Source of the DNA: Desulfatiglandales bacterium
Lineage (GTDB): Bacteria; Desulfobacterota; DSM-4660; Desulfatiglandales; Desulfatiglandaceae
DNA: 64,000 bases
Assembly: GCA_963666345.1 (NCBI GenBank)
Contig: OY762721.1
Span: 4,098,109-4,162,108, forward strand
Direction of reading: 5' to 3'
The position numbers and the translations under genes were made by a program. Shown in pieces: positions 1-64,000 of the stretch (its first letter is position 1; every line of letters starts with the position of its first letter). The notes under the pieces are model-generated. The model was not told the origin of the DNA. It did not search any database and saw only the letters and a program-made list of their open reading frames with translations.

Positions 1-331
1 TTTATCGATTAGATAAGTAAGTGTCAAGAAAAAAATACCTTTTGAGCCATGATGCAGGTACCCTGTGCTCAAGCCTCCGGGTCGTCGTTTGCCGGGGAAT
101 TTGGTGAGGCAGAGAGATTACCTGAATAGCGTTTGCGTTCCCCTGAGCCGGGGCGGAAATAAGTGACTCCCTGCCTTCTCATCTCGAATATTTTATCTTT
201 AACTTGGTCATCCTACGCCCGGAATAGCGGTCTGAACCCTTTCGGGGTAAATAGATGTCCGCTCCGTGTCTGGAGTGGTTACTTTAGGAGATCAGGAAAT
301 TATGACGAGGCTGTTTTTTTATTAGACAAAT

Positions 332-1744
332 CTACAGATTCATTTTTCCCGGATTGAGGATCCCACTGGGATCCAGTAATCTTTTTATGCCTCGCATCAT
401 GTCCAGATAACTGCCTGAATGCTCAAGGGGCATAAAGGGGGCCTTGGCAAGACCGATCCCATGCTCTCCCGTCAGTGTTCCCCCGAGACTTAAGGCTAGA
501 CAAAAGATCTCTTCTGCAGCCCTGCAGGCCTGCTCGGTTTGTTCCTGATCATGCCTGTCATACATGATCTTTGGATGAAGATTGCCGTCACCTGCGTGAC
601 CGAAAACAACAAAGGGAAGGCTCAGTTTGCCGAGGATTGATGAGATACCGGTCATAAGCTCCGACACCATGGATATGGGGACGGTTACGTCTTCCGACAG
701 ATTACCCGATCCCATCTTTGCAGCTACGCTTCCGGCCCATCGTCTGGCCCGCCAGAGGGTTTCCGCCTCCTCCTGTGAGGAAGCAGTCTTGACCTGTTTT
801 GCCCGGTTTTTACCGAAAACCCCCTTGATTATCTTCATCTGAAAGGCTGTTTCAGTTTCAGTATAGCCGTCCGTTTCAACCAGTATCATTGCCGAGGCTT
901 CCGGGATATCCAGATCCGTCTCTTCTCTGAGTGTATTGAGTGTGTTTTCATCAAGAATTTCAAGGACGCTTGGTATTATTCCTGAGCTGATTACATCTTT
1001 TACAGAGTCGGCAGCGTCGGCAAGGGTTGAAAAAAAGGCCTGCGCGGTCATGCAGGCCGGAGGTCTGGGCCTTATTTTGAGTGCTATTTCAGTTATGATT
1101 CCGAGGGTCCCTTCAGAACCGACGAAAAGGCTTGTCAAATCATATTTTGCCAAGGATTTAAGACATCTGGAACCGGTCCGCAGAATCCTTCCGTCAGGCA
1201 GTACCACTTTTAGCCCCATTACATAGTCCCTTGTGACGCCGTATTTCGCCCCTCTTATGCCGCCCGCATTTGTGGCAACATTACCGCCTATCGTGCATAC
1301 GCTTCCGCTTGCCGGATCGGGCGGGAAAAAGAATCCGTAAGGACTCAGTGCCGCCTGAAGATCGTCATAAACAACACCTGGCTGAAGCATACAGGTCCTG
1401 TCGGTTATACTTATCCGAATTATCTCTTTCATTCTGCAAAGGTCCAGCACGATTCCGCCTCTGACCGGAACTGCTCCGCCTGCAAGTCCGGTCCCTGCAC
1501 CGCGCGGTACGACAGGGAAACCGTGAGCGTTGGCGATTGAACATACCTTTGATACCTGTTCGGTTGTACGCGGCCATACAGCCGCTTCAGGTCTGTGTCG
1601 ATGATCGGACGCATCGTATGAATATGATACAAGGTCGATCAGTGAATCGGTGAATCCGTCTTTTCCAACAGCATCGATCAATGATCCTTTTATGTCTTTA
1701 TTCAATCTGTTTTCCACAGGCAAAAACCCGGTTCTAAAATGCAT
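332..1744 (-). CDS. FAD-linked oxidase, GlcD/D-lactate dehydrogenase family
   Basis: PRGAGTGLAGG FAD-binding motif, PDPAS...TIGGNVATNAGG, GSEGTLG, HAGDGNLH and GEHGIG, C-terminal LNPGK. Start moved from 1861 to ATG 1744 to avoid overlap with the upstream gene; start uncertain. Confidence 0.85.
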   Translation of the reverse strand: MHFRTGFLPVENRLNKDIKGSLIDAVGKDGFTDSLIDLVSYSYDASDHRHRPEAAVWPRTTEQVSKVCSIANAHGFPVVPRGAGTGLAGGAVPVRGGIVLDLCRMKEIIRISITDRTCMLQPGVVYDDLQAALSPYGFFFPPDPASGSVCTIGGNVATNAGGIRGAKYGVTRDYVMGLKVVLPDGRILRTGSRCLKSLAKYDLTSLFVGSEGTLGIITEIALKIRPRPPACMTAQAFFSTLADAADSVKDVISSGIIPSVLEILDENTLNTLREETDLDIPEASAMILVETDGYTETETAFQMKIIKGVFGKNRAKQVKTASSQEEAETLWRARRWAGSVAAKMGSGNLSEDVTVPISMVSELMTGISSILGKLSLPFVVFGHAGDGNLHPKIMYDRHDQEQTEQACRAAEEIFCLALSLGGTLTGEHGIGLAKAPFMPLEHSGSYLDMMRGIKRLLDPSGILNPGKMNL

Positions 1745-1799
1745 AAGATTCCATCGCAGGGAAGTGTATGAAGGCTTGCCCTCTTTATCCTCAATCAGG

Positions 1800-2207
1800 T
1801 CAATCTTTGAAAGGAGTGAATTTGGGCAGGCTGACGGTTTCAGATACATCCTCCCAGACAAGGTTCACAGGCATCTCGCAGAACAGTTCAGAGGGCCTGC
1901 ATCCGACAATATTCGTAAGTATTTTTGGTCCTTCGGCAAGTTTGACAACCGCAGTTGCGTAGGGGAGGTCTTTTTTGAAGGCAGGGTGAAAGGCGATATG
2001 GTAGACGACATAACTGTATATGGCTCCTGTGCCGCCTGAAACAATCCATTTTGCTTCGAATGAATGGCACTGCGGGCATATTACCGAAGGCGGCCATCTA
2101 ACATGGTCACAATTTTTACATTTCTGAAACCTCAACTCATGTTCTCTGCAACCTTTCCAGAATTCTTTCGTATCGGCATTGGGTCTCGGAAGTGGTTTTG
2201 AATACAT
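1800..2207 (-). CDS. DUF35 Zn-ribbon/OB-fold protein (ChsH2 C-terminal-like)
   Basis: P-x-P...FW...LRFQKC-x2-C...PP..IC-x2-C zinc ribbon followed by OB fold (GAIYSY...PY...VKLAEGP); lies 1 nt after the thiolase stop. Confidence 0.9.
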   Translation of the reverse strand: MYSKPLPRPNADTKEFWKGCREHELRFQKCKNCDHVRWPPSVICPQCHSFEAKWIVSGGTGAIYSYVVYHIAFHPAFKKDLPYATAVVKLAEGPKILTNIVGCRPSELFCEMPVNLVWEDVSETVSLPKFTPFKD

Positions 2208-2208
2208 T

Positions 2209-3390
2209 TCAAAATCTCCTCAGGATTATGGCGGTGCTGCTCTGAAATACGGCCCCATTGTCCGAACATAGAATGAGCTCCGGGGTTTTGTTCCCGGTTT
2301 TCGGGCCAAGCTGCCTTTGTTCGCACCGTCCCATGAGTTGCATAACGGCCTCGGTAATCGGTGTGAGACCCATGAAATAAGACTCCGAAAGCAAGCCGCC
2401 CGAGGTGTTTACAGGGAGCCTTCCTCCGGGCGCAGCGCGCCCGTCCTTGAACCATTCCTTGCCCTCGCCGGGCCTGAAAAAACCAAAATCCTGAAGACTG
2501 ATTTCAACCGTGTAGGTAAAACAGTCATATATCTCACATGCGTCAATGGCGTGCCTTGTTATGCCTGCCATCTCAAAGGCCTTTTTGCCTGAAAGGGCCG
2601 CACCGGTCGGGCCGGCCATTATATCCGACTGATGGATATCCACGGAGGTATTGTGCTCACCTATTCCCATTATTGTGACGGTCGGATGACGCAGGTCGCG
2701 TGCCCGTTCGGTTGAAGTAATTATGCATGCCCTCCCGCCATCCGAGACAAGGCAGCAGTCATCTCTTCGGAAAGGCTCCACCACCCATTCCGAATTGAAG
2801 TAATCCCGATCAGTGAGCATTTTCTTGTTTGACATTGCAAGGGGATTAATGTTTGCCCATTTTCTCTGGCTTACCGCAATTTCCTTCCATGTGTCCGGTC
2901 CTGTTCCGAACCTATGCATTGCTCTTCTGGCCGCCATAGCAAAATTTGCAACACGGCTGAATTCTCCAAAGGCGGCAATGTCGTCCGGGTGCTCACTGTT
3001 GGTGGCACCTTCTGCAAAGCTTCTTCTGCCGGACAGGGCGTTATCGCCATAAACAAGAAGCACATAATTACAGAAACCCGCATCCAAGAGGCTTATTGCG
3101 TGGAGAACCTGCCCCCTGGCACAGTAGGATTCCTGGCTCATGATCGCCGGTTGGATTCCCAGGTGCTGCGCAACAAGGTATGGGGTTACCGCTACGTCAT
3201 TTGCAAGAGGATGGAACTGTCGGTAGCAGATAAGGCCGTCTATATTATCCTTGCCAAGCCCCGAGTCCTTTATGGCGTTGGCACACGCCTCGACATGGAA
3301 GCTGAGGGCGGAGCGCTCCGGTACCCTGCCCTGGGGGGTATATCCTACGCCGACTATGGCGTATTTATCCTTGAGCCTAGTTCCTGCCAT
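2209..3390 (-). CDS. SCP2-type thiolase-fold protein (Ltp2-like)
   Basis: AIVGVG start, DCCLVSDGG, EIYDCFT, PVNTSGGLLS motifs; paired with DUF35; start set at MAGTRL behind a GGAG. Confidence 0.85.
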   Translation of the reverse strand: MAGTRLKDKYAIVGVGYTPQGRVPERSALSFHVEACANAIKDSGLGKDNIDGLICYRQFHPLANDVAVTPYLVAQHLGIQPAIMSQESYCARGQVLHAISLLDAGFCNYVLLVYGDNALSGRRSFAEGATNSEHPDDIAAFGEFSRVANFAMAARRAMHRFGTGPDTWKEIAVSQRKWANINPLAMSNKKMLTDRDYFNSEWVVEPFRRDDCCLVSDGGRACIITSTERARDLRHPTVTIMGIGEHNTSVDIHQSDIMAGPTGAALSGKKAFEMAGITRHAIDACEIYDCFTYTVEISLQDFGFFRPGEGKEWFKDGRAAPGGRLPVNTSGGLLSESYFMGLTPITEAVMQLMGRCEQRQLGPKTGNKTPELILCSDNGAVFQSSTAIILRRF

Positions 3391-3633
3391 GTTATAACTC
3401 CGCACCAAGTATAAAGGATTCGCCTTCCCTTTGTTGCAAGGAAAGAATAAATTATCGGGGTTACCCTGTCAAGAAAGGCCAATGTCCACAGGCATATTTG
3501 TCTTTGTGAGGACATCTTAATCGGACGTTGGATTAGGGGTGCCGGCCGGGGGGGTGCCGAATTTACGGATGCTCACTTATAGGATAGGGAAAAATCGAGT
3601 TTATGGGAAAAAGAGCAAAATTGCAAAACCGGC

Positions 3634-3662
3634 TTGACACGATTCTGCAATTGTTCTAGTGT
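3634..3662 (+). promoter_or_regulatory. sigma70-like promoter for dctQM, overlapped by an imperfect palindrome (3619-3652)
   Basis: TTGACA 3634-3639, 17 bp spacer, TAGTGT 3657-3662. Confidence 0.5.
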
Positions 3663-3918
3663 CGCCATTAATTAAAACAGAAAAGGTGACCTGCCTTATG
3701 CGGAAAATATTTATCATTCAGTTTAAAACCCTCGTACCCAATACCTACATGTATTAAGGCCTGCCGCCACTGTCCCAGGTGGTCAAGCAGGCTTCCCCAG
3801 ACCCTTAATCCCAAATTACCGTAAAATTTAACAAAGACCTGTAAGGTTTGAGCCTCAGACCTATGCCCTGAGATGTCTTTTATCGAACATTTCGAATCAG
3901 GTCAAAGGAGTTTGTATT

Positions 3919-4398
3919 ATGTCCATTTTTGAAAAGCCCGTTCTTTCCCTGGTTTACAGATTCAACTGGATTTCATCGTTTTTGATCGTTGTAATGATGC
4001 TTCTGACCTGCGCCGATGTTGTCCTGCGCTTTTTTCGTCATCCGATCCCGGGTACATATGAGATCGTCGGATTACTTGGGGCACTGGTGATATCCTTTTC
4101 CCTTGCCTATACATCGGAAAAAAAAGGACATATCGCAGTGGAATTTCTAGTAAAAAGGCTGCCTGCACGACTTCAGAACCTTATAAATGCCTTTAACCTA
4201 GCCATTGCAACGGTGCTTTTTTCACTTATTACAAAGGAAAGTTTTCTCTATGCAGGAGAACTCAAAAGTGCCGGTGAGGTCTCTCTCACTCTTCATATGC
4301 CTATCTATCCCTATATATATGGTGTTGCGCTGGGATGCGGTCTTTTTTCTCTTCTTCTTGTCAAAAATACCATAACCGGCATGCGGAGGCTTTTTTAA
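3919..4398 (+). CDS. dctQ: TRAP transporter small permease
   Basis: 4 hydrophobic helices, DVVLR..F..PI.G..EI, GHIAVE motif; SD AAGGAG. Confidence 0.9.
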   Translation: MSIFEKPVLSLVYRFNWISSFLIVVMMLLTCADVVLRFFRHPIPGTYEIVGLLGALVISFSLAYTSEKKGHIAVEFLVKRLPARLQNLINAFNLAIATVLFSLITKESFLYAGELKSAGEVSLTLHMPIYPYIYGVALGCGLFSLLLVKNTITGMRRLF

Positions 4399-4399
4399 A

Positions 4400-5701
4400 G
4401 TGAATCCAATAACGGCAGGTTTTATCGGTATAGCCGCCCTGTTCCTGTTACTTTTCATGAGAACGCCGGTAGGATTTCTCATGGCCATTGTGGGTTTCCT
4501 GGGTTTCGGTTTTCTTGTATCCTTTGACGCGGCGAAGAGCCTTCTGGCCAAAGATTTTATTATGGTTTTCGGCTCCTACAGCCTTTCCGTAATACCACTC
4601 TTTGTCCTGATGGGACAGGTTGCCTTTCACTCAGGTATCAGCACGAGGCTTTTCAAGGCGGCCTACAAATGCATAGGTAACATTCCCGGTGGCCTGGCCA
4701 TAGCAACAATAGGCGCGTGCGCTGGATTTTCCGCCATATGTGGTTCAACAAATGCAACCGCGGCAACAATGGCGGCCGCGACAATTCCTGAAATGAAAAG
4801 ATATAACTACAAACCGGGTCTTGCCACCGGAGTCGTGGCGGCCGGAGGGAGCCTGGGAATACTGATACCACCCAGTGTCATATTTATCGTCTATGGAATA
4901 ATGACGGAGCAGTCGATCGGAAAACTCTTTATCGCAGGTCTTTTGCCGGGGATAATCCTTACTCTTCTGTTTATACTTTCCATATCCGTGTGGACATGGT
5001 TATGCCCCGATATAGCCCCCAGAGGCCCGAAAACAACCTTGAGGGAAAAACTCCATTCTCTGAAGGGAATATCTGAGACTTTTATCGTTTTTTCCCTCGT
5101 GATGGGAGGGCTTTTCATCGGCATGTTCACGCCGACCGAAGCAGGTGCGGTAGGCGCCTTAGGCATGATCGTGCTTGCCTTTGTGCGGCGTAAACTCTCC
5201 TGGGATTCGTTTAGAAAGTCCCTGTTTGAGACTACGCGTATTTCATGCATGATCCTGGTAATAGTGGCCGGGGCAACCATCTTCGGCCATTTTTTGGCGG
5301 TCACCAGAATCCCGTATGAGGTCGCTTACTGGATTTCCGATTCTCAGCTGCCCCCCTTTGCTATTGTGCTGCTTATTATTCTGGTGTATCTGATAGGCGG
5401 TTGTTTCATCGATGCCCTTGCATTAATAATGCTGACAGTGCCCATATTCTATCCCGCAATAGTCGAGATGGGTTACGACCCGCTATGGTTCGGTGTGATT
5501 ATCGTACTTGTTACACAGATAGGTGTTATTACCCCTCCGGTGGGAATAAATGTGTATGTTGTAGGGTCGGTGGCAAGGGATGTCCCCCTTAATGTCATCT
5601 TCAGGGGTGTGATCCCCCTGTTGATTGCACTGGTGATAGGGACGCTTATATTGATCCCTTTTCCGCAGATAACGACCTGTTTACCCAGCCTTATGGGTTA
5701 G
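4400..5701 (+). CDS. dctM: TRAP transporter large permease
   Basis: IPLFVLMG, GGSLGILIPPS, FTPTEAG, ITPPVG signatures; many TM helices. Confidence 0.95.
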   Translation: MNPITAGFIGIAALFLLLFMRTPVGFLMAIVGFLGFGFLVSFDAAKSLLAKDFIMVFGSYSLSVIPLFVLMGQVAFHSGISTRLFKAAYKCIGNIPGGLAIATIGACAGFSAICGSTNATAATMAAATIPEMKRYNYKPGLATGVVAAGGSLGILIPPSVIFIVYGIMTEQSIGKLFIAGLLPGIILTLLFILSISVWTWLCPDIAPRGPKTTLREKLHSLKGISETFIVFSLVMGGLFIGMFTPTEAGAVGALGMIVLAFVRRKLSWDSFRKSLFETTRISCMILVIVAGATIFGHFLAVTRIPYEVAYWISDSQLPPFAIVLLIILVYLIGGCFIDALALIMLTVPIFYPAIVEMGYDPLWFGVIIVLVTQIGVITPPVGINVYVVGSVARDVPLNVIFRGVIPLLIALVIGTLILIPFPQITTCLPSLMG

Positions 5702-5902
5702 GCATGCAAAAAGGTCTCAAGGATTTCCGGGTTCAAATGGAGGATGTTAAAGAATTCCGGCGCCGTCACATAGAACCTTCTTTTGCTTGCGTATACTCAT
5801 GTTTTATGCGAATAAAAAATGACGGCTTCTTTCCCGAGATGTTGCCTCAAAGCGTTATAAAAAGATTCTTTTATCGAAAAAAGCAGGTAAGAGGAGGTAT
5901 GT

Positions 5903-6427
5903 ATGGAAATGGATATCTTCGAAAAGATGGATACATCGGAGCTTGCAAAGTATATCGAATTTTTGCTTTGGCACTACAGGGTAGTCGATGCCTTCTGGTT
6001 TATATTTATTGAAGATAAATACGGCAAACCTGTTGCGGAAGAAATCAATGAAAAGGTATGGGGAAGAGTCTCAGGTATGGCGATAAAGGATTTGATTTCA
6101 AAATTCAATATAGAGGAAAAGGGACTTAAAGGCTTTACAAAGACCCTGAGACTTTTTCCATGGTGCATACTTGTTGGGTATGAAATAGAGGAATCGGATA
6201 AAGAGGTGTTTGTATCGGTAAGATCCTGTCCTACTCAGATGGCCAGGATAAAAAGAGGACTGGGTGAATATGTGTGCAAGGAAATGCACAGGAGGGAATT
6301 CGTCGGAATAGCGAATGCCGTGGATGAAAATATCGATGTGGAATGCATGTTTGCACCACCTGATCCCCATCCTGATGATATGTTCTGTAAGTGGCGTTTT
6401 ACAGTTAAGGATGGAAAAAACTGTTAG
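5903..6427 (+). CDS. Conserved hypothetical protein, DUF6125-like
   Basis: DAFWF...CPTQ.AR..RG...CK..H..EF......[10 protein letters not shown]...CKWRF pattern; SD GGAGG. Confidence 0.7.
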
Positions 6428-6627
6428 GGCGGCTTAGGAAGTGTCATGAAAACAGAGAATTATTAATGATCGCTTAAGGAGGCTTCAGTGCATATTTGTT
6501 TGCCGGCAGCAATTTTGACCTTGACATCCGCTCTGGTAATGGCATAAAGAATAACATCATGTTTTCAGCACCTAAAAATATTGTTAATAATTCAAAGACG
6601 GAAAAAGGCTTGTCGGGCCGCCCTTTG

Positions 6628-6708
6628 ATGGTAATGTCATCGGGAGAGTCTGATCCTCAAGTGTTCGTCGACTGTAATTGGTGGTGGAACAGCTGGTGGG
6701 CATCCTGA
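6628..6708 (+). CDS. Tryptophan attenuator leader peptide 1 (...VFVDCNWWWNSWWAS*)
   Basis: Five TGG codons within 7 codons just before TGA, followed by a terminator, upstream of trpB2. Start ambiguous: ATG 6559, 6628, 6634 or GTG 6661. Confidence 0.75.
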   Translation: MVMSSGESDPQVFVDCNWWWNSWWAS

Positions 6709-6748
6709 GTGCTCTTTGACCTGTGAGTCGAAGAATTCTTAAAAAAAT

Positions 6749-6785
6749 AAAGCCCGCCCTTTTTAAAAGGGCGGGCTTTTTATTT
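6749..6785 (+). terminator. Intrinsic terminator of Trp attenuator 1
   Basis: AAAGCCCGCCCTTTT-T-AAAAGGGCGGGCTTT inverted repeat running into TTTTTATTT. Confidence 0.9.
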
Positions 6786-6800
6786 GAAAGGAAAGGATCA

Positions 6801-6857
6801 ATGATTACTAAGAGAGAGAAAAAATGGTGGTGGCTTATGCACAAGCGGCGCGGGTGA
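6801..6857 (+). CDS. Tryptophan attenuator leader peptide 2 ([18 protein letters not shown])
   Basis: SD-like AAGGAAAGGA, ATG 6801, TGG TGG TGG at 6825-6833, TGA 6855-6857; too short for the ORF track. Confidence 0.85.
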
Positions 6858-6895
6858 ACTTCAGGCAGATGCCTTTAATGTTTACTCCAAGGCAT

Positions 6896-6934
6896 AAGCC
6901 CGCCGCTCATAAGAGCGGCGGGCTTTTTTTATTT
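6896..6934 (+). terminator. Intrinsic terminator of Trp attenuator 2
   Basis: AAGCCCGCCGCTC-ATAA-GAGCGGCGGGCTT 13-bp stem running into TTTTTTTATTT. Confidence 0.9.
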
Positions 6935-6982
6935 AATTATCTGAAAATAACAGAACAATACCGACAAAAAAAGGAGGCAACA

Positions 6983-8365
6983 ATGAGACATGAAGTGATT
7001 AATCTGGCAAAGGATGAAATGCCTAGACAATGGTACAATATCCTGGCGGACATAAAAGTAAATACGGCCCTTGGCCCGGACGGCAAGCCACTGAAGCCGG
7101 AAGACCTGGCACCTGTCTTTCCGATGAACCTCATAGAACAAGAAGTAAGCACGGAGCGGTGGATCGATATCCCTGATGAGGTAATGGATGTCCTGAACAT
7201 ATGGAGACCTTCACCTCTGATCAGGGCGCATTCTCTTGAAAGAGCCCTGGGTACCCCGGCAAAGATATATTTCAAAAATGAATCTGTGAGCCCTCCAGGA
7301 AGCCATAAGGCCAATACCGCCGTGCCTCAGGCATATTACAACAAGGAATTCGGGATAAAGAAGCTTACTACCGAGACCGGAGCGGGGCAGTGGGGAAGCG
7401 CGCTGTCCTTCGCATGCTCCCAGTTCGGTCTTGAATGCAAGGTTTTCATGGTCAGAGTAAGCTTTGAGCAGAAGCCATACAGGCGCACCATGATGCAGGC
7501 ATGGGGAGGCAACTGCGTGGCAAGCCCCAGCAGAGAAACCCAGGCAGGAAGAGATGCACTTGAAAAAGATCCTGATACTCCCGGAAGTCTGGGAATGGCA
7601 ATAAGTGAGGCGATCGAGGAGGCGGTAGGAGACGTAAGCGGTAAGACGCGTTATTCACTCGGTAGCGTCCTAAATCACGTAATGCTTCACCAGAGTATAA
7701 TCGGACTTGAGACAAAGAAGCAATTTGAAAAAATAGGCGAATATCCTGATATAATAATAGGTTGCGCAGGTGGCGGAAGCAATTTCGCGGGTCTGGCGTT
7801 TCCCTTTGCCTATGATAAAATGAGCGGCCGGGAAATAGAGATCATGCCCGTGGAACCCAATGCGTGTCCAACCATGACCAGGGGGCCCTATGTCTACGAT
7901 TTCTGCGATTCCGCCGAATATACGCCTTTGCTTCCGATGTACAGCCTTGGGCACGACTTTGTCCCTGCACCGATTCATGCGGGAGGTTTGCGTTACCACG
8001 GTATGTCACCCACGGTAAGTCAGCTCGTGACAGAGGATATAGTCTCCCCCAGGTCTGTTTCTCAAATCGACGCGTACAAGGCGGGGGTCTTATTTGCCAG
8101 GACAGAGGGTATTATTCCCGCACCTGAGACTACAAATGCCCTGGCATTGGTTGTTGAAGAGGCACAAAAGGCAAAAGAGGAGGGAAGGGAAAAGGTTATC
8201 GTAGCCAGCTTCAGCGGCCACGGCCTGTTGGATCTTGGAAGCTATGAGAGATTTTTCGCCGGTGAAATAATTGACTGTGAAATGCCAGAAGAAGTTATTA
8301 CAAACGTAAATGAGTTGCTCAAAGACTATCCGAAACCGGATTTTGTGAGCAGCCTCAGACCATGA
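6983..8365 (+). CDS. trpB2: Tryptophan synthase beta chain type 2 (TrpB-like PLP enzyme)
   Basis: [12 protein letters not shown] (PLP lysine), [47 protein letters not shown] before ATG 6983. Confidence 0.93.
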
Positions 8366-8659
8366 ATACTGGTGAATCATTCAGGGCTGATCCACCATTA
8401 AGAAGTCATGGGTAGCGTATGGTTCACGGGCTTCATTACTCGCTTCCGGGCGCCTTGCATGCAATATCTCTTTTTGGCGTTCGGGAGCAAATGGAAACCC
8501 AGGTCAGGGTTGATAGCGTATTTATCCGGCGCTGGATTTCATTCATCCTTGAATATTAAAACCCCTTTGAACCAAAGAGAAAAACGGTTAAGAAGGATGT
8601 CGCTGCGCGGCTTCCGGTTGTCGAAGGTAATCACTACGATCTGTAAGCTTTTGCCCTTA

Positions 8660-9409
8660 CTAGATCTGCACCAGATTTATGCCGCCCCATGTACCCATCG
8701 CATCATCAAGAATTACAACCCCGCCGATAATAGATGTCATGCCCTGTGCCCATTTGATCGCCTTTTTCATGTCTGTTTGCTCTCTTATCCTGTTGCACAG
8801 GGAGGTGGCGGCCGCATCTGCAACCGTAGCGGAAGTTGAAACAACGCATGCCACATGGGCCGATCCCATGCTCAAGGAATGTCCAACCACCCCGGATGAG
8901 GAACATACTCCTACAGGTGTTTGGGATCCTTTGAACCTCAGCCCGAAGCGCCCACTCAAGGGCGAATCTCCGGCCAAGATGGAGACCGTTACCGGCCTTT
9001 TCGAACTTATGAATATGTCTCCCCCGTTTTCAACTATTATCTGATCCGAGTATGTTAAAAGGCCGTTTCCGACATATTGGGCAACCGCGCCGGCAACCGA
9101 AGCCATCGGGCCCACGCCGAACTGGCGTCCTGCAGAAATCATTTCATCTACCAGAGGGGGTGAATAATCATTTTTTGTGAAAGGGTAGAGGGTCGACTCA
9201 AAATCAGGATGGTCAATAATGAAGCTTTCTATTTGAAACCTGCATTCAAAAACAAGGTCTCTTGTCTCCTTTGAAAGATCGATGTCGGCGCTTATCCACA
9301 AATCGGTTTCTTTTACCTGCACGGAAAAACAGGAGAGCCCGGTTCCATCTACACTACCCCTGTATTTTCGTTCGGCGAAAGAACCCGTTCCGGGTGTCTT
9401 CTTATTCAT
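8660..9409 (-). CDS. UPF0280 / ApbE-superfamily protein
   Basis: ETDL, VGPMASVAGA, VENGGDI, CSSSG.VGHSLSMG, ADAAAT motifs. Confidence 0.85.
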   Translation of the reverse strand: MNKKTPGTGSFAERKYRGSVDGTGLSCFSVQVKETDLWISADIDLSKETRDLVFECRFQIESFIIDHPDFESTLYPFTKNDYSPPLVDEMISAGRQFGVGPMASVAGAVAQYVGNGLLTYSDQIIVENGGDIFISSKRPVTVSILAGDSPLSGRFGLRFKGSQTPVGVCSSSGVVGHSLSMGSAHVACVVSTSATVADAAATSLCNRIREQTDMKKAIKWAQGMTSIIGGVVILDDAMGTWGGINLVQI

Positions 9410-11586
9410 GATCTAAGCCGAGCCTTTAATATAGAGTTTCTTTTATGTGTCTTGTCATTGTTGACCGCCATTGAAAGGGCCTTTCTGCTGCCCACAAGTA
9501 CAACGAGCCTGCTTGCCCTGGTGATTGCCGTGTAGATCAGATTTCGCTGGAGAAGCATATAATGTTGAGGCATCAAGGGTATTATAACGGCGGGATACTC
9601 GGATCCCTGAGATTTATGGACCGAAACGGCATATGCGAGCATTATTTCATCCAGCTCCGAAAAATAATAAGACACCTCACGCCCGTCAAAGGCAATGATT
9701 ACAAACTGTTGGTCGTTTTCTATCCTTGATATCGTTCCGATATCTCCGTTAAAAACCTCTTTCTCATAATTGTTTTTTACCTGAAGGACCTTGTCCCCAA
9801 CCTTATAGCTTCTGTTTCCTCTTGATAAGATCCCGTTCCCTTTATTCAAAACATCCTGAAGTTTTTTGTTGAGATTATCAGTGCCTGTGATTCCTTTATG
9901 CATCGGACTGATTACCTGAACATCCCTTACCGGGTCTAATCCGAATCGCCTGGGAATGCGTTCTGTGACAAGTGAAATGATAATCCTCAAGACCTCCTGG
10001 GCATCTTCCTGTTCGATAAAATAGAAATCATTTTCCCTGCTTTCGGTGTCTTTGGTCAAAGGAAGCATCCCGGACTTTATCCTGTGGGCATTCACGATTA
10101 TCCTGCTCTGCCTTGCCTGTCGAAAAATCTCGTTCAGCTCTATTACCGGCACTGTTTTCGAATCAATAATATCTTTCAGAACCGTACCTGCTCCTACCGA
10201 AGGAAGTTGATTTACGTCTCCCACCAGTACGATAGTGGCACCATTAGGTACGGCAACAAGCAGTTGGTGCATCAGGACGATGTCTATCATTGAGGCCTCA
10301 TCTATTATCAATAAATCACATTCCAGAGGTCTTCCAGCATGTCTTTGAAAACCTCCTTTACGCATGCTGTATTCAAGCATCCTGTGGATGGTTTTTGCCT
10401 CACGCCTGGTGGCCTCGCTCATCCTTTTGGCCGCGCGCCCGGTAGGCGCGGCCAAAAGAGTCTTTGAACCGAACCTGTCGAAAATATCTATTATCGCTTT
10501 GATGATCGTGGTTTTTCCTGTTCCGGGGCCTCCGGTTATCACGGTCACATTGTTTAACAAGGTGTGTCTTACCGCAAGGAGTTGATTCCGAGCAAGGTTT
10601 ATCGACACCTGACCCTGTGCCAGGATTTTCGCTTTTTCATCCGATATCTTATCTGTACGTCTTTGAAATCCGTTAAGTGCCTTTATCCGCTCTGCAACCC
10701 CGTTTTCAGAAGAGAAAAGCCATGAAAGATAAACAGCCTTGCTGTTTTCGTCATATGCCTCCAGGTTTTCATCCAGATCCTCAAGATATATGTCTTCACG
10801 TCCGGCCAAAGTTGATATCGCATGGACGATGATTTCCCGATCCACGCAAAGGATCTTGCGGCACTTTTCTATCAGCCGTTCATATGGGGAAAATACGTGT
10901 CCATCATCGGCGAATTTGCGCAGCACGAAGAGAACCCCCGCTTCTATTCTCAACTTGGAATCTTTTGAAAATCCGAGCTTTTCCGCGATACTGTCCGCAA
11001 CCAAAAAACCGATACCGAAGATATCGGACGCAAGCCTATACGGGTTGCTTCTAACCACTTCAATCGCCTTTTTCCCATATTGTCTAAAAATCTTTGCGGC
11101 ATATCCCGAACTCACACCATGCCCCTGAAGAAAGAGCATTACCTCCCGTATCTCTTTCTGTTCCTCCCATGCATCTTTGATCATGCTGATCCGCTTGTTG
11201 CCGATTCCCTCAACCTCAACAAGCCTTTCAACCCTTTTTTCGATAATGTCAAAGGTGTCGATGCCGAATTGCCCTACGATTTTTTCAGCCATGACAGGAC
11301 CGATTCCTTTTATAAGGCCTGATCCGAGGTATTTCTTTATGCCCTGAACGGAAACCGGTACATGGCCTTCGTAGTGATCCATTTTGAACTGTCTGCCGAA
11401 TCTGGGGTGGGTTACCCACTGCCCTGTCATCTTTATGATTTCACCCGGGGCAGGGGCAAACATCTTCCCGACTACGGTCACTCTGGTCAATTCTCCTCTT
11501 ACGTTTACCTTTGCTATGGTAAAACCGTCTTCTTCGCTTCTGAAGGAGATTTTTTCTATCTGGCCTTCCAGTTCGATATCCATCAA
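9406..11586 (-). CDS. recD2: ATP-dependent RecD-like helicase
   Basis: N-terminal OB and HhH (YLGSGLIKGIG), Walker A GGPGTGKTT, DEASM, GDVNQLPSVG, HKSQGSEY. Confidence 0.95.
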   Translation of the reverse strand: MMDIELEGQIEKISFRSEEDGFTIAKVNVRGELTRVTVVGKMFAPAPGEIIKMTGQWVTHPRFGRQFKMDHYEGHVPVSVQGIKKYLGSGLIKGIGPVMAEKIVGQFGIDTFDIIEKRVERLVEVEGIGNKRISMIKDAWEEQKEIREVMLFLQGHGVSSGYAAKIFRQYGKKAIEVVRSNPYRLASDIFGIGFLVADSIAEKLGFSKDSKLRIEAGVLFVLRKFADDGHVFSPYERLIEKCRKILCVDREIIVHAISTLAGREDIYLEDLDENLEAYDENSKAVYLSWLFSSENGVAERIKALNGFQRRTDKISDEKAKILAQGQVSINLARNQLLAVRHTLLNNVTVITGGPGTGKTTIIKAIIDIFDRFGSKTLLAAPTGRAAKRMSEATRREAKTIHRMLEYSMRKGGFQRHAGRPLECDLLIIDEASMIDIVLMHQLLVAVPNGATIVLVGDVNQLPSVGAGTVLKDIIDSKTVPVIELNEIFRQARQSRIIVNAHRIKSGMLPLTKDTESRENDFYFIEQEDAQEVLRIIISLVTERIPRRFGLDPVRDVQVISPMHKGITGTDNLNKKLQDVLNKGNGILSRGNRSYKVGDKVLQVKNNYEKEVFNGDIGTISRIENDQQFVIIAFDGREVSYYFSELDEIMLAYAVSVHKSQGSEYPAVIIPLMPQHYMLLQRNLIYTAITRASRLVVLVGSRKALSMAVNNDKTHKRNSILKARLRS

Positions 11587-12009
11587 CTATCTCTGCTTTT
11601 TTATCCAGGTCGGTACTTTGATTTGGTCGTCAGGATCAAGATGTTTCAGGTATGGCTTTATATCCACGACCGGGGTCGAATCAAACGCATCAATATCTTC
11701 TATATAAACCAGGTTGCCTTCAACAGAAAGGATTTTACAGGTAGAAATGGCTATCGGGTTCGGTCTGCGCGCAGAACGCGTTGCAAATACCCCGGAAAGA
11801 GGATTGTCAGGGTTCCCTCTCGGGTGAACCCTGAGGACGCGCCTGTCTTCAGGCTTATCCCTTTTATTGAACCAGAAAAAGATTAATATGTGGGAAAAAT
11901 CCTCCAGCTTCAGAAGGCCGTCTCTGTAGCAATCATAAATCTCCACAAAAACCGAATTTTTGTCTTTTCTGATCATGCCGATCGGAAAAATTTCAAATGA
12001 TTTGTACAT
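11587..12009 (-). CDS. tsaA: tRNA m6t6A37 methyltransferase TrmO/TsaA family
   Basis: GVFATRS..RPNPI, DAFDSTPVVDIKPY. Confidence 0.9.
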   Translation of the reverse strand: MYKSFEIFPIGMIRKDKNSVFVEIYDCYRDGLLKLEDFSHILIFFWFNKRDKPEDRRVLRVHPRGNPDNPLSGVFATRSARRPNPIAISTCKILSVEGNLVYIEDIDAFDSTPVVDIKPYLKHLDPDDQIKVPTWIKKQR

Positions 12010-12422
12010 AGGTCACCTGAGACTGTCTTTTATTATCATAAAAGTCGTGCTTAGCCGGGTTGGGTTGAAAAAATGCAGGGTTGTAAAATGCTGCCGTGCT
12101 TTAGGGATTACAATAAGTCTTCCATGTCTGCCTGGGTCCTTTCGGCTGGAAGCCCTTATTCGTCAGTACAGTAAGCCATCTTTATCTTTCCTTATACACT
12201 CACCTTTTATCTTTGACAACACCATCAGAAGCTGTTTCAAGCGGAAACCGAAAACAATTTGGGCACTATCAGTCTTGAATTAATATCTCAGACCGGAACT
12301 TGACACCTGCAGGATAGTGTCTATACAAGGTTCCGGGAAGCGAGGACTAAAAGGCATTGCCTGCGGCGGTGAACCGGGCTAAATCGTTTGAAGGCCTTTG
12401 ATGGCGCGCCTGGTATTATGGC

Positions 12423-12450
12423 TTGTCTTTTTTTTACATACTGGTATACT
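12423..12450 (+). promoter_or_regulatory. sigma70-like promoter of the yfcE-HIT-lapA operon
   Basis: TTGTCT, 16 bp spacer, extended -10 TG-G-TATACT. Confidence 0.5.
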
Positions 12451-12490
12451 CCAGAGGCTGGATCATAAGGTGGAGAAGTAAGGATTTTTT

Positions 12491-12973
12491 ATGACGATAA
12501 CCGTAGGCGTTCTTTCAGATACACATCTCAGGACTGTGACCCGGGAGCTTGTTGATATTTACGACCGGTACCTTTCAGACAAGGATCTTGTGCTTCACTG
12601 CGGTGATGTCGTGTCAAAAGAAATACTGGACATGTTGGGCCGGAAGGATTTCCATGGCGTTTGCGGAAACATGGACACTCCTGAAGTAAGGGAGCTCCTT
12701 CCTGAAAAAAGAACACTGCGGATAGGAAACTTTAATTTGGGGCTCATTCACGGCTACGGTTCGCCTGACGGGTTAGAGGACCGTATAAAAGGAGAGTTCG
12801 GCAAGGTGGATATTATAGTTTACGGTCACTCCCACAATGCCTCCAATCATGTCAGGGAAGGGGTCCTGTTTTTTAATCCCGGATCTGCAACCGGTTATAG
12901 CCGTTCAGGCAGAAACAGTATCGGTGTCCTGGAAATAGGAACCTCTGTCGATGGTCGCATTATAGAAATATGA
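12491..12973 (+). CDS. YfcE/MJ0936-family metallophosphoesterase
   Basis: SDTH, HCGD, GNMD, HG, GHSH, NPGS motifs. Confidence 0.9.
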   Translation: MTITVGVLSDTHLRTVTRELVDIYDRYLSDKDLVLHCGDVVSKEILDMLGRKDFHGVCGNMDTPEVRELLPEKRTLRIGNFNLGLIHGYGSPDGLEDRIKGEFGKVDIIVYGHSHNASNHVREGVLFFNPGSATGYSRSGRNSIGVLEIGTSVDGRIIEI

Positions 12974-12981
12974 GGTGTCGG

Positions 12982-13491
12982 ATGAAGCCGATGTGGGCAC
13001 CCTGGAGGATGGAATATATATTGTCAGAGGGCGGGAAAGAAGAGTGCATCTTTTGTCCCGGGCCTGACCGCGGAAGGGATGAATCGCGCCTGATTCTTCA
13101 TGTCGGTTCCCTTTCCATGGTCATGATGAATCGTTTTCCCTATATAAACGGGCATATACTGGTGGCCCCGCTTAGACATATTTCAAGCCTTGAAAAACTG
13201 ACCCCTGAAGAGACTCTGGATCTCCTATCCACCGTCAGTAGATGTACCGCTATACTGAGAAAGACAATGGGTCCCGATGGTTTCAATGTGGGACTTAACC
13301 TGGGTAAAGTGGCGGGTGCCGGGGTTGATGATCATATACATTTTCACATCGTACCCCGATGGGGGGGGGATACCAACTTTATGACCGTTTTCGGGGAGGT
13401 GAGAGTTATCCCTGAACACATTGAAGAGACATACAGAAGATTAAGACCCTTTTTCCCCGGGTCTGGTGATGATAATGGAGGTGATAAATGA
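12982..13491 (+). CDS. HIT family hydrolase
   Basis: WAPWRMEYI, CIFC, NRFPY..GH, HIHFHIVPRW histidine triad. Confidence 0.9.
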   Translation: MKPMWAPWRMEYILSEGGKEECIFCPGPDRGRDESRLILHVGSLSMVMMNRFPYINGHILVAPLRHISSLEKLTPEETLDLLSTVSRCTAILRKTMGPDGFNVGLNLGKVAGAGVDDHIHFHIVPRWGGDTNFMTVFGEVRVIPEHIEETYRRLRPFFPGSGDDNGGDK

Positions 13492-13832
13492 AACACGTAA
13501 AGGCCATTTTTGTAATCCTATTTGTTTTGCTTATTATAATTATCGCAGTGCAGAATTATGAGGCTTTTTCAACCACCGTAAAATTTAAGGTGGATCTTGT
13601 CTTTTCCAGTTACGAATCCAGTGAAATGTCTCTCTATTTTGTAGCTGTGATAACCTTCCTTCTTGGAGTCCTGTTTGCCGGATTTTATGGCATAGCCGAA
13701 CGCTTTAGACTGAAGAATCAGATAAAAAATCTCATGAAAGATGCAAAGGGAAAGGAAGAGGAACTGAACTCGCTCAGAAATCTGCCCTTGACGGGAGAAG
13801 ACTTGGGGCCTGAAAAGGAATCTGAAGCATAG
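13488..13832 (+). CDS. lapA: LapA-family membrane protein (LPS assembly protein A)
   Basis: Two TM helices with AVQN, coiled tail ending ELNSLRNLP; precedes lapB. Confidence 0.75.
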   Translation: MKHVKAIFVILFVLLIIIIAVQNYEAFSTTVKFKVDLVFSSYESSEMSLYFVAVITFLLGVLFAGFYGIAERFRLKNQIKNLMKDAKGKEEELNSLRNLPLTGEDLGPEKESEA

Positions 13833-14065
13833 ACTAAAAGTCCCTCAGGGACAAAACCGCCTTTTAAATCGTATTGCCTTTCATTTATTCAGAAATATGT
13901 GTTCCTGTGCGCCTTTTCCGGGCCCTGTATAAATTATCTCAAAAAACGGCCTTGCATGGAATTTTGTTGATCCGCACGGTCTGGAGCAAATAACTTTTTT
14001 GGTAAATCCAGGCTGAGTAACGGTATAGTAAGTGTTGATTCATCAATTAGTCGAGGGATGGTAAG

Positions 14066-15328
14066 ATGTTCGAATCTGTGTGGGAGTGGATTGTTTCACC
14101 TGAAAATCTACGGCTACTTTTGGGGGTATCAATCGCCTTTACCGCAGGCCTTCTAATCAGCGGATGGTCCAAAAGGGCTACTGATAAATCATCTGCAAGC
14201 AAGGGGGATGAGGCCTTTTTCAAAGGTATTCAGTATATCCTGTCCAATGACCACGACCATGCGATAGAGGAATTTACTAAATCGGTAAAAGTCAATTCAG
14301 ATACCGTCGAAACCTACGTTGCCCTTGGAAATCTTTATAGATCAAAAGGAGATATCGACAGGGCTATCAGGATTCGCCAGAATCTGATATTAAGACCCCA
14401 GATTGATGAAAGGATAAGGATTCAAGCCTTATTTGATTTGGGCCTCGATTATCGTACCGGAGGATTCCTCAACAGGGCCCTTGGAATGTTTCTCAAGGTA
14501 ATTCAGAAAGACCCTGCCAATGTCGAAGCCCTTGAGAGGGCCGAGAGAATTTATGAGGAGATGGAGGACTGGAATAACGCCTATCGTGTGAGACACAGGA
14601 TTTCACGTTTGACAAGAGAAGACCACAGAAACAGGCTGGCCCATCATCTTGTTGAACTTGGGAAGGGGTCCGCTGAAAAGGGAGATACGGGCAAGGCCGT
14701 ATCGCTCTATAACAAGGCCATTTCCACGGACAAAAACTGTGTGGATGCCTATCTGCATTTAGGAGATGTATACCTGGAGCGGGGAGATCATAAAAAGGCC
14801 CTTTCAGCGTGGAAAAAGATCGTGCATGTGGCCCCGCGCTTTACATTCCTTGCCTATCGCAGGCTTGAAGCTTCTTATGCCACTATCAAAGATCTGAAAC
14901 CTGTGGAGGATTTTCTGAAGGAATGCAGCAGTTCCAATCCTGATGCATTTACTCACATGGCAATGGCCAGGTATCTTTACAATGAAAATGATACTGAAGG
15001 CAGCTTAAGGGAGCTTGACGATGCCCTTGAACTTAATCCGGATTTCTGGGAGGCAAGACGTTTCAGGGGGCAGATCCTCCTGGAGAAGGACCGCGAAGCC
15101 GAGGCCCTTGAGGACTACGAAGAACTGATCGAACACCTTACAATACCTTATCTGCGCTTTCAATGTTCCGAGTGCGGTTTTCAGGCCAATGAATTGGTGT
15201 GGCAGTGTCCTCAATGCAAGAATTGGGACACCATAAACCTGAAAGAGTTGAAGGCACAGCTTCCAAAGACCCCTGACGCAACCGATACAGCCTTGCCAGA
15301 TATAAAGCCTGCCGTTCCGGAGCATTAA
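14066..15328 (+). CDS. lapB: LPS assembly protein B (TPR plus rubredoxin)
   Basis: N-terminal TM, ALGNLYRSKG...RAIRIRQ, TPR repeats, C-terminal CSECGF...WQCPQCKNW. Confidence 0.85.
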   Translation: MFESVWEWIVSPENLRLLLGVSIAFTAGLLISGWSKRATDKSSASKGDEAFFKGIQYILSNDHDHAIEEFTKSVKVNSDTVETYVALGNLYRSKGDIDRAIRIRQNLILRPQIDERIRIQALFDLGLDYRTGGFLNRALGMFLKVIQKDPANVEALERAERIYEEMEDWNNAYRVRHRISRLTREDHRNRLAHHLVELGKGSAEKGDTGKAVSLYNKAISTDKNCVDAYLHLGDVYLERGDHKKALSAWKKIVHVAPRFTFLAYRRLEASYATIKDLKPVEDFLKECSSSNPDAFTHMAMARYLYNENDTEGSLRELDDALELNPDFWEARRFRGQILLEKDREAEALEDYEELIEHLTIPYLRFQCSECGFQANELVWQCPQCKNWDTINLKELKAQLPKTPDATDTALPDIKPAVPEH

Positions 15329-15329
15329 C

Positions 15330-17927
15330 ATGACCAAGATGACACCAATGTTGAGACAGTATCTGGGGATAAAGGGACAATACCCCGATGCCATACTCTT
15401 TTTCAGAATGGGTGATTTCTACGAGATGTTTTTTGAAGACGCCTCTGTCGCCTCCCGCATTTTGGGGATTACATTAACCTCCAGAGGCACATATGAGGGT
15501 AAAAAGGTCCCCATGTGCGGAATTCCGCACCATGCCTCAAGATCTTATCTCTACAAGATGGTGAAAAGCGGTCACAAGGTAGCCATATGTGAACAGGTTG
15601 AGGATCCCGGTATAAGTAAAGGGATAGTAAAAAGAGGGGTTGTCAGGCTGGTGACGCCCGGATCAATTGTGGATGAAGGTGGAGTTGATGAAAACAGCAA
15701 CCTTTATATGGCCGCAATTGCTGAAGAAAAAAACAATTATGGCCTGGCTCATGTGGATCTGTCAACAGGCGAATTTCGGGTTACAGAGGTCGAATCACTT
15801 GAAGAGCTTCTTGATGAGCTTGGTAGAATAGGGCCTGCAGAGCTTCTTATTGAGGAGGGACATCCCCTCCTGTCGGTCAAAGGCCTCTCAAATTACAACC
15901 TGGAGCATGAGAAAAGTGATCTTTTCAGCCTTGGGATTGCGAAACCTATCCTCAAAGAACAGCTGGGGGTCAATTCCCTGGCCGGGTTCGGTTGTGAAGA
16001 AATGACTCAAGGCGTGATTGCTGCGGGTGTTCTGGCACATTATCTGAGAGAAACTCAAAAGGGGAAACCGCAACATGTAAAGGACCTGGTAAGCTACCGT
16101 ATAGGTGATTTCATGTTCCTTGACGAGGCAACCTGTTCTCACCTGGAACTTCATAAGACCATGAGGAGACAGTCTTCAAAGGGGTCCCTTTTCCAGATAA
16201 TGGATAAGACCGTTACACCCATGGGCGGCAGGTTGCTGAAAAAGTGGATAGTCTATCCGCTGATCAACCTTGGGGACATCCGCAATCGCCTGGCAGCGGT
16301 TGACTGCATAAAAAAAGATCCAATGATGAGACACCGGATGAGGAGCACTCTGGGAGAGATTTATGATCTGGAGCGGCTCAACGGCAGAATCGCCCTTGGC
16401 AGGGCAAACGCCAGAGACATGCTGGCTCTGAGGGATTCGTTGCTGAAACTGCCGGAGATTAAGGAAACCCTCAAGGGTTCGCCCAGCACCCTTTTATCCG
16501 AAATTTCATCGCATCTTGATACGCTCCAGGATGTTGCCGAACTGATCCTCAATTCCATCCATGAAGATCCTCCTGTTTCCTTAAGGGATGGCCGAATCAT
16601 AAAAGAGGGTTACAATCGAGATCTGGACAGACTCATATCCCTTTGCAGAGACGGCAAGAGTTGGATTTCTTCATTTGCCGAGCAGGAGAAGCGAAGGACC
16701 GGCATTTCCAGCCTGAAGATAGGCTATAATAAGGTATTCGGTTATTATATAGAAATTTCCAAGACGAATCTCCATCTTGCTCCCACCGGTTACATAAGAA
16801 AACAAACCCTCGTAAACGGGGAAAGATACATTACCGAGGACCTAAAGAAAAAGGAAGAGGAAGTCCTGGGAGCGGAAGAAAAAAGGGTCGCGCTTGAGTA
16901 TGAGCTCTTCGATTCCATTAGAAGAGATGTGGCGAGCAATAACCTTCGCATAAGGCAGAGCGCGGATCTGATTGCAAAAATCGACGTGCTTTCCGGGCTT
17001 GCCGAGATAGCCGAATTAAACAATTACGTCCGGCCGGAAGTCAACGAAGACTCTGAGATCTTTATAGAGGAAGGACGTCATCCCGTTATCGAGCTAAGCG
17101 TGAAGGAAGAGGCGTTTGTGCCCAATGATATAATGCTTGATTCCAGAGAACAGCAGTTAATGATAATTACAGGGCCCAATATGGCGGGAAAATCCACTAT
17201 ACTGCGACAGACCGCCCTGACAGTCCTAATGGCGCAGATGGGAAGCTTTGTGCCGGCATCAAGGGCGTCGATAGGTCTGGTAGACAGGATATTTACCCGA
17301 GTGGGTGCCTCCGATGACCTTGCCAGGGGACAGAGCACCTTTATGGTGGAAATGAATGAAACCGCCAATATCCTTCGCCATTCAACACCCAAAAGCCTAG
17401 TTATATTGGATGAAATCGGAAGGGGCACAAGCACATACGACGGGCTTAGCATTGCCTGGGCGGTTGCTGAGTCTCTCCATGACAGGGACGGCCTTGGTGT
17501 GCGCACCCTTTTTGCAACCCATTATCATGAATTGACGGAGCTGGCCGCAAAAAAACAAAGGATCAAAAATTACAATATCGCTGTCAAGGAATGGAACGAT
17601 AAGATAATTTTTTTAAGGAAGCTTGTGCCGGGTGAGACCAGCAGAAGTTATGGAATTCAGGTCGCCAGGATTGCCGGGTTGCCTGAAGAGGTCCTTAAGA
17701 GGGCAGGGGAGATCCTTGAAGAACTTGAAGATAAAGGGCTTAATGGTGGAGAGATATGGCCTTCATCCAGGATTGCGGGCGAGGATGACGGCTTACATCA
17801 ATTGAGTCTTTTCAGGTCCCACGATAATAGGATAAGCGAGTGGATAAGGGGCCTGGAAATCTCTTCAATGACCCCTCTTGAGGCCTTGATGGAGCTTAAC
17901 AGGCTTAAGGAATCGATAGATGCTTGA
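15330..17927 (+). CDS. mutS: DNA mismatch repair protein MutS
   Basis: TPML.QY, FFRMGDFYEMF, TGPNMAGKST, STFMVEM, DEIGRGTST, ATHYHEL. Confidence 0.98.
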   Translation: MTKMTPMLRQYLGIKGQYPDAILFFRMGDFYEMFFEDASVASRILGITLTSRGTYEGKKVPMCGIPHHASRSYLYKMVKSGHKVAICEQVEDPGISKGIVKRGVVRLVTPGSIVDEGGVDENSNLYMAAIAEEKNNYGLAHVDLSTGEFRVTEVESLEELLDELGRIGPAELLIEEGHPLLSVKGLSNYNLEHEKSDLFSLGIAKPILKEQLGVNSLAGFGCEEMTQGVIAAGVLAHYLRETQKGKPQHVKDLVSYRIGDFMFLDEATCSHLELHKTMRRQSSKGSLFQIMDKTVTPMGGRLLKKWIVYPLINLGDIRNRLAAVDCIKKDPMMRHRMRSTLGEIYDLERLNGRIALGRANARDMLALRDSLLKLPEIKETLKGSPSTLLSEISSHLDTLQDVAELILNSIHEDPPVSLRDGRIIKEGYNRDLDRLISLCRDGKSWISSFAEQEKRRTGISSLKIGYNKVFGYYIEISKTNLHLAPTGYIRKQTLVNGERYITEDLKKKEEEVLGAEEKRVALEYELFDSIRRDVASNNLRIRQSADLIAKIDVLSGLAEIAELNNYVRPEVNEDSEIFIEEGRHPVIELSVKEEAFVPNDIMLDSREQQLMIITGPNMAGKSTILRQTALTVLMAQMGSFVPASRASIGLVDRIFTRVGASDDLARGQSTFMVEMNETANILRHSTPKSLVILDEIGRGTSTYDGLSIAWAVAESLHDRDGLGVRTLFATHYHELTELAAKKQRIKNYNIAVKEWNDKIIFLRKLVPGETSRSYGIQVARIAGLPEEVLKRAGEILEELEDKGLNGGEIWPSSRIAGEDDGLHQLSLFRSHDNRISEWIRGLEISSMTPLEALMELNRLKESIDA

Positions 17928-17977
17928 ACAGGAATTTCTGCTAATCACCTAACACTACGAAAAGACAAAGATCAAAA

Positions 17978-20188
17978 ATGGCCTACAGACCAAAAATAAT
18001 AATCCTTTTGCTTTTTACGATTCTATTTTTCCAATCTACTGCTTCATCGGCTGCAGCTACAGCCGATAGGGCCGACAGACTTCTGAAGAGCGCTGATGAA
18101 TGCCGGAAGAAACTTGTATCATCGGTTGAAAAGAAAAAGTACCGTCACAACTGGGAGGCATGTGTAAGGAAATACGAGGCGGTATACAGGGCATTTCCCG
18201 AGAGCGACGAGGCCGCGTGGGCCCTTTATCAAGAGGGGAGACTCTATTCGGATCTTTATTATCTTTCGGGAAGATCCGGGGATCTGGAAAGAGCTGTTGA
18301 TTTTTTCAAAAGGCTTACGGGAAAATTTGAGTCCCACAGACTCGCAGATGATGCCTATTATCATCTTGGTGAAATCTATTATAAATACAGGAAAGACAAC
18401 ATCAAGGCCCGTGAGGCCTTTTCCAACGTTGTTGAAAGGTATCCGAAGGGTGACATGACATCCGCTGCCGGGAAGATGCTCCTGGTTCTGGAGAAAAAAG
18501 GCGGTAAAAAGATCACCCTCAGTGCGGGGCCGCCATTGCAAAAGGGTTCGAAAGAGGCTTCCCGGTTGCTGAATGACGCAGACAAATGCAGAAAATCACT
18601 CCTGACAAGTTCAAAAAAGAAAAAATACCGTCATAACTGGAAAAATTGTATTAAAAAGTACATTCGGGTTCTTGAATCGCATCCTGGAACCGATCAGGCT
18701 GTCTGGGCAACCTATAGGGCGGGACTGCTTTTTCAAAATCTATACAGGTATTCGGGACGGTCAAAGGACCTTGACGAGGCCTTGGCCTATTACAGGATAG
18801 TAGCGGAGAAATTCGCAAGTCATCAACTTGCAGATGATGCTCAATACAGGACAGGGGAAATTTATCTGAAAGAGAAAAATGATCCGACTCAGGCATATGT
18901 CGAGTTTCTGAAAGTGGACATAAAGTTTCCCTCAGGAGACATGAGAGCGAAGGCCAAGAAAAGACTTGACCAACTGGCTGTCGCACTCAGCAAAAGGGAT
19001 GATGTCAATGAGGTGAAAAACCGTAAAAAAGATGGGCCTGGTGTTATAAAGGTCCATAATATCAGACACTGGTCGACCCCTAATTACACTAGAGTTGTGC
19101 TGGACGTTGAGGCTCCGGTAAAATATGAACATCATCTGCTAAAAGCGGATCCGGACAACAAAAAGCCGAGAAGACTCTACATCGATCTCAAAAGTGCCGT
19201 AGTGAGTTCAAAAATCGAGAGTGCCATACCGATTAAGGATGGGTTGCTGCAGAGGGCCAGGGCGGCCCAATATGACAAAGACGTCGTAAGGGTTGTTCTG
19301 GATACCCAGCGAGTGGGCGGTTATAAGGTGTTCCATCTTCATGATCCCTTCAGAATCGTCGTTGATGTAAGGAGATTTGAGAAAACAGAACAGAAAGAAA
19401 GAACACCTGTTAAAACGAGGAAAAGGCGTGTCGGAAAAGGGGTCAAAAGGGCCGATAACTCTCACGATTCGGTATCGCTGGCAAGACAGCTTGGGTTGAA
19501 TGTAAAGAAGATCGTGATTGATCCGGGCCATGGCGGCAAAGATCCAGGCTGCATACTTGGGGGAAAGATCCGCGAAAAGGACCTTGTGCTCAAGATTGCC
19601 AAGCTGCTGGCAAAGGAGATAAAAACCAAAATAGGGTGCGAGGTCTGCCTGACAAGGGATAAAGATATATTTCTGCCCCTTGAAAGAAGGACTGCGATTG
19701 CTAATATGCAGAAGGCGGATCTCTTTATTTCATTACATATAAACGCACACAGAAACAAAAAGATCTATGGGCTTGAGACCTATTTCCTCAATATGGCAAC
19801 CGATGAAAGGGCCGTAATGGTGGCAGCCAGGGAAAACGCGACATCTGAAAAAAATATAAGCGATCTACAGTCTATCTTGAACGATCTAATGCTTAATACC
19901 AAAATCCATGAATCGAGCCGGCTTGCAAAGGAGGTTCAAAACGGTGTCGTCTACAGCGTAAAAAAGGGGTACAAACCTGTAAGAAACTTGGGTGTTAAGC
20001 AGGCCCCCTTTTATGTGCTCATAGGAGCGGAAATGCCGGCGGTGCTGGTGGAGGCAGGATTCCTTACCAATTCAACAGAAAGGAAAAGGCTCCTGAGCAG
20101 CACATACCACAAACGCCTTGCTGAAGGAATATGTTCCGGGGTCAAATCCTATATGGAAAATATTGACCAGATATATGGAGGAGGCTAG
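17978..20188 (+). CDS. N-acetylmuramoyl-L-alanine amidase (signal peptide, duplicated TPR module, AMIN, Amidase_3)
   Basis: IDPGHGGKDPG, EKD, SLHINA, APFYVL...PAVLVEAGF; AMIN-like IRHWS...TRVVLD. Confidence 0.92.
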   Translation: MAYRPKIIILLLFTILFFQSTASSAAATADRADRLLKSADECRKKLVSSVEKKKYRHNWEACVRKYEAVYRAFPESDEAAWALYQEGRLYSDLYYLSGRSGDLERAVDFFKRLTGKFESHRLADDAYYHLGEIYYKYRKDNIKAREAFSNVVERYPKGDMTSAAGKMLLVLEKKGGKKITLSAGPPLQKGSKEASRLLNDADKCRKSLLTSSKKKKYRHNWKNCIKKYIRVLESHPGTDQAVWATYRAGLLFQNLYRYSGRSKDLDEALAYYRIVAEKFASHQLADDAQYRTGEIYLKEKNDPTQAYVEFLKVDIKFPSGDMRAKAKKRLDQLAVALSKRDDVNEVKNRKKDGPGVIKVHNIRHWSTPNYTRVVLDVEAPVKYEHHLLKADPDNKKPRRLYIDLKSAVVSSKIESAIPIKDGLLQRARAAQYDKDVVRVVLDTQRVGGYKVFHLHDPFRIVVDVRRFEKTEQKERTPVKTRKRRVGKGVKRADNSHDSVSLARQLGLNVKKIVIDPGHGGKDPGCILGGKIREKDLVLKIAKLLAKEIKTKIGCEVCLTRDKDIFLPLERRTAIANMQKADLFISLHINAHRNKKIYGLETYFLNMATDERAVMVAARENATSEKNISDLQSILNDLMLNTKIHESSRLAKEVQNGVVYSVKKGYKPVRNLGVKQAPFYVLIGAEMPAVLVEAGFLTNSTERKRLLSSTYHKRLAEGICSGVKSYMENIDQIYGGG

Positions 20189-20197
20189 CTTTTCAGC

Positions 20198-21293
20198 CTA
20201 TTTGAGCCTCAGGTAGGCATCAATGAAAGGATCTATCCCACCGTCCATGACCGATTCCACGTTTCCCAGGTCTATGTTCGTGCGGTGATCTTTTACCATC
20301 CTGTATGGATTGAGCACATATGACCTTATCTGACTGCCCCAGGCTATTTCTTTCTGTGAATCGTGCATATTCTGCTTCTTTTGGTCAAGCTTGCCTTTTT
20401 CAAGGTCATAAAGTTTTGATTTCAGCACCTTTAAGGCCATGTCCTTATTTCTATGCTGGGATTTTTCATTCTGACACTGAACAACTATTCCTGTCGGAAA
20501 ATGAGTGATCCTGATAGCTGAACTTGTCTTATTTACATGTTGTCCGCCAGGGCCGCTTGCCCTGAATGTATCGATTCTCAAATCCTTGTCATCTATTTCG
20601 ATTTTTATGTCCCTGTCCACTTCAGGCAATACGGACACCGATGCGAATGAGGTATGTCTTCTCCCTGAGGCATCAAAGGGGGATATCCTGACCAGCCTGT
20701 GTATCCCATGTTCCGACTTTAGGTATCCGTACGCATAGGCTCCTATAACGTTGAATGTCACGTTTTTTATGCCTGCCTCATCACCAGGCAGAAAATCCAT
20801 TATCTCGAACCTTTTGCCCTTATTTTCACTCCAACGGGTATACATCCTGAAGAGCATCTGCGCCCAATCCTGAGCCTCGGTCCCGCCTGCGCCTGCGTTT
20901 ATGGCAATGATTGCATTTCTCTTGTCATCGGGTTCACCGAGGAGTGATTTGAATTCAAGGTCTTTGATTTCCTTTTCAAGGCTGTTGATATCAGAGTATA
21001 CCTCACCAAGGGTATCCTGATCCTTCTCTTCCAGGGCCATCTCTGCGAGAATTTTGGAATCTTCCGATTTCCTGCGGAGGTCCTGCCAGAGACTGATTTT
21101 ATCGCTTAACATCGCCCTCTGCTGGTTAAATTGAGAAATCTCCTCCTGGTCCCTTTGCCAGAAGTCATTACTTGACATTGTCTTTTCTATCTCATCGAGC
21201 TCTTCCTGATTGCTGTCCAAGTCAAAGATGACCTCTTAACTTATCCAGATGGCTCATAATGTTTTCAATTTTTGTCAAAATTTCCGAATTCAT
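20198..21293 (-). CDS. prfB: Peptide chain release factor 2, programmed +1 frameshift
   Basis: SD AAGGAG, ATG 21293, MNSEILTKIENIMSHLDKLRGHL then CTT TGA C (21227-21221) with internal SD-like AGAGG; +1 frame carries SPF and GGQ. Confidence 0.96.
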
Positions 21294-21648
21294 ATCTATT
21301 CTCCTTCCAATATGCCGTTTCCGGCATGACAATAGGGCTTATAGTCCTTTGTTTGAATTTCTAATTTATTTCCGGCCGGCAATGGTCCTTTTGCGCGATA
21401 TCCGAATCAACCTGAATGCCGCTTTAGCAACATGCGATATGTCATATGTGAGTCTGCACCCAGGCTCACCCTCTGCTGGCCCGGTTTCCCGGCTTCTTGA
21501 TCTTGGATGAAATTCCCTGTTTACGATCCTGAAATATGTAAACGCCCATGATTTGATTTATGATTGTGCGCTAATCCAATGTTAACGGGTATGGGGGACA
21601 ATTTCAAGCCCCCCTAAAACAGATGTTCATATTATATTTATAAAAGAA

Positions 21649-22272
21649 TATTTAACAACCACCCCTAAAAGGGGTGGACTAAAAGGTGACCCTAAAAGGG
21701 TAACATTTACATCCTTATACTAAGCAATTACATGCGCTTATCTTTTTCCAACTGCCATTTGACATACTTTCTGATCTTCTCCTCATCCAGTCCTATGGTA
21801 CTGACACAGTATCCCTTCGCCCAAAAATGCCTTCCCCAGTACCGCCTTTCCAACTCCAGATGCCTATCAAAGATCTTTATGGCGCATTTGCCTTTCAAAA
21901 AACCTGTTACTTCCGAAACCGATAACTTCGGTGGTATTGATATCACAAGATGCACATGGTCTTTCTGGACATTCATTTCCAGAATTTCAAGCTTCTTCCA
22001 TTCGCACAGCTGCTTTATAATTTCACAGACTGATTTTCTTACTGCACCTTTCAGAATCCTGAATCGATATTTCGGGCACCAAACTATGTGGTATTTGCAA
22101 TCCCAGATCGCATGTGCTAATTTTCTAAAATCATTCATTGAATACCTCCTTTTATCTTCAGGGTCACCTACCCCGATATTATGGAGGTATTCTTTTTTTG
22201 TCACCACCACGCTACCCGCTTAGCATAGCTGGGACCCACCAGTAAAACTGGTGGATTAAGGGGTTATTTAAA
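21649..22272 (-). mobile_element. IS200-type insertion sequence (tnpA only), copy A
   Basis: About 624 bp near-identical to 60021-60644; subterminal hairpins CCACCAGT-AAA-ACTGGTGG and CCACCCCT-AAA-AGGGGTGG; no terminal inverted repeats. Confidence 0.92.
21728..22138 (-). CDS. tnpA: IS200/IS605 Y1 transposase
   Basis: CKYHIVWCPKYR, HUH motif DHVH, FWAKGY, catalytic Y in KYVKWQ; SD AAGGAGG before ATG 22138. Confidence 0.93.
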   Translation of the reverse strand: MNDFRKLAHAIWDCKYHIVWCPKYRFRILKGAVRKSVCEIIKQLCEWKKLEILEMNVQKDHVHLVISIPPKLSVSEVTGFLKGKCAIKIFDRHLELERRYWGRHFWAKGYCVSTIGLDEEKIRKYVKWQLEKDKRM

Positions 22273-22622
22273 GTAAATATATTTATGGTTTTTCTCCAAC
22301 TTAGTTGTAGAAATACAAGCACCGAGTCTCCGAGGAAGGGGCTGAGCGCTTGTATTTCTTTCGTAGTTCACTTGGACCCAAGCCCGGAGCGGTTAAGTCA
22401 CATCGACTGTAACTAGACCATCAACACTATGAACCTTGGCCTCTTCTTCAAGCAATCGCCGCGTCGCTGCATAGGGAGCCTTGAATCCACGGCCTTTGAA
22501 CTCCATGGGTTTATACCTGTTCAGCCCTGTTTAAGAACAGGTAATCGGCAGATACTCAATATGTTTGAAAGATACAACCTAAAGGGGGCAGGGCCATAAA
22601 GTTTCAGCGCCTTAGATACGTG

Positions 22623-24257
22623 CTAAAAGAGACCCGGGCCGTCGTCCGGTTTTTCATCCTTTGAAAAAATGCCATTTTTTGTGTGGAGTTTCCTTTTGAT
22701 CAACAGGCTCATCAAGATTGTCAAGGCAAGGACAAGTGTTGATAGCGCAAATATGTCGCCGAAACGTGTATATAAACTCATGTGTCGCTTGTTGATTCGT
22801 ACCGAATGCGTCAATGTCTCTTCCGTGAAAAGACCTCCCTTTTTGAGTATTCTTCCTCTGGAATCTATAAAGGCGCTTATGCCCGTATTGGCCGCTCTTA
22901 CGACAGAAATGCGGGTTTCAACAGCACGAAAGACGGTCATTGCCAGATGCTGGTATGGTGCGCTGGTTTTCCCAAACCAGGCGTCATTGGTCATGTTTAC
23001 GATCAGGTTGGCACCTTCCTTTGCAAGGGTGCGAGCGATCTCCGGAAAAATTGCCTCAAAACATATCAGGACTCCCAGGCTCTGTCCTTTGTCATTAAGT
23101 GGTTTGATCGTTTTTCCGTGTATGAAATCCCCGGCTGATGGAACGAGACGATTGATAAAAAACAGGAATCTCTTTAGAGGAACATATTCACCAAAAGGCA
23201 CAAGGTGGTTTTTATCGTAATACTGAAGGTTTTTACCTTCCGGATTTATGAGATAGGCCCTGTTAAGATAAGATACTTCCAGATCGGTTTTAGTGTAAGC
23301 CGGGCTTCCGAACAGCAGGGATGCACCGGTTTTTTCAGAAAGAGTCCGGACAGCAGGGGTGTATTCCCTGCTATTCTGGAAAAAGAATGGAACAGCCGTT
23401 TCAGGCCATATGATCAGTTCGGGTGAATCGCAAACAAGGGAGAGTGTGAGCCTTTTAAGTACCGACATAGTCTTTTCCCGGTATGTCGGATCCCACTTAA
23501 CGGATTGATCGATATTGGGCTGGACGATCGCGGTCCTTAGATATACCGGGGTTGCTTCCATATCCGGATTACCGGATAGCTGATATTGCCCGTAGAGGAT
23601 CGTTGCCCCGAGCAGGATGCAGGCGGTACTAATCTCAAGTCTCAGAGATTTTATCGTCCTTGAGCTGCTCAGTATAAGTAGCTGAATAACAACATTTGTA
23701 TGGACAATAATAAATGATATGCCGTAGACGCCAAAGATATCGGAAATCTGAATTAGGGTAAGGTTGCTGTATTGGGAATATCCCATAAGGCACCAAGGAA
23801 ACCCGGTAAAGAGAATAGAACGCAGATACTCAAGACTGACCCATGTTGCAGGAACAGCTAAAGCGGCAACCCTGCGGTTTTGAAAAGGCAGAATAATCGT
23901 GCTGAAAACCGCCGGGTAGATAGACATATAAAGGCAAAGGAGTGCAAACGGGCCTATGCTTATGAGGATATTAATGTTTCCGTAGTGGGATAAAACCACT
24001 ACGATCCAGTAGAGAAGAGTAATGGAATGAAAAAATCCGGTTATAAGCCCAAGCTTAAAGGCTGCCCGGGGAGAAACTCCCCTGAGCCTTATAAGAAGAG
24101 GAATCAGCGCAAACCAAGCCAACCAGCTTAAATCCAGGGGCGGAAAGGATGCCGTAAGCATCAATCCTGAGAGGGCTGCGCAGGCAATATCTGCTGAGCT
24201 TGGCTTTCCGCGCCTATTTGTTGTTAATGATTTGGGTTGAAGCTTTGCAAGGGCCAT
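22623..24257 (-). CDS. lnt: Apolipoprotein N-acyltransferase
   Basis: GFPW, QPNI, WPETA, KNHLVPFGEY, ICFEAIF, TNDAWFG, RAANTGIS. Confidence 0.96.
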   Translation of the reverse strand: MALAKLQPKSLTTNRRGKPSSADIACAALSGLMLTASFPPLDLSWLAWFALIPLLIRLRGVSPRAAFKLGLITGFFHSITLLYWIVVVLSHYGNINILISIGPFALLCLYMSIYPAVFSTIILPFQNRRVAALAVPATWVSLEYLRSILFTGFPWCLMGYSQYSNLTLIQISDIFGVYGISFIIVHTNVVIQLLILSSSRTIKSLRLEISTACILLGATILYGQYQLSGNPDMEATPVYLRTAIVQPNIDQSVKWDPTYREKTMSVLKRLTLSLVCDSPELIIWPETAVPFFFQNSREYTPAVRTLSEKTGASLLFGSPAYTKTDLEVSYLNRAYLINPEGKNLQYYDKNHLVPFGEYVPLKRFLFFINRLVPSAGDFIHGKTIKPLNDKGQSLGVLICFEAIFPEIARTLAKEGANLIVNMTNDAWFGKTSAPYQHLAMTVFRAVETRISVVRAANTGISAFIDSRGRILKKGGLFTEETLTHSVRINKRHMSLYTRFGDIFALSTLVLALTILMSLLIKRKLHTKNGIFSKDEKPDDGPGLF

Positions 24258-24294
24258 TGGCTTTAGAAATAAGGATCCGAATAAAAGATGTGGT

Positions 24295-25164
24295 TCATCT
24301 ATGAGTCTGCGTTCCTGCGGATTCCGGAGGGCTCGTGCGGGTGATTAGGACTGAATCGATTTTGCGTTGATCTGCCTTCTTTATTATCAATTCCAGGTCC
24401 TCAAATGATATTTTTTCGTTGGTTCTTGGTATTCTTCCAAGCAAATGAATGATAAACCCACCAACAGATTCGAAGTCCCCTTTTGGAAAGTGCGCATTGA
24501 GATGCTCTTCCAGCTTTTCGATTTCAAGCCTTGCATCTACCAGTACTGATCGTTCATCCATTACTTTTAAAAGCGACTGCTCATTATCGTGCTCATCCTG
24601 AATTTCTCCGACTATTTCTTCCAGTATGTCCTCAATAGTGATAATTCCGGCGGTGCCGCCATACTCGTCGGTCACGATGGCAAGGTGCATTTTTTTCTCT
24701 TTTAGATCTTTCAGCAATTCAATCGCCTTTTTTGTCGTTGGGACAAAAAAGGGCTTCCTTAAGTTATCGAAAGGTATTTTGGATCCGGAATCCTTACCCC
24801 AGAGCCTTAGAATATCTTTTGCGTGGAGGATACCGACTATCTTGTCCAGGCCTTTTTCGTATATGGGTATTCTGGTGTGACCGCAGTCGGTAACCAGCCC
24901 GATGAATTGAGAAAGGGTTGAATCCAGGGGAGCTGATGAGATTTCAGTGCGAGGAATCATTATGGAATGGACCTGAGTCTGTTTGAGCTCAAGCACCCCG
25001 TTTACCATATGGGTCTCTTCATCACTGACAAAACCCCTCGCCTGACCCTCATCCATCAAATCATGAATTTCTTCGGCAAGGTCACTACTGTTGCCGATAG
25101 GGTTTTTTTTCTTTAAAAGAGATAGGAAGCGAGCAAAAAGCCCCTTTTCCGGGTCTTCTTCCAA
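24295..25164 (-). CDS. CorC/HlyC family CBS-domain protein
   Basis: MIPRT, GHTRIPIY, DEYGGTAGIITIEDILEEIVGEIQDEHD; upstream of lnt as usual. Confidence 0.9.
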   Translation of the reverse strand: MEEDPEKGLFARFLSLLKKKNPIGNSSDLAEEIHDLMDEGQARGFVSDEETHMVNGVLELKQTQVHSIMIPRTEISSAPLDSTLSQFIGLVTDCGHTRIPIYEKGLDKIVGILHAKDILRLWGKDSGSKIPFDNLRKPFFVPTTKKAIELLKDLKEKKMHLAIVTDEYGGTAGIITIEDILEEIVGEIQDEHDNEQSLLKVMDERSVLVDARLEIEKLEEHLNAHFPKGDFESVGGFIIHLLGRIPRTNEKISFEDLELIIKKADQRKIDSVLITRTSPPESAGTQTHR

Positions 25165-25321
25165 GAATAAAAGATCTCCGCTGTTATTTTAAATTTAATA
25201 TACCAAAAACAAACCTATCAACAGATAGGTCAATAGACTAATACTTTATTGAAAATTCTATTTTTGTGATATCATAATGTCAAGAAATTTGCTTTTAAAG
25301 GCTTGAGATGAAATATACCAC

Positions 25322-25350
25322 TTGACTGAGGTATGCCCCTGTAGTATATT
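25322..25350 (+). promoter_or_regulatory. sigma70-like promoter of tRNA-Gly
   Basis: TTGACT-17 bp-TATATT. Confidence 0.6.
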
Positions 25351-25418
25351 TTTGAGTCATTACATTTGCTTGTTGTTTGTTTTGAGGATTGTTTCTGAGT
25401 TAAACGACATTGAAATGC

Positions 25419-25494
25419 GCGGGCATAGCTCAGTTGGTAGAGTACAAGCTTCCCAAGCTTGGGGTCGCGGGTTCGAACCCCGTTGCCCGCTCCA
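25419..25494 (+). tRNA. tRNA-Gly (CCC)
   Basis: 76 nt cloverleaf: acceptor GCGGGCA/TGCCCGC, anticodon arm CAAGC-TTCCCAA-GCTTG, GGTTCGAACC T-arm, encoded CCA. Confidence 0.98.
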
Positions 25495-25657
25495 TTTTGT
25501 ATCCAGGTATTTTTTGGCCTGATACCCTTTTTGAGGTTCCCGACTGTCTTCAACCGGGTGTTACTTCGAATTGCGGACGTGGCAATGGCAAGTATTTCCC
25601 ATTTAAGGATGTTATGTAAAAAAAGATGCTTAACATTCTAGCTAGTCTGCAAGTCGG

Positions 25658-25685
25658 AAGCGGGCCAAAAGCCCGCTTTTTTGTT
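25658..25685 (+). terminator. rimP-leader type terminator/attenuator hairpin
   Basis: AAGCGGGC-CAAAA-GCCCGCTT plus T-tract directly upstream of rimP. Confidence 0.75.
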
Positions 25686-25741
25686 ATCTTTATCAGCGGG
25701 TGCTTAATAATAATATAATGATAAATCAAATAGTTAAGGTT

Positions 25742-26221
25742 ATGGAAACTTCAGATTCCGCAGATACGCTTTTGAGTAAGATTGATCGCCTGATAGAGCC
25801 TGTTGCAGAGGAGATGGGATTTGAATTAGTAGACACCGAATATTTGTGTGAGAATGGCAGATGGGTATTGCGGGTATATTTGGATAAGGAAGGCGGAATT
25901 ACAATAGATGATTGTGCAACCTCAAGCCGGGAAATCGGCGGCCTTATAGATATAAAGGAAGTTTTTGACCATGGATATGTGCTTGAGGTTTCCTCCCCGG
26001 GCCTAAACAGGCGGCTTAGGAGAGAAAAGGACTTTATGGATGTCCTGGATAAAATGGTTAAGATTACAATGTCTAAGCCGCTTGATGGACGTCGAAATTT
26101 TAAAGGGCGACTGTCAAGAGTTCAAGATGGAATTTTACATATTGTTATTGAAAATGAGATAGTTGAGATTCCGTTGCAAGGGGTGAAAAAGGCCAACCTT
26201 ATTTATGAATTTGGCTCATAA
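25742..26221 (+). CDS. rimP: Ribosome maturation factor RimP
   Basis: LRVYLDKEGGITIDDC, YVLEVSSPGL.R.L; precedes nusA; start uncertain (25700-25742). Confidence 0.95.
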   Translation: METSDSADTLLSKIDRLIEPVAEEMGFELVDTEYLCENGRWVLRVYLDKEGGITIDDCATSSREIGGLIDIKEVFDHGYVLEVSSPGLNRRLRREKDFMDVLDKMVKITMSKPLDGRRNFKGRLSRVQDGILHIVIENEIVEIPLQGVKKANLIYEFGS

Positions 26222-26251
26222 AGATACAACAATTTTGGTGGAGTACTGAAG

Positions 26252-27631
26252 ATGATATCAGATTTGACGAGAATGATAGACCAGGTAAGCCGTGAGAAAG
26301 GGGTGGATCAAGATGTGCTGATCGGTGCGCTGGAGGAAGCGGTCCGTACGGCAGCACGCAAGTCTTTTGGCCCTGATTACGAGCTTGAGGTTTCTTATAA
26401 TGAGGAATTGGGCGAGATTGAGGTGTTTGAGTTCAAAGAGGTTGTAGAGAAGGTCGAAAGTGAACACCTTGAAGTATCGCTTGAGGAGGCAAAGGAGCTG
26501 GATCCGGAATCTGAAATAGGTGACAGTCTCGGCATGAAAATGGACACGGATACCTTTGGAAGAATCGCCGCCCAATCTGCGAAACAGGTTATAATGCAGC
26601 GCCTGAAAGAGGCTGAGCGTGATATCGTTTATGACGATTTCAAGGACAGACGTGGAGAGATAATCAATGGTATTGTGCAGAGGTTTGACCGGGGCTCGAT
26701 TATCGTGAATCTGGGAAGGACCGAAGCAGAATTGCCGGTGAAAGAACAGGTGCCAAGGGATTCCTACAAACAGGGTGATCGTATCAGGGCGTATATCCTT
26801 GATATAAAGCAGTTCAGCCGCGGTCCCCAGATAATAATTTCCCGTACGCATCCAAACTTTGTCTCGGCCTTATTTGAAAACGAGGTCCCTGAAATAGCTG
26901 AAAGAATTGTTCAGATAGTGCAGGTGGCGAGGGAACCTGGAAACAGGTCTAAGATAGCGGTTACGTCTAAAGACGGTGATGTGGATCCGGTAGGGGCATG
27001 TGTCGGAATGAAAGGAAGAAGGGTCCAGGCCGTTGTCCAGGAGCTGCGTGGAGAAAAAATCGATATTGTTACGTGGGACCAAGACCCTGCAAAATTTATA
27101 TGTAACGCGCTTGCTCCGGCAGAAATTGTTAGGGTGGTCGTTGATGAGACGAACCATTCGATGGAGGTCGTTGTTCCTGACGACCAGTTATCTCTTGCAA
27201 TAGGGAAAAGGGGCCAGAATGTGCGGCTGGCGTCACGTCTTACCGGATGGAAGCTTGATGTAGTAGGTGAAACTTCCTATAACGACAACCTTAAGCATGG
27301 GTTTAAATCGCTGCTTGACCTTCCGGGGGTGGGGGAAAAGATCGCCTCCGAGCTTTATGAGGAGGGATTTGGTTCTGCAGAAGATATAGCCAAATCAGGG
27401 GTGGATGATTTGAAATCGGTGTCAGGTGTAAGCAAGGATAAGGCGACCACTCTCATTGAAGATGCCATCTCATATGTAAATAGTAAAAAGAAATCAGAAA
27501 AAGATGCTGAAGAAGGCGATGTGGAAAATGAATCCGGCGAAGCAGCAGCGGATCCTGAGCCTCAGAATCCGGATGATAAAGAAAAGGTTGAGTCCGGAGC
27601 GGAAGTGGACAACGATAATGAGGGCGACTAG
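26252..27631 (+). CDS. nusA: Transcription factor NusA
   Basis: FGRIAAQSAKQVI, S1, AREPG.RSKIAV, DPVGACVG, AIGKRGQNVRLA, HhH tail. Confidence 0.98.
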   Translation: MISDLTRMIDQVSREKGVDQDVLIGALEEAVRTAARKSFGPDYELEVSYNEELGEIEVFEFKEVVEKVESEHLEVSLEEAKELDPESEIGDSLGMKMDTDTFGRIAAQSAKQVIMQRLKEAERDIVYDDFKDRRGEIINGIVQRFDRGSIIVNLGRTEAELPVKEQVPRDSYKQGDRIRAYILDIKQFSRGPQIIISRTHPNFVSALFENEVPEIAERIVQIVQVAREPGNRSKIAVTSKDGDVDPVGACVGMKGRRVQAVVQELRGEKIDIVTWDQDPAKFICNALAPAEIVRVVVDETNHSMEVVVPDDQLSLAIGKRGQNVRLASRLTGWKLDVVGETSYNDNLKHGFKSLLDLPGVGEKIASELYEEGFGSAEDIAKSGVDDLKSVSGVSKDKATTLIEDAISYVNSKKKSEKDAEEGDVENESGEAAADPEPQNPDDKEKVESGAEVDNDNEGD

Positions 27632-27860
27632 GCACATACCTATGAGGATGTGCATATCCTGTCGGGCAAGAAGACCGAAGGATGAGATGATAAGGCTGAG
27701 TGTCGATTCAGATAAAAGGGTCGATATAGACAAACAAGGAAAAGCCGAGGGGCGTGGGGCCTATGTGTGCAAAAGTGAAAGCTGCCTTGAGCAGATAGGA
27801 AAGAGGCCTAATCTTGTTTTCAAGGCCTTCAGGAACTGCGGACGGCTTATAATTCCTTAA
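27618..27860 (+). CDS. ylxR: YlxR/DUF448 family protein
   Basis: P.RMCISCR...K...IR...GRGAYVC...C between nusA and infB. Confidence 0.88.
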   Translation: MRATRHIPMRMCISCRARRPKDEMIRLSVDSDKRVDIDKQGKAEGRGAYVCKSESCLEQIGKRPNLVFKAFRNCGRLIIP

Positions 27861-28007
27861 GACCCCCTGGCAGATGAAGCATATTTGATAAGAGATTTTG
27901 ACGCTTTGATTTTTTTGGAGATTTTTTTGTGGTGATTACAAGACAGTGAAATTACCGGTAAATGAGCGGGAACACTGTTTAAGGCTAGAAGCTTTTTGGG
28001 GGAGTAT

Positions 28008-30653
28008 ATGGCGAAGGTTAGAGTCTATGAGCTAGCCAGAGATTTGAACGTAGACAGCAAGGATCTGGTCGATAAACTTGTCGCGGGCGGTATGGATGTC
28101 AAAAATTACATGAGTACCCTTGACGATGAAAATATCAGGAAGGCGCGGGAAATTTTTTCCGGGGTAGTATCTGAGGTTATTGAAGAAAAACGGATTAAAC
28201 CTACGGTTATTCGACGCCGGAAGAAAAAAAAGGTGGAAAAGCAGCCTTCCATTGAAGAAGTTTCCGTGGAAGAACTCGAGCCTGAACATGTTGAAGCTGT
28301 TGAGCCGGTCGCAGAGGTCACTGATAGGCAGATTGAAACGGAGGAAAAACCAGCGTCTGAAACGGCTGAGGAATCTCGACAGGTGGAAGAAACAGCTCCC
28401 ACTGCTGAGGCCGAAAGCGAGGAAGAAGCTGAGGAAAAAACGACCGAAGCCCTGGAGGCGGAGAAGAGGATAGAAAAATCTGTCACCCCCAAGGTAAAGG
28501 GCAAAAAAACCAAAAAGAAGAAATTCGACCAGCCGGCGAAAATAATCAAGAGACCGGATGTGGTTCCTCCTGTTGCCCCTGTTGTTGAAGATTTCGAAGA
28601 AGCAGACCCGAAGACCAAAATACCAGAGCCCCCAGTGGCTGAACCGATAGGTTTAAAAAAGGAAGAAGCAGCACCTGAGGCGAAAAAGGGTAAACCAGCA
28701 AGGAAGAAAAAGGACAGAAGGAAAAAAGAGGCTACAGTAGAAAAACTGGATGCCCCTCTTCGGCATAAAAAGAAAGAGATATATGAGAGAGCCGATCTAT
28801 ATAAGGGCCGACCTGGAAAGGCAAAGTCAAAAAAAGGAGCAGGTAGGTCTAAAGAGGGTATAAAGAAGACCAAACATACCGAAATTACCGTGCCCAAGGC
28901 TATAAAAAGGCGAATAAAAATCCAGGAGTCCGTTACAATCGCTGAAATTGGAAAGGCCATGGGGATAAAGGCGGTGGATATCATAAAGAAGCTTTTTTCC
29001 ATGGGTTTTCCAGCGGCTATTAACCAATCCATCGATTTTGAGACGGCCTCACTTGTCGCATATGAGTTCGGATATGAAGTCGAACTTGATACATTCGAAG
29101 AGGATGAGATTATCCATGAGCAGGAGGATAGACCTGAGGACCTTCAGACCAGACCGCCTGTCGTAACAATAATGGGACATGTCGATCACGGTAAGACTTC
29201 ACTGTTGGACTATATCCGTAATTCCAATATAATTGACGGTGAATCCGGAGGCATAACTCAGCATATCGGCGCGTACTACGTCGAAACCAAAGGTGGAAAT
29301 GTCGTTTTCCTTGATACCCCCGGGCATGAAGCCTTTACTGCTATGAGGGCCAGGGGCGCTAAGGTAACCGATATAATTGTTTTGATCGTTGCCGCGGACG
29401 ACGGTGTTATGCCTCAGACGAGAGAGGCTGTAAATCACGCCAGGGCTGCCGATATTCCGATAGTAGTCGCCGTAAACAAAATTGACAAGGTGGATGCGGA
29501 CAGGGAAAAAGTTAAAAGGGAACTTTCGGACCTGGATCTTGCTCCTGAAGAATGGGGCGGTGATACAATCTATGGATATATATCTGCAAAGACGGGTGAA
29601 GGTGTAGATGATCTTTTGGGTCTGATATTGCTCCAGGCCGAAATGATGGAACTCAAGGGTAATCCGAGCAAGGCGGCAAGAGGCACAGTAATAGAGGCGA
29701 AACTGGATAAGAGCAGAGGGCCTATTGCGACCGTTCTTGTCAGTAACGGTGCTTTGAAACAGGGCGATTACTTCATATGCGGCGAGTATCACGGAAAAGT
29801 AAGGGCCATGCTTAATCATCGCGGGGAGAGAATGAAATCAGCCGGCCCTTCCGTGCCGAGTGAGGTTTACGGTATATCGGGTGTCCCAATGGCAGGTGAT
29901 GAATTTATAGTAGTCAAAGATGAAAAGACTGCCAAGAGCATAATCGAAAATCGAAAGATGAAATCTAAAAAGCCTGAAGTCGCTAAGAGGGGGGTAGTGA
30001 GCCTCGACGATCTGTTTGAGAGAATGAAGGAAGGCGAAGTAAAAGAGCTCAACATCATCATAAAGGCAGACGTTCAGGGTTCGCTTGAGGCCCTGTCGGA
30101 CTCTCTGATCAAACAGAGTACTGAAGAGGTCAAAGTGAACATTATTCATTCGGCAACAGGTACGGTTAGTGAATCTGACATCATGCTGGCTTCCGCCTCA
30201 GGTGCAATCATAATCGGCTTTAACGTGAGGGCAAATTCACGAGTATCGGAAATGGCCGAAAAGGAAAGTGTGGATATACATTACTATGACGTCATATATA
30301 ATGCCATAAAGGAAGTCAGGCTGGCGATGGCGGGATTGCTTGAACCTGTATATGAGGAGCATATAATAGGAAGAGTCGATATAAAGGAAATTTTCAAGGT
30401 TCCTAAAATCGGTACAGTGGGTGGTTGTTATGTAACTGATGGGCATGTTGAAAGAAATGCTCGTGTCAGACTTCTTCGAGATGATGTCGTAGTATTTGAC
30501 GGAAAAATATCTTCTCTGAGAAGATTCAAGGATGATGTTAAAGAGGTCCAGTCAGGGTATGAATGCGGGATCGGACTAGAAAATTTTAACGATATCAAAC
30601 CGGGTGACACCTTTGAAATTTACTATATGGAAGAAATGGAGGCAGAGCTCTAA
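28008..30653 (+). CDS. infB: Translation initiation factor IF-2
   Basis: [40 protein letters not shown]. Confidence 0.98.
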
Positions 30654-30658
30654 TAAAA

Positions 30659-30946
30659 ATGGTGGTAGGTACCGTTAAGGTCCAATTTATGCTAACTGAC
30701 AACCGTTCCCTGAAAGGGAAGCGGAAAGTAGTCAGAAGTATGATTGATAAAGTAAAGTCGCGATTCAATGTGTCCATCGCCGAAATCGGATCAAATGATA
30801 AATGGCAGAAAATCGAATTGGGAATCACGGCAGTGGGTAATGACAGACGGCATATCGACGGATCACTCAATCATGTAATTTCATTTCTTGAATCACTCTG
30901 CTTGGCTGAGTTAATAAATTCGGAAATGGATATAATAAATATCTAG
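30659..30946 (+). CDS. DUF503 family protein (YlxP)
   Basis: SLKGKR.VV......FNVSIAE...DKWQ; position after infB. Confidence 0.88.
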   Translation: MVVGTVKVQFMLTDNRSLKGKRKVVRSMIDKVKSRFNVSIAEIGSNDKWQKIELGITAVGNDRRHIDGSLNHVISFLESLCLAELINSEMDIINI

Positions 30947-31003
30947 ATCAGGATAAAACAAACAGGCGGAGTGCAGCGCCGATAGAGAATGTTGAGGAAT
31001 TTT

Positions 31004-31372
31004 ATGTTGTCTGGCAGAAGGGCCGACAGGGTCGGTGATTTAATACTAAGAGAAGTCGCAATTTTATTGATTGATAAAATAAAAGATCCTCGTGTAAAAA
31101 ATATTACGATTACAGGTATAGATCTCAGTAACGATCTAAGAATTGCGAAAGTTTACTTCAGCGTAATAGGAGACTCGACGTTTATCGGAAATGCCAAAAA
31201 GGGCCTTGAAAGCGCAAAGGGCTATATACGGAAGGAGATAGGCAGACGACTTTCCCTGAAATATGTCCCTGAAGTTCGTTTTATTCATGATACTTCAATG
31301 GAGAACGCCGGGCATATGGACAAGCTTTTCGAAAACTTAAAGCAGGGCTCAACGGATGGTCGTTCCGAATAG
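31004..31372 (+). CDS. rbfA: Ribosome-binding factor A
   Basis: RADRV, IKDPRV, DLRIAKVY, LKYVPE.RF..D.S. Confidence 0.95.
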   Translation: MLSGRRADRVGDLILREVAILLIDKIKDPRVKNITITGIDLSNDLRIAKVYFSVIGDSTFIGNAKKGLESAKGYIRKEIGRRLSLKYVPEVRFIHDTSMENAGHMDKLFENLKQGSTDGRSE

Positions 31373-31452
31373 TCGTCTGAAATATATTCCCTGTTAGCTG
31401 ATCCGGTTTATGAAGATATCATTCCTTAGCCTCATATTGACGGGAGGGTTGT

Positions 31453-32385
31453 ATTTTAAAAGACGGAATAATATTGATCGATAAGGAAGAAAAAGAGACT
31501 TCCTTCGATGTCGTTAAAAAAGTTAAGTCTTTATTCAAGAAAAGAAAAGGATTAAAGGTCGGGCACGCCGGTACACTAGACCCTTTTGCGACGGGTCTGC
31601 TGGTCATACTTATGGGAAATGCTACCAAAATATCGTCTTTTGTTATGTCTCAGGATAAAGTTTACAAGGGTACAATGATGCTGGGAACCGAGACAGATAC
31701 CTTGGACCCGACGGGTCTGGTCGTAAGAACTGCAAAAGTGCCTGATTTAAACCTTGAATTAATTAAATGCAAGGCAGCCGAATTTGAAGGGGATATCGAA
31801 CAGACCCCCCCCATTTATTCCGCCTTGAAGTACAATGGACAAAGGGCCTATAAACTGGCTCGAAAAGGTTCGGAAGTAAAATTACAAAAAAGAAGAGTTA
31901 GAATAAATTTTATTAAAATTTGTAATTTTGAAATGCCTTTTGTTTCATTCGAGGTGGGCTGCTCAAGTGGCACTTATATTAGAAGTTTAGCGGCTGACCT
32001 CGGCTCAAAGCTCGGCACTGTTTCCCACCTTACGGCTCTGAGGAGGTTGAAAAGTGGATTGTTCAATGTCAGAGATGCTTTATTGAGCAAAGAAATAGTG
32101 CAGAGTTCCGGGCCAGACATACTTAAGGGGCGAATAGTTTCCCTCAGGCAAAGTTTACCTCAAATGAAGGAATTGGAAATCGAAGAGGAACTCGCTGCCA
32201 GGATTAAGACCGGCCACCAACCGAAATGGGAAGAAATAGATGGGTCCTGCCAGCACAGTAGATGGAGCGGAGGGTATGTAAAACTTGTTACAAACAAGAA
32301 TCTCGTTGCAATTGTCAAATGTATATCTGAAGAAAGCGAGGATAAAGGACATGACAGTTTGAAATTGGAAAGAGTTTTTGTATGA
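31453..32385 (+). CDS. truB: tRNA pseudouridine(55) synthase
   Basis: KVGHAGTLDPFATG, QTPPIYSALK, CSSGTYIRSLA. Start uncertain: ATT 31453 or TTG 31474. Confidence 0.93.
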   Translation: MLKDGIILIDKEEKETSFDVVKKVKSLFKKRKGLKVGHAGTLDPFATGLLVILMGNATKISSFVMSQDKVYKGTMMLGTETDTLDPTGLVVRTAKVPDLNLELIKCKAAEFEGDIEQTPPIYSALKYNGQRAYKLARKGSEVKLQKRRVRINFIKICNFEMPFVSFEVGCSSGTYIRSLAADLGSKLGTVSHLTALRRLKSGLFNVRDALLSKEIVQSSGPDILKGRIVSLRQSLPQMKELEIEEELAARIKTGHQPKWEEIDGSCQHSRWSGGYVKLVTNKNLVAIVKCISEESEDKGHDSLKLERVFV

Positions 32386-32486
32386 ATTATTTAGAGCAGA
32401 AAGCAGCGTCGTCTTAGGCGATCTGATGACATATATTATTTACTAAAAAAACGAATATCAAAAAAGTATCATAGGAGGTAATAAAA

Positions 32487-32756
32487 GTGGTTTTAACGCC
32501 GGAAATAAAGAAAGATATAATTGATCGGTTCAAACTGCACGGAAAAGACACGGGTTCTTCGGAGGTACAGATTGCACTCCTTACAAACAGAATAGAGTAT
32601 TTGACTGATCATTTTAAGGTTCACAAGAAGGACCATCATTCCAGACGGGGACTTTTAAAACTGGTTGGCCAGAGGAGAAGACTTCTCAATTACCTTAAGA
32701 AAAAGAATATGGATAAATATAGAACAGTAATTAAACAACTAGGAATAAGAAAGTAA
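32487..32756 (+). CDS. rpsO: 30S ribosomal protein S15
   Basis: [35 protein letters not shown]. Confidence 0.99.
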
Positions 32757-32818
32757 TTCCTTGGGAAATATCGAATAAATTCGATAAAAGGGAATGAACA
32801 TTCTGAAAGGATGACAAA

Positions 32819-34915
32819 ATGATAGAGAGCTGTACGCTGGAATTAAACGGCCAGAAGCTGAATATTGAAACAGGCCGTGTGGCGAAGCAGGCCAGCGGTT
32901 CTGCCGTGGTAACTTTTGGAGAAACAGTTGTGCTTGTTACAGCCGTGTCAACCGAAGAGGTGCGGGAAGGGATCGATTTTTTGCCACTTACCGTCGAGTA
33001 TCAGGAGATGTCCTATGCAGGAGGGCGAATACCTGGCAATTTCTTCCGTAGGGATATGGGAAGACCCAGCGAGCAGGAAACTCTGACTTCCCGTTTGATA
33101 GACAGGCCATTAAGACCTTTGTTCCCGGATAATTATCACTTTGAAACGCAGGTGATCGCAAGTGTTCTGTCAACGGACAAGGAGAATATGGCCGATGTCT
33201 TGGCCCTTTTAGGTGCATCAGCGGCGCTTGAAATTTCCGATATACCTTTTCTTGGCCCTGTGGCGGGGGTGAGGGTCGGGAGAATCGAGGGGGATTTCGT
33301 CGCAAACCCTACCGTAAGCCAACTTGCTGAAAGTGATATCAATCTCATCGTGGCCGGAAATAGTTCCGGAATAGTCATGGTTGAAGCAGGTGCAATATTT
33401 GCTTCTGAATCGGACATGATCGATGCCATATTTTTCGGCTATGAGGCATTGTCTCCTATGCTTGAAATGCAGGAAGAGCTTAAGAGAAAGGTGGGCAAAC
33501 CTAAAAGAAGTATCCCTCCCGCACCAGCCGACGAAATTCCCATGGAAAGGATCAAACAGATTGGAGCCGATAAGTTTACAGAAGTGCTTCGAATTCCGGA
33601 AAAGATAGCAAGGCAAACAAAAAGAAAAGAAGCGGTCGGTTCCATCGTGGAAGCCCTTATAGGTGAGTATGAAGAAAAGGAAACCGAAATCAAAGATGCC
33701 GTCCATAATTTTGAAAGGGAGATGATACGGAAGATGATCCTGGAGGATGGCAAAAGAATGGATGGCCGGGCATTTGATGAAGTAAGGCCTATCGATTGCA
33801 TGGTGGGTGTTTTGCCCAGAGTGCATGGTTCGGCTCTTTTTACGCGTGGGGAAACCCAGGCTATGGTTTTGACTACCCTTGGTACGGATCGAGATGAACA
33901 GAGGATAGAGTCGATTTACGGGGAAAAATCACGCTCATTCATACTTCATTATAATTTTCCTCCATACAGCGTGGGTGAAGCCAAGAGGATCGGTTCTCCC
34001 GGGCGCAGGGAGATAGGTCATGGGGCTTTGGCACGCAGGGCGCTTCTTCCAGTTATCCCTGAAAACGATGAATTCAAATACTGCATCAGAGTGGTTTCGG
34101 AAATCCTTGAGTCTAACGGTTCTTCCTCCATGGCAAGCGTGTGCGGCGGCTGTTTATCCCTGATGGATGCGGGTGTGCCTTTGAAAGCGGCTGTAGCCGG
34201 TGTCGCCATGGGGCTGGTTTCTGATGGAGACAATATCGCCATTCTGACTGATATCATAGGGGATGAAGACCACTATGGTGACATGGATTTCAAGGTTACC
34301 GGAACAACCGATGGAATTACCGCCCTGCAGATGGACATAAAGATAGACGGAATCACAAGAGATATCCTTGAAAAAGCCTTGAAACAGGCAAAACAGGGAA
34401 GGCTTTTCATTTTGAAAGAGATGAATAAAGCGATAGAACAACCAAGAAGTCAGGTTTCAGAATATGCGCCCATAATAACAACCATGAAAATAAAATCGGA
34501 AAAGGTGAGAATCCTCATCGGCCCAGGCGGCAAGACTATCAGGGAAATTACCAATTCCTCAGGTTCGAGGATAGAAGTCGATGATGTGGGAACTGTCACC
34601 ATCGCATCCTCCGACAAGGAAAGCGCCGACAATGCCATTGAGATGATAAGGGAAATAATCCGTGAGGCGGAGGTTGGTAAGATATACAACGGCAGGGTTG
34701 TAAAGATCATGGACTTTGGGGCCTTTGTTGAAATCTTTCCCGGAACCGAAGGGCTTGTTCATATATCTCAACTTGAAAATACCAGGGTAAATAAGGTTAC
34801 CGATGTGGTAAAGGAAGGCGATGAGATATCAGTAAAAGTCCTTGAAATTGACGATAGGGGGAAAATTAGACTGTCTCGTAAGGCCGCAATGGATGAAAGC
34901 CTGAGTGATGTTTAG
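32819..34915 (+). CDS. pnp: Polyribonucleotide nucleotidyltransferase
   Basis: FLPLTVEY, RLIDRPLRPLF, RREIGHG, SNGSSSMAS, GDMDFKV, KH and S1. Confidence 0.98.
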   Translation: MIESCTLELNGQKLNIETGRVAKQASGSAVVTFGETVVLVTAVSTEEVREGIDFLPLTVEYQEMSYAGGRIPGNFFRRDMGRPSEQETLTSRLIDRPLRPLFPDNYHFETQVIASVLSTDKENMADVLALLGASAALEISDIPFLGPVAGVRVGRIEGDFVANPTVSQLAESDINLIVAGNSSGIVMVEAGAIFASESDMIDAIFFGYEALSPMLEMQEELKRKVGKPKRSIPPAPADEIPMERIKQIGADKFTEVLRIPEKIARQTKRKEAVGSIVEALIGEYEEKETEIKDAVHNFEREMIRKMILEDGKRMDGRAFDEVRPIDCMVGVLPRVHGSALFTRGETQAMVLTTLGTDRDEQRIESIYGEKSRSFILHYNFPPYSVGEAKRIGSPGRREIGHGALARRALLPVIPENDEFKYCIRVVSEILESNGSSSMASVCGGCLSLMDAGVPLKAAVAGVAMGLVSDGDNIAILTDIIGDEDHYGDMDFKVTGTTDGITALQMDIKIDGITRDILEKALKQAKQGRLFILKEMNKAIEQPRSQVSEYAPIITTMKIKSEKVRILIGPGGKTIREITNSSGSRIEVDDVGTVTIASSDKESADNAIEMIREIIREAEVGKIYNGRVVKIMDFGAFVEIFPGTEGLVHISQLENTRVNKVTDVVKEGDEISVKVLEIDDRGKIRLSRKAAMDESLSDV

Positions 34916-36170
34916 TAAAACTGTCCTTGATAATGGTGTGCGGATCTTATCGGAGAGGATCGAGCACCTGAAGTCCGTTTCCATAGGTATCTGGGTGAAT
35001 ACCGGATCACGAGATGAATTGACTCAGGAAAACGGAATCTCTCATTTTATTGAACATATGATTTTCAAAGGAACCCGGAACCGCAGCAGCTTTCAGATTG
35101 CAAAGGAGTTGGATGCGATAGGAGGGTTATCCAATGCCTTCACAGGAAAAGAGAATACCTGTTTTCACACGAGGGTGCTTGGCAGACATTTTGGCATAGC
35201 TGCCGACATACTTTCCGATATCTTTCTAAACTCAAAGTTTGATCCAAAAGACGTTGAAAGGGAGAGGCAGGTAGTCCTCCAAGAAATAAGCATGGTTGAG
35301 GATTGCCCGGATGAAAATATCCAGGAGATCTTCAGCCGCGTCTTTTGGACCGGCCATCCTATCGGAATGTCTATCCTGGGCACAGGGGAGAGCGTTTCAG
35401 CTTTCAGTAAACAGACAATCTTGGACTATATCAACAGATATTACCTGCCTGAGAGAATAATTATCGCTGCCGCCGGTGATGTAAATCATGATGAAATGGT
35501 ATCCCATTTCGAATCAACGTTCGGTTTTATGGAAAAGGGCAGGTGGAATCCAGAGAGAGTAGCCCCTGCAAGCAATTCTGATATCGAGGTGTCTTATAAG
35601 CCTCTCGAACAGGTGCATATCTGCCTTGGAGGGGAGGCCCCTTCCCAAAGGAGTGAAAAAAGATATTCCTGCGCTGTTCTCAATACCATCTTCGGTGGAA
35701 ATATGAGTTCGCGACTTTTTCAGGAGATAAGAGAGCGACAAGGTCTTGCATATAATGTCTGTTCGTTCATGTCTTCATATATAGATGCGGGGCTTCTCGG
35801 GGTATATGCGGCGACGGACAAAGAGAATGTCAACAGACTCCTTGAAAGCATCCGCAGGGAAATAGAAAAAATATGTGGAAGTGACCTATCAGATTCAGAC
35901 CTTGATGCAGCCAAGGAACACATCGCGGGAAGCATATATCTGTCTGCTGAGAGTGCGGACAATCGTATGATGAGAATGACAAAAAACGAGTTCATCTTTG
36001 GGCGTTACGTACCTTATGAGGAGGTAGTGTGTAAACTGAAGGAGGTGTCGAAGAACGATGTGATTGAGGTTGCAAGGGAAATATTCAGACAGGACGGGCT
36101 AGCCCTAGCAACCCTGGGTCCTATGAAGGAAGAGGGCCTTGATAAAAACAGCTTTTTCACAAATCAATGA
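34905..36170 (+). CDS. M16 family zinc peptidase
   Basis: HFIEH (HxxEH), NAFT.KE, GGNMSSRLFQEIRE. Confidence 0.93.
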   Translation: MMFSKTVLDNGVRILSERIEHLKSVSIGIWVNTGSRDELTQENGISHFIEHMIFKGTRNRSSFQIAKELDAIGGLSNAFTGKENTCFHTRVLGRHFGIAADILSDIFLNSKFDPKDVERERQVVLQEISMVEDCPDENIQEIFSRVFWTGHPIGMSILGTGESVSAFSKQTILDYINRYYLPERIIIAAAGDVNHDEMVSHFESTFGFMEKGRWNPERVAPASNSDIEVSYKPLEQVHICLGGEAPSQRSEKRYSCAVLNTIFGGNMSSRLFQEIRERQGLAYNVCSFMSSYIDAGLLGVYAATDKENVNRLLESIRREIEKICGSDLSDSDLDAAKEHIAGSIYLSAESADNRMMRMTKNEFIFGRYVPYEEVVCKLKEVSKNDVIEVAREIFRQDGLALATLGPMKEEGLDKNSFFTNQ

Positions 36171-36251
36171 TGATATTGGTGGTACCTTCCATTTAAATCC
36201 TGGGCTTGATGTCTTGATTCACCCTTTTTAATAGTTCCGGATCTGAATAAA

Positions 36252-36704
36252 TTGAAAAAAATAATCGTAAAAATCAAACGCCTCTATGAAGACAGCGAAC
36301 TACTGCTTCCTTCATACCAGTCGGAAGGTTCTTCAGGGCTGGATATAAGGGCATATGTCAAGGCACCTCAGAGGATTGAACCAGGAGGGATTAAGCTGAT
36401 TCCTACCGGGCTTGCCATATCAATACCTCAGGGATACGAGGCCCAGATAAGACCAAGAAGCGGTCTCGCCTTAAAACATGGGATCGGTTTGGCAAATTCC
36501 CCTGGAACGATAGACTCCGATTATCGGGGTGAAATAGGTCTTATAATGGTAAACTGGGGCAGTGAGCCTTTTTTTGTGAAAAAAGGAGACCGCATCGCGC
36601 AGATGGTTATTTCCAGGGTATGTCAGGGTGAATTCATCGAGGTAAGGGATCTTGATACGACTGTCAGAGGAAACGGTGGTTTTGGACATACCGGAATCGA
36701 ATGA
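36252..36704 (+). CDS. dut: dUTPase
   Basis: [32 protein letters not shown]. Confidence 0.97.
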
Positions 36705-37486
36705 GAGGTCGCATGCGTTTTTCAGTCCTTGCCTCAGGAAGCCAGGGAAATGCCTGTTATGTTGAAACCTCAGCGACAAGAATCCTTGTCGACGCAGGTC
36801 TAAGCTGCAAGGAAATAATCAGAAGGCTTGAAAATATCGGTGTGGAGCCTGATCGACTTGACGGCCTTTTTATCACCCATGAACATTCGGATCATATAAA
36901 GGGTGCGGGGGTTTTGTCCAGGCGATTTGATTTGCCTTTATACCTGAATAAAAAAACCCTGGATCAATCAAAAAAGTCGCTGGGTGATATCCCTGAACCT
37001 GTTATCTTGGAAACCGGGCACGGCATTGTAATCAAAGATCTACACATAGACACATTTACCAAATGCCATGATGCGGTTGATCCCGTTGGTCTGGTGTTGA
37101 GCAACAATGGCCTGAAATTAGGGATAGCCACAGACCTCGGAAGATCCACCCGATTGATCGAAGATAAACTCAAAAATTGTCATGCCCTAATAATCGAATT
37201 CAATTATGACCAAGCCATGCTTGATCAAGGGCCTTATCCTCTTTTTTTGAAAAAAAGGATCAAGGGTCCTGATGGGCACCTTTCAAACAGCCAGGCGGCA
37301 GAGCTAGTCAAAAAACTTTCCCACGGCAACCTGAAATATATTATGCTGGCCCACCTCAGCGAGGCAAACAATCTTCCTGAAAAGGCATCTCTAAAGGCTG
37401 AGGCGGCCCTAAGTGAATCAGATTTTTGCACGGCAGATATGATTGTGTGTGAACAGCATGATGCCGGGCCGATGATTGAGATCTGA
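36701..37486 (+). CDS. MBL-fold hydrolase, YycJ/WalJ-like
   Basis: [34 protein letters not shown]. Confidence 0.88.
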
Positions 37487-37699
37487 ACCTTTTTATTCTG
37501 GAGAGAGAAAAAATCTGGACGATCTCTTTGTCGATCCGTCACCCAACCTGGTTTTTTTAAGAATGAGTAAGTATTCTTTAAAAAAAAAGTAAATCCTGCT
37601 ATGCTTGACAGTAATCTTATTTTCAAGCCGTTTTTTTCCATACCCGAAGTATTATTGAGCCGGGTTCCGTAGGTGGACAAGTTTTAGCAGGTGGATGTC

Positions 37700-38506
37700 A
37701 TGCGACAGAGAAAAACAATTTTTCATATTGTTTTCTGTATTTGTTTTATATGCAGCTGCGCCCAGGTGCCTCTTACCAACAGGCGGAGCCTCAATTTGCT
37801 GCCTGAATCACAGATGCTCGCCCTGAGCCTCGAACAATACGGCAAGGTTATCAATGAGGCCAATCGTTCAAGGAACAGAGAAGATACGGAGCTTGTAAAA
37901 AGGGTGGGGAAAAGGATTGCCGGGGCTGCCGAAAGGTTCATGAATGATTCCGGTTTGCAGGAGAATTTGAAAAATTATAAGTGGGAATTCACTCTGATTG
38001 AAGATGATAAAACCGCTAATGCATGGTGCATGCCGGGAGGAAAGGTGGCGGTATATAGCGGTATATTCAAATATACCAAAGATGAAAATGGCCTTGCAGT
38101 GGTTATAGGGCATGAGGTGGCCCATGCAATTGCAAGACATGGAAACGAACGGATGAGTCAGGGCCTTATTGCATCAATGGGGGGCATAGCCCTTTCCGTG
38201 GCCCTATCAGAAAAACCCTCTCGAACCAGGAACCTATTTATGACCGCATATGGCGTTGGTTCGAGTCTGGCTGTGTTGCTTCCATACAGTCGTCTACATG
38301 AATATGAGGCCGATCGGATCGGATTGACTCTGATGGCCATGGCGGGCTATGATCCAAGGAAGGCTGTTTCGTTCTGGAATAGGATGGAAGGCCAGAAAGA
38401 AAAGGATCGTCCTCCGGAATATTTGTCGACTCACCCCGCTCCGGAGTCTAGGATAGCCCATATAAATTACTATATCCGAGAGGCACTGCCTTATTATAGA
38501 AGATAA
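37700..38506 (+). CDS. M48 family metallopeptidase (probable lipoprotein)
   Basis: Lipobox-like ICSC, NAWCMPGGK, HEVAH, E.EAD, YLSTHP. Confidence 0.9.
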   Translation: MRQRKTIFHIVFCICFICSCAQVPLTNRRSLNLLPESQMLALSLEQYGKVINEANRSRNREDTELVKRVGKRIAGAAERFMNDSGLQENLKNYKWEFTLIEDDKTANAWCMPGGKVAVYSGIFKYTKDENGLAVVIGHEVAHAIARHGNERMSQGLIASMGGIALSVALSEKPSRTRNLFMTAYGVGSSLAVLLPYSRLHEYEADRIGLTLMAMAGYDPRKAVSFWNRMEGQKEKDRPPEYLSTHPAPESRIAHINYYIREALPYYRR

Positions 38507-38536
38507 TATGCTGAAATTTTCCAGGGAGTTGCGCAA

Positions 38537-39076
38537 ATGAAAGAAAGTGTTGCTGATTCTTTTTTTTATTCTTTGGTCCGGTTGGTAGACTCCATATACC
38601 AGGATGAGGATCTGGAGGATATATTGTATTTCATTCTTTCTCTGGCAGTTGAATTGACCGGTGGTAAAGGAAGTGCGATAAGGGTGCTGGAGCATGGCTC
38701 TTTTGATCTAAAGGCCGTATCAAGCTACGGGCTCAGCAAGGAATTTGTCGAATCCGGACCGATCGATTTCAGCAAGAGTGTTACCGAGATTATGGAGGGT
38801 GATATCATAATCTGCAATGATTTTGAAAATGACACAAGAGTCCAGAATCTGGACGCGGCGCGGAAAGAGGGCGTTAGCTCGGTCATAGGCCTTCCCTTTA
38901 CAGTAAACGAATATACCTACAGTATAATGAGGGTGTATTATCCTCAAAAGAAAGTGCCCACTCACGAGGAGATCGAGCTGCTGAACAGCCTTGGAAAGAT
39001 CAGTTGTCTTGTCATAGAGCGCGCTGTTTTGAGGGGTATGAACAACGAGGCATCTAACAAGCGGGATATTTCATAG
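38537..39076 (+). CDS. Stand-alone GAF domain protein
   Basis: SYGLSKEF...GP, D..ND.RVQ...A.KEG..S.I..P pattern. Confidence 0.75.
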   Translation: MKESVADSFFYSLVRLVDSIYQDEDLEDILYFILSLAVELTGGKGSAIRVLEHGSFDLKAVSSYGLSKEFVESGPIDFSKSVTEIMEGDIIICNDFENDTRVQNLDAARKEGVSSVIGLPFTVNEYTYSIMRVYYPQKKVPTHEEIELLNSLGKISCLVIERAVLRGMNNEASNKRDIS

Positions 39077-39115
39077 ATTTGAGCCCCGATTCGCTTTGAT
39101 TGCCTTCGGATTCAT

Positions 39116-39613
39116 ATGAAAATGGATATAACCAAGATCGAACATCTGAAACTGGATAACCCGCAACTGAATGTCGTTCTTTATCAGCCTGAAATACCAG
39201 CCAATACGGGTAATATCGGACGCCTATGCGGCGCCGCCCGCCTTACTCTTCACCTTATTCACCCTCTTGGTTTCAGGGTGGATGACAGCAATCTAAAAAG
39301 GGCCGGCCTTGACTACTGGCATGAGATTGATGTAAGGCACCACTCTGATTTTCAGGATATCATGGATATGCTGGGCCAAGGTGCTAGTTTGCATGCCTTC
39401 AGCAGCCATTCAGCAATTCCCTACACGAAGGCTACTGTTTCAAAAGGAGATTATTTGCTTTTCGGCAGGGAAAGCATGGGACTGCCAGAGGCTATCAAGA
39501 AAACCTACCCATGCTATTCTGTCCCGATCTGGGGAAATGTAAGAAGCCTTAATCTTGCATCTACAGTAGGTATAGTATCCTACCATTTCCTACACAAAAT
39601 GGGAAGATTTTGA
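39116..39613 (+). CDS. trmL: tRNA (cytidine/uridine-34 2'-O)-methyltransferase
   Basis: PEIPANTGNIGR.C, KRAGLDYW, FGRES.GLP, RSLNLA. Confidence 0.95.
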   Translation: MKMDITKIEHLKLDNPQLNVVLYQPEIPANTGNIGRLCGAARLTLHLIHPLGFRVDDSNLKRAGLDYWHEIDVRHHSDFQDIMDMLGQGASLHAFSSHSAIPYTKATVSKGDYLLFGRESMGLPEAIKKTYPCYSVPIWGNVRSLNLASTVGIVSYHFLHKMGRF

Positions 39614-39716
39614 ACCTTCTCTTGAAAGGTTTGGTGCATAATTATAATGAGGGCCTGCGATTTTTCTCGATTCAGAATATATCGAGATTTAGAATAAACG
39701 ATGAAGGGAGACACGT

Positions 39717-40331
39717 ATGAAAAAGAAGGGCCTCTTTTTCTCCAAGGATTTTGAAAGGTGCATAGATTTTCACGGCCATATATGCCCTGGCATTGCGATA
39801 GGTTTCAGAGCGGCCAAGGCAGGATTGGAGTGGCTGGAAGAGAACAGGGCCTTAGATGAAGAAATCGTTTCAATAGTAGAAACAGATGCTTGCGGTGTAG
39901 ATGCCGTACAGGTGCTTACGGGCTGTACATTCGGCAAGGGGAATCTAATATTCAAGGATTACGGCAAACAGGTCTTTACATTTTTGAGCAGAGAAACCGA
40001 TCTTGGCGTCCGAGTCGCCTTAAAACCTGATTGTATCCCTTCTTCCGAGCGACATGGGCAACTTATGAAGAAGATTTCAGCGGGTGAGGCCTCAAAGAAA
40101 GAGCATGAGGAATTTGAGGAACTTCACCGTGAAAGGACGGTGATGATACTTGAAAAACGGCTTGAGGATCTTTTTTCCATAAGTATTGCAGAAATGAAAA
40201 TGCCGGATAAAGCAAGAATCGATTCTTCCAAACCGTGCGCCATTTGCGGTGAACCTACCATGCAATCCAAGCTCATAAAAAATGGCAGTAAATTAGTATG
40301 CATGGATTGCCTGACGCAATTAAATCAATAA
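39717..40331 (+). CDS. FmdE (formylmethanofuran dehydrogenase subunit E-like) family protein
   Basis: FHGHICPG, ETDAC.VDA.Q..TGCT.GKGN, C-terminal CxxCGE...CxxC. Confidence 0.88.
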   Translation: MKKKGLFFSKDFERCIDFHGHICPGIAIGFRAAKAGLEWLEENRALDEEIVSIVETDACGVDAVQVLTGCTFGKGNLIFKDYGKQVFTFLSRETDLGVRVALKPDCIPSSERHGQLMKKISAGEASKKEHEEFEELHRERTVMILEKRLEDLFSISIAEMKMPDKARIDSSKPCAICGEPTMQSKLIKNGSKLVCMDCLTQLNQ

Positions 40332-40426
40332 TCGATGTATTCGTAAAAGAATAGACGGTATAATAAAAACTTATTCCGCAAAGAGGTCCGGGCTTTTTGC
40401 GATGCCGTCAATAATTAAGGTTTCTA

Positions 40427-41134
40427 TCAGGAAAGTGTGAATACGATATCTATTTCAATACGCACGGAGCCCTTAAAGACCCGTTCAGGAGGGCGGGGAA
40501 AGGGGACCGCCTCTTTTACCGCCTCAAGAGCCGCCCTGTCGAGAAGCCTGTAATGAGACGTCTCGGATATCTTTAGATCTGTTATCCCTCCATCCGCGTG
40601 AATAACAAAGCTCAGCCTTGCCTTGCCTTCTAGCTGTCTCCTTTTTGCCCTGATAGGATATCGCTTTTGTCTCTCAATCCTGAACCTTACCAGGGCGAAG
40701 TACTGCTCACTTCCATTGTCTTCCAAATGATCTTTTACCAGGTTTCCCTTTGTAGATTTGTTTGACCATTCATGAATATTTATCTTTGACCGGTTTATGC
40801 CTTCAGGCGGATTGATATCCTGAATGGGTCTGAATAGAGGGGCATTTTGAGACGCTTGCGGCATTTCCGGTGTGAGTGTGGGAATGGGGATACTTTCAAT
40901 CTGTCTGCCCTCTAAGATGCTTGGGGAAATGGCGTTTGGAGCCCTTTTGCTTGGTCTTGGAATCGATCTTGTGTCGGGTATTAAAAGGTCTTTCAGGCTG
41001 AGCTCGATATAGCTCAACTCTTTGAAACGATATATCCCTGATATATGGGCGAATATTATTATATGAAGGCCTATCGAAACTGCTATCAAGCTGATGAGCA
41101 GCCAATTGGGGCCGTTTTTACTATAGGCTTTCAT
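40427..41134 (-). CDS. tonB: Energy transducer TonB
   Basis: N-terminal TM with S-x3-H, Pro-rich linker, TonB_C (KRYP..A....EG...LLDRAALEAV...PFP.PP). Confidence 0.85.
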   Translation of the reverse strand: MKAYSKNGPNWLLISLIAVSIGLHIIIFAHISGIYRFKELSYIELSLKDLLIPDTRSIPRPSKRAPNAISPSILEGRQIESIPIPTLTPEMPQASQNAPLFRPIQDINPPEGINRSKINIHEWSNKSTKGNLVKDHLEDNGSEQYFALVRFRIERQKRYPIRAKRRQLEGKARLSFVIHADGGITDLKISETSHYRLLDRAALEAVKEAVPFPRPPERVFKGSVRIEIDIVFTLS

Positions 41135-41194
41135 TGATATCTCATTTAAAACCCCTTCGGGGGATAGTTGTATGAGTTTTTCTGCCGGATATTT

Positions 41195-41611
41195 TTATGG
41201 ATGAAGATCCTTTTCCGTTGCAAGACACAACTTACCTGCTCCTGCGGATTTTGCCACGTCCATGACCTTGACGGCGCTATTAAGTATTACATCACGATCA
41301 GCCCTTACAACGACAAGCATTTTATCGCCTCCGGCCAGACGTTCCTTTAGCCGTCTAAAAAGTATATCAAGAGGTACCATATCGTTATCCAGGAAGGCCT
41401 GCCCTTGCTTGTTAACATATATAGTGATTTCCTGCTCAGTCTGTGGTTTGGAGGCATTTGCATGAGGCAGTTTGACCTTTATGCCTTCATCAACCATGAA
41501 ATTGGTCGTAAGTAGAAAGTAGACAAGAAGCAGAAAAATTATATCGATAAGGGAGGTAAGCGGCAGCTGTACCTTGTAAATCGATCTTGTCTTTTTGAGA
41601 TAGGGCCTCAT
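41195..41611 (-). CDS. exbD: Biopolymer transporter ExbD
   Basis: LTSLIDIIFLLLVYFLLT, VKLP.A, RAD...VKVMD..K.AG. Confidence 0.92.
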   Translation of the reverse strand: MRPYLKKTRSIYKVQLPLTSLIDIIFLLLVYFLLTTNFMVDEGIKVKLPHANASKPQTEQEITIYVNKQGQAFLDNDMVPLDILFRRLKERLAGGDKMLVVVRADRDVILNSAVKVMDVAKSAGAGKLCLATEKDLHP

Positions 41612-41651
41612 CCTATATTCCTTTCATGCCTTTTTCATGTCTGATGTTTAT

Positions 41652-42263
41652 TTATCGCACGGATTTTCCAAGGGCCTTTATAAAGGTTACCGCGCCGTCC
41701 CTGAGGCCCGACTCAAATCTTTCGACCCGGGATATCAGATAGCTGTGTGCTACTATTGTAGGAAGTGCTACAGCCAATCCAAGGGCTGTGGTAAGCATGG
41801 CCTCCCAGATTCCTCCCGCAAGCACTGAGGCATTAACCTTGCCTCCCATCTCCTGTATCACCATGAAGGCCTTTATCATGCCGATTACCGTTCCTAAAAG
41901 ACCAAGAAGGGGCGCTATGTTTCCTATGGTGGCAAGTCCCTGCAGATATTTTGACAAACCTCTTATTTCTTCATCGGTTGAGTGATAAATTACCGTTTCC
42001 AGGGTTTCTCTATCCTGGTTCTTGACCTCCATCGCATTTGAAAGCATCCGTCCCATGGGCGAGTTGCTTCGGTTGGCAAGCTCATAGGCCTGATGATCTT
42101 CGCCCCTTTTTATGTGATTGGATATATCCTCGGCAAGCTTGTTTTCCCCTAAAGGTAATCTGGCGAAGCGTAACAACCTTTCAAGAAAAATTGCCAGGGC
42201 GATGACGGAACAAAAAAGGATGGGCCCTACAAGAAATCCACCTTTTGAAAGGAACTGAATCAT
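41652..42263 (-). CDS. exbB: MotA/TolQ/ExbB proton channel
   Basis: APLLGLLGTVIGMI, LAGGIWEAMLTTA.GL.VA. Confidence 0.92.
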   Translation of the reverse strand: MIQFLSKGGFLVGPILFCSVIALAIFLERLLRFARLPLGENKLAEDISNHIKRGEDHQAYELANRSNSPMGRMLSNAMEVKNQDRETLETVIYHSTDEEIRGLSKYLQGLATIGNIAPLLGLLGTVIGMIKAFMVIQEMGGKVNASVLAGGIWEAMLTTALGLAVALPTIVAHSYLISRVERFESGLRDGAVTFIKALGKSVR

Positions 42264-42541
42264 TTAAAAATGCCTCCCTTTATTGGCTTCAATAATTAAA
42301 AAACCGTTCATCTGTTCTAAAGTAAATATGAATACCTAATGCTTCAATATTTAATGAGCGGTTATATGAGCAGGTATGAAAAAAAGCCGCAGCATTAATG
42401 AGATCAGCAAAGTTCATATGATTCGAGAAAGGGAAAATGAGACCAATGCGGAACCTAAAGCCGGTTCTCTGAGTATGTGAGAAATCAACAGCCATATGAT
42501 AAAGCACGGCCCGGTTTCTCCTTTTGGCTGAGCTTCTATGA

Positions 42542-44260
42542 TTACCGATTGTGATTCCATGTGTCTTCGATATCGGGCGTTCCGTCAAAATCGATATCCC
42601 TCAGACGCCTGACAAGCCTTTCAGCGTCATCGTATTGCTCCCATATGTCAGGAATCGAGTCGTTGTTTGTGTCCTCTTGAAGCGATTGGAGGCACCCCTT
42701 GTTATAGAAAAACCAGGTATCTGTGCTTCCGTCCCCTTTGGTGTCTTTTTCAGCACGTTCAGCGATTCCTGCGCCGTCATAGAACCAGGTAATATCGTAA
42801 TGTCCCTTGTTACATGAATCCTCCTCGCGTTTGAAAAGAAGGCCCTTGTCGTTGAAAGATTCTCTTATTTCAACCCTTCCGTCATTGTCTTCATCAGTCT
42901 CACTTTGCTTGAGTATCCCTTCTCTGTAAAAGAACCTTCTTTCAGGAATGCCGTTTGCATCTTTGTCGATTTCTGAAACGGCGGACCATGGAGCTTTGTC
43001 ATAGAAATGGGTCACTTCAAAAAAACCGTCATGGTCATAATCCTCCAAGGTTTTTGTCCTTTTATTATCCTTGTAGAAAATCCTTATATCAATCTTTCCA
43101 TCCCCTGATTCATCTTTTTCAATAATATTAATGTTGTTATTTATATAATGTTGCCATATATCTGTATTTCCATCAAAAGTTGAATCTATTTCAACCAACT
43201 TTTTTACACCCTTTTCATCAAAATATATCTTTGTATCATATCTGTTATCATTATTGTCATCAATTGTCTGAATGCTGAGGGTGCCATCCCTAAAAATAGA
43301 TACTGTTTCTCTGGTTCCATCGCCGTTTGAATCATGCTCGACTCTCACCTGAATCCCATCCTTGTAATACCTGATCCTGTCGATATTTTCTTTACCCGTG
43401 ATTTTTTCCTCTATCCTTTTTAATTGACCATCCTTATCAAAAAAAGATGATCTGTCCATCCTGCCGTCATAATCGATGTCCTCAGTCCTGTAAGATCCCT
43501 TTTTATTGAAGCGAATTATTCTGTCAAAAATGCCATCTCCGTTCATATCCTGTTTTATCGATTTGACCTTCCCATTTGCATAGGTCCTTGTTTCTTCAAA
43601 AGTACCGTTTTTATCAATATCGTGCAGGCCTCTTTTAGGAAGGCCGTTAATGTCGAGATAGACTATTCGATCTATTTTACCGTCTGCATCTGAATCCTCC
43701 CTTATCTCAACAGGCCCGTCTGCGTTAAAATACTTCCAGATATCGGCCTTTCCGTCGGCATTGGTGTCCATGGTGGATGATGAAAGCCTTCCATCCTCAT
43801 AATAGTGGATGGTGTCAAAAAGACCGTCACCTTTACTGTCCTTCTTTATCTCAATAATCAGCTCTTTTTCATCGAATGCAACTATTTGGTCAAACATGCC
43901 GTCATGGGTTGTGTCCTCTTCGGTCCTTATCCTTTTTGCTTCCCTTAAATATATCCTGATGTCTATCTTTCCGTCCTGATTGGTGTCCCTTTCTATCTTG
44001 TGAAGCTGCCCCTTGATATAATGCTGGAAGGAATCCATTCGGCCGTCAGCGTCAGTATCTATCTCGAGCAGTAACAGGTCTCCGGTTTTGGAAAAAAAGG
44101 CCCTCTGATCAATCCTTGCGTCACCATCAGTATCTTTTTCAACCGCGACTGCTTCGGCTTTCGCTGATGACGGTATGCCTGTATCTGCAATGAGCAGGGC
44201 ACAGTAAAGCAGGAGATGAAGAGTGAATCTGAAAGATAATTTCTTAAATAGTATTGTCAT
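42542..44260 (-). CDS. Secreted protein made of about 22 tandem DxDxDGxxD repeats (period about 22-23 aa)
   Basis: Signal peptide ending AKA; repeats such as DTDADGRMD, DTNQDGKID, DMNGDGIFD, DIDFDGTPD, each followed by aromatic-containing beta-like segments. Confidence 0.8.
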   Translation of the reverse strand: MTILFKKLSFRFTLHLLLYCALLIADTGIPSSAKAEAVAVEKDTDGDARIDQRAFFSKTGDLLLLEIDTDADGRMDSFQHYIKGQLHKIERDTNQDGKIDIRIYLREAKRIRTEEDTTHDGMFDQIVAFDEKELIIEIKKDSKGDGLFDTIHYYEDGRLSSSTMDTNADGKADIWKYFNADGPVEIREDSDADGKIDRIVYLDINGLPKRGLHDIDKNGTFEETRTYANGKVKSIKQDMNGDGIFDRIIRFNKKGSYRTEDIDYDGRMDRSSFFDKDGQLKRIEEKITGKENIDRIRYYKDGIQVRVEHDSNGDGTRETVSIFRDGTLSIQTIDDNNDNRYDTKIYFDEKGVKKLVEIDSTFDGNTDIWQHYINNNINIIEKDESGDGKIDIRIFYKDNKRTKTLEDYDHDGFFEVTHFYDKAPWSAVSEIDKDANGIPERRFFYREGILKQSETDEDNDGRVEIRESFNDKGLLFKREEDSCNKGHYDITWFYDGAGIAERAEKDTKGDGSTDTWFFYNKGCLQSLQEDTNNDSIPDIWEQYDDAERLVRRLRDIDFDGTPDIEDTWNHNR

Positions 44261-44544
44261 GTTGTAAAAGATGATCCTTACCGGTATAAAAACGCCACAA
44301 ACGGATGTCGGTATTTCCTAATCACTTGGGCGGCAGCTTAAGAAATCTCAAGGCATTCTTAAAATAACAGCCTTTTCGATTAATGGATTTTACTGAGTTA
44401 TAGCCACTGCTTCTTAATAAGGCGCCGACTGGATGATGTCAATAGATTGAAGAAAAGAGCACCTTTGATCCTTTGCCTATGAACCGTGGTATAAAAAAAC
44501 TGACAGATGGAAAACAGCAGCATGTTGTTATCTAAATCGAAGGA

Positions 44545-45166
44545 ATAATCCACTGGCATGCCAGTGGTATGAACAATGTCTATGCCATTGATTAGTGCCG
44601 AGAAATAAAAAACTCCTACAATGAGAGAGCCAGCTACTCAAAGAAGGAGATTTTAATGGAACACCTTAATAGACTATCACATTCAGTCTGGGACTGTAAA
44701 TATCACATTGTGTGGATCCCCAAATACAGACGTAAAGAGTTATACGGAACCAAGAGACGAATAGTTGTTGATACGATCAAACAGTGGGCCCGCATCAAGG
44801 GTATTGAGATCATAGAAGGACATGCGATGCCTGATCATATTCACCTATGCGTGTCGATGCCTCCCAAGTACGCAGTCGCCCACAGCATAGGGCTTCTGAT
44901 AGGTAAAAGCGCATCAGAGGTGATGAGCTTTGGAACAAAAAGTAGCCGAATGGTGCGTGGGAGGACATTTTGGGCACGGGGCTACTGCGTTAGCACAGTT
45001 GGTCTTGATGAAGAAAAGGTCCGGGAATACATCAGAAACCAAGAGAAAATGGATATGCTCCAAGAGGAGCTTGCCCTATAACCAAAAATTAAACTGCAAA
45101 GTAGCTCTAGTATGAGACCCCCCTTCGGGGGGCCTCACGAAACCACCAGTTCACTGGTGGTATTCA
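44545..45166 (+). mobile_element. IS200-type insertion sequence (tnpA only), second family; ends approximate
   Basis: Left hairpin CCACTGGC-AT-GCCAGTGG (44550-44567); right hairpins at 45113-45137 (TTCG loop) and ACCACCAGT-TC-ACTGGTGGT (45142-45161). Confidence 0.85.
44656..45081 (+). CDS. tnpA: IS200/IS605 Y1 transposase
   Basis: CKYHIVWIPKYR, DHIH, FWARGY, EYIRNQ. Confidence 0.93.
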   Translation: MEHLNRLSHSVWDCKYHIVWIPKYRRKELYGTKRRIVVDTIKQWARIKGIEIIEGHAMPDHIHLCVSMPPKYAVAHSIGLLIGKSASEVMSFGTKSSRMVRGRTFWARGYCVSTVGLDEEKVREYIRNQEKMDMLQEELAL

Positions 45167-45199
45167 TTGGGCACTTTTGTTAATTGCTATTTTTCTTGT

Positions 45200-45228
45200 T
45201 TGACCGGGAAGGACAGTTTCCCTATACT
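45200..45228 (+). promoter_or_regulatory. sigma70-like promoter of the acnX operon
   Basis: TTGACC-17 bp-TATACT. Confidence 0.6.
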
Positions 45229-45301
45229 GCCTTTCCTGTATGGTAATTACCGTTAGCCTTATCTTTAAGAAATCAAACAGTATCAATTAAGGAAAGCATT
45301 T

Positions 45302-46558
45302 ATGCTTATTACGGATGAAGAAAAACGAATGGTGTCGGGGGAATACGGCCCGGGTGTTTCAAGGGCTATGGATCTTCTTATAAGACTGGGAGAGTCTTTT
45401 GATGCGGAAAGGCTCATACCTATAACATATGGCCATATAAGTTATGATTTTTGTCCTGAGGCATTCTGGGACAGTATGACTGAGGGGGTTGCTCCCACGG
45501 CCCACCGCGTGACCACGCACCCTTCCTATCAACCGGAGAGGTGGAAGGAATGGGGGCTTCCTCTGGCTCAGAACTGGATAGGCGAGCATAGAAGAAAACT
45601 TGAGATATTTAAGAGGCTTGGGTGGCTCAGAACGGAAACATGCGCAGAGTATCTTCTCGGAATAATGCCGAGTAAAGGGGATGTGGTTTCCATGGGGGGG
45701 AGCTGCATGCAGGTGGCAAATAACAGCCTGTTCGGGGCACGCGTAGACCGGATGGGTATCCTGGTATCTCTTGCAGCAGCCATTTGCGGGCGTACTCCAT
45801 ATATGGGGCTGCTCATTCCTGAGAATCGCAAGGCCGCACATCTCATTGAGTTGAAGGATGTAAGTACCGAGAAATGGACGAGCGCCCATTTTCACTGCCT
45901 CGGTTATCATGTGGGGGACAGGATCTCAGGGTTCAAACCTGTGGCGGTTAAAGGATTTCCTGAACGACTCGGTTTTGATTCGGCCCGTGCACTGGTGATA
46001 TCAATGCCCACTTCAGGGGCCATAACCCTTGCCCATATAGTGGGAACCACACCTGAAGCCCGGACACTTGATGAAGCATTCGGGGGGGGGGAACCGGAAG
46101 ATGTTTTGACAGTGGGGCCGGGGGAACTGAAGGCTACCTGGGAGAAGCTCAATTTCTGGGATAAACCTCTGGTAGAGCATGTGGCGTTCGGGTGTCCCCA
46201 TGCCACCATCGATGAGATAGGCCTCATTGCATCTCATTTAGAGGGAAAGAGAATTAAGACCACTATGTTGATCGGGGCTTCCATCCCTGTTGAGGCCCTG
46301 GCCAGACGTCAGGGATATGCAGATGTGATAGAAAAGGCAGGGGGACGATTTCTCCCTGTATGCCCTTCAATTGGAAATCCTTTTGCCAGAAAAGACATCG
46401 CAGGTCGTATGCAGGCAAAAAGCGCTGCCACCAATTCGGCTCGAGCCGCCCATTACCTGGCAACGGTCTGCGGAATAAAGGTCTTTTTCGGTACAATGGA
46501 GGAATGTATCAATGCGGCAATATCTGGGAAATGGGAAGGAGAAATGCCTGTATGGTGA
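45302..46558 (+). CDS. Aconitase X large (catalytic) subunit, DUF521
   Basis: ML.TDEE..M..GEYG...AM, TC..Y, NS.FGAR, AAICGRTP..GL, HIVG.TPEA, GCPH, TNSA. Confidence 0.85.
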   Translation: MLITDEEKRMVSGEYGPGVSRAMDLLIRLGESFDAERLIPITYGHISYDFCPEAFWDSMTEGVAPTAHRVTTHPSYQPERWKEWGLPLAQNWIGEHRRKLEIFKRLGWLRTETCAEYLLGIMPSKGDVVSMGGSCMQVANNSLFGARVDRMGILVSLAAAICGRTPYMGLLIPENRKAAHLIELKDVSTEKWTSAHFHCLGYHVGDRISGFKPVAVKGFPERLGFDSARALVISMPTSGAITLAHIVGTTPEARTLDEAFGGGEPEDVLTVGPGELKATWEKLNFWDKPLVEHVAFGCPHATIDEIGLIASHLEGKRIKTTMLIGASIPVEALARRQGYADVIEKAGGRFLPVCPSIGNPFARKDIAGRMQAKSAATNSARAAHYLATVCGIKVFFGTMEECINAAISGKWEGEMPVW

Positions 46559-46950
46559 TCGGAGCGCATAGGATAAGCCCTGGAAAGGCGGAGGGAGAGG
46601 CAGTGGTATATGAGGGCCCCTTTTCATTTATGGGGGATCTGGATCCGTCAACCGGTAAGGTCCCTGTTCCTCGTCATGAACTGGAGGGAGTGAGTCTGAA
46701 GGGGAAGATATTTGTCTTTACCACCGGCAAGGGATCAAGCGGAGGCGATTGTGCGGCATGGATCGCAAAGGAGAACGGCAATCTTCCCGCCGCGCTTATA
46801 TGTATGGAAAGTGAACCGGTACTTTCAGGGGCTGCGATAACCTCCGGGATACCTTCAGTGGACAGGCCTGAAAAAGATCTATTTTCGTTGATAAAGACCG
46901 GTGATTGGGTGATGGTAGATGCAGATTTAGGGAAAATAGAAATCCGATGA
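46552..46950 (+). CDS. Aconitase X small (swivel) subunit, DUF126
   Basis: G.AEGEA.V...FSF.G.LDP.TG, HEL.G.SL.GKI.VF..GKGSS; overlaps the large-subunit stop. Confidence 0.88.
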   Translation: MVIGAHRISPGKAEGEAVVYEGPFSFMGDLDPSTGKVPVPRHELEGVSLKGKIFVFTTGKGSSGGDCAAWIAKENGNLPAALICMESEPVLSGAAITSGIPSVDRPEKDLFSLIKTGDWVMVDADLGKIEIR

Positions 46951-47009
46951 ATTGTTTGATCTGCGAACTGTAACAAGATCTTTTTGCTTACTGATCAGGA
47001 GGGTTAGGT

Positions 47010-47909
47010 ATGAGGGTCAGCAGCGCTGGGAAAATTAGGGACCATCTGTGGCTTCTCGGGACAGAGGAGTCGTGCGTGTATCTGCTTGAGGGCAAAGAGG
47101 AATCAATGCTCATAAGCGGGGGGATGAGCTATCTTGTCCCCGGCATTCTCCGACAGTTTGAAGAGTTCGGAATAGATGAAAAGAAAATAAAAAAGGGCCT
47201 TATACTTCATGCCCACTTCGACCATGTCGGAATATTCCCGTTTTTCAAGAGACGAAATCCTGAAATGGAAATCATAGGCTCTTCAAGGGCCTGGGAAATA
47301 CTCGGAATGGAAAAGGCAGTAAGAACGATAAACACGTTCAGCAGAAAACTGACCGAACGGATGAATTCCTTGGATGTCTATTCTCGTTATGATCTTGACT
47401 GGGATACCGGCACCAAGGGGAAAGCCGTAAAAGAAGCCGATACCCTGGACCTGGGTGATATGGAGGTGCGCATAATGGAGACGCCGGGTCATTCTTCCTG
47501 TTCCATATCCGCCCATGTCCCCTCCATGAAGGCGCTTTTCCCCTCGGATGGAGGTGGAATCCCCTTTAAAAAGACCATAATTCCATCCGGCAATTCGAAC
47601 TATACCAGTTACCAGAAAAATCTTGAGAGGCTCAAAGTTCTAAGCGTTGATTACATCTGCGCGGATCACTACGGTTATATCACCGGTGATGAGGCGGTAA
47701 AATACATGGACAGGAGCATTGAACTTGCGGAAAAACGCCGCTCTCAAATAGAAGACAAATACAAACGCCTCAAGGATATAGAGGGTGTTGTTGAGGCGCT
47801 AGTGAGCGAATTTTACAGGGAAAACCCCGATTACATGCTTCCTGTTGATATCGCCTATGGGGTCAATAGACAGATAGTGCGCCATATTGCAGCAGCCATG
47901 GATCTATGA
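47010..47909 (+). CDS. MBL-fold metallo-hydrolase
   Basis: HAHFDHVG, TPGHS, SD, DHYG. Confidence 0.85.
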   Translation: MRVSSAGKIRDHLWLLGTEESCVYLLEGKEESMLISGGMSYLVPGILRQFEEFGIDEKKIKKGLILHAHFDHVGIFPFFKRRNPEMEIIGSSRAWEILGMEKAVRTINTFSRKLTERMNSLDVYSRYDLDWDTGTKGKAVKEADTLDLGDMEVRIMETPGHSSCSISAHVPSMKALFPSDGGGIPFKKTIIPSGNSNYTSYQKNLERLKVLSVDYICADHYGYITGDEAVKYMDRSIELAEKRRSQIEDKYKRLKDIEGVVEALVSEFYRENPDYMLPVDIAYGVNRQIVRHIAAAMDL

Positions 47910-47925
47910 ACCCCTGCATGGCATT

Positions 47926-48507
47926 TCAGGGGAGCGTCTCCGATAGAAAGGCGATTCTGGCGATTTCCTCATGAAGATCAGCCATGTCATAAGCGGACAC
48001 GACATCTTTTCCCAAGGCTGCCATGCCATGCTTTTCCATGAGAATTACCCTGCATTCCGGATTAGATTCAATGGCCTCGGCCATGTTTTGCTGAAGCTCG
48101 TGGGTGCCTGATGGAGCAAATCCCACAAAGGGAACTTTTGCCTGCTTAAAAGCGGCATCCGTAACCATTGGAATATTCTTCCCCTTAACCGCGTATGCGG
48201 TCGCATAAGGTGAATGAATGTGCAGGACGGAGTTGATATCAGGCCTCAAACGAAGTATATCCGCATGAAACCGGTATTCCTTTGATGCCACAAACGGACC
48301 TACAGGGTCCCACTGGTAGGTGTTGATATCCACTGTTATGAGATTTTCAAGGGTAGTATCCGCCAGTGATACACCTGACGGTGTTATCGCCATTCGTCCT
48401 TTACTTATGCGTGCGCTGAAATTTCCGCCCGTACCGCCCACAAGTCCTCTATGATAGGCCCTTTGCGCGTAGAATACGAGTTGTTCTCTTATGCTGTCAT
48501 CTTTCAT
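47926..48507 (-). CDS. Class II aldolase/adducin family protein
   Basis: GGNFSAR, TPSG, SKEY.FH, HIHS, KHG. Confidence 0.9.
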   Translation of the reverse strand: MKDDSIREQLVFYAQRAYHRGLVGGTGGNFSARISKGRMAITPSGVSLADTTLENLITVDINTYQWDPVGPFVASKEYRFHADILRLRPDINSVLHIHSPYATAYAVKGKNIPMVTDAAFKQAKVPFVGFAPSGTHELQQNMAEAIESNPECRVILMEKHGMAALGKDVVSAYDMADLHEEIARIAFLSETLP

Positions 48508-50078
48508 GTCTTATCTCCTTTTCTTATCCACACCTGTGGAAGATCAAGCATGGCAAGCCTTTTAAAATATTTTTCAACATCAGGATAGATGTCCTTATAA
48601 ACCTCAAACAGGTTACTGTATGCCTTGTGGGCCATGGGCTCAGGCGTGAACACCCTCTTGATGGAAACTATCTTTTCAAGCACAGAGGGGTAGTCGGTAA
48701 AGACTCCGATTCCTACCCCGGCGAGAACCGCTGCACCCAGGACCTCGGTCTGTGAACTGCCGGTTGTTGAAACCGGTTTTCCCAGTACATCGGAAATTAT
48801 CTGATTCCATATCGAATTTCGTGCCGCAGCCCCCCCGATGCGGAGTTCATTTATGTTCATTCCCCCGTCGGTTTCAAGAATTTCAATTACATGCCTTATT
48901 GCAAAGGCAGCACCCTCCAAGGCCGAGCGCAGGAAATCGTTCCTTTTGTGGCCCAGGGTTATGCCGAAAAAAACCCCTCTTGCATAGGGATTCCAGATCG
49001 GGGTCCTTTCTCCCGAGATGTATGGGAGAAACAAAAGCCCTTTACTGCCCGGGGGAGACAGGGACGCCTCCTGAGTGAGGAGATCATATGAGTCAGCTCC
49101 AGTGTGTTCTGCCACGGCTTTTTCCATTTGACCGAAGGTATCCCTGATCCATCTCAGGGTCGAACCGACACCGTTTACGGCCCCTATCGAAAGCCAACGG
49201 CCCTGCTCAACGTGAGTGCAGTTCATGAATCTCTTGTCGAATATGGGCCTATCAAGCGGCGATGAAACCCTGGCAGCAGTACCCATTATGATAAAGCATT
49301 CACCGGGCCTCAATACACCCGAGCCGATAGATGCACCAACAGTGTCCATGCATCCGGCAATCACTGGTGTGCCCTGCTTGAGCCCGGTTATTTCAGCCGC
49401 CTTCTTGGTTACATTTCCCGCCACTTGATCGCAGGGCAGGGGAGTGGGAAGTTTGTCTTTATCTATTTCGAGGGCGTCCAGAAAGGGAGAATGCCATTTG
49501 TGTTTTCTTATATCAAAGAGCAGCGTGGTACAGGCCCTTGAGTAGTCAATGGTGAATTCGCCTGTGAGTCTGGATACAAGATATCCGCCCGGGACCATGA
49601 GCTTATAGGTTGATTTGAAAAGCTCTGGATCGCTTTGTTTGAGCCAGAGTATGGTGGGAAGAGAGTAGGCTCCCGGGGCGACAGGGTTACCGGTTATCAA
49701 AAAAACCGTATCAGGGTCAAGTCTTTGTCTTATCTTTTCAACTTCAGGCAAGGCCCTCTGATCCCAGAGCATAATTGCGGACCTGAGAGGTTTCGCTTCT
49801 CTGTCGACAGGTATTAATCCGTTCGTGCAGCCTATCCCAATTGCAAGGATCTCCTCTGTCCGGATGCCTTCAGTTGCGTGCCTTATCGCCATGCCGGCGG
49901 ATTGCCACCACGATTCAGCGTCATGTTCAGCCTGACCAGGCAGGTTGCTGATCATCTTATATTCACAGTAGCCCTGGCCGTGAAGCCTTCCTTCAAGGTC
50001 AATAACCCCAGCTTTTACCCCTGTTCCCCCGATGTCGATTCCCAGAAGATATGTGCCTTCAGTCATTTTAACCACCAT
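48504..50078 (-). CDS. FGGY-family carbohydrate kinase (xylulokinase-like)
   Basis: GIDIGGT, W.DQR, FLPYISGERTP, ALEG, GGAARN. Confidence 0.9.
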   Translation of the reverse strand: MVVKMTEGTYLLGIDIGGTGVKAGVIDLEGRLHGQGYCEYKMISNLPGQAEHDAESWWQSAGMAIRHATEGIRTEEILAIGIGCTNGLIPVDREAKPLRSAIMLWDQRALPEVEKIRQRLDPDTVFLITGNPVAPGAYSLPTILWLKQSDPELFKSTYKLMVPGGYLVSRLTGEFTIDYSRACTTLLFDIRKHKWHSPFLDALEIDKDKLPTPLPCDQVAGNVTKKAAEITGLKQGTPVIAGCMDTVGASIGSGVLRPGECFIIMGTAARVSSPLDRPIFDKRFMNCTHVEQGRWLSIGAVNGVGSTLRWIRDTFGQMEKAVAEHTGADSYDLLTQEASLSPPGSKGLLFLPYISGERTPIWNPYARGVFFGITLGHKRNDFLRSALEGAAFAIRHVIEILETDGGMNINELRIGGAAARNSIWNQIISDVLGKPVSTTGSSQTEVLGAAVLAGVGIGVFTDYPSVLEKIVSIKRVFTPEPMAHKAYSNLFEVYKDIYPDVEKYFKRLAMLDLPQVWIRKGDKT

Positions 50079-50231
50079 GATCAGCTGATTTTTTCAAGAT
50101 CATAAATAAATTCCACGGATATGCTCGCATACCAATGCCTGGATATCGAGAACTTTCCGGATTGGATGCTCCTTTTTCCATCCCGGAAAGGTCTTATCCA
50201 AAGGCCTGATTATCCTCTTAATTCAGAAACA

Positions 50232-50435
50232 TCAGATACCGGGCAACTTCTTTTGAGGAAATGAATAGGTGGGATCCGCAGAGATGCCATTCGGCCTTGC
50301 CGTACCGGTTGATATAACCTTTTCGACCTCTTTGCTGCCGCATTTGGTGCATGGAGGCACAGGGTCGGATGTGTTTATGTGAAGGTGTTCAAAGACATTG
50401 TCGCATTTTTTGCATTTATATTCGTATATGGGCAT
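50232..50435 (-). CDS. FmdB-family zinc ribbon protein
   Basis: MPIYEYKCKKC...FE...CTKCGS; SD GGAGG-like before ATG 50435. Confidence 0.85.
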   Translation of the reverse strand: MPIYEYKCKKCDNVFEHLHINTSDPVPPCTKCGSKEVEKVISTGTARPNGISADPTYSFPQKKLPGI

Positions 50436-50734
50436 TTCAGACCTCCTTGAAATCATATTAAGATCCCCACAGACTCGGGATACTATAATATTATTTGTTT
50501 TTTCTCCGCAGTCAATAGGAAGCATTCATTATGGTCCGGGTGAGAATGCAATCTGCCCGGCAAAGGCAATATTTCCTGCGGCCCATTTCTTCGAAACTGG
50601 TTAGCGGTGTCGTGGCGTTAATTTTCATCCGGCATCTTGCCGGTTGCCTGTCCCTTAATTTATGGTTGAGCTCCGAGTAACGGGTTGTCGGATGTAAATC
50701 AGATGTTGATTTCTGGATAAAGGGTGTTTAACGG

Positions 50735-51409
50735 TCATCCGCCGTTTAAGATGACCAGGGCATCGACTGCAAGCGGTTTGTCCCCTGCCAGGATGATAGG
50801 GTTGATGTCGATCTCCTTTATTCTTTCGTCTTCCATTCCGATATCGCCGATCGTAACAAGTATCCGGGAAAGCCCTTCAAGGTCAGCTGCGGGCATTCCT
50901 CTTATTTCTTCAAGTATCTTGTGCGCCCTGATTTCCTTCATCATCTCCAGCGCGTCACTTTTTTCAAGGGGAGCGATTCTGAAGGAGATGTCTTTGAGAA
51001 TTTCCGTGAATATACCCCCAAGCCCGAACATGACACATGGGCCGAACTGGGCATCTCTGGTAAGGCCCGCCACAAGCTCTCTTTGACCTTTTACCATCTC
51101 CTGGACAAGGATGGTCGTGCTGTTTTTTCCTATCCCGTCTGAAAGTTGTCGCCAGGAAGAAAGCGCCTCTTCTTCGTTCCTGATGTCGAGATGAATGAGG
51201 CCCTTTTCAGTCTTGTGACTCAAATCAGGCGAACAGGCCTTCAATACAATTGGGTAGCCGATTTCAGCTGCAGCCTGAGACAATTCCCCCTGATATCTGA
51301 TTTCCACTGAGCGGCTAACCGGAATACCTTTGCTTTTAAGGAAGAGCCTGGCTTCATGCTCTGAAAGCATGCTTCTTCCTTCATTAAGGGCCTTTTCAAT
51401 AACGTCCAT
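50735..51409 (-). CDS. ADP-forming acyl-CoA synthetase beta subunit (ATP-grasp)
   Basis: LSEHEA, GYPIVLK, HKTE.G, D.QFGP.VMFGLGGIF.E, EIDINP. Confidence 0.9.
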   Translation of the reverse strand: MDVIEKALNEGRSMLSEHEARLFLKSKGIPVSRSVEIRYQGELSQAAAEIGYPIVLKACSPDLSHKTEKGLIHLDIRNEEEALSSWRQLSDGIGKNSTTILVQEMVKGQRELVAGLTRDAQFGPCVMFGLGGIFTEILKDISFRIAPLEKSDALEMMKEIRAHKILEEIRGMPAADLEGLSRILVTIGDIGMEDERIKEIDINPIILAGDKPLAVDALVILNGG

Positions 51410-51635
51410 GCTGCTCTCCGAGAAAGTATGTGGGTCGTTTATGGTTTTTTAATAAGGTTAGGTCATATTAATAGGGCCTTTGCAGTGATTTTTCAATACA
51501 AATATCATCTGATCCTTTTTGGATTGAAAAACTGTACACATAATTTTGTTGACACGGATATTTCCGTTTCGTCAGAATAATTAACAGCATCTCATATCTG
51601 TCTGTAATGCTTTTTTGGTTTAAAAGGGGTTTTTC

Positions 51636-53732
51636 ATGATGATTCATGAGTTTGAAAAGGTGGTTCAGAGGGTCGCCTGTCCGATTAAAGGTGTTCCTTC
51701 TCTTTCAGGGGTGGAGCCTGCAGAACAGTTTCAACCTGAAAAGATAGGTAAAAAGGATGACTACCGGAATATAAATGCCGCCTTTATTATCATGCTGGCA
51801 GGAGATTCCCATCACTTATTCAAAAAGGCGGAAAGCTATCTTAAAAAGATGACCCATAATGAGGCCTTGAAGTCAGTTGCCGCCTTCTATCTTGAAGGGG
51901 TTAAAATGATCCATGCAGAGATAGAAACGGGTTGCAAAAGATACGAGAATCTCAAGATTGCTCTCGTTAATGCGTCTTCCTGGTGCATGATGGATAAATG
52001 CGAATGGAATGATGAAGCAAGAGAAAATATATGGGGCCTTTTTTTCCCTCAGGGGAAGTGGTGCATGGGGGATATCAGGGGTTTGATCCAAGATATCCGG
52101 GAAAGGAGACTCGTCGATCTGAAGAAATCAAACTCAGATCCGGTCAAAGATCCGGCAGGGGAGATCCTGTTTACATCAAATGTGTTGCTAACTGTTCCGC
52201 AGAAGCAGTCGGAAATAGATACCCTTCCATTAAGCAACAGGGTGCGCGAACAATTGAAGTCGATTGTGCATGAGGATCAGACATACGCCTTTGATCATCC
52301 TATCCAGATCGATGTTAAGCATGAAAACAATGAGGCGATATACGGGATAAGAGGCCTGAACAAGGCTGTAGAATTTGAAAAAAGGGCGGGCGGTATCATG
52401 AAAGACGATCAGCGATTGACTTGCCTGCTCTCGGTTTCCGTAACTCATAATGGTTTGCGCCGTGTAGTAAAGGATTATCTGCAAGAGATTTATGCAAGGG
52501 AAGGACCTGTGGATCATCTTGATGTATATCTATTTTGTGAGACCGATTGCGAAATGATATTTGAGAAAATACTCAAGCCGGCATCCGAGTGTTTTCTCAA
52601 AACAGAAAAGATAGAATCGCTTAAAGAGGTCTTTGGAGTTGATGGGGCTTATGGTAGGCATTACAGTTTTTTAAAGGCGATATCGGCGTTCTGGAAGGTA
52701 TTTATAAATCCTGATCTGAAAGGCACCTATAAATTTGATTTAGACCAGGTGTTTGATCAAGATGCGCTACTGAAGGAGACAGGAAAATCAGCTCTTGAGC
52801 ATTTTTTGACACCCTTATGGGGCGCACAAGGGACCGATTCTGAAGGAAGACGGGTTGAACTTGGAATGATGGCGGGTGCACTGGTAAATGAAGGCGATAT
52901 TAAAAAAGGCCTTTTCACGCCTGACGTCAACTATCCCGATATTATCCCAAGGGGAGAGTCCGTGATCTTTTTCTCCCCCCTTGCAATGGCTGTTTCTTCC
53001 AGGGCGGAGATGACCGCCAGGTATCCGGATGGGCTTCTCCACGGCCATAACTGCCTCCAGAGGGTTCATGTGACCGGAGGGACAACGGCTATCCTGGTAA
53101 AAAGCCTGAAGCGATACAGACCATTTACACCTACCTTTATCGGTCGTGCGGAGGATCAGGCCTACCTGCTCAGCTGCCTTGGAGAAAATATGGGTATGGC
53201 CCTGAGATACCTTCACAAGCCCGGCTTGATCATGCGCCATGACAAGGAATCTTTTCTCTGTCAGGCCGTAGATTCGGCAAAAATAGAGAAGTATGTCGGA
53301 GACCTGCTTAGAACCATATATTTCAGCTATTACACAACAGGTTGTACACCATGGTCCCCTGTTAAAATAAAAAAGACGCTTGATCCATTTACAGGTTGCT
53401 TTGTGACAGAGATACCCTTTACTGTAGTTTTCCTGCGAATGGCATTAAAGGCGGCAGGGCTTTTTTCGATGAAGCGGGAAAATGAAAGGCGTGAGGGCGC
53501 AAAACTTATAAAAACCGCTTCGATACGGATAGGAAGGGTTCTAAGGGAACTCTCCGAAAATCCTGAGAGGCTTAAACAAAGGTATGAAAGGGAAAAAGCG
53601 ATCTGGGACCTCTATTATGACCTGCTTGAAAACCTTGATACTGCCGTTACCAGAGGTGATAAGACTGCTCTTGAATTAAAAGAGAAGGCAATAAGCCTCA
53701 TATCTGACCTGAAGGTCCGCTTTGTTAAATGA
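51636..53732 (+). CDS. Large hypothetical protein with possible GT-A-like motifs
   Basis: 698-aa uninterrupted ORF with upstream TTGACA; DLDQ, RAEDQ, MRHDK motifs. Confidence 0.7.
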   Translation: MMIHEFEKVVQRVACPIKGVPSLSGVEPAEQFQPEKIGKKDDYRNINAAFIIMLAGDSHHLFKKAESYLKKMTHNEALKSVAAFYLEGVKMIHAEIETGCKRYENLKIALVNASSWCMMDKCEWNDEARENIWGLFFPQGKWCMGDIRGLIQDIRERRLVDLKKSNSDPVKDPAGEILFTSNVLLTVPQKQSEIDTLPLSNRVREQLKSIVHEDQTYAFDHPIQIDVKHENNEAIYGIRGLNKAVEFEKRAGGIMKDDQRLTCLLSVSVTHNGLRRVVKDYLQEIYAREGPVDHLDVYLFCETDCEMIFEKILKPASECFLKTEKIESLKEVFGVDGAYGRHYSFLKAISAFWKVFINPDLKGTYKFDLDQVFDQDALLKETGKSALEHFLTPLWGAQGTDSEGRRVELGMMAGALVNEGDIKKGLFTPDVNYPDIIPRGESVIFFSPLAMAVSSRAEMTARYPDGLLHGHNCLQRVHVTGGTTAILVKSLKRYRPFTPTFIGRAEDQAYLLSCLGENMGMALRYLHKPGLIMRHDKESFLCQAVDSAKIEKYVGDLLRTIYFSYYTTGCTPWSPVKIKKTLDPFTGCFVTEIPFTVVFLRMALKAAGLFSMKRENERREGAKLIKTASIRIGRVLRELSENPERLKQRYEREKAIWDLYYDLLENLDTAVTRGDKTALELKEKAISLISDLKVRFVK

Positions 53733-53780
53733 TCCCGAACAAGATCCATTAGCAGAGAGGATGAAATCTTTCTTAAAGGA

Positions 53781-54079
53781 TCAGCCGTTTAGTTTGTAAC
53801 GTATCCTCAGCCTATTATTCTCATAACTGGAGGTTGTTATATTAAATTTGAGAGAAATTCCTCGAAGACCGAAAGATCAAGGTCGATGATTTCATTAACC
53901 TGCCTTTCAATCCCGCATATTTCTTCTTTGGACGGCTTTCGACTGAGAAGATAATCACATTTCGATTTTTTCTTTTCGATATGGGCGCTGACAGCCCTGC
54001 TGCATCCGAATTTTCTTACCATCGTCCTGTTAAGGATGTGCTATGCGGAGTGCATCCTCGGATCTAGATGTTTTTTCAA
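53781..54079 (-). pseudogene. Disrupted AlaX/tRNA_SAD-like editing-domain gene
   Basis: KKHLDPRMHSA*HILNRTMVRKFGC (TAG at 54043-54041 in HxxxH), then EEFLS joined out of frame to KFNITTSSYENNRLRIRYKLNG*. Confidence 0.7.
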
Positions 54080-54104
54080 GTTATTAGCTCAACTTCTCAT
54101 AGTT

Positions 54105-54341
54105 TCAGGAATTTGGTTCTACCCAGACAATGTTGCTTTTGTTGATAAAGAAGACCTTGCCTGTGACATTGCTGTATTCTGCATCAAAGAGTACTATGAA
54201 AGGTGTATCGGCCTTTGTAAACAGCTCCGAAACCCTGTCTTTTATGCCTATGTTAACTTTTCCGGTTAGGGTGGAGCCTTCGATTGTCCTGACCGTTATA
54301 TCTCTGTATTCTTTTTTATATCCCTCTTTTCCTGCTTCCAT
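54105..54341 (-). CDS. Small conserved hypothetical protein
   Basis: SD GGAGG; beta-rich T..GS...GK.NI...RVSE.F...PFIVL...FINK..IVW.EP. Confidence 0.7.
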   Translation of the reverse strand: MEAGKEGYKKEYRDITVRTIEGSTLTGKVNIGIKDRVSELFTKADTPFIVLFDAEYSNVTGKVFFINKSNIVWVEPNS

Positions 54342-54629
54342 TCCATCCCTCCTTTATTTTTTTCGATTTGCGGGTGCATAAGGTAATGACGAAAATCCAG
54401 CTTTATTTGATTATAGAGAGTCCGGTCCTTAAAGTTGGGTCCCGTGGGCCGGGATTTTTTACTGTTTTTAAAAAATATGGCCTTACGCATGTCTCAAAGA
54501 TCATTTATGAATACCTGAAATTATAAGCCATGTTTGTTGGAATTCGAGATAGCAGTTTGACCGTTCCCTTTTAAAACGCAATAATTAATTATAACATTTA
54601 TAAAGCGATGGTAAAATAAGAAAAATAAG

Positions 54630-54875
54630 GTGATATTTCAGGCCGGCGGTCAGCCGGTTAATGTCCCCATCGGGGATACTCTGCTCGATGCAGCTCAAAA
54701 GTCGGATGTTCACCTGAACGCATCATGTAATAGCGGCGGTTCCTGCGGTAAATGCAAAGTGATTGTTGAATCGGGTGATTATCTGAAAACAAAGAATTCT
54801 CCTCTTTTGACTGACAAGGAAAAAGAACATGGTTATGTGCTTGCCTGTCAAACAACCCTGGAGGGAAATGCATAG
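54630..54875 (+). CDS. 2Fe-2S ferredoxin domain, possibly a truncated remnant of a longer gene
   Basis: TLLDAA, SC-x5-CGKC, LACQ. Confidence 0.65.
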   Translation: MIFQAGGQPVNVPIGDTLLDAAQKSDVHLNASCNSGGSCGKCKVIVESGDYLKTKNSPLLTDKEKEHGYVLACQTTLEGNA

Positions 54876-55111
54876 ACACGGGCCTTGGGGACAATATAAC
54901 ATTTTTCGAGGGTGACATAGATAATATCCTGATATATATTAGATACTTAAAAAAAAGAAGCCAAAGATACATGAAACAGATGCTATTAATTGGATCGGAG
55001 TTGTGGAAAGAGGGGCCTTTTGTTTTGATCTTGACAAAAAGATGGTTTTGTTATTTGAGCCGTTTTAAAAAAAACATGATCAGAAAAATTATTGCGAAGG
55101 AGATAAATCAC

Positions 55112-55279
55112 ATGAACAAGACAGGACAACTTATTGAAATGACAAAAGGGTACAATGGTGTGAAAGGTGAAATAATCGATAGAACCGATTCTATGTTTGA
55201 GCTTTACATAATAAGGCTTCAAAATGGTATAAATCTGGTGGCAGGGTCCTCGGCATTTTCAGTTTCTGATGGGGAATAG
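55112..55279 (+). CDS. Small hypothetical protein (55 aa)
   Basis: SD AAGGAG then MNKTGQLIEMTKGY..G.I; composition of a small beta-barrel. Confidence 0.55.
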   Translation: MNKTGQLIEMTKGYNGVKGEIIDRTDSMFELYIIRLQNGINLVAGSSAFSVSDGE

Positions 55280-55412
55280 GCGCTGCCCTTCAGAAAATTA
55301 TCCGGGCCAATGAAGAAAATATTAGCGGCATTTAGCCGCTTTTCAGGCCTCAACAAGGTAATTGATTCAGATTTAAGAAATATTGAGCCCATCTTTTCAA
55401 ATAAGGGGAAAT

Positions 55413-56519
55413 ATGAAGAGCAAGGTATATTTTATCGATCTGAGGGCGGGATTTAAGGAAAGTTTCATCGATAAAGTGGCAAGGCTTATAAAGAGTGCAG
55501 GCCTGCCAGATGTAGTCAGGAAAAGAGATCTTGTGGCCGTAAAACTGCATTTCGGAGAACTTGGAAATACGGCATACATCCGCCCGGTATTGGTTGGAAG
55601 AATCGTAGACTTAATCAGGGAACTGGGCGGCAGTCCCTTTTTGACCGATGCAAACACCCTTTACGCCGGCACAAGAAGTGACGCCCCAAGCCATCTCCAG
55701 ACGGCGCTTCACAACGGTTTCAGCTATCCGGTTGTAAGGGCTCCGCTTATAATAGCGGACGGATTGAGGGGCAGAAGCGAGGTTGCCGTAAATATAAGCG
55801 GAAATCACTTCAAGAAGGTCTATATAGCAGCTGAAATTACACAGGCAGACTCTCTCATATCCGTTGCCCATTTCAAAGGTCATGAGCTTTCCGGTTTTGG
55901 GGGTACCCTGAAAAACCTTGGAATGGGTTGTGCTTCAAGGAGGGGGAAGATGGAACAGCACTCGGGTCTGTCACCAAAGGTGAAGAAAAAAAGATGCACA
56001 GGCTGCGGAGATTGCATTGAACATTGCTCTCAGGGAGCAATTAGTCTTAATGAAGAAAAGGCGGTGATAGATCCTGAAAAATGTATCGGCTGTGGGGAGT
56101 GCATACTGATATGTCCCAACAGGGCCATACAGATCCGGTGGAATCAGTCGATCCCGCTTTTTTTGGAAAAGATGGTTGAATATGTTTCGGGTGTGCTTAA
56201 GGAAAAGCAGGGCAGGACCCTTTTTATAAATTTCATAACAGACGTCTCCCCCGCCTGTGACTGCTACGATCACAACGATGCCCCTATTGTGAGAAACATA
56301 GGAGTGGTTGCATCGGTTGATCCCGTGGCCATTGATCAGGCCTCGGTTGATCTTGTCAACGGTGAAAGGGCGCTTCCGGGGACATGCCTGTCAACCAACA
56401 TGGAACCGGGCGAGGACAAGATAAAGGGACTTTATCCGAAGGTGGACTGGCAGAGCCAGTTAGACTATGCCTGTGAAATGGGGATCGGCAGCCGCGGATA
56501 TGACCTGATAAAGATCTGA
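55413..56519 (+). CDS. DUF362 domain Fe-S protein with 2x[4Fe-4S] ferredoxin
   Basis: VKLHFGE.GN, TDANTLY, HFKGH, GG.LKNLGMGC, two CxxCxxC..C motifs, CDC, DPVAIDQA. Confidence 0.9.
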   Translation: MKSKVYFIDLRAGFKESFIDKVARLIKSAGLPDVVRKRDLVAVKLHFGELGNTAYIRPVLVGRIVDLIRELGGSPFLTDANTLYAGTRSDAPSHLQTALHNGFSYPVVRAPLIIADGLRGRSEVAVNISGNHFKKVYIAAEITQADSLISVAHFKGHELSGFGGTLKNLGMGCASRRGKMEQHSGLSPKVKKKRCTGCGDCIEHCSQGAISLNEEKAVIDPEKCIGCGECILICPNRAIQIRWNQSIPLFLEKMVEYVSGVLKEKQGRTLFINFITDVSPACDCYDHNDAPIVRNIGVVASVDPVAIDQASVDLVNGERALPGTCLSTNMEPGEDKIKGLYPKVDWQSQLDYACEMGIGSRGYDLIKI

Positions 56520-56561
56520 ACCAAAGACGATATTTTAAAACAATTTCCACAGGGAGCTTTC

Positions 56562-56834
56562 ATGAAATACTATGTATATTTTGATGCCTACGGCAACGCC
56601 TTGAAAGTGATTGATGAGGCAGCCCTCAAAAAGGAGTACGAGGGCGATACCGGAAAATTTCTCGAAGCCATGAGCGGGGATAGCTGCAATGCCGAAACAG
56701 AGAGGGCAACGGGCCATGTCGGCACTCTCAATTTCAAGGACCAAGAGGAACTGACCGAATTTCTTGACTCCCTGGGTGATGAGGTAACGGGATTCTACAA
56801 CTGCGGTTACGATTCAAGACTCTACAATTTTTGA
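56562..56834 (+). CDS. Hypothetical protein
   Basis: SD GGGAG, 90 aa, co-oriented with the DUF362 gene. Confidence 0.65.
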   Translation: MKYYVYFDAYGNALKVIDEAALKKEYEGDTGKFLEAMSGDSCNAETERATGHVGTLNFKDQEELTEFLDSLGDEVTGFYNCGYDSRLYNF

Positions 56835-56846
56835 ATACCCCGCCTT

Positions 56847-57605
56847 TTATCTTTTCCCACCGTCGATGTGATAAATTTCGCCCGTAATCAGGGAGGCATA
56901 ATCGGATGAAAGGTAAACGACCATCGGGGCTATGTCCGAAGGCACTCCTACACGGCCCGCAGGCATAGATCGAGCCGCCTTTTCAAAATCGATTCCGGGG
57001 GTTTTTACCTGAAAAGGGGTATCTATTATTCCGGGGGCAATGGCGTTTACGGTTATGCCCATTGGGGAAAACTGATTCGCCAGCCCGATCGTCATGGTGT
57101 TGACGGCTCCCTTCATGGAGGCGTAGTGCAGAGAATTTGGAATTCCGCCGTTTGTGGCCGCAAGCGAAGAGATGTTTATCACCCGACCGAATTTTTTGGC
57201 TATCATTTGAGGCAGAAATGCCCTGCAGCATCTAAATACACCCATTACGTTAAGCTGAAAAGACCGTTGCCAAAGTTCATCTTCAGCTTCGAGAAAAGGG
57301 ACTCGCGCCAGGGCTGCGCCGGCGTTGTTTACCAGTATGTCAATTCCACCCAATGAGGAGACCGCCTGCTCTTTCAGGCTGTCTACGTCTTTTAGATCTG
57401 TAACGTCGCATTTTATCGGGAATGCTTCACGCCCGAGATTTTTAACCTCTTCGGCCACCCGGTATGCTGAATCATTAGATTCAAGGTAGGTAAAGGCCAC
57501 ATCAGCGCCTGCCATGGCCAGAGCCAAAACAGAAGCCTTGCCGATGCCACTGCCTCCACCGGTTACGACCGCTTTTCGTTCCTTAAGATCAATTTCAAAG
57601 GTCAT
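56847..57605 (-). CDS. SDR family oxidoreductase
   Basis: TGGGSGIG, NNAG, YASMK, IAPG; SD AAGGAG before ATG 57605. Confidence 0.92.
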   Translation of the reverse strand: MTFEIDLKERKAVVTGGGSGIGKASVLALAMAGADVAFTYLESNDSAYRVAEEVKNLGREAFPIKCDVTDLKDVDSLKEQAVSSLGGIDILVNNAGAALARVPFLEAEDELWQRSFQLNVMGVFRCCRAFLPQMIAKKFGRVINISSLAATNGGIPNSLHYASMKGAVNTMTIGLANQFSPMGITVNAIAPGIIDTPFQVKTPGIDFEKAARSMPAGRVGVPSDIAPMVVYLSSDYASLITGEIYHIDGGKR

Positions 57606-57879
57606 TTGTGTCTCTCCTTTCTTTGTTTTTTTCAGTCCTCTACAGACCGGGTTCATTTCGTTATGGAAAATCTGGTTCTGAAGGCAAGAGTGAAAAAAAT
57701 GGCTCTGCCGAAATGAATCTGGGTAAGTACCCATGGCGGGTTAAAATCTAAAGCACCTGAAATTATTGAACAGATTAACTCAGTTTTGTTTCGAAAATGG
57801 CAATATCCTTTTTTCCGGGGGCAAACCGCTGCCCGGTCATCTTGAGCGGGATTTTTTCTTCCTTGTTCTCTGTGGAGTA

Positions 57880-59220
57880 TCACACCAATTCGCCTTCCAG
57901 GTCATATGGGCCTGTCCCGGTAATTCGAACACGCCTGAACACGTCTGAAGCCCTTACTCCGGACCGCACGTGCATGCAGCAGTCCACCTCAGGCGCGTCC
58001 ATGTAGATTCGCCCCATGGCACTCCCGTTTTCAGTGTCGAGTTTATCGATTATCATATCAAAGATTCTGCCTTTAAGTGAACTGTGAAATCTATCGGACA
58101 CCCCTGCCTGAATCTCCATAAGCCTGTCCAACCTTTCTGAAGCAGTCTCAGGTGAAACGCTCATGTCCATCTTAAAGGCGGGTGTTCCGGATTCTGGCGA
58201 AAAGATAAAAGCCCCCAGTCTTTCAAACTGAAACTGGGCCACAAAATCGCAAAGTTTTTCAAAATCCCGTTTCTCTTCACCTGGAAAACCCACAATAAGA
58301 GAGGTCCGTAAAACGAGCCCCTTTATCCGGACTCTCAATTTTTCAATTAGGTTTTTTATGTAGACCGGATTCCCCCTTCTCCCCATTCTTTTCAAGACAG
58401 ACCCCGATATATGCTGTATCGGCATATCGATATAAGGCAGGACCTTGGGAGTATCTCCGATTGTCTCTATCAGTCTATCTGAAAAGTTATCAGGGTGCGT
58501 ATACATGAGCCTGATCCATTCGATCCCTTCCACTTTTGAAAGGTCTTTTAGTAGAAGTTCGAGGTTCTGGTCCTGAGAGCCTTTCCCATAACAGGTCGTG
58601 TCCTGAGCTATCAGGACTATTTCTCTTTTTCCGATCCGGGCGAGTTCCTCCGCCTCCTTGACGATCATGTCCCTGTCTTTGCTTATGTAGGGGCCCCTTA
58701 TGTAAGGAATCGTGCAATAGGTGCATCGATTGTCACAGCCCTCGGCTATCTTGAGGTAGGCGGAATATTCAGGCCCTGAGACTACATTTGCATTTTCAAC
58801 AGACCCCGAGCCCGTAAGACCCAGGAGCTCGGCGCACCATTTACCGATTTTATCCCTCTCCTTCAACCCGAAAACGGCGTCAGCCTCGATAAGTTCCCTT
58901 TCAAGTTCTTTCCCGAAACGTTCTGCAAGGCAACCTGCAACTACAAGGGCCCTGAGAACACCGGTTTTTTTAAGCTCTGAAAGCTCGAGGATCGTATCGA
59001 TCGATTCTTCACACGCATCCCTTATGAAACCACAGGTATTGACTATGATGACATGTGCACTATCCTCATTTACGATTTCAAAGCCCCGAGCGATGAGATC
59101 CTTTATGATCGCTTGGGAGTCAACCTGGTTCATCGGACAGCCGAGAGTTACAATAGACGCCCTAGGGATTTCGTCAAAATCAATACCTTCGATTCGGTTG
59201 CCTCTTTCATGCACCTTCAT
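57880..59220 (-). CDS. rimO: Ribosomal protein S12 methylthiotransferase
   Basis: LGCP.N.VDS, NTCGFI, AYLKIAEGCDNRCTYC, R.MY..P, DAPEVD. Confidence 0.92.
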   Translation of the reverse strand: MKVHERGNRIEGIDFDEIPRASIVTLGCPMNQVDSQAIIKDLIARGFEIVNEDSAHVIIVNTCGFIRDACEESIDTILELSELKKTGVLRALVVAGCLAERFGKELERELIEADAVFGLKERDKIGKWCAELLGLTGSGSVENANVVSGPEYSAYLKIAEGCDNRCTYCTIPYIRGPYISKDRDMIVKEAEELARIGKREIVLIAQDTTCYGKGSQDQNLELLLKDLSKVEGIEWIRLMYTHPDNFSDRLIETIGDTPKVLPYIDMPIQHISGSVLKRMGRRGNPVYIKNLIEKLRVRIKGLVLRTSLIVGFPGEEKRDFEKLCDFVAQFQFERLGAFIFSPESGTPAFKMDMSVSPETASERLDRLMEIQAGVSDRFHSSLKGRIFDMIIDKLDTENGSAMGRIYMDAPEVDCCMHVRSGVRASDVFRRVRITGTGPYDLEGELV

Positions 59221-59230
59221 TTTATTTTCC

Positions 59231-59998
59231 TCAACCCAGGAAAAGTTCTTCGCCAGGTTCCGCTAATATCGCCTTTACCTCTTTTAATCGGCTGAGTTTC
59301 CGCTGAATTTTTTTCCAGGTTTTCCTTCTTACGTCGCGATTAATATGGACGAGAACAAGTTTGTCCGCTTCTGCCGCACGCGCAAGATCGAGGCAGAGGT
59401 CTACGGTACCATGCCCCGGGTAATCATTTTCAATGCCGAAAGCCTCATGGATCAAAAGGTCGCATCCTTTTGCTAGCAGGCATGTCTTTTCAGTGGGATT
59501 TCCGTCACCGCTGTAGAAAATGGATCTGTTTTCAGAATCAAGGCGAAGAGCAAGACATGAAGAGGAATGTCCTGATAAGGCAAAGGACCATTTGAAATCC
59601 AAAAGTTCAAGGGAGGTACCCTCAGAGACTTCATGAAAATTGATTCCATATTGAAGCTTATCTCTTATGCCTGGGTATGCAAGGTCCAGGGAGGATTCTA
59701 TCTTCTCGGTTATCCCGCTTTGGCCGATTATCATAAGAGGTTTTACCCTTTTTTCTTCCCAGAAGCGTAACAGAAGAAGCGGGGTTCCCATGAAGTGATC
59801 CCCGTGGAAATGAGAAATCCAGATGGCGTCCAGGTCCATTGGAGCGGGACTGTACCTCCAGAAGTCATGAGCACCGGTGAAACCGCAATCGAGCAGTATC
59901 TGCCTGTTTTCAGCCCCGGATTTCGCAGATATGACAACACAGGTGTTTCCATATCTTTCATCAAACGCCTCGCCGACACCCGCAAATATAACCCTCAT
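59231..59998 (-). CDS. RNase Z-like MBL-fold hydrolase
   Basis: GVGEAFD, DCG, SHFHGDH, YSGD, HEA, LVHI. Confidence 0.8.
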   Translation of the reverse strand: MRVIFAGVGEAFDERYGNTCVVISAKSGAENRQILLDCGFTGAHDFWRYSPAPMDLDAIWISHFHGDHFMGTPLLLLRFWEEKRVKPLMIIGQSGITEKIESSLDLAYPGIRDKLQYGINFHEVSEGTSLELLDFKWSFALSGHSSSCLALRLDSENRSIFYSGDGNPTEKTCLLAKGCDLLIHEAFGIENDYPGHGTVDLCLDLARAAEADKLVLVHINRDVRRKTWKKIQRKLSRLKEVKAILAEPGEELFLG

Positions 59999-60020
59999 AT
60001 TGCTCCCTCATGAAAAAAAG

Positions 60021-60644
60021 TATTTAACAACCACCCCTAAAAGGGGTGGACTAAAAGGTGACCCTAAAAGGGTAACATTTACATCCTTATACTAGGCAAT
60101 TACATGCGCTTATCTTTTTCCAACTGCCATTTGACATACTTTCTGATCTTCTCCTCATCCAGTCCTATGGTACTGACACAGTATCCCTTCGCCCAAAAAT
60201 GCCTTCCCCAGTACCGCCTTTTCAACTCCAGATGCCTATCAAAGATCTTTATGGCGCATTTGCCTTTCAAAAAACCTGTTACTTCCGAAACCGATAACTT
60301 CGGTGGTATTGATATCACAAGATGCACATGGTCTTTCTGGACATTCATTTCCAGAATTTCAAGCTTCTTCCATTCGCACAGCTGCTTTATAATTTCACAG
60401 ACTGATTTTCTTACTGCACCTTTCAGAATCCTGAATCGATATTTCGGGCACCAAACTATGTGGTATTTGCAATCCCAGATCGCATGTGCTAATTTTCTAA
60501 AATCATTCATTGAATACCTCCTTTTATCTTCAGGGTCACCTACCCCGATATTATGGAGGTATTCTTTTTTTGTCACCACCACGCTACCCGCTTAGCATAG
60601 CTGGGACCCACCAGTAAAACTGGTGGATTAAGGGGTTATTTAAA
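60021..60644 (-). mobile_element. IS200-type insertion sequence, copy B
   Basis: Near-identical to 21649-22272 (two substitutions seen by eye). Confidence 0.92.
60100..60510 (-). CDS. tnpA: IS200/IS605 Y1 transposase
   Basis: Same as copy A except ELKRR versus ELERR. Confidence 0.93.
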   Translation of the reverse strand: MNDFRKLAHAIWDCKYHIVWCPKYRFRILKGAVRKSVCEIIKQLCEWKKLEILEMNVQKDHVHLVISIPPKLSVSEVTGFLKGKCAIKIFDRHLELKRRYWGRHFWAKGYCVSTIGLDEEKIRKYVKWQLEKDKRM

Positions 60645-60962
60645 AAATATTGATAAGGATGAGGCCTGATGTAAAAAAGATTAAAAGACATATGTCCTGA
60701 TATTATAAAAATTGAGTTAAATAACATGACAAAATCTGCTAAAATAAAAACTGGGGCTTCAACCTGTTATCATCTGCATTATAATCTGCTTTTGATATGG
60801 CGGCCTCCTGCAGAAAAGACCCATCGCCTAAGACTTGGAGGCACACGCCGGCCCATAATGAGGCATGTAGCATCCTGCAGTAAACAGATGCGGATCGATT
60901 CGGAAATCGGGTATAATGACCCCGGATGGAAGTCATCCTGTTTCGGGTTTTTTACGGATGGA

Positions 60963-61769
60963 TCAATTTCTGCGGAAAAATAAATTTTCAAGGAACCTCC
61001 TTATCCTTTCCAGGACAGGGATCCTTATGCGGATCTTTACGTAAAGATCACCGGAGAGGCCACCACCTTTGCCGGGGGCTCCCATCCCTCTGAGGCGTAT
61101 TCTTTGACCCTCCGTTACTCCGGGAGGTATCGTGACAACTAGTTCCTTTGATTGTGGCCGATACAGGTATCTTATCTTTCCCCCTGAAAACGCCAGACTG
61201 GGAGAGATGGCTATGACGTCTGAAAGGTCCTTTCCCTTTTCCGGTATTTCTATGCCGAATTTCCTCTTAATGCCGTACCGGATAAGTCTGGCAAGACCTC
61301 CGATCGGGAAGCCTTTTGCTCGCATGGCTCCAGGCCGGCTTGAACCGGTAAAGAAAAAGGCTTGATTTCCAATTCCGGGCCGCCTGTTTGCATGAGAAGA
61401 ATATCCTCTGCCCTGGAATTGTTTGAAGACTTCGTCAAAGCCTCTTAATCCGAAGGCTTTGCTTAATTCCTCAAAGATTTGATGTATGTCGGATCCGCTG
61501 AAAATATCATCGTCGGAGTAGTCCTGTCTGAACCTGCTGTGGGCGCCGGATCCGAATTGCTCTTTCATGGCATTGTATTCGTTTCTCTTTTTCGGATCCG
61601 AGAGTACCGCATATGCCTCATTAATATCCTTCATCCGGGATGAGGCGTGACTGTCACTGTTTCTATCCGGATGATATTTAAAGGCCAGAGTCCTGTAGGC
61701 GTTCTTTATCTGTTTTTGATCCGAGTTTTTTCCTATACCTAGAATTTCGTAGTAATCTGTATGTTCCAT
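60963..61769 (-). CDS. J-domain protein (DnaJ/CbpA-like, no zinc finger)
   Basis: DYYEILG, YHPDRN, INEAYAVLSD, G/F region, IPPGV..GQRIRLRG.G...GDLY. Confidence 0.9.
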   Translation of the reverse strand: MEHTDYYEILGIGKNSDQKQIKNAYRTLAFKYHPDRNSDSHASSRMKDINEAYAVLSDPKKRNEYNAMKEQFGSGAHSRFRQDYSDDDIFSGSDIHQIFEELSKAFGLRGFDEVFKQFQGRGYSSHANRRPGIGNQAFFFTGSSRPGAMRAKGFPIGGLARLIRYGIKRKFGIEIPEKGKDLSDVIAISPSLAFSGGKIRYLYRPQSKELVVTIPPGVTEGQRIRLRGMGAPGKGGGLSGDLYVKIRIRIPVLERIRRFLENLFFRRN

Positions 61770-62050
61770 TACCAAGCCTTTTGAAAGGTAAAAAGGGCGC
61801 TCCAAAACAGGTCTCATGTCAGTAAATAATTTCGGTCCGGGGGACCGTCTTTTATAACTTGCTAAGAAACCAGGGATTTCTATAATAAAACAATATCCCC
61901 CTGGACAATAACTATCTGTTCAAGGGTATTATGTCTTTCACCAAGGTTATAATATAATCAGTAAACAGAAATTTCAAAAGGGTTTGAACAAATATTTTTG
62001 ATTCACGCTGAAATCGCACACACATACGTTTCCTTTACCCTGTAATTGAT

Positions 62051-63346
62051 ATGAATGCCATTTTCCTGTTCATAGTGCTAATTTCATTTGCATTTGCCGG
62101 GTTGCGCCAATTTTTCTGGGATCAGGCAGCAGCCCAGGTATCTCCAATGCAGGAATTGACCAAAGCCATGCTGGAGTCGGCAGCGGGTTCGGTAGATCTT
62201 GCCATAGGGCTGGTCGGAATTATGGCCCTTTTCCTCGGACTCATGAAGGTGGCGGAGAAAGGAGGAATGCTGAAAATTATAGCGATGCTTATCAGACCCC
62301 TTATGATAAGACTCTTTCCTCAGATACCCCCTGAGCATCCTGCCATGGGTGCGATGATCTTAAATATGTCAGCTAATGCCATGGGCCTGGGAAATGCAGC
62401 AACCCCTTTCGGCATAAGGGCAATGCAGGAGCTTGACAAGCTGAATCCTACTCCGGGCACCGCGACAGATTCCATGGCCCTTTTTCTCGCCATAAACACA
62501 TCAAGTGTGACCCTTTTGCCGACGGGAGTAATTGCTTTGCGAGCGGCTGCCGGATCTAATGACCCTGCCGGTATACTGCCGACAACCCTTTTTGCCACGC
62601 TTTGTTCCACTGCTGTGGCGATTTTTGCAACCAAATTCTATGCCCGAATTTTATCCCGCAGACGTGGCGAGGTGTCAACATATAAGCGTGATAAAGTGTC
62701 GTTTTATTCAAAAGGAGATAAAAATGACGGCGTGGAAGCCGATGAAGCCTATCCGATATGGGTGAGCATACTTGCCTTGGGTATGCTGACCTGTTTGATT
62801 CCTGTTGCGATTGTTTTTGGTGAGCAACTTTCACCCTGGATAATACCGGGACTCATGGCCGGTTTCCTCGTGTTCGGCATACTGAAAAAGGTTGCCGTGT
62901 ACGAGACATTTGTAGAAGGTGCGAAAGAGGGCTTTCAGGTAGCCATAAAAATAATTCCGTATCTCGTGGCAATCCTGGTCGCTGTAGGCATGTTGAGGGC
63001 AAGCGGAGCAATGGGCTATATGATTGATTCGATAGGGGGTTTTACCCGGCATATGGGTATCCCTGCCGAAGCCCTGCCCATGGCGTTTCTTAGACCCTTA
63101 TCGGGCTCAGGTGCCTATGGCCTCTTGGCTTCGATAATAAATGACCCTTCAATTGGTCCTGACAGTTATGTGGGGTATCTGGTATCGACCCTTCAGGGAT
63201 CAACCGAAACGACCTTCTATGTGTTAGCGGTCTACTATGGTTCGATTCAGGTCAAAAGGATTAGGCATACTCTCGCAGCTGGCATTACAGGGGATGTGGC
63301 AGGCGTTATGGGAGCAGTTGCAGCCTGTCTTTTCCTTTACGGATGA
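62051..63346 (+). CDS. Fused SpmA/SpmB nucleoside-recognition (Gate) membrane protein
   Basis: N..GLGNAATPFG..AM.EL, INTSSV, FVEGAKEG, RPLSGSG, GSTETTFYV.AVYYG. Confidence 0.9.
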   Translation: MNAIFLFIVLISFAFAGLRQFFWDQAAAQVSPMQELTKAMLESAAGSVDLAIGLVGIMALFLGLMKVAEKGGMLKIIAMLIRPLMIRLFPQIPPEHPAMGAMILNMSANAMGLGNAATPFGIRAMQELDKLNPTPGTATDSMALFLAINTSSVTLLPTGVIALRAAAGSNDPAGILPTTLFATLCSTAVAIFATKFYARILSRRRGEVSTYKRDKVSFYSKGDKNDGVEADEAYPIWVSILALGMLTCLIPVAIVFGEQLSPWIIPGLMAGFLVFGILKKVAVYETFVEGAKEGFQVAIKIIPYLVAILVAVGMLRASGAMGYMIDSIGGFTRHMGIPAEALPMAFLRPLSGSGAYGLLASIINDPSIGPDSYVGYLVSTLQGSTETTFYVLAVYYGSIQVKRIRHTLAAGITGDVAGVMGAVAACLFLYG

Positions 63347-63705
63347 TGGCAAACTGTCATGGACCAAACTGGAGAGGCTTAGGCGGTGGAATTTGATCCA
63401 ACAGTTTGTACCAGGGGAATCTTTGCCGCTTTTTCAGGGTTAACCTGTTGGAGTTCGAGTTTAAGTCTAATTGCCAAGCAAGGGGTGATTGTGGCTTATC
63501 TGGAGGATGGATTTGGGGAGCCAATGATCATTTGACTCTGAAAAGTATTAGATATAGACTTTGTTTTAAAGGGCTTTTAACTAAACTGAAAAGAGGCTGT
63601 CTCCTTTCCGGGGAAAATCAGCTCGACTTCAGAGCGATATTTTTGGCTGGTTCTTCTTGGCATTAAATTTTTGGCCTTGACATTTAATCGACGGAAAAAA
63701 TCATC

Positions 63706-64000
63706 ATGAAATTAGGCAGCAGATTCCCATCTCTTAAGGAATTTCCGCTCAAGTCATACGCTTTGGAATTTTCAATGGACGGGCTTGTCTCCGGTGTGGA
63801 CAACTTCCGGATTGATGTCCATCTGAGTTCAGGATTTAAAAGGGCGGTAAGGAGCATTTCACTGCGGCTGATCGCGAGATGTTTGAAAGCCGAAGAGGTC
63901 CTTCCCAATGAGGAAGGTTCTTCCTGGGTTAGAGAAAAGGAGGAATTCCAGAGAGTTTACCGGTCAATTATGCTCGAATCGGTCAGCAGGACCAAATTGG
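63706..64000 (+). CDS. Hypothetical protein, partial (runs off the window)
   Basis: Open frame MKLGSRFPSLKEFPLKSY...GVDNFRIDVHLS... to the window end; TTGACA at 63677. Confidence 0.55.
   Translation, partial: MKLGSRFPSLKEFPLKSYALEFSMDGLVSGVDNFRIDVHLSSGFKRAVRSISLRLIARCLKAEEVLPNEEGSSWVREKEEFQRVYRSIMLESVSRTKL

Follow-up and report, generated by a model that had tools for sequence, protein, structure and literature searches.

A stand-alone trpB2 gene probably carries, in its 5' region, two ribosome-mediated tryptophan attenuators arranged in series, a reading to which we assign a probability of roughly 0.6. The gene lies in the window, the 64,000-nucleotide stretch of DNA analysed here, where the order read from the sequence is leader ORF 1, terminator T1, leader ORF 2, terminator T2 and trpB2. 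Two leader-peptide/terminator units in series are the actual anatomy of this locus, whose features are the following.

6476..6547, + strand: Shine-Dalgarno (SD) sequence AAGGAGG (6476-6482) and a 19-codon ORF in a frame other than that of leader 1
6559..6708, + strand: leader ORF 1, ending ...VDCNWWWNSWWAS*, stop TGA at 6706-6708
6695..6701, + strand: unit-1 antiterminator segment GGUGGGC in the region of the fifth Trp codon, pairing with GCCCGCC (6752-6758) in the 5' arm of T1
6749..6785, + strand: terminator T1, 14-bp stem (8 GC) at 6749-6779, 3-nt loop, TTATTT
6788..6857, + strand: leader 2, SD-like AAGGAAAGGA, ATG 6801, stop TGA at 6855-6857, 18 codons
6844..6850, + strand: unit-2 antiterminator segment AGCGGCG, pairing with CGCCGCU (6901-6907) in the 5' arm of T2
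6896..6934, + strand: terminator T2, 13-bp stem (10 GC) at 6896-6925, 4-nt loop, U7
6983..8365, + strand: trpB2 (TrpB-like PLP enzyme), NF009057 695 bits, TIGR01415 620 bits (cut-off 518.85)

Organization of the Two Units

The first-pass annotation of this DNA had read leader 1 as ...CNWWWNSWWAS* with 5 TGG codons and a stop at 6708, terminator 1 at 6749-6785, a second SD and leader at 6801-6857, terminator 2 at 6896-6934, and the SD and ATG of trpB2 beyond it. Each of these elements was found in its place, trpB2 starting at ATG 6983 behind the strong SD AAAGGAGG (-11.8 kcal/mol), and two details needed revision. The segment GGUGGGC, which does pair with 6752-6758, lies at 6695-6701 and not at 6696-6702; the two pairings named for unit 2 (6832-6840 with 6892-6900, and 6844-6850 with 6901-6907) both exist but cross each other, so that they are alternatives and not one helix.

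The TGG codons of leader 1 occupy 6679-6687 and 6694-6699, placing 5 of them among its last 10 sense codons, and leader 2 has three consecutive TGG codons at 6825-6833. The distance from the Trp run to the terminator arm is 62 nt in unit 1 and 63 nt in unit 2, and that from the stop codon to the arm is 40 and 38 nt, respectively; this near equality in geometry counts in favour of serial attenuators. The hairpins of T1 (-23.8 kcal/mol) and T2 (-27.8 kcal/mol) have common 9-nt arms, AAGCCCGCC/GGCGGGCTT. T1 also has an A-run upstream, and hence looks like a terminator from either strand. Genes for DUF6125 and TRAP proteins lie upstream of the leader region, the DUF6125 gene ending at 6427, and T1 could simply end transcripts coming from them.

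Both units presumably lie on one transcript, because a sequence scan for sigma-70-like promoters found none between T1 and leader 2, where a promoter had been named at the outset as an observation that would make unit 1 irrelevant. The only candidate spotted by eye, TTGACC (6716-6721) with TAAAAA 18 nt further on, was rejected as unlikely: it does not have the conserved last T, its start would fall inside T1, and it is changed at 6721 and 6743 in a contig that is ~95% identical to this region.

Proposed Mechanism

In both units, a ribosome would translate a short Trp-run ORF while the polymerase approaches an intrinsic terminator ~62 nt ahead. With charged tRNA-Trp in good supply, the ribosome would reach the stop codon and cover the antiterminator segment, the hairpin would form and transcription would end; when it is scarce, the ribosome would stall at the first Trp codons, leaving the segment to pair with the 5' arm and the polymerase to read through. 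Only transcripts that pass both checkpoints would reach trpB2, and since the checkpoints stand in series, the probability of read-through should be close to that of passing one Trp-dependent checkpoint multiplied by that of passing the other, serial units giving low leak and a steeper response. We infer that both ORFs are translated, that antiterminator pairing acts as the switch, that read-through depends on tryptophan and that the two units multiply their effects; control with two thresholds (5 versus 3 Trp codons) can only be conjectured from the codon counts.

Uniqueness of the Units Within the Genome

Counting both strands, the 4.16-Mb genome contains 70 copies of TGGTGGTGG. Among its 2270 TGGTGG sites, just 5 places combine a short frame, a nearby stop codon of that frame and a strong terminator within 140 nt, and units 1 and 2 are the clean ones of these. 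The hairpin formed by AAGCCCGCC and GGCGGGCTT is found in T1 and T2 only, across the whole genome. The Trp run and the terminator both recur with a period of 146 nt while the remainder of the units is 26% identical, which means that only the parts required by the model are alike. Judged from these sequence comparisons, the tandem Trp-run/terminator units are not a product of chance.

Leaders Upstream of trpB2 in Other Genomes

An 805-nt contig from another study, ~95% identical to the window, spans 6673-7297 with 30 differences. All 11 differences listed in its leader part (6673-6982) leave the TGG codons and the terminator stems intact; the two substitutions within leader ORF 2 (at 6818 and 6851) are both synonymous. 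It was the single informative variant among the DNA contigs compared, and of the sequencing runs listed as containing this DNA, none is recorded as RNA.

We compared trpB2 loci from 40 relatives plus the genome itself (30 loci), from species genomes (80), from metagenomes (80) and from 14 further copies; possible duplicates among the loci were kept, and leaders were identified with a script supplemented by visual inspection. One of the 80 metagenome loci is identical to the window. The count of Trp-rich uORF/terminator units upstream of trpB2 that the first-pass annotation had proposed gave single Trp leaders at eight loci (L028, L042, L054, L073, L083, L111, L181, and L214), and no second tandem case among the ~200 related loci. 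The single units are built of WWW, ~55-60 nt, a GC hairpin and a U-run, and L028 and L111 have twin hairpin-plus-U-run terminators with a common arm sequence behind one leader. Beyond near-identical strains, the tandem form is absent from relatives among the loci compared. A same-family relative has a Trp_repressor-family gene directly upstream of a 76%-identical trpB2 copy, and this neighbour, together with the single Trp leaders, suggests that the trpB2 lineage has repeatedly been placed under tryptophan control. Most Desulfobacterales orthologues have no leader and are located behind ribBA-ribH-nusB.

An order-wide search of 209 genomes with the pattern TGGTGGTGG-N(122-152)-TGGTGGTGG, which would miss other spacings or WW-only units, gave 33 places in 26 genomes, and 3 of these places yielded no locus; among the 30 loci read, two short frames with two strong terminators were present only at the window's own place. 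Rfam models gave only matches below their gathering thresholds in this region, among them RF00513 Trp_leader at 6688-6784 (22.1 bits, gathering 41) and the RF04312 trpB ncRNA motif at 6855-6935 (22.6 bits, gathering 59), and neither 7 related loci with leaders nor the region ahead of the second trpB2 copy gave a match at gathering level. The best Rfam match, RF02901 on the minus strand (35.9 versus 97 bits), was set aside as the two hairpins read backwards.

Leader Starts and the Contribution of Unit 1

The start of leader 1 is uncertain, the in-frame candidates being TTG 6496, ATG 6559, ATG 6628 and ATG 6634. No SD was found at the three ATG codons (-1.5 to -2.5 kcal/mol). The sole strong SD for this frame, AAGGAGG, stands 13 nt ahead of TTG 6496 (-10.7 kcal/mol) and is a better fit (-11.1 kcal/mol) to GTG 6488, the start of the 19-codon ORF in the other frame, which runs to TAA 6545-6547, encodes MHICLPAAILTLTSALVMA and ends 11 nt before ATG 6559. 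This ORF, on the evidence of its position and SD, may be the entry point for ribosomes that continue to leader 1. The notion that leader 1 is a real protein was discarded, its 70-codon frame having neither a Pfam family nor a homologue among the compared loci.

These observations bear on an alternative that we regard as unlikely, namely that only leader 2 and T2 work, unit 1 being a decayed duplicate, or T1 serving mainly to end the upstream transcription unit while ribosomes make no use of its Trp frame for sensing. Leader 2 has an ATG and a well-spaced SD-like site of -6.5 kcal/mol (random positions: mean -2.9, 5th percentile -7.9), which leader 1 does not have at its near ATGs; no other terminator-like site was found between the end of the DUF6125 gene and T1; and all eight related leader-bearing loci have a single leader. 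Against this, leader 1 carries the stronger Trp signal, with its five TGG codons so close to a stop 40 nt before the terminator, and the leaders of the closest relatives (L054, ...AWWWCIRWVG*; L181, ...NWWWCHGAEVHRW*) resemble leader 1 and not leader 2. The unit-1 antiterminator duplex (-15.4 kcal/mol), moreover, is the one that beats shuffled sequences, being equalled by 1.45% of 2000 shuffles, and decay would not leave the Trp run and the arms both in the 146-nt register.

Predicted Folding of the Leader Region

The region 6655-6940 folds with a z-score of -4.97 relative to 200 shuffles. Folding with ribosome-masked segments, a check suggested by the first-pass annotation, gave results that fit the classical attenuation logic: in constrained co-transcriptional folds of both units, the antiterminator forms with a stall at the first Trp codons and is missing once the ribosome stands at the stop codon. 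The unit-1 antiterminator forms with a stall at Trp codon 1 or 2, is reduced to 4 bp at Trp 3, and is absent with the ribosome at Trp 5 or the stop; that of unit 2 forms with a stall at Trp 1-3 and is lost with the ribosome at the stop. For unit 2, the complementarity is not above that of dinucleotide shuffles (fractions 0.27, 0.29, 0.15, and 0.23); G-rich Trp/Arg codons readily pair with a C-rich arm. The full-length minimum-energy fold retains both terminators under every ribosome mask, so that the case for a switch depends on the kinetics of folding during transcription. In the untranslated state of the constrained folds both antiterminators form, so that the predicted default is read-through; the alternative unit-2 pairing of 6832-6840 with 6892-6900 forms only without translation of leader 2, and UGGUGGUGGCUUAUGC then pairs with the T2 arm.

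The minimum-energy fold also pairs 6694-6702 with the 5' arm of T2 across ~200 nt when a ribosome is at the leader-2 stop or none is on leader 1, and the unit-1 segment against the T2 arm reaches -20.4 kcal/mol, which 3.2% of shuffles equal. Such pairing invites a second alternative, less probable than a working unit 2 alone: ribosomes would read only leader 1, the second Trp run would pair with the T2 5' arm as RNA, and the T1 3' arm or GGUGGGC would pass the decision on to T2. The 9-nt arms common to T1 and T2, the pairing of untranslated UGGUGGUGGCUUAUGC and the twin common-arm terminators after a single leader in L028 and L111 are consistent with this arrangement. The long-range pairing, however, is a purely thermodynamic prediction, and leader 2 is a clean ORF of 18 codons that has an ATG, an SD-like site, three in-frame TGG codons and a terminator distance like that of unit 1; both of its substitutions in the variant contig are synonymous, although these are only two events.

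The products of the locus could instead be the short RNAs ended at T1 and T2, acting in trans as small RNAs or as peptides, with control of trpB2 secondary; termination would yield a pair of stable RNAs of some 150-230 nt, and the rnTrpL/peTrpL system reported for Sinorhizobium (PMC6614838, PMC7298713) offers a precedent. Nothing at this locus points to a trans target, such a role is compatible with serial attenuation, and we consider it very improbable as the main explanation. Still less credible is a fortuitous meeting of two ordinary terminators with two accidental TGG runs, for while most Desulfobacterales orthologues behind ribBA-ribH-nusB do without a leader, the units here are unique in the genome, in phase, and ahead of a tryptophan-forming enzyme.

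The trpB2 Gene and the Tryptophan Pathway of the Host

The product of trpB2 scores above the cut-off of the TrpB2 family and below that of canonical TrpB (TIGR00263, 147.7 bits, cut-off 392.45). The gene is monocistronic, the next downstream genes being on the opposite strand, and its initial description as a stand-alone trpB2 is upheld. Searches with four models of the pathway (viz. Trp_syntA, IGPS, Chorismate_bind, and Glycos_transf_3) gave no match in the genome, which is a single contig estimated to be 96.7% complete, and each of the four matched 14 of 14 control genomes. As judged by these models, the genome is without trpA, trpC, trpD, and trpE. A trpA match is likewise absent in 16 of the 41 genomes of the order that were searched. 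With the rest of the trp pathway absent, TrpB2 most likely uses scavenged indole to make tryptophan, and would itself be made only when tryptophan is short. The sole candidate for a tryptophanase was rejected, as it is a tyrosine phenol-lyase by NCBIfam.

A fuller scenario can be drawn from these results, which we offer tentatively and hold to be somewhat less than an even bet. An attenuator unit of 146 nt would have been duplicated, with selection keeping only the Trp run and the arms; two ribosomal sensors of the same signal in series would give a squared, switch-like response; through their identical arms the units could also influence each other, with T2 held open by the unit-1 antiterminator or by the T1 3' arm once it is freed; and the whole would control the salvage of indole by TrpB2 in a sulfate-reducer-like bacterium from which the entire de novo tryptophan pathway has been lost.

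If serial attenuation is the true function of this leader, its natural Trp checkpoints would provide a simple test of whether such an arrangement sharpens a response and reduces leak, and the tandem leader would be an example of the growth of a regulatory RNA by duplication of a unit. It would also support the view of stand-alone TrpB2 as a tryptophan-regulated indole-salvage enzyme where de novo synthesis is absent. Its value is limited by the tandem form being seen, in the sequences compared, in one organism.

Comparison With Known Systems

Attenuation by leader peptides is a textbook mechanism, and the units described here resemble the enterobacterial trpL leader (RF00513) in their adjacent Trp codons near the end of an ORF, a terminator some 40-60 nt further on, a predicted antiterminator that competes with it and, downstream, a gene of tryptophan biosynthesis. 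They differ from trpL, which is a single unit, in forming two complete units (with 5 and 3 Trp codons), and in preceding a lone trpB2, the other genes of the pathway being absent. The untranslated leader of E. coli trpL terminates, whereas the untranslated RNA here is predicted to read through. The arrangement of this textbook mechanism in tandem was not found in the literature searched.

To our knowledge, serial attenuators for the same signal are known only for RNA-only sensors, viz. tandem T-boxes and tandem riboswitches. The at (rtpA) operon of Bacillus subtilis has a Trp T-box followed by the rtpLP leader peptide with its Trp codons, and so makes two successive checks of tRNA-Trp charging within one leader; its two mechanisms are unlike (a T-box acting on transcription, a leader peptide acting on translation), whereas the two units here are alike. 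Tandem THI elements, each with a terminator, are predicted in Desulfovibrio according to Rodionov et al. (2004; PMC545781), in whose text the words "tryptophan" and "trpB" are absent, so that no delta-proteobacterial trp attenuator is described there. Tandem T-boxes are characterized in another study as a lineage-specific feature with an unknown mode of action (PMC7583486). Such T-boxes and riboswitches place same-signal sensors in series as this leader does, but the RNA alone senses the tRNA or metabolite, while the sensor here would be the translating ribosome. The RF04312 trpB motif is described as a riboswitch candidate of Firmicutes and Fusobacteria (PMC11109978).

In literature that mostly excludes subscription journals, a search for tandem Trp leader peptides brought up only the mgtCBR leader of Salmonella. 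As set out for that system (PMC3641672), its two short ORFs, mgtM and mgtP, each have their own attenuator, act independently and additively, and sense different signals, namely ATP and proline-charged tRNA, which its authors call a singular example. The likeness lies in a pair of short ORFs, each with a separate attenuator structure, in what is here presumably a single 5' leader; in the present case both ORFs have runs of Trp codons and would sense one amino acid, and each unit has a canonical intrinsic terminator. The single-leader trpB2 loci of other uncultured lineages, some of them with twin terminators, have the same gene and kind of unit, and the present locus differs from them in having two full units.

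Organization of the leader region

Our analyses have identified two leader units in series upstream of trpB2, each consisting of an ORF with a run of Trp codons (leader ORF 1 or 2) and a terminator hairpin (T1 or T2). We put at about 0.6 the probability that, as predicted from sequence for this one organism, both units act as ribosome-mediated tryptophan attenuators, one after the other, on a trpB2 gene that serves in indole salvage; it is much more probable that at least one of them works as an attenuator.

Features of the leader region (window positions)
6476–6547, + strand: small hydrophobic ORF (MHICLPAAILTLTSALVMA, then stop), 19 codons from GTG 6488; coordinates include its SD
~6481–6708, + strand: leader ORF 1 (sequence reading, ORF list); frame open from ~6481, C-terminal end VDCNWWWNSWWAS, stop TGA 6706–6708; TGG codons 6679–6687 and 6694–6699
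6749–6779, + strand: T1, perfect 14-bp hairpin, then TTATTT
6801–6857, + strand: leader ORF 2, 18 codons, SD-like AAGGAAAGGA ahead
6896–6925, + strand: T2, 13-bp hairpin (10 GC), then seven T
6983, + strand: ATG of trpB2 (460 codons), preceded by AAAGGAGG

Tandem Trp leader/terminator units in the order leader 1, T1, leader 2, T2, trpB2 had been described in the first-pass annotation, and both the units and their order were confirmed by reading of 6200–7300, by the ORF list and by a consensus terminator scan, in which T1 and T2 are the two strongest terminator-like sites within 5800–8800. A promoter between terminator 1 and leader 2 had been named as a feature that would speak against the proposal; the consensus scan gave no promoter-like site between the two hairpins. 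From the end of the upstream DUF6125 gene to T1 there is no terminator-like site. This gene and TRAP transporter genes (DctQ, DctM) occupy 3919–6427 on the same strand. A 44-codon frame (6723–6857) that starts at GTG 6723, spans T1 and continues into leader 2 has no SD (-2.2 kcal/mol), and we take the shared frame as coincidence.

The gene at 6983 encodes TrpB2: its product scores 695 bits against NF009057 (cut-off 366), 620 bits against TIGR01415 (cut-off 518.85) and only 147.7 bits against the canonical TrpB model TIGR00263 (cut-off 392.45). The genes that follow are encoded on the opposite strand, and trpB2 thus stands alone.

Likelihood of a chance arrangement

The source genome is a single contig of 4,162,108 bases, in which TGGTGGTGG occurs 70 times on both strands. 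Among its 2270 TGGTGG sites, five lie in a short frame, have the stop codon of that frame at most 20 codons away and are followed by a strong terminator within 140 nt; the two in the window are the clean cases. A hairpin with the arms AAGCCCGCC/GGCGGGCTT is found genome-wide only at T1 and T2. The spacing between the Trp runs is 146 nt, as is that between the hairpins; the distance to the terminator arm is 62 nt (unit 1) or 63 nt (unit 2) from the Trp run and 40 or 38 nt, respectively, from the stop codon. When the Trp run and the arms are excluded, the identity of the two units at the 146-nt offset is 26%, i.e. random. We read this likeness, confined to the parts that an attenuator needs and arising by duplication or convergence, as a sign of selection on both units. 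For 6655–6940, the folding energy is -103.7 kcal/mol, which corresponds to a z-score of -4.97 relative to 200 shuffled sequences.

Translation signals were assessed by the pairing energy between the region upstream of a start codon and the anti-SD tail of the 16S rRNA (3' end in this genome, GGATCACCTCCTTTCT). This energy is -11.8 kcal/mol for trpB2 and -6.5 kcal/mol for leader 2 (random positions: mean -2.9, 5th percentile -7.9), and it is -1.5 to -2.5 kcal/mol for the ATG codons 6559, 6628 and 6634 of leader 1. Initiation at this leader is where the case for unit 1 is weakest. A strong SD, AAGGAGG (6476–6482), lies 5 nt ahead of GTG 6488, the start of the small ORF, which is in a different frame from leader 1 and ends 11 nt before ATG 6559, and also 13 nt ahead of TTG 6496, which is in frame with leader 1. 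Translation of leader 1 may therefore begin at TTG 6496 (giving a 70-codon frame), by re-initiation at ATG 6559, or independently of an SD.

Predicted RNA switching

In minimum-energy folds of the whole sequence, T1 and T2 persist under every ribosome mask, as expected from their high stability (-23.8 and -27.8 kcal/mol). Folding with and without ribosome masks, proposed in the first pass, was also carried out on transcripts ended just before the terminator's 3' arm, with the ribosome-covered stretch masked, and in these constrained folds both units follow classical attenuation logic. With a stall at the first or second Trp codon of unit 1, GGUGGGC, present as annotated although at 6695–6701 rather than 6696–6702, pairs with GCCCGCC (6752–6758); four pairs remain with a stall at the third, and none when the ribosome is stalled at the fifth or has reached the stop codon. 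In unit 2, AGCGGCG (6844–6850) pairs with CGCCGCU (6901–6907) whichever of the three Trp codons holds the stalled ribosome, and this pairing is gone with the ribosome at the stop; the two pairings originally proposed for this unit cross each other and are alternatives rather than a single helix. When Trp is scarce, a ribosome stalled at the Trp codons would thus leave the antiterminator paired with the 5' arm of the terminator, while a ribosome at the leader stop would abolish this pairing and the terminator would then form.

Both antiterminators form in the constrained folds without any ribosome, and the T2 arm is then paired with the Trp codons of unit 2 (partial transcript, -35.7 kcal/mol). 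Hence, the predicted default state is read-through, and termination would need translation to the stop. The shuffle controls point in opposite directions: of 2000 dinucleotide shuffles, 1.45% do as well as the unit-1 pairing (-15.4 kcal/mol), whereas 15–29% of shuffles do as well as the unit-2 pairings; G-rich codons readily pair with a C-rich arm. Since T1 and T2 have identical arms, the T2 arm is also a match for the unit-1 segment (-20.4 kcal/mol, equalled by 3.2% of shuffles), which pairs with it in minimum-energy folds with a ribosome at the leader-2 stop, so that cross-talk between the units is possible.

Tryptophan pathway of the source genome

No match to Trp_syntA (trpA), IGPS (trpC), Chorismate_bind (trpE) or Glycos_transf_3 (trpD) was found in the source genome (one contig, 96.7% complete), while each of these models matched 14/14 control genomes. 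PRAI gave a marginal match only (22.5 bits), and no canonical TrpB scored above the cut-off. The genome looks like that of a de novo tryptophan auxotroph keeping only the last step. TrpB2 has a role in indole salvage, and the absence of the pathway genes makes it most likely that the attenuated trpB2 would serve as an indole-salvage enzyme in such an auxotroph. Among 41 genomes of the order, trpA is present in 25 and without a match in 16; those lacking it include genomes 95–99% complete that carry trpB2.

A second TrpB2 gene (1710169–1711530, - strand; 62% identical, 738 bits to NF009057) lies between genes for a gamma-glutamyltranspeptidase and a POR_N (2-oxoacid:ferredoxin oxidoreductase) domain protein; its upstream intergenic region (~390 nt) has no Trp-run ORF and no Rfam match. 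A 471-residue beta-eliminating lyase (3093769–3094899, - strand) was rejected as a tryptophanase: with 755 bits it exceeds the cut-off of the tyrosine phenol-lyase model TIGR02618, but it does not reach that for tryptophanase.

Leaders of trpB2 in related organisms

The survey of trpB2 loci covered 40 relatives, the public collection sampled at one genome per species (80 loci), metagenome contigs (80 loci) and 14 further copies; upstream Trp-run frames and terminators were found by script with final calls by eye, and locus counts include duplicates. A count of Trp-rich leader units before trpB2 had been proposed in the first pass, and it gave single leaders only, in eight loci, apart from one metagenome locus (L116) identical to the window; no second locus with two complete units occurs among those examined.

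Single Trp leaders before trpB2
L054: 76% identity; leader end AWWWCIRWVG
L181: 74% identity; leader end NWWWCHGAEVHRW
L083: leader end MKPRKKNNWWWQS
L111 (Desulfatibacillum alkenivorans record): leader end MKYTGFWWWRSLLSR
L028 (relative G002): leader with NRNWWWRSS
L214: leader end MKYDIENSNWWWSPWKAG
L073 and L042: Bacteroidota-like MAGs

In alignment, both units of the window and the L054 and L181 leaders have in common the Trp run, its spacing and a hairpin of the GCCCGC type. In L028 and L111, a single leader precedes two terminators, each a hairpin with a U-run. The arms of the two share sequence, and the first hairpin can therefore pair through its 3' arm with the 5' arm of the second hairpin; a doubled terminator is thus a recurring theme. 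A pattern search of 209 genomes of the order gave 33 places, in 26 genomes, with two WWW runs 122–152 nt apart, and among the 30 read (three were without a locus) two short frames with two strong terminators occur only at the window's own place.

In many Desulfobacterales, the orthologous gene lies a short gap behind ribBA-ribH-nusB and lacks a leader (e.g. L037, L049, L090, L099). In a genome of the same family as the source (L196; G019:C742), a Trp_repressor-family gene (1430–1717; PF01371, 59.8 bits) immediately precedes a trpB2 copy of 76% identity; tblastn found no relative of its product in the source genome or the other 198 loci. Leaders in some relatives and a repressor gene in another suggest that this trpB2 lineage is under tryptophan control by different means.

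The sequencing runs listed as containing this DNA included none of RNA. Among contigs aligned to 6300–7400, an 805-nt DNA contig from another study covers 6673–7297 with 30 differences. Eleven of these are listed within the covered leader region (6673–6982), viz. 6721, 6723, 6725 and 6730 (in or beside a small spacer hairpin), 6743, 6748, 6764 (T1 loop), 6799 (before ATG 6801), 6818 GAG>GAA and 6851 CGC>CGT (both synonymous, inside leader ORF 2), and 6861. All eleven leave the TGG codons and the terminator stems unchanged, which is weak support as only ~3 changes there are expected by chance.

Comparison with known systems

The leader region is not a member of the Rfam families Trp_leader (22.1 bits against 41) or trpB motif (22.6 bits against 59). 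Sensors of the same signal in series have been described for riboswitches and T-boxes (PMC545781, PMC7583486). For tandem leader-peptide attenuators, the literature search surfaced only the Salmonella mgtCBR leader, called singular by its authors (PMC3641672); its two ORFs sense different signals, whereas both leaders of the window carry Trp codon runs. The mechanism predicted for the two units is the known one of trpL; what the literature search did not return is their tandem arrangement.
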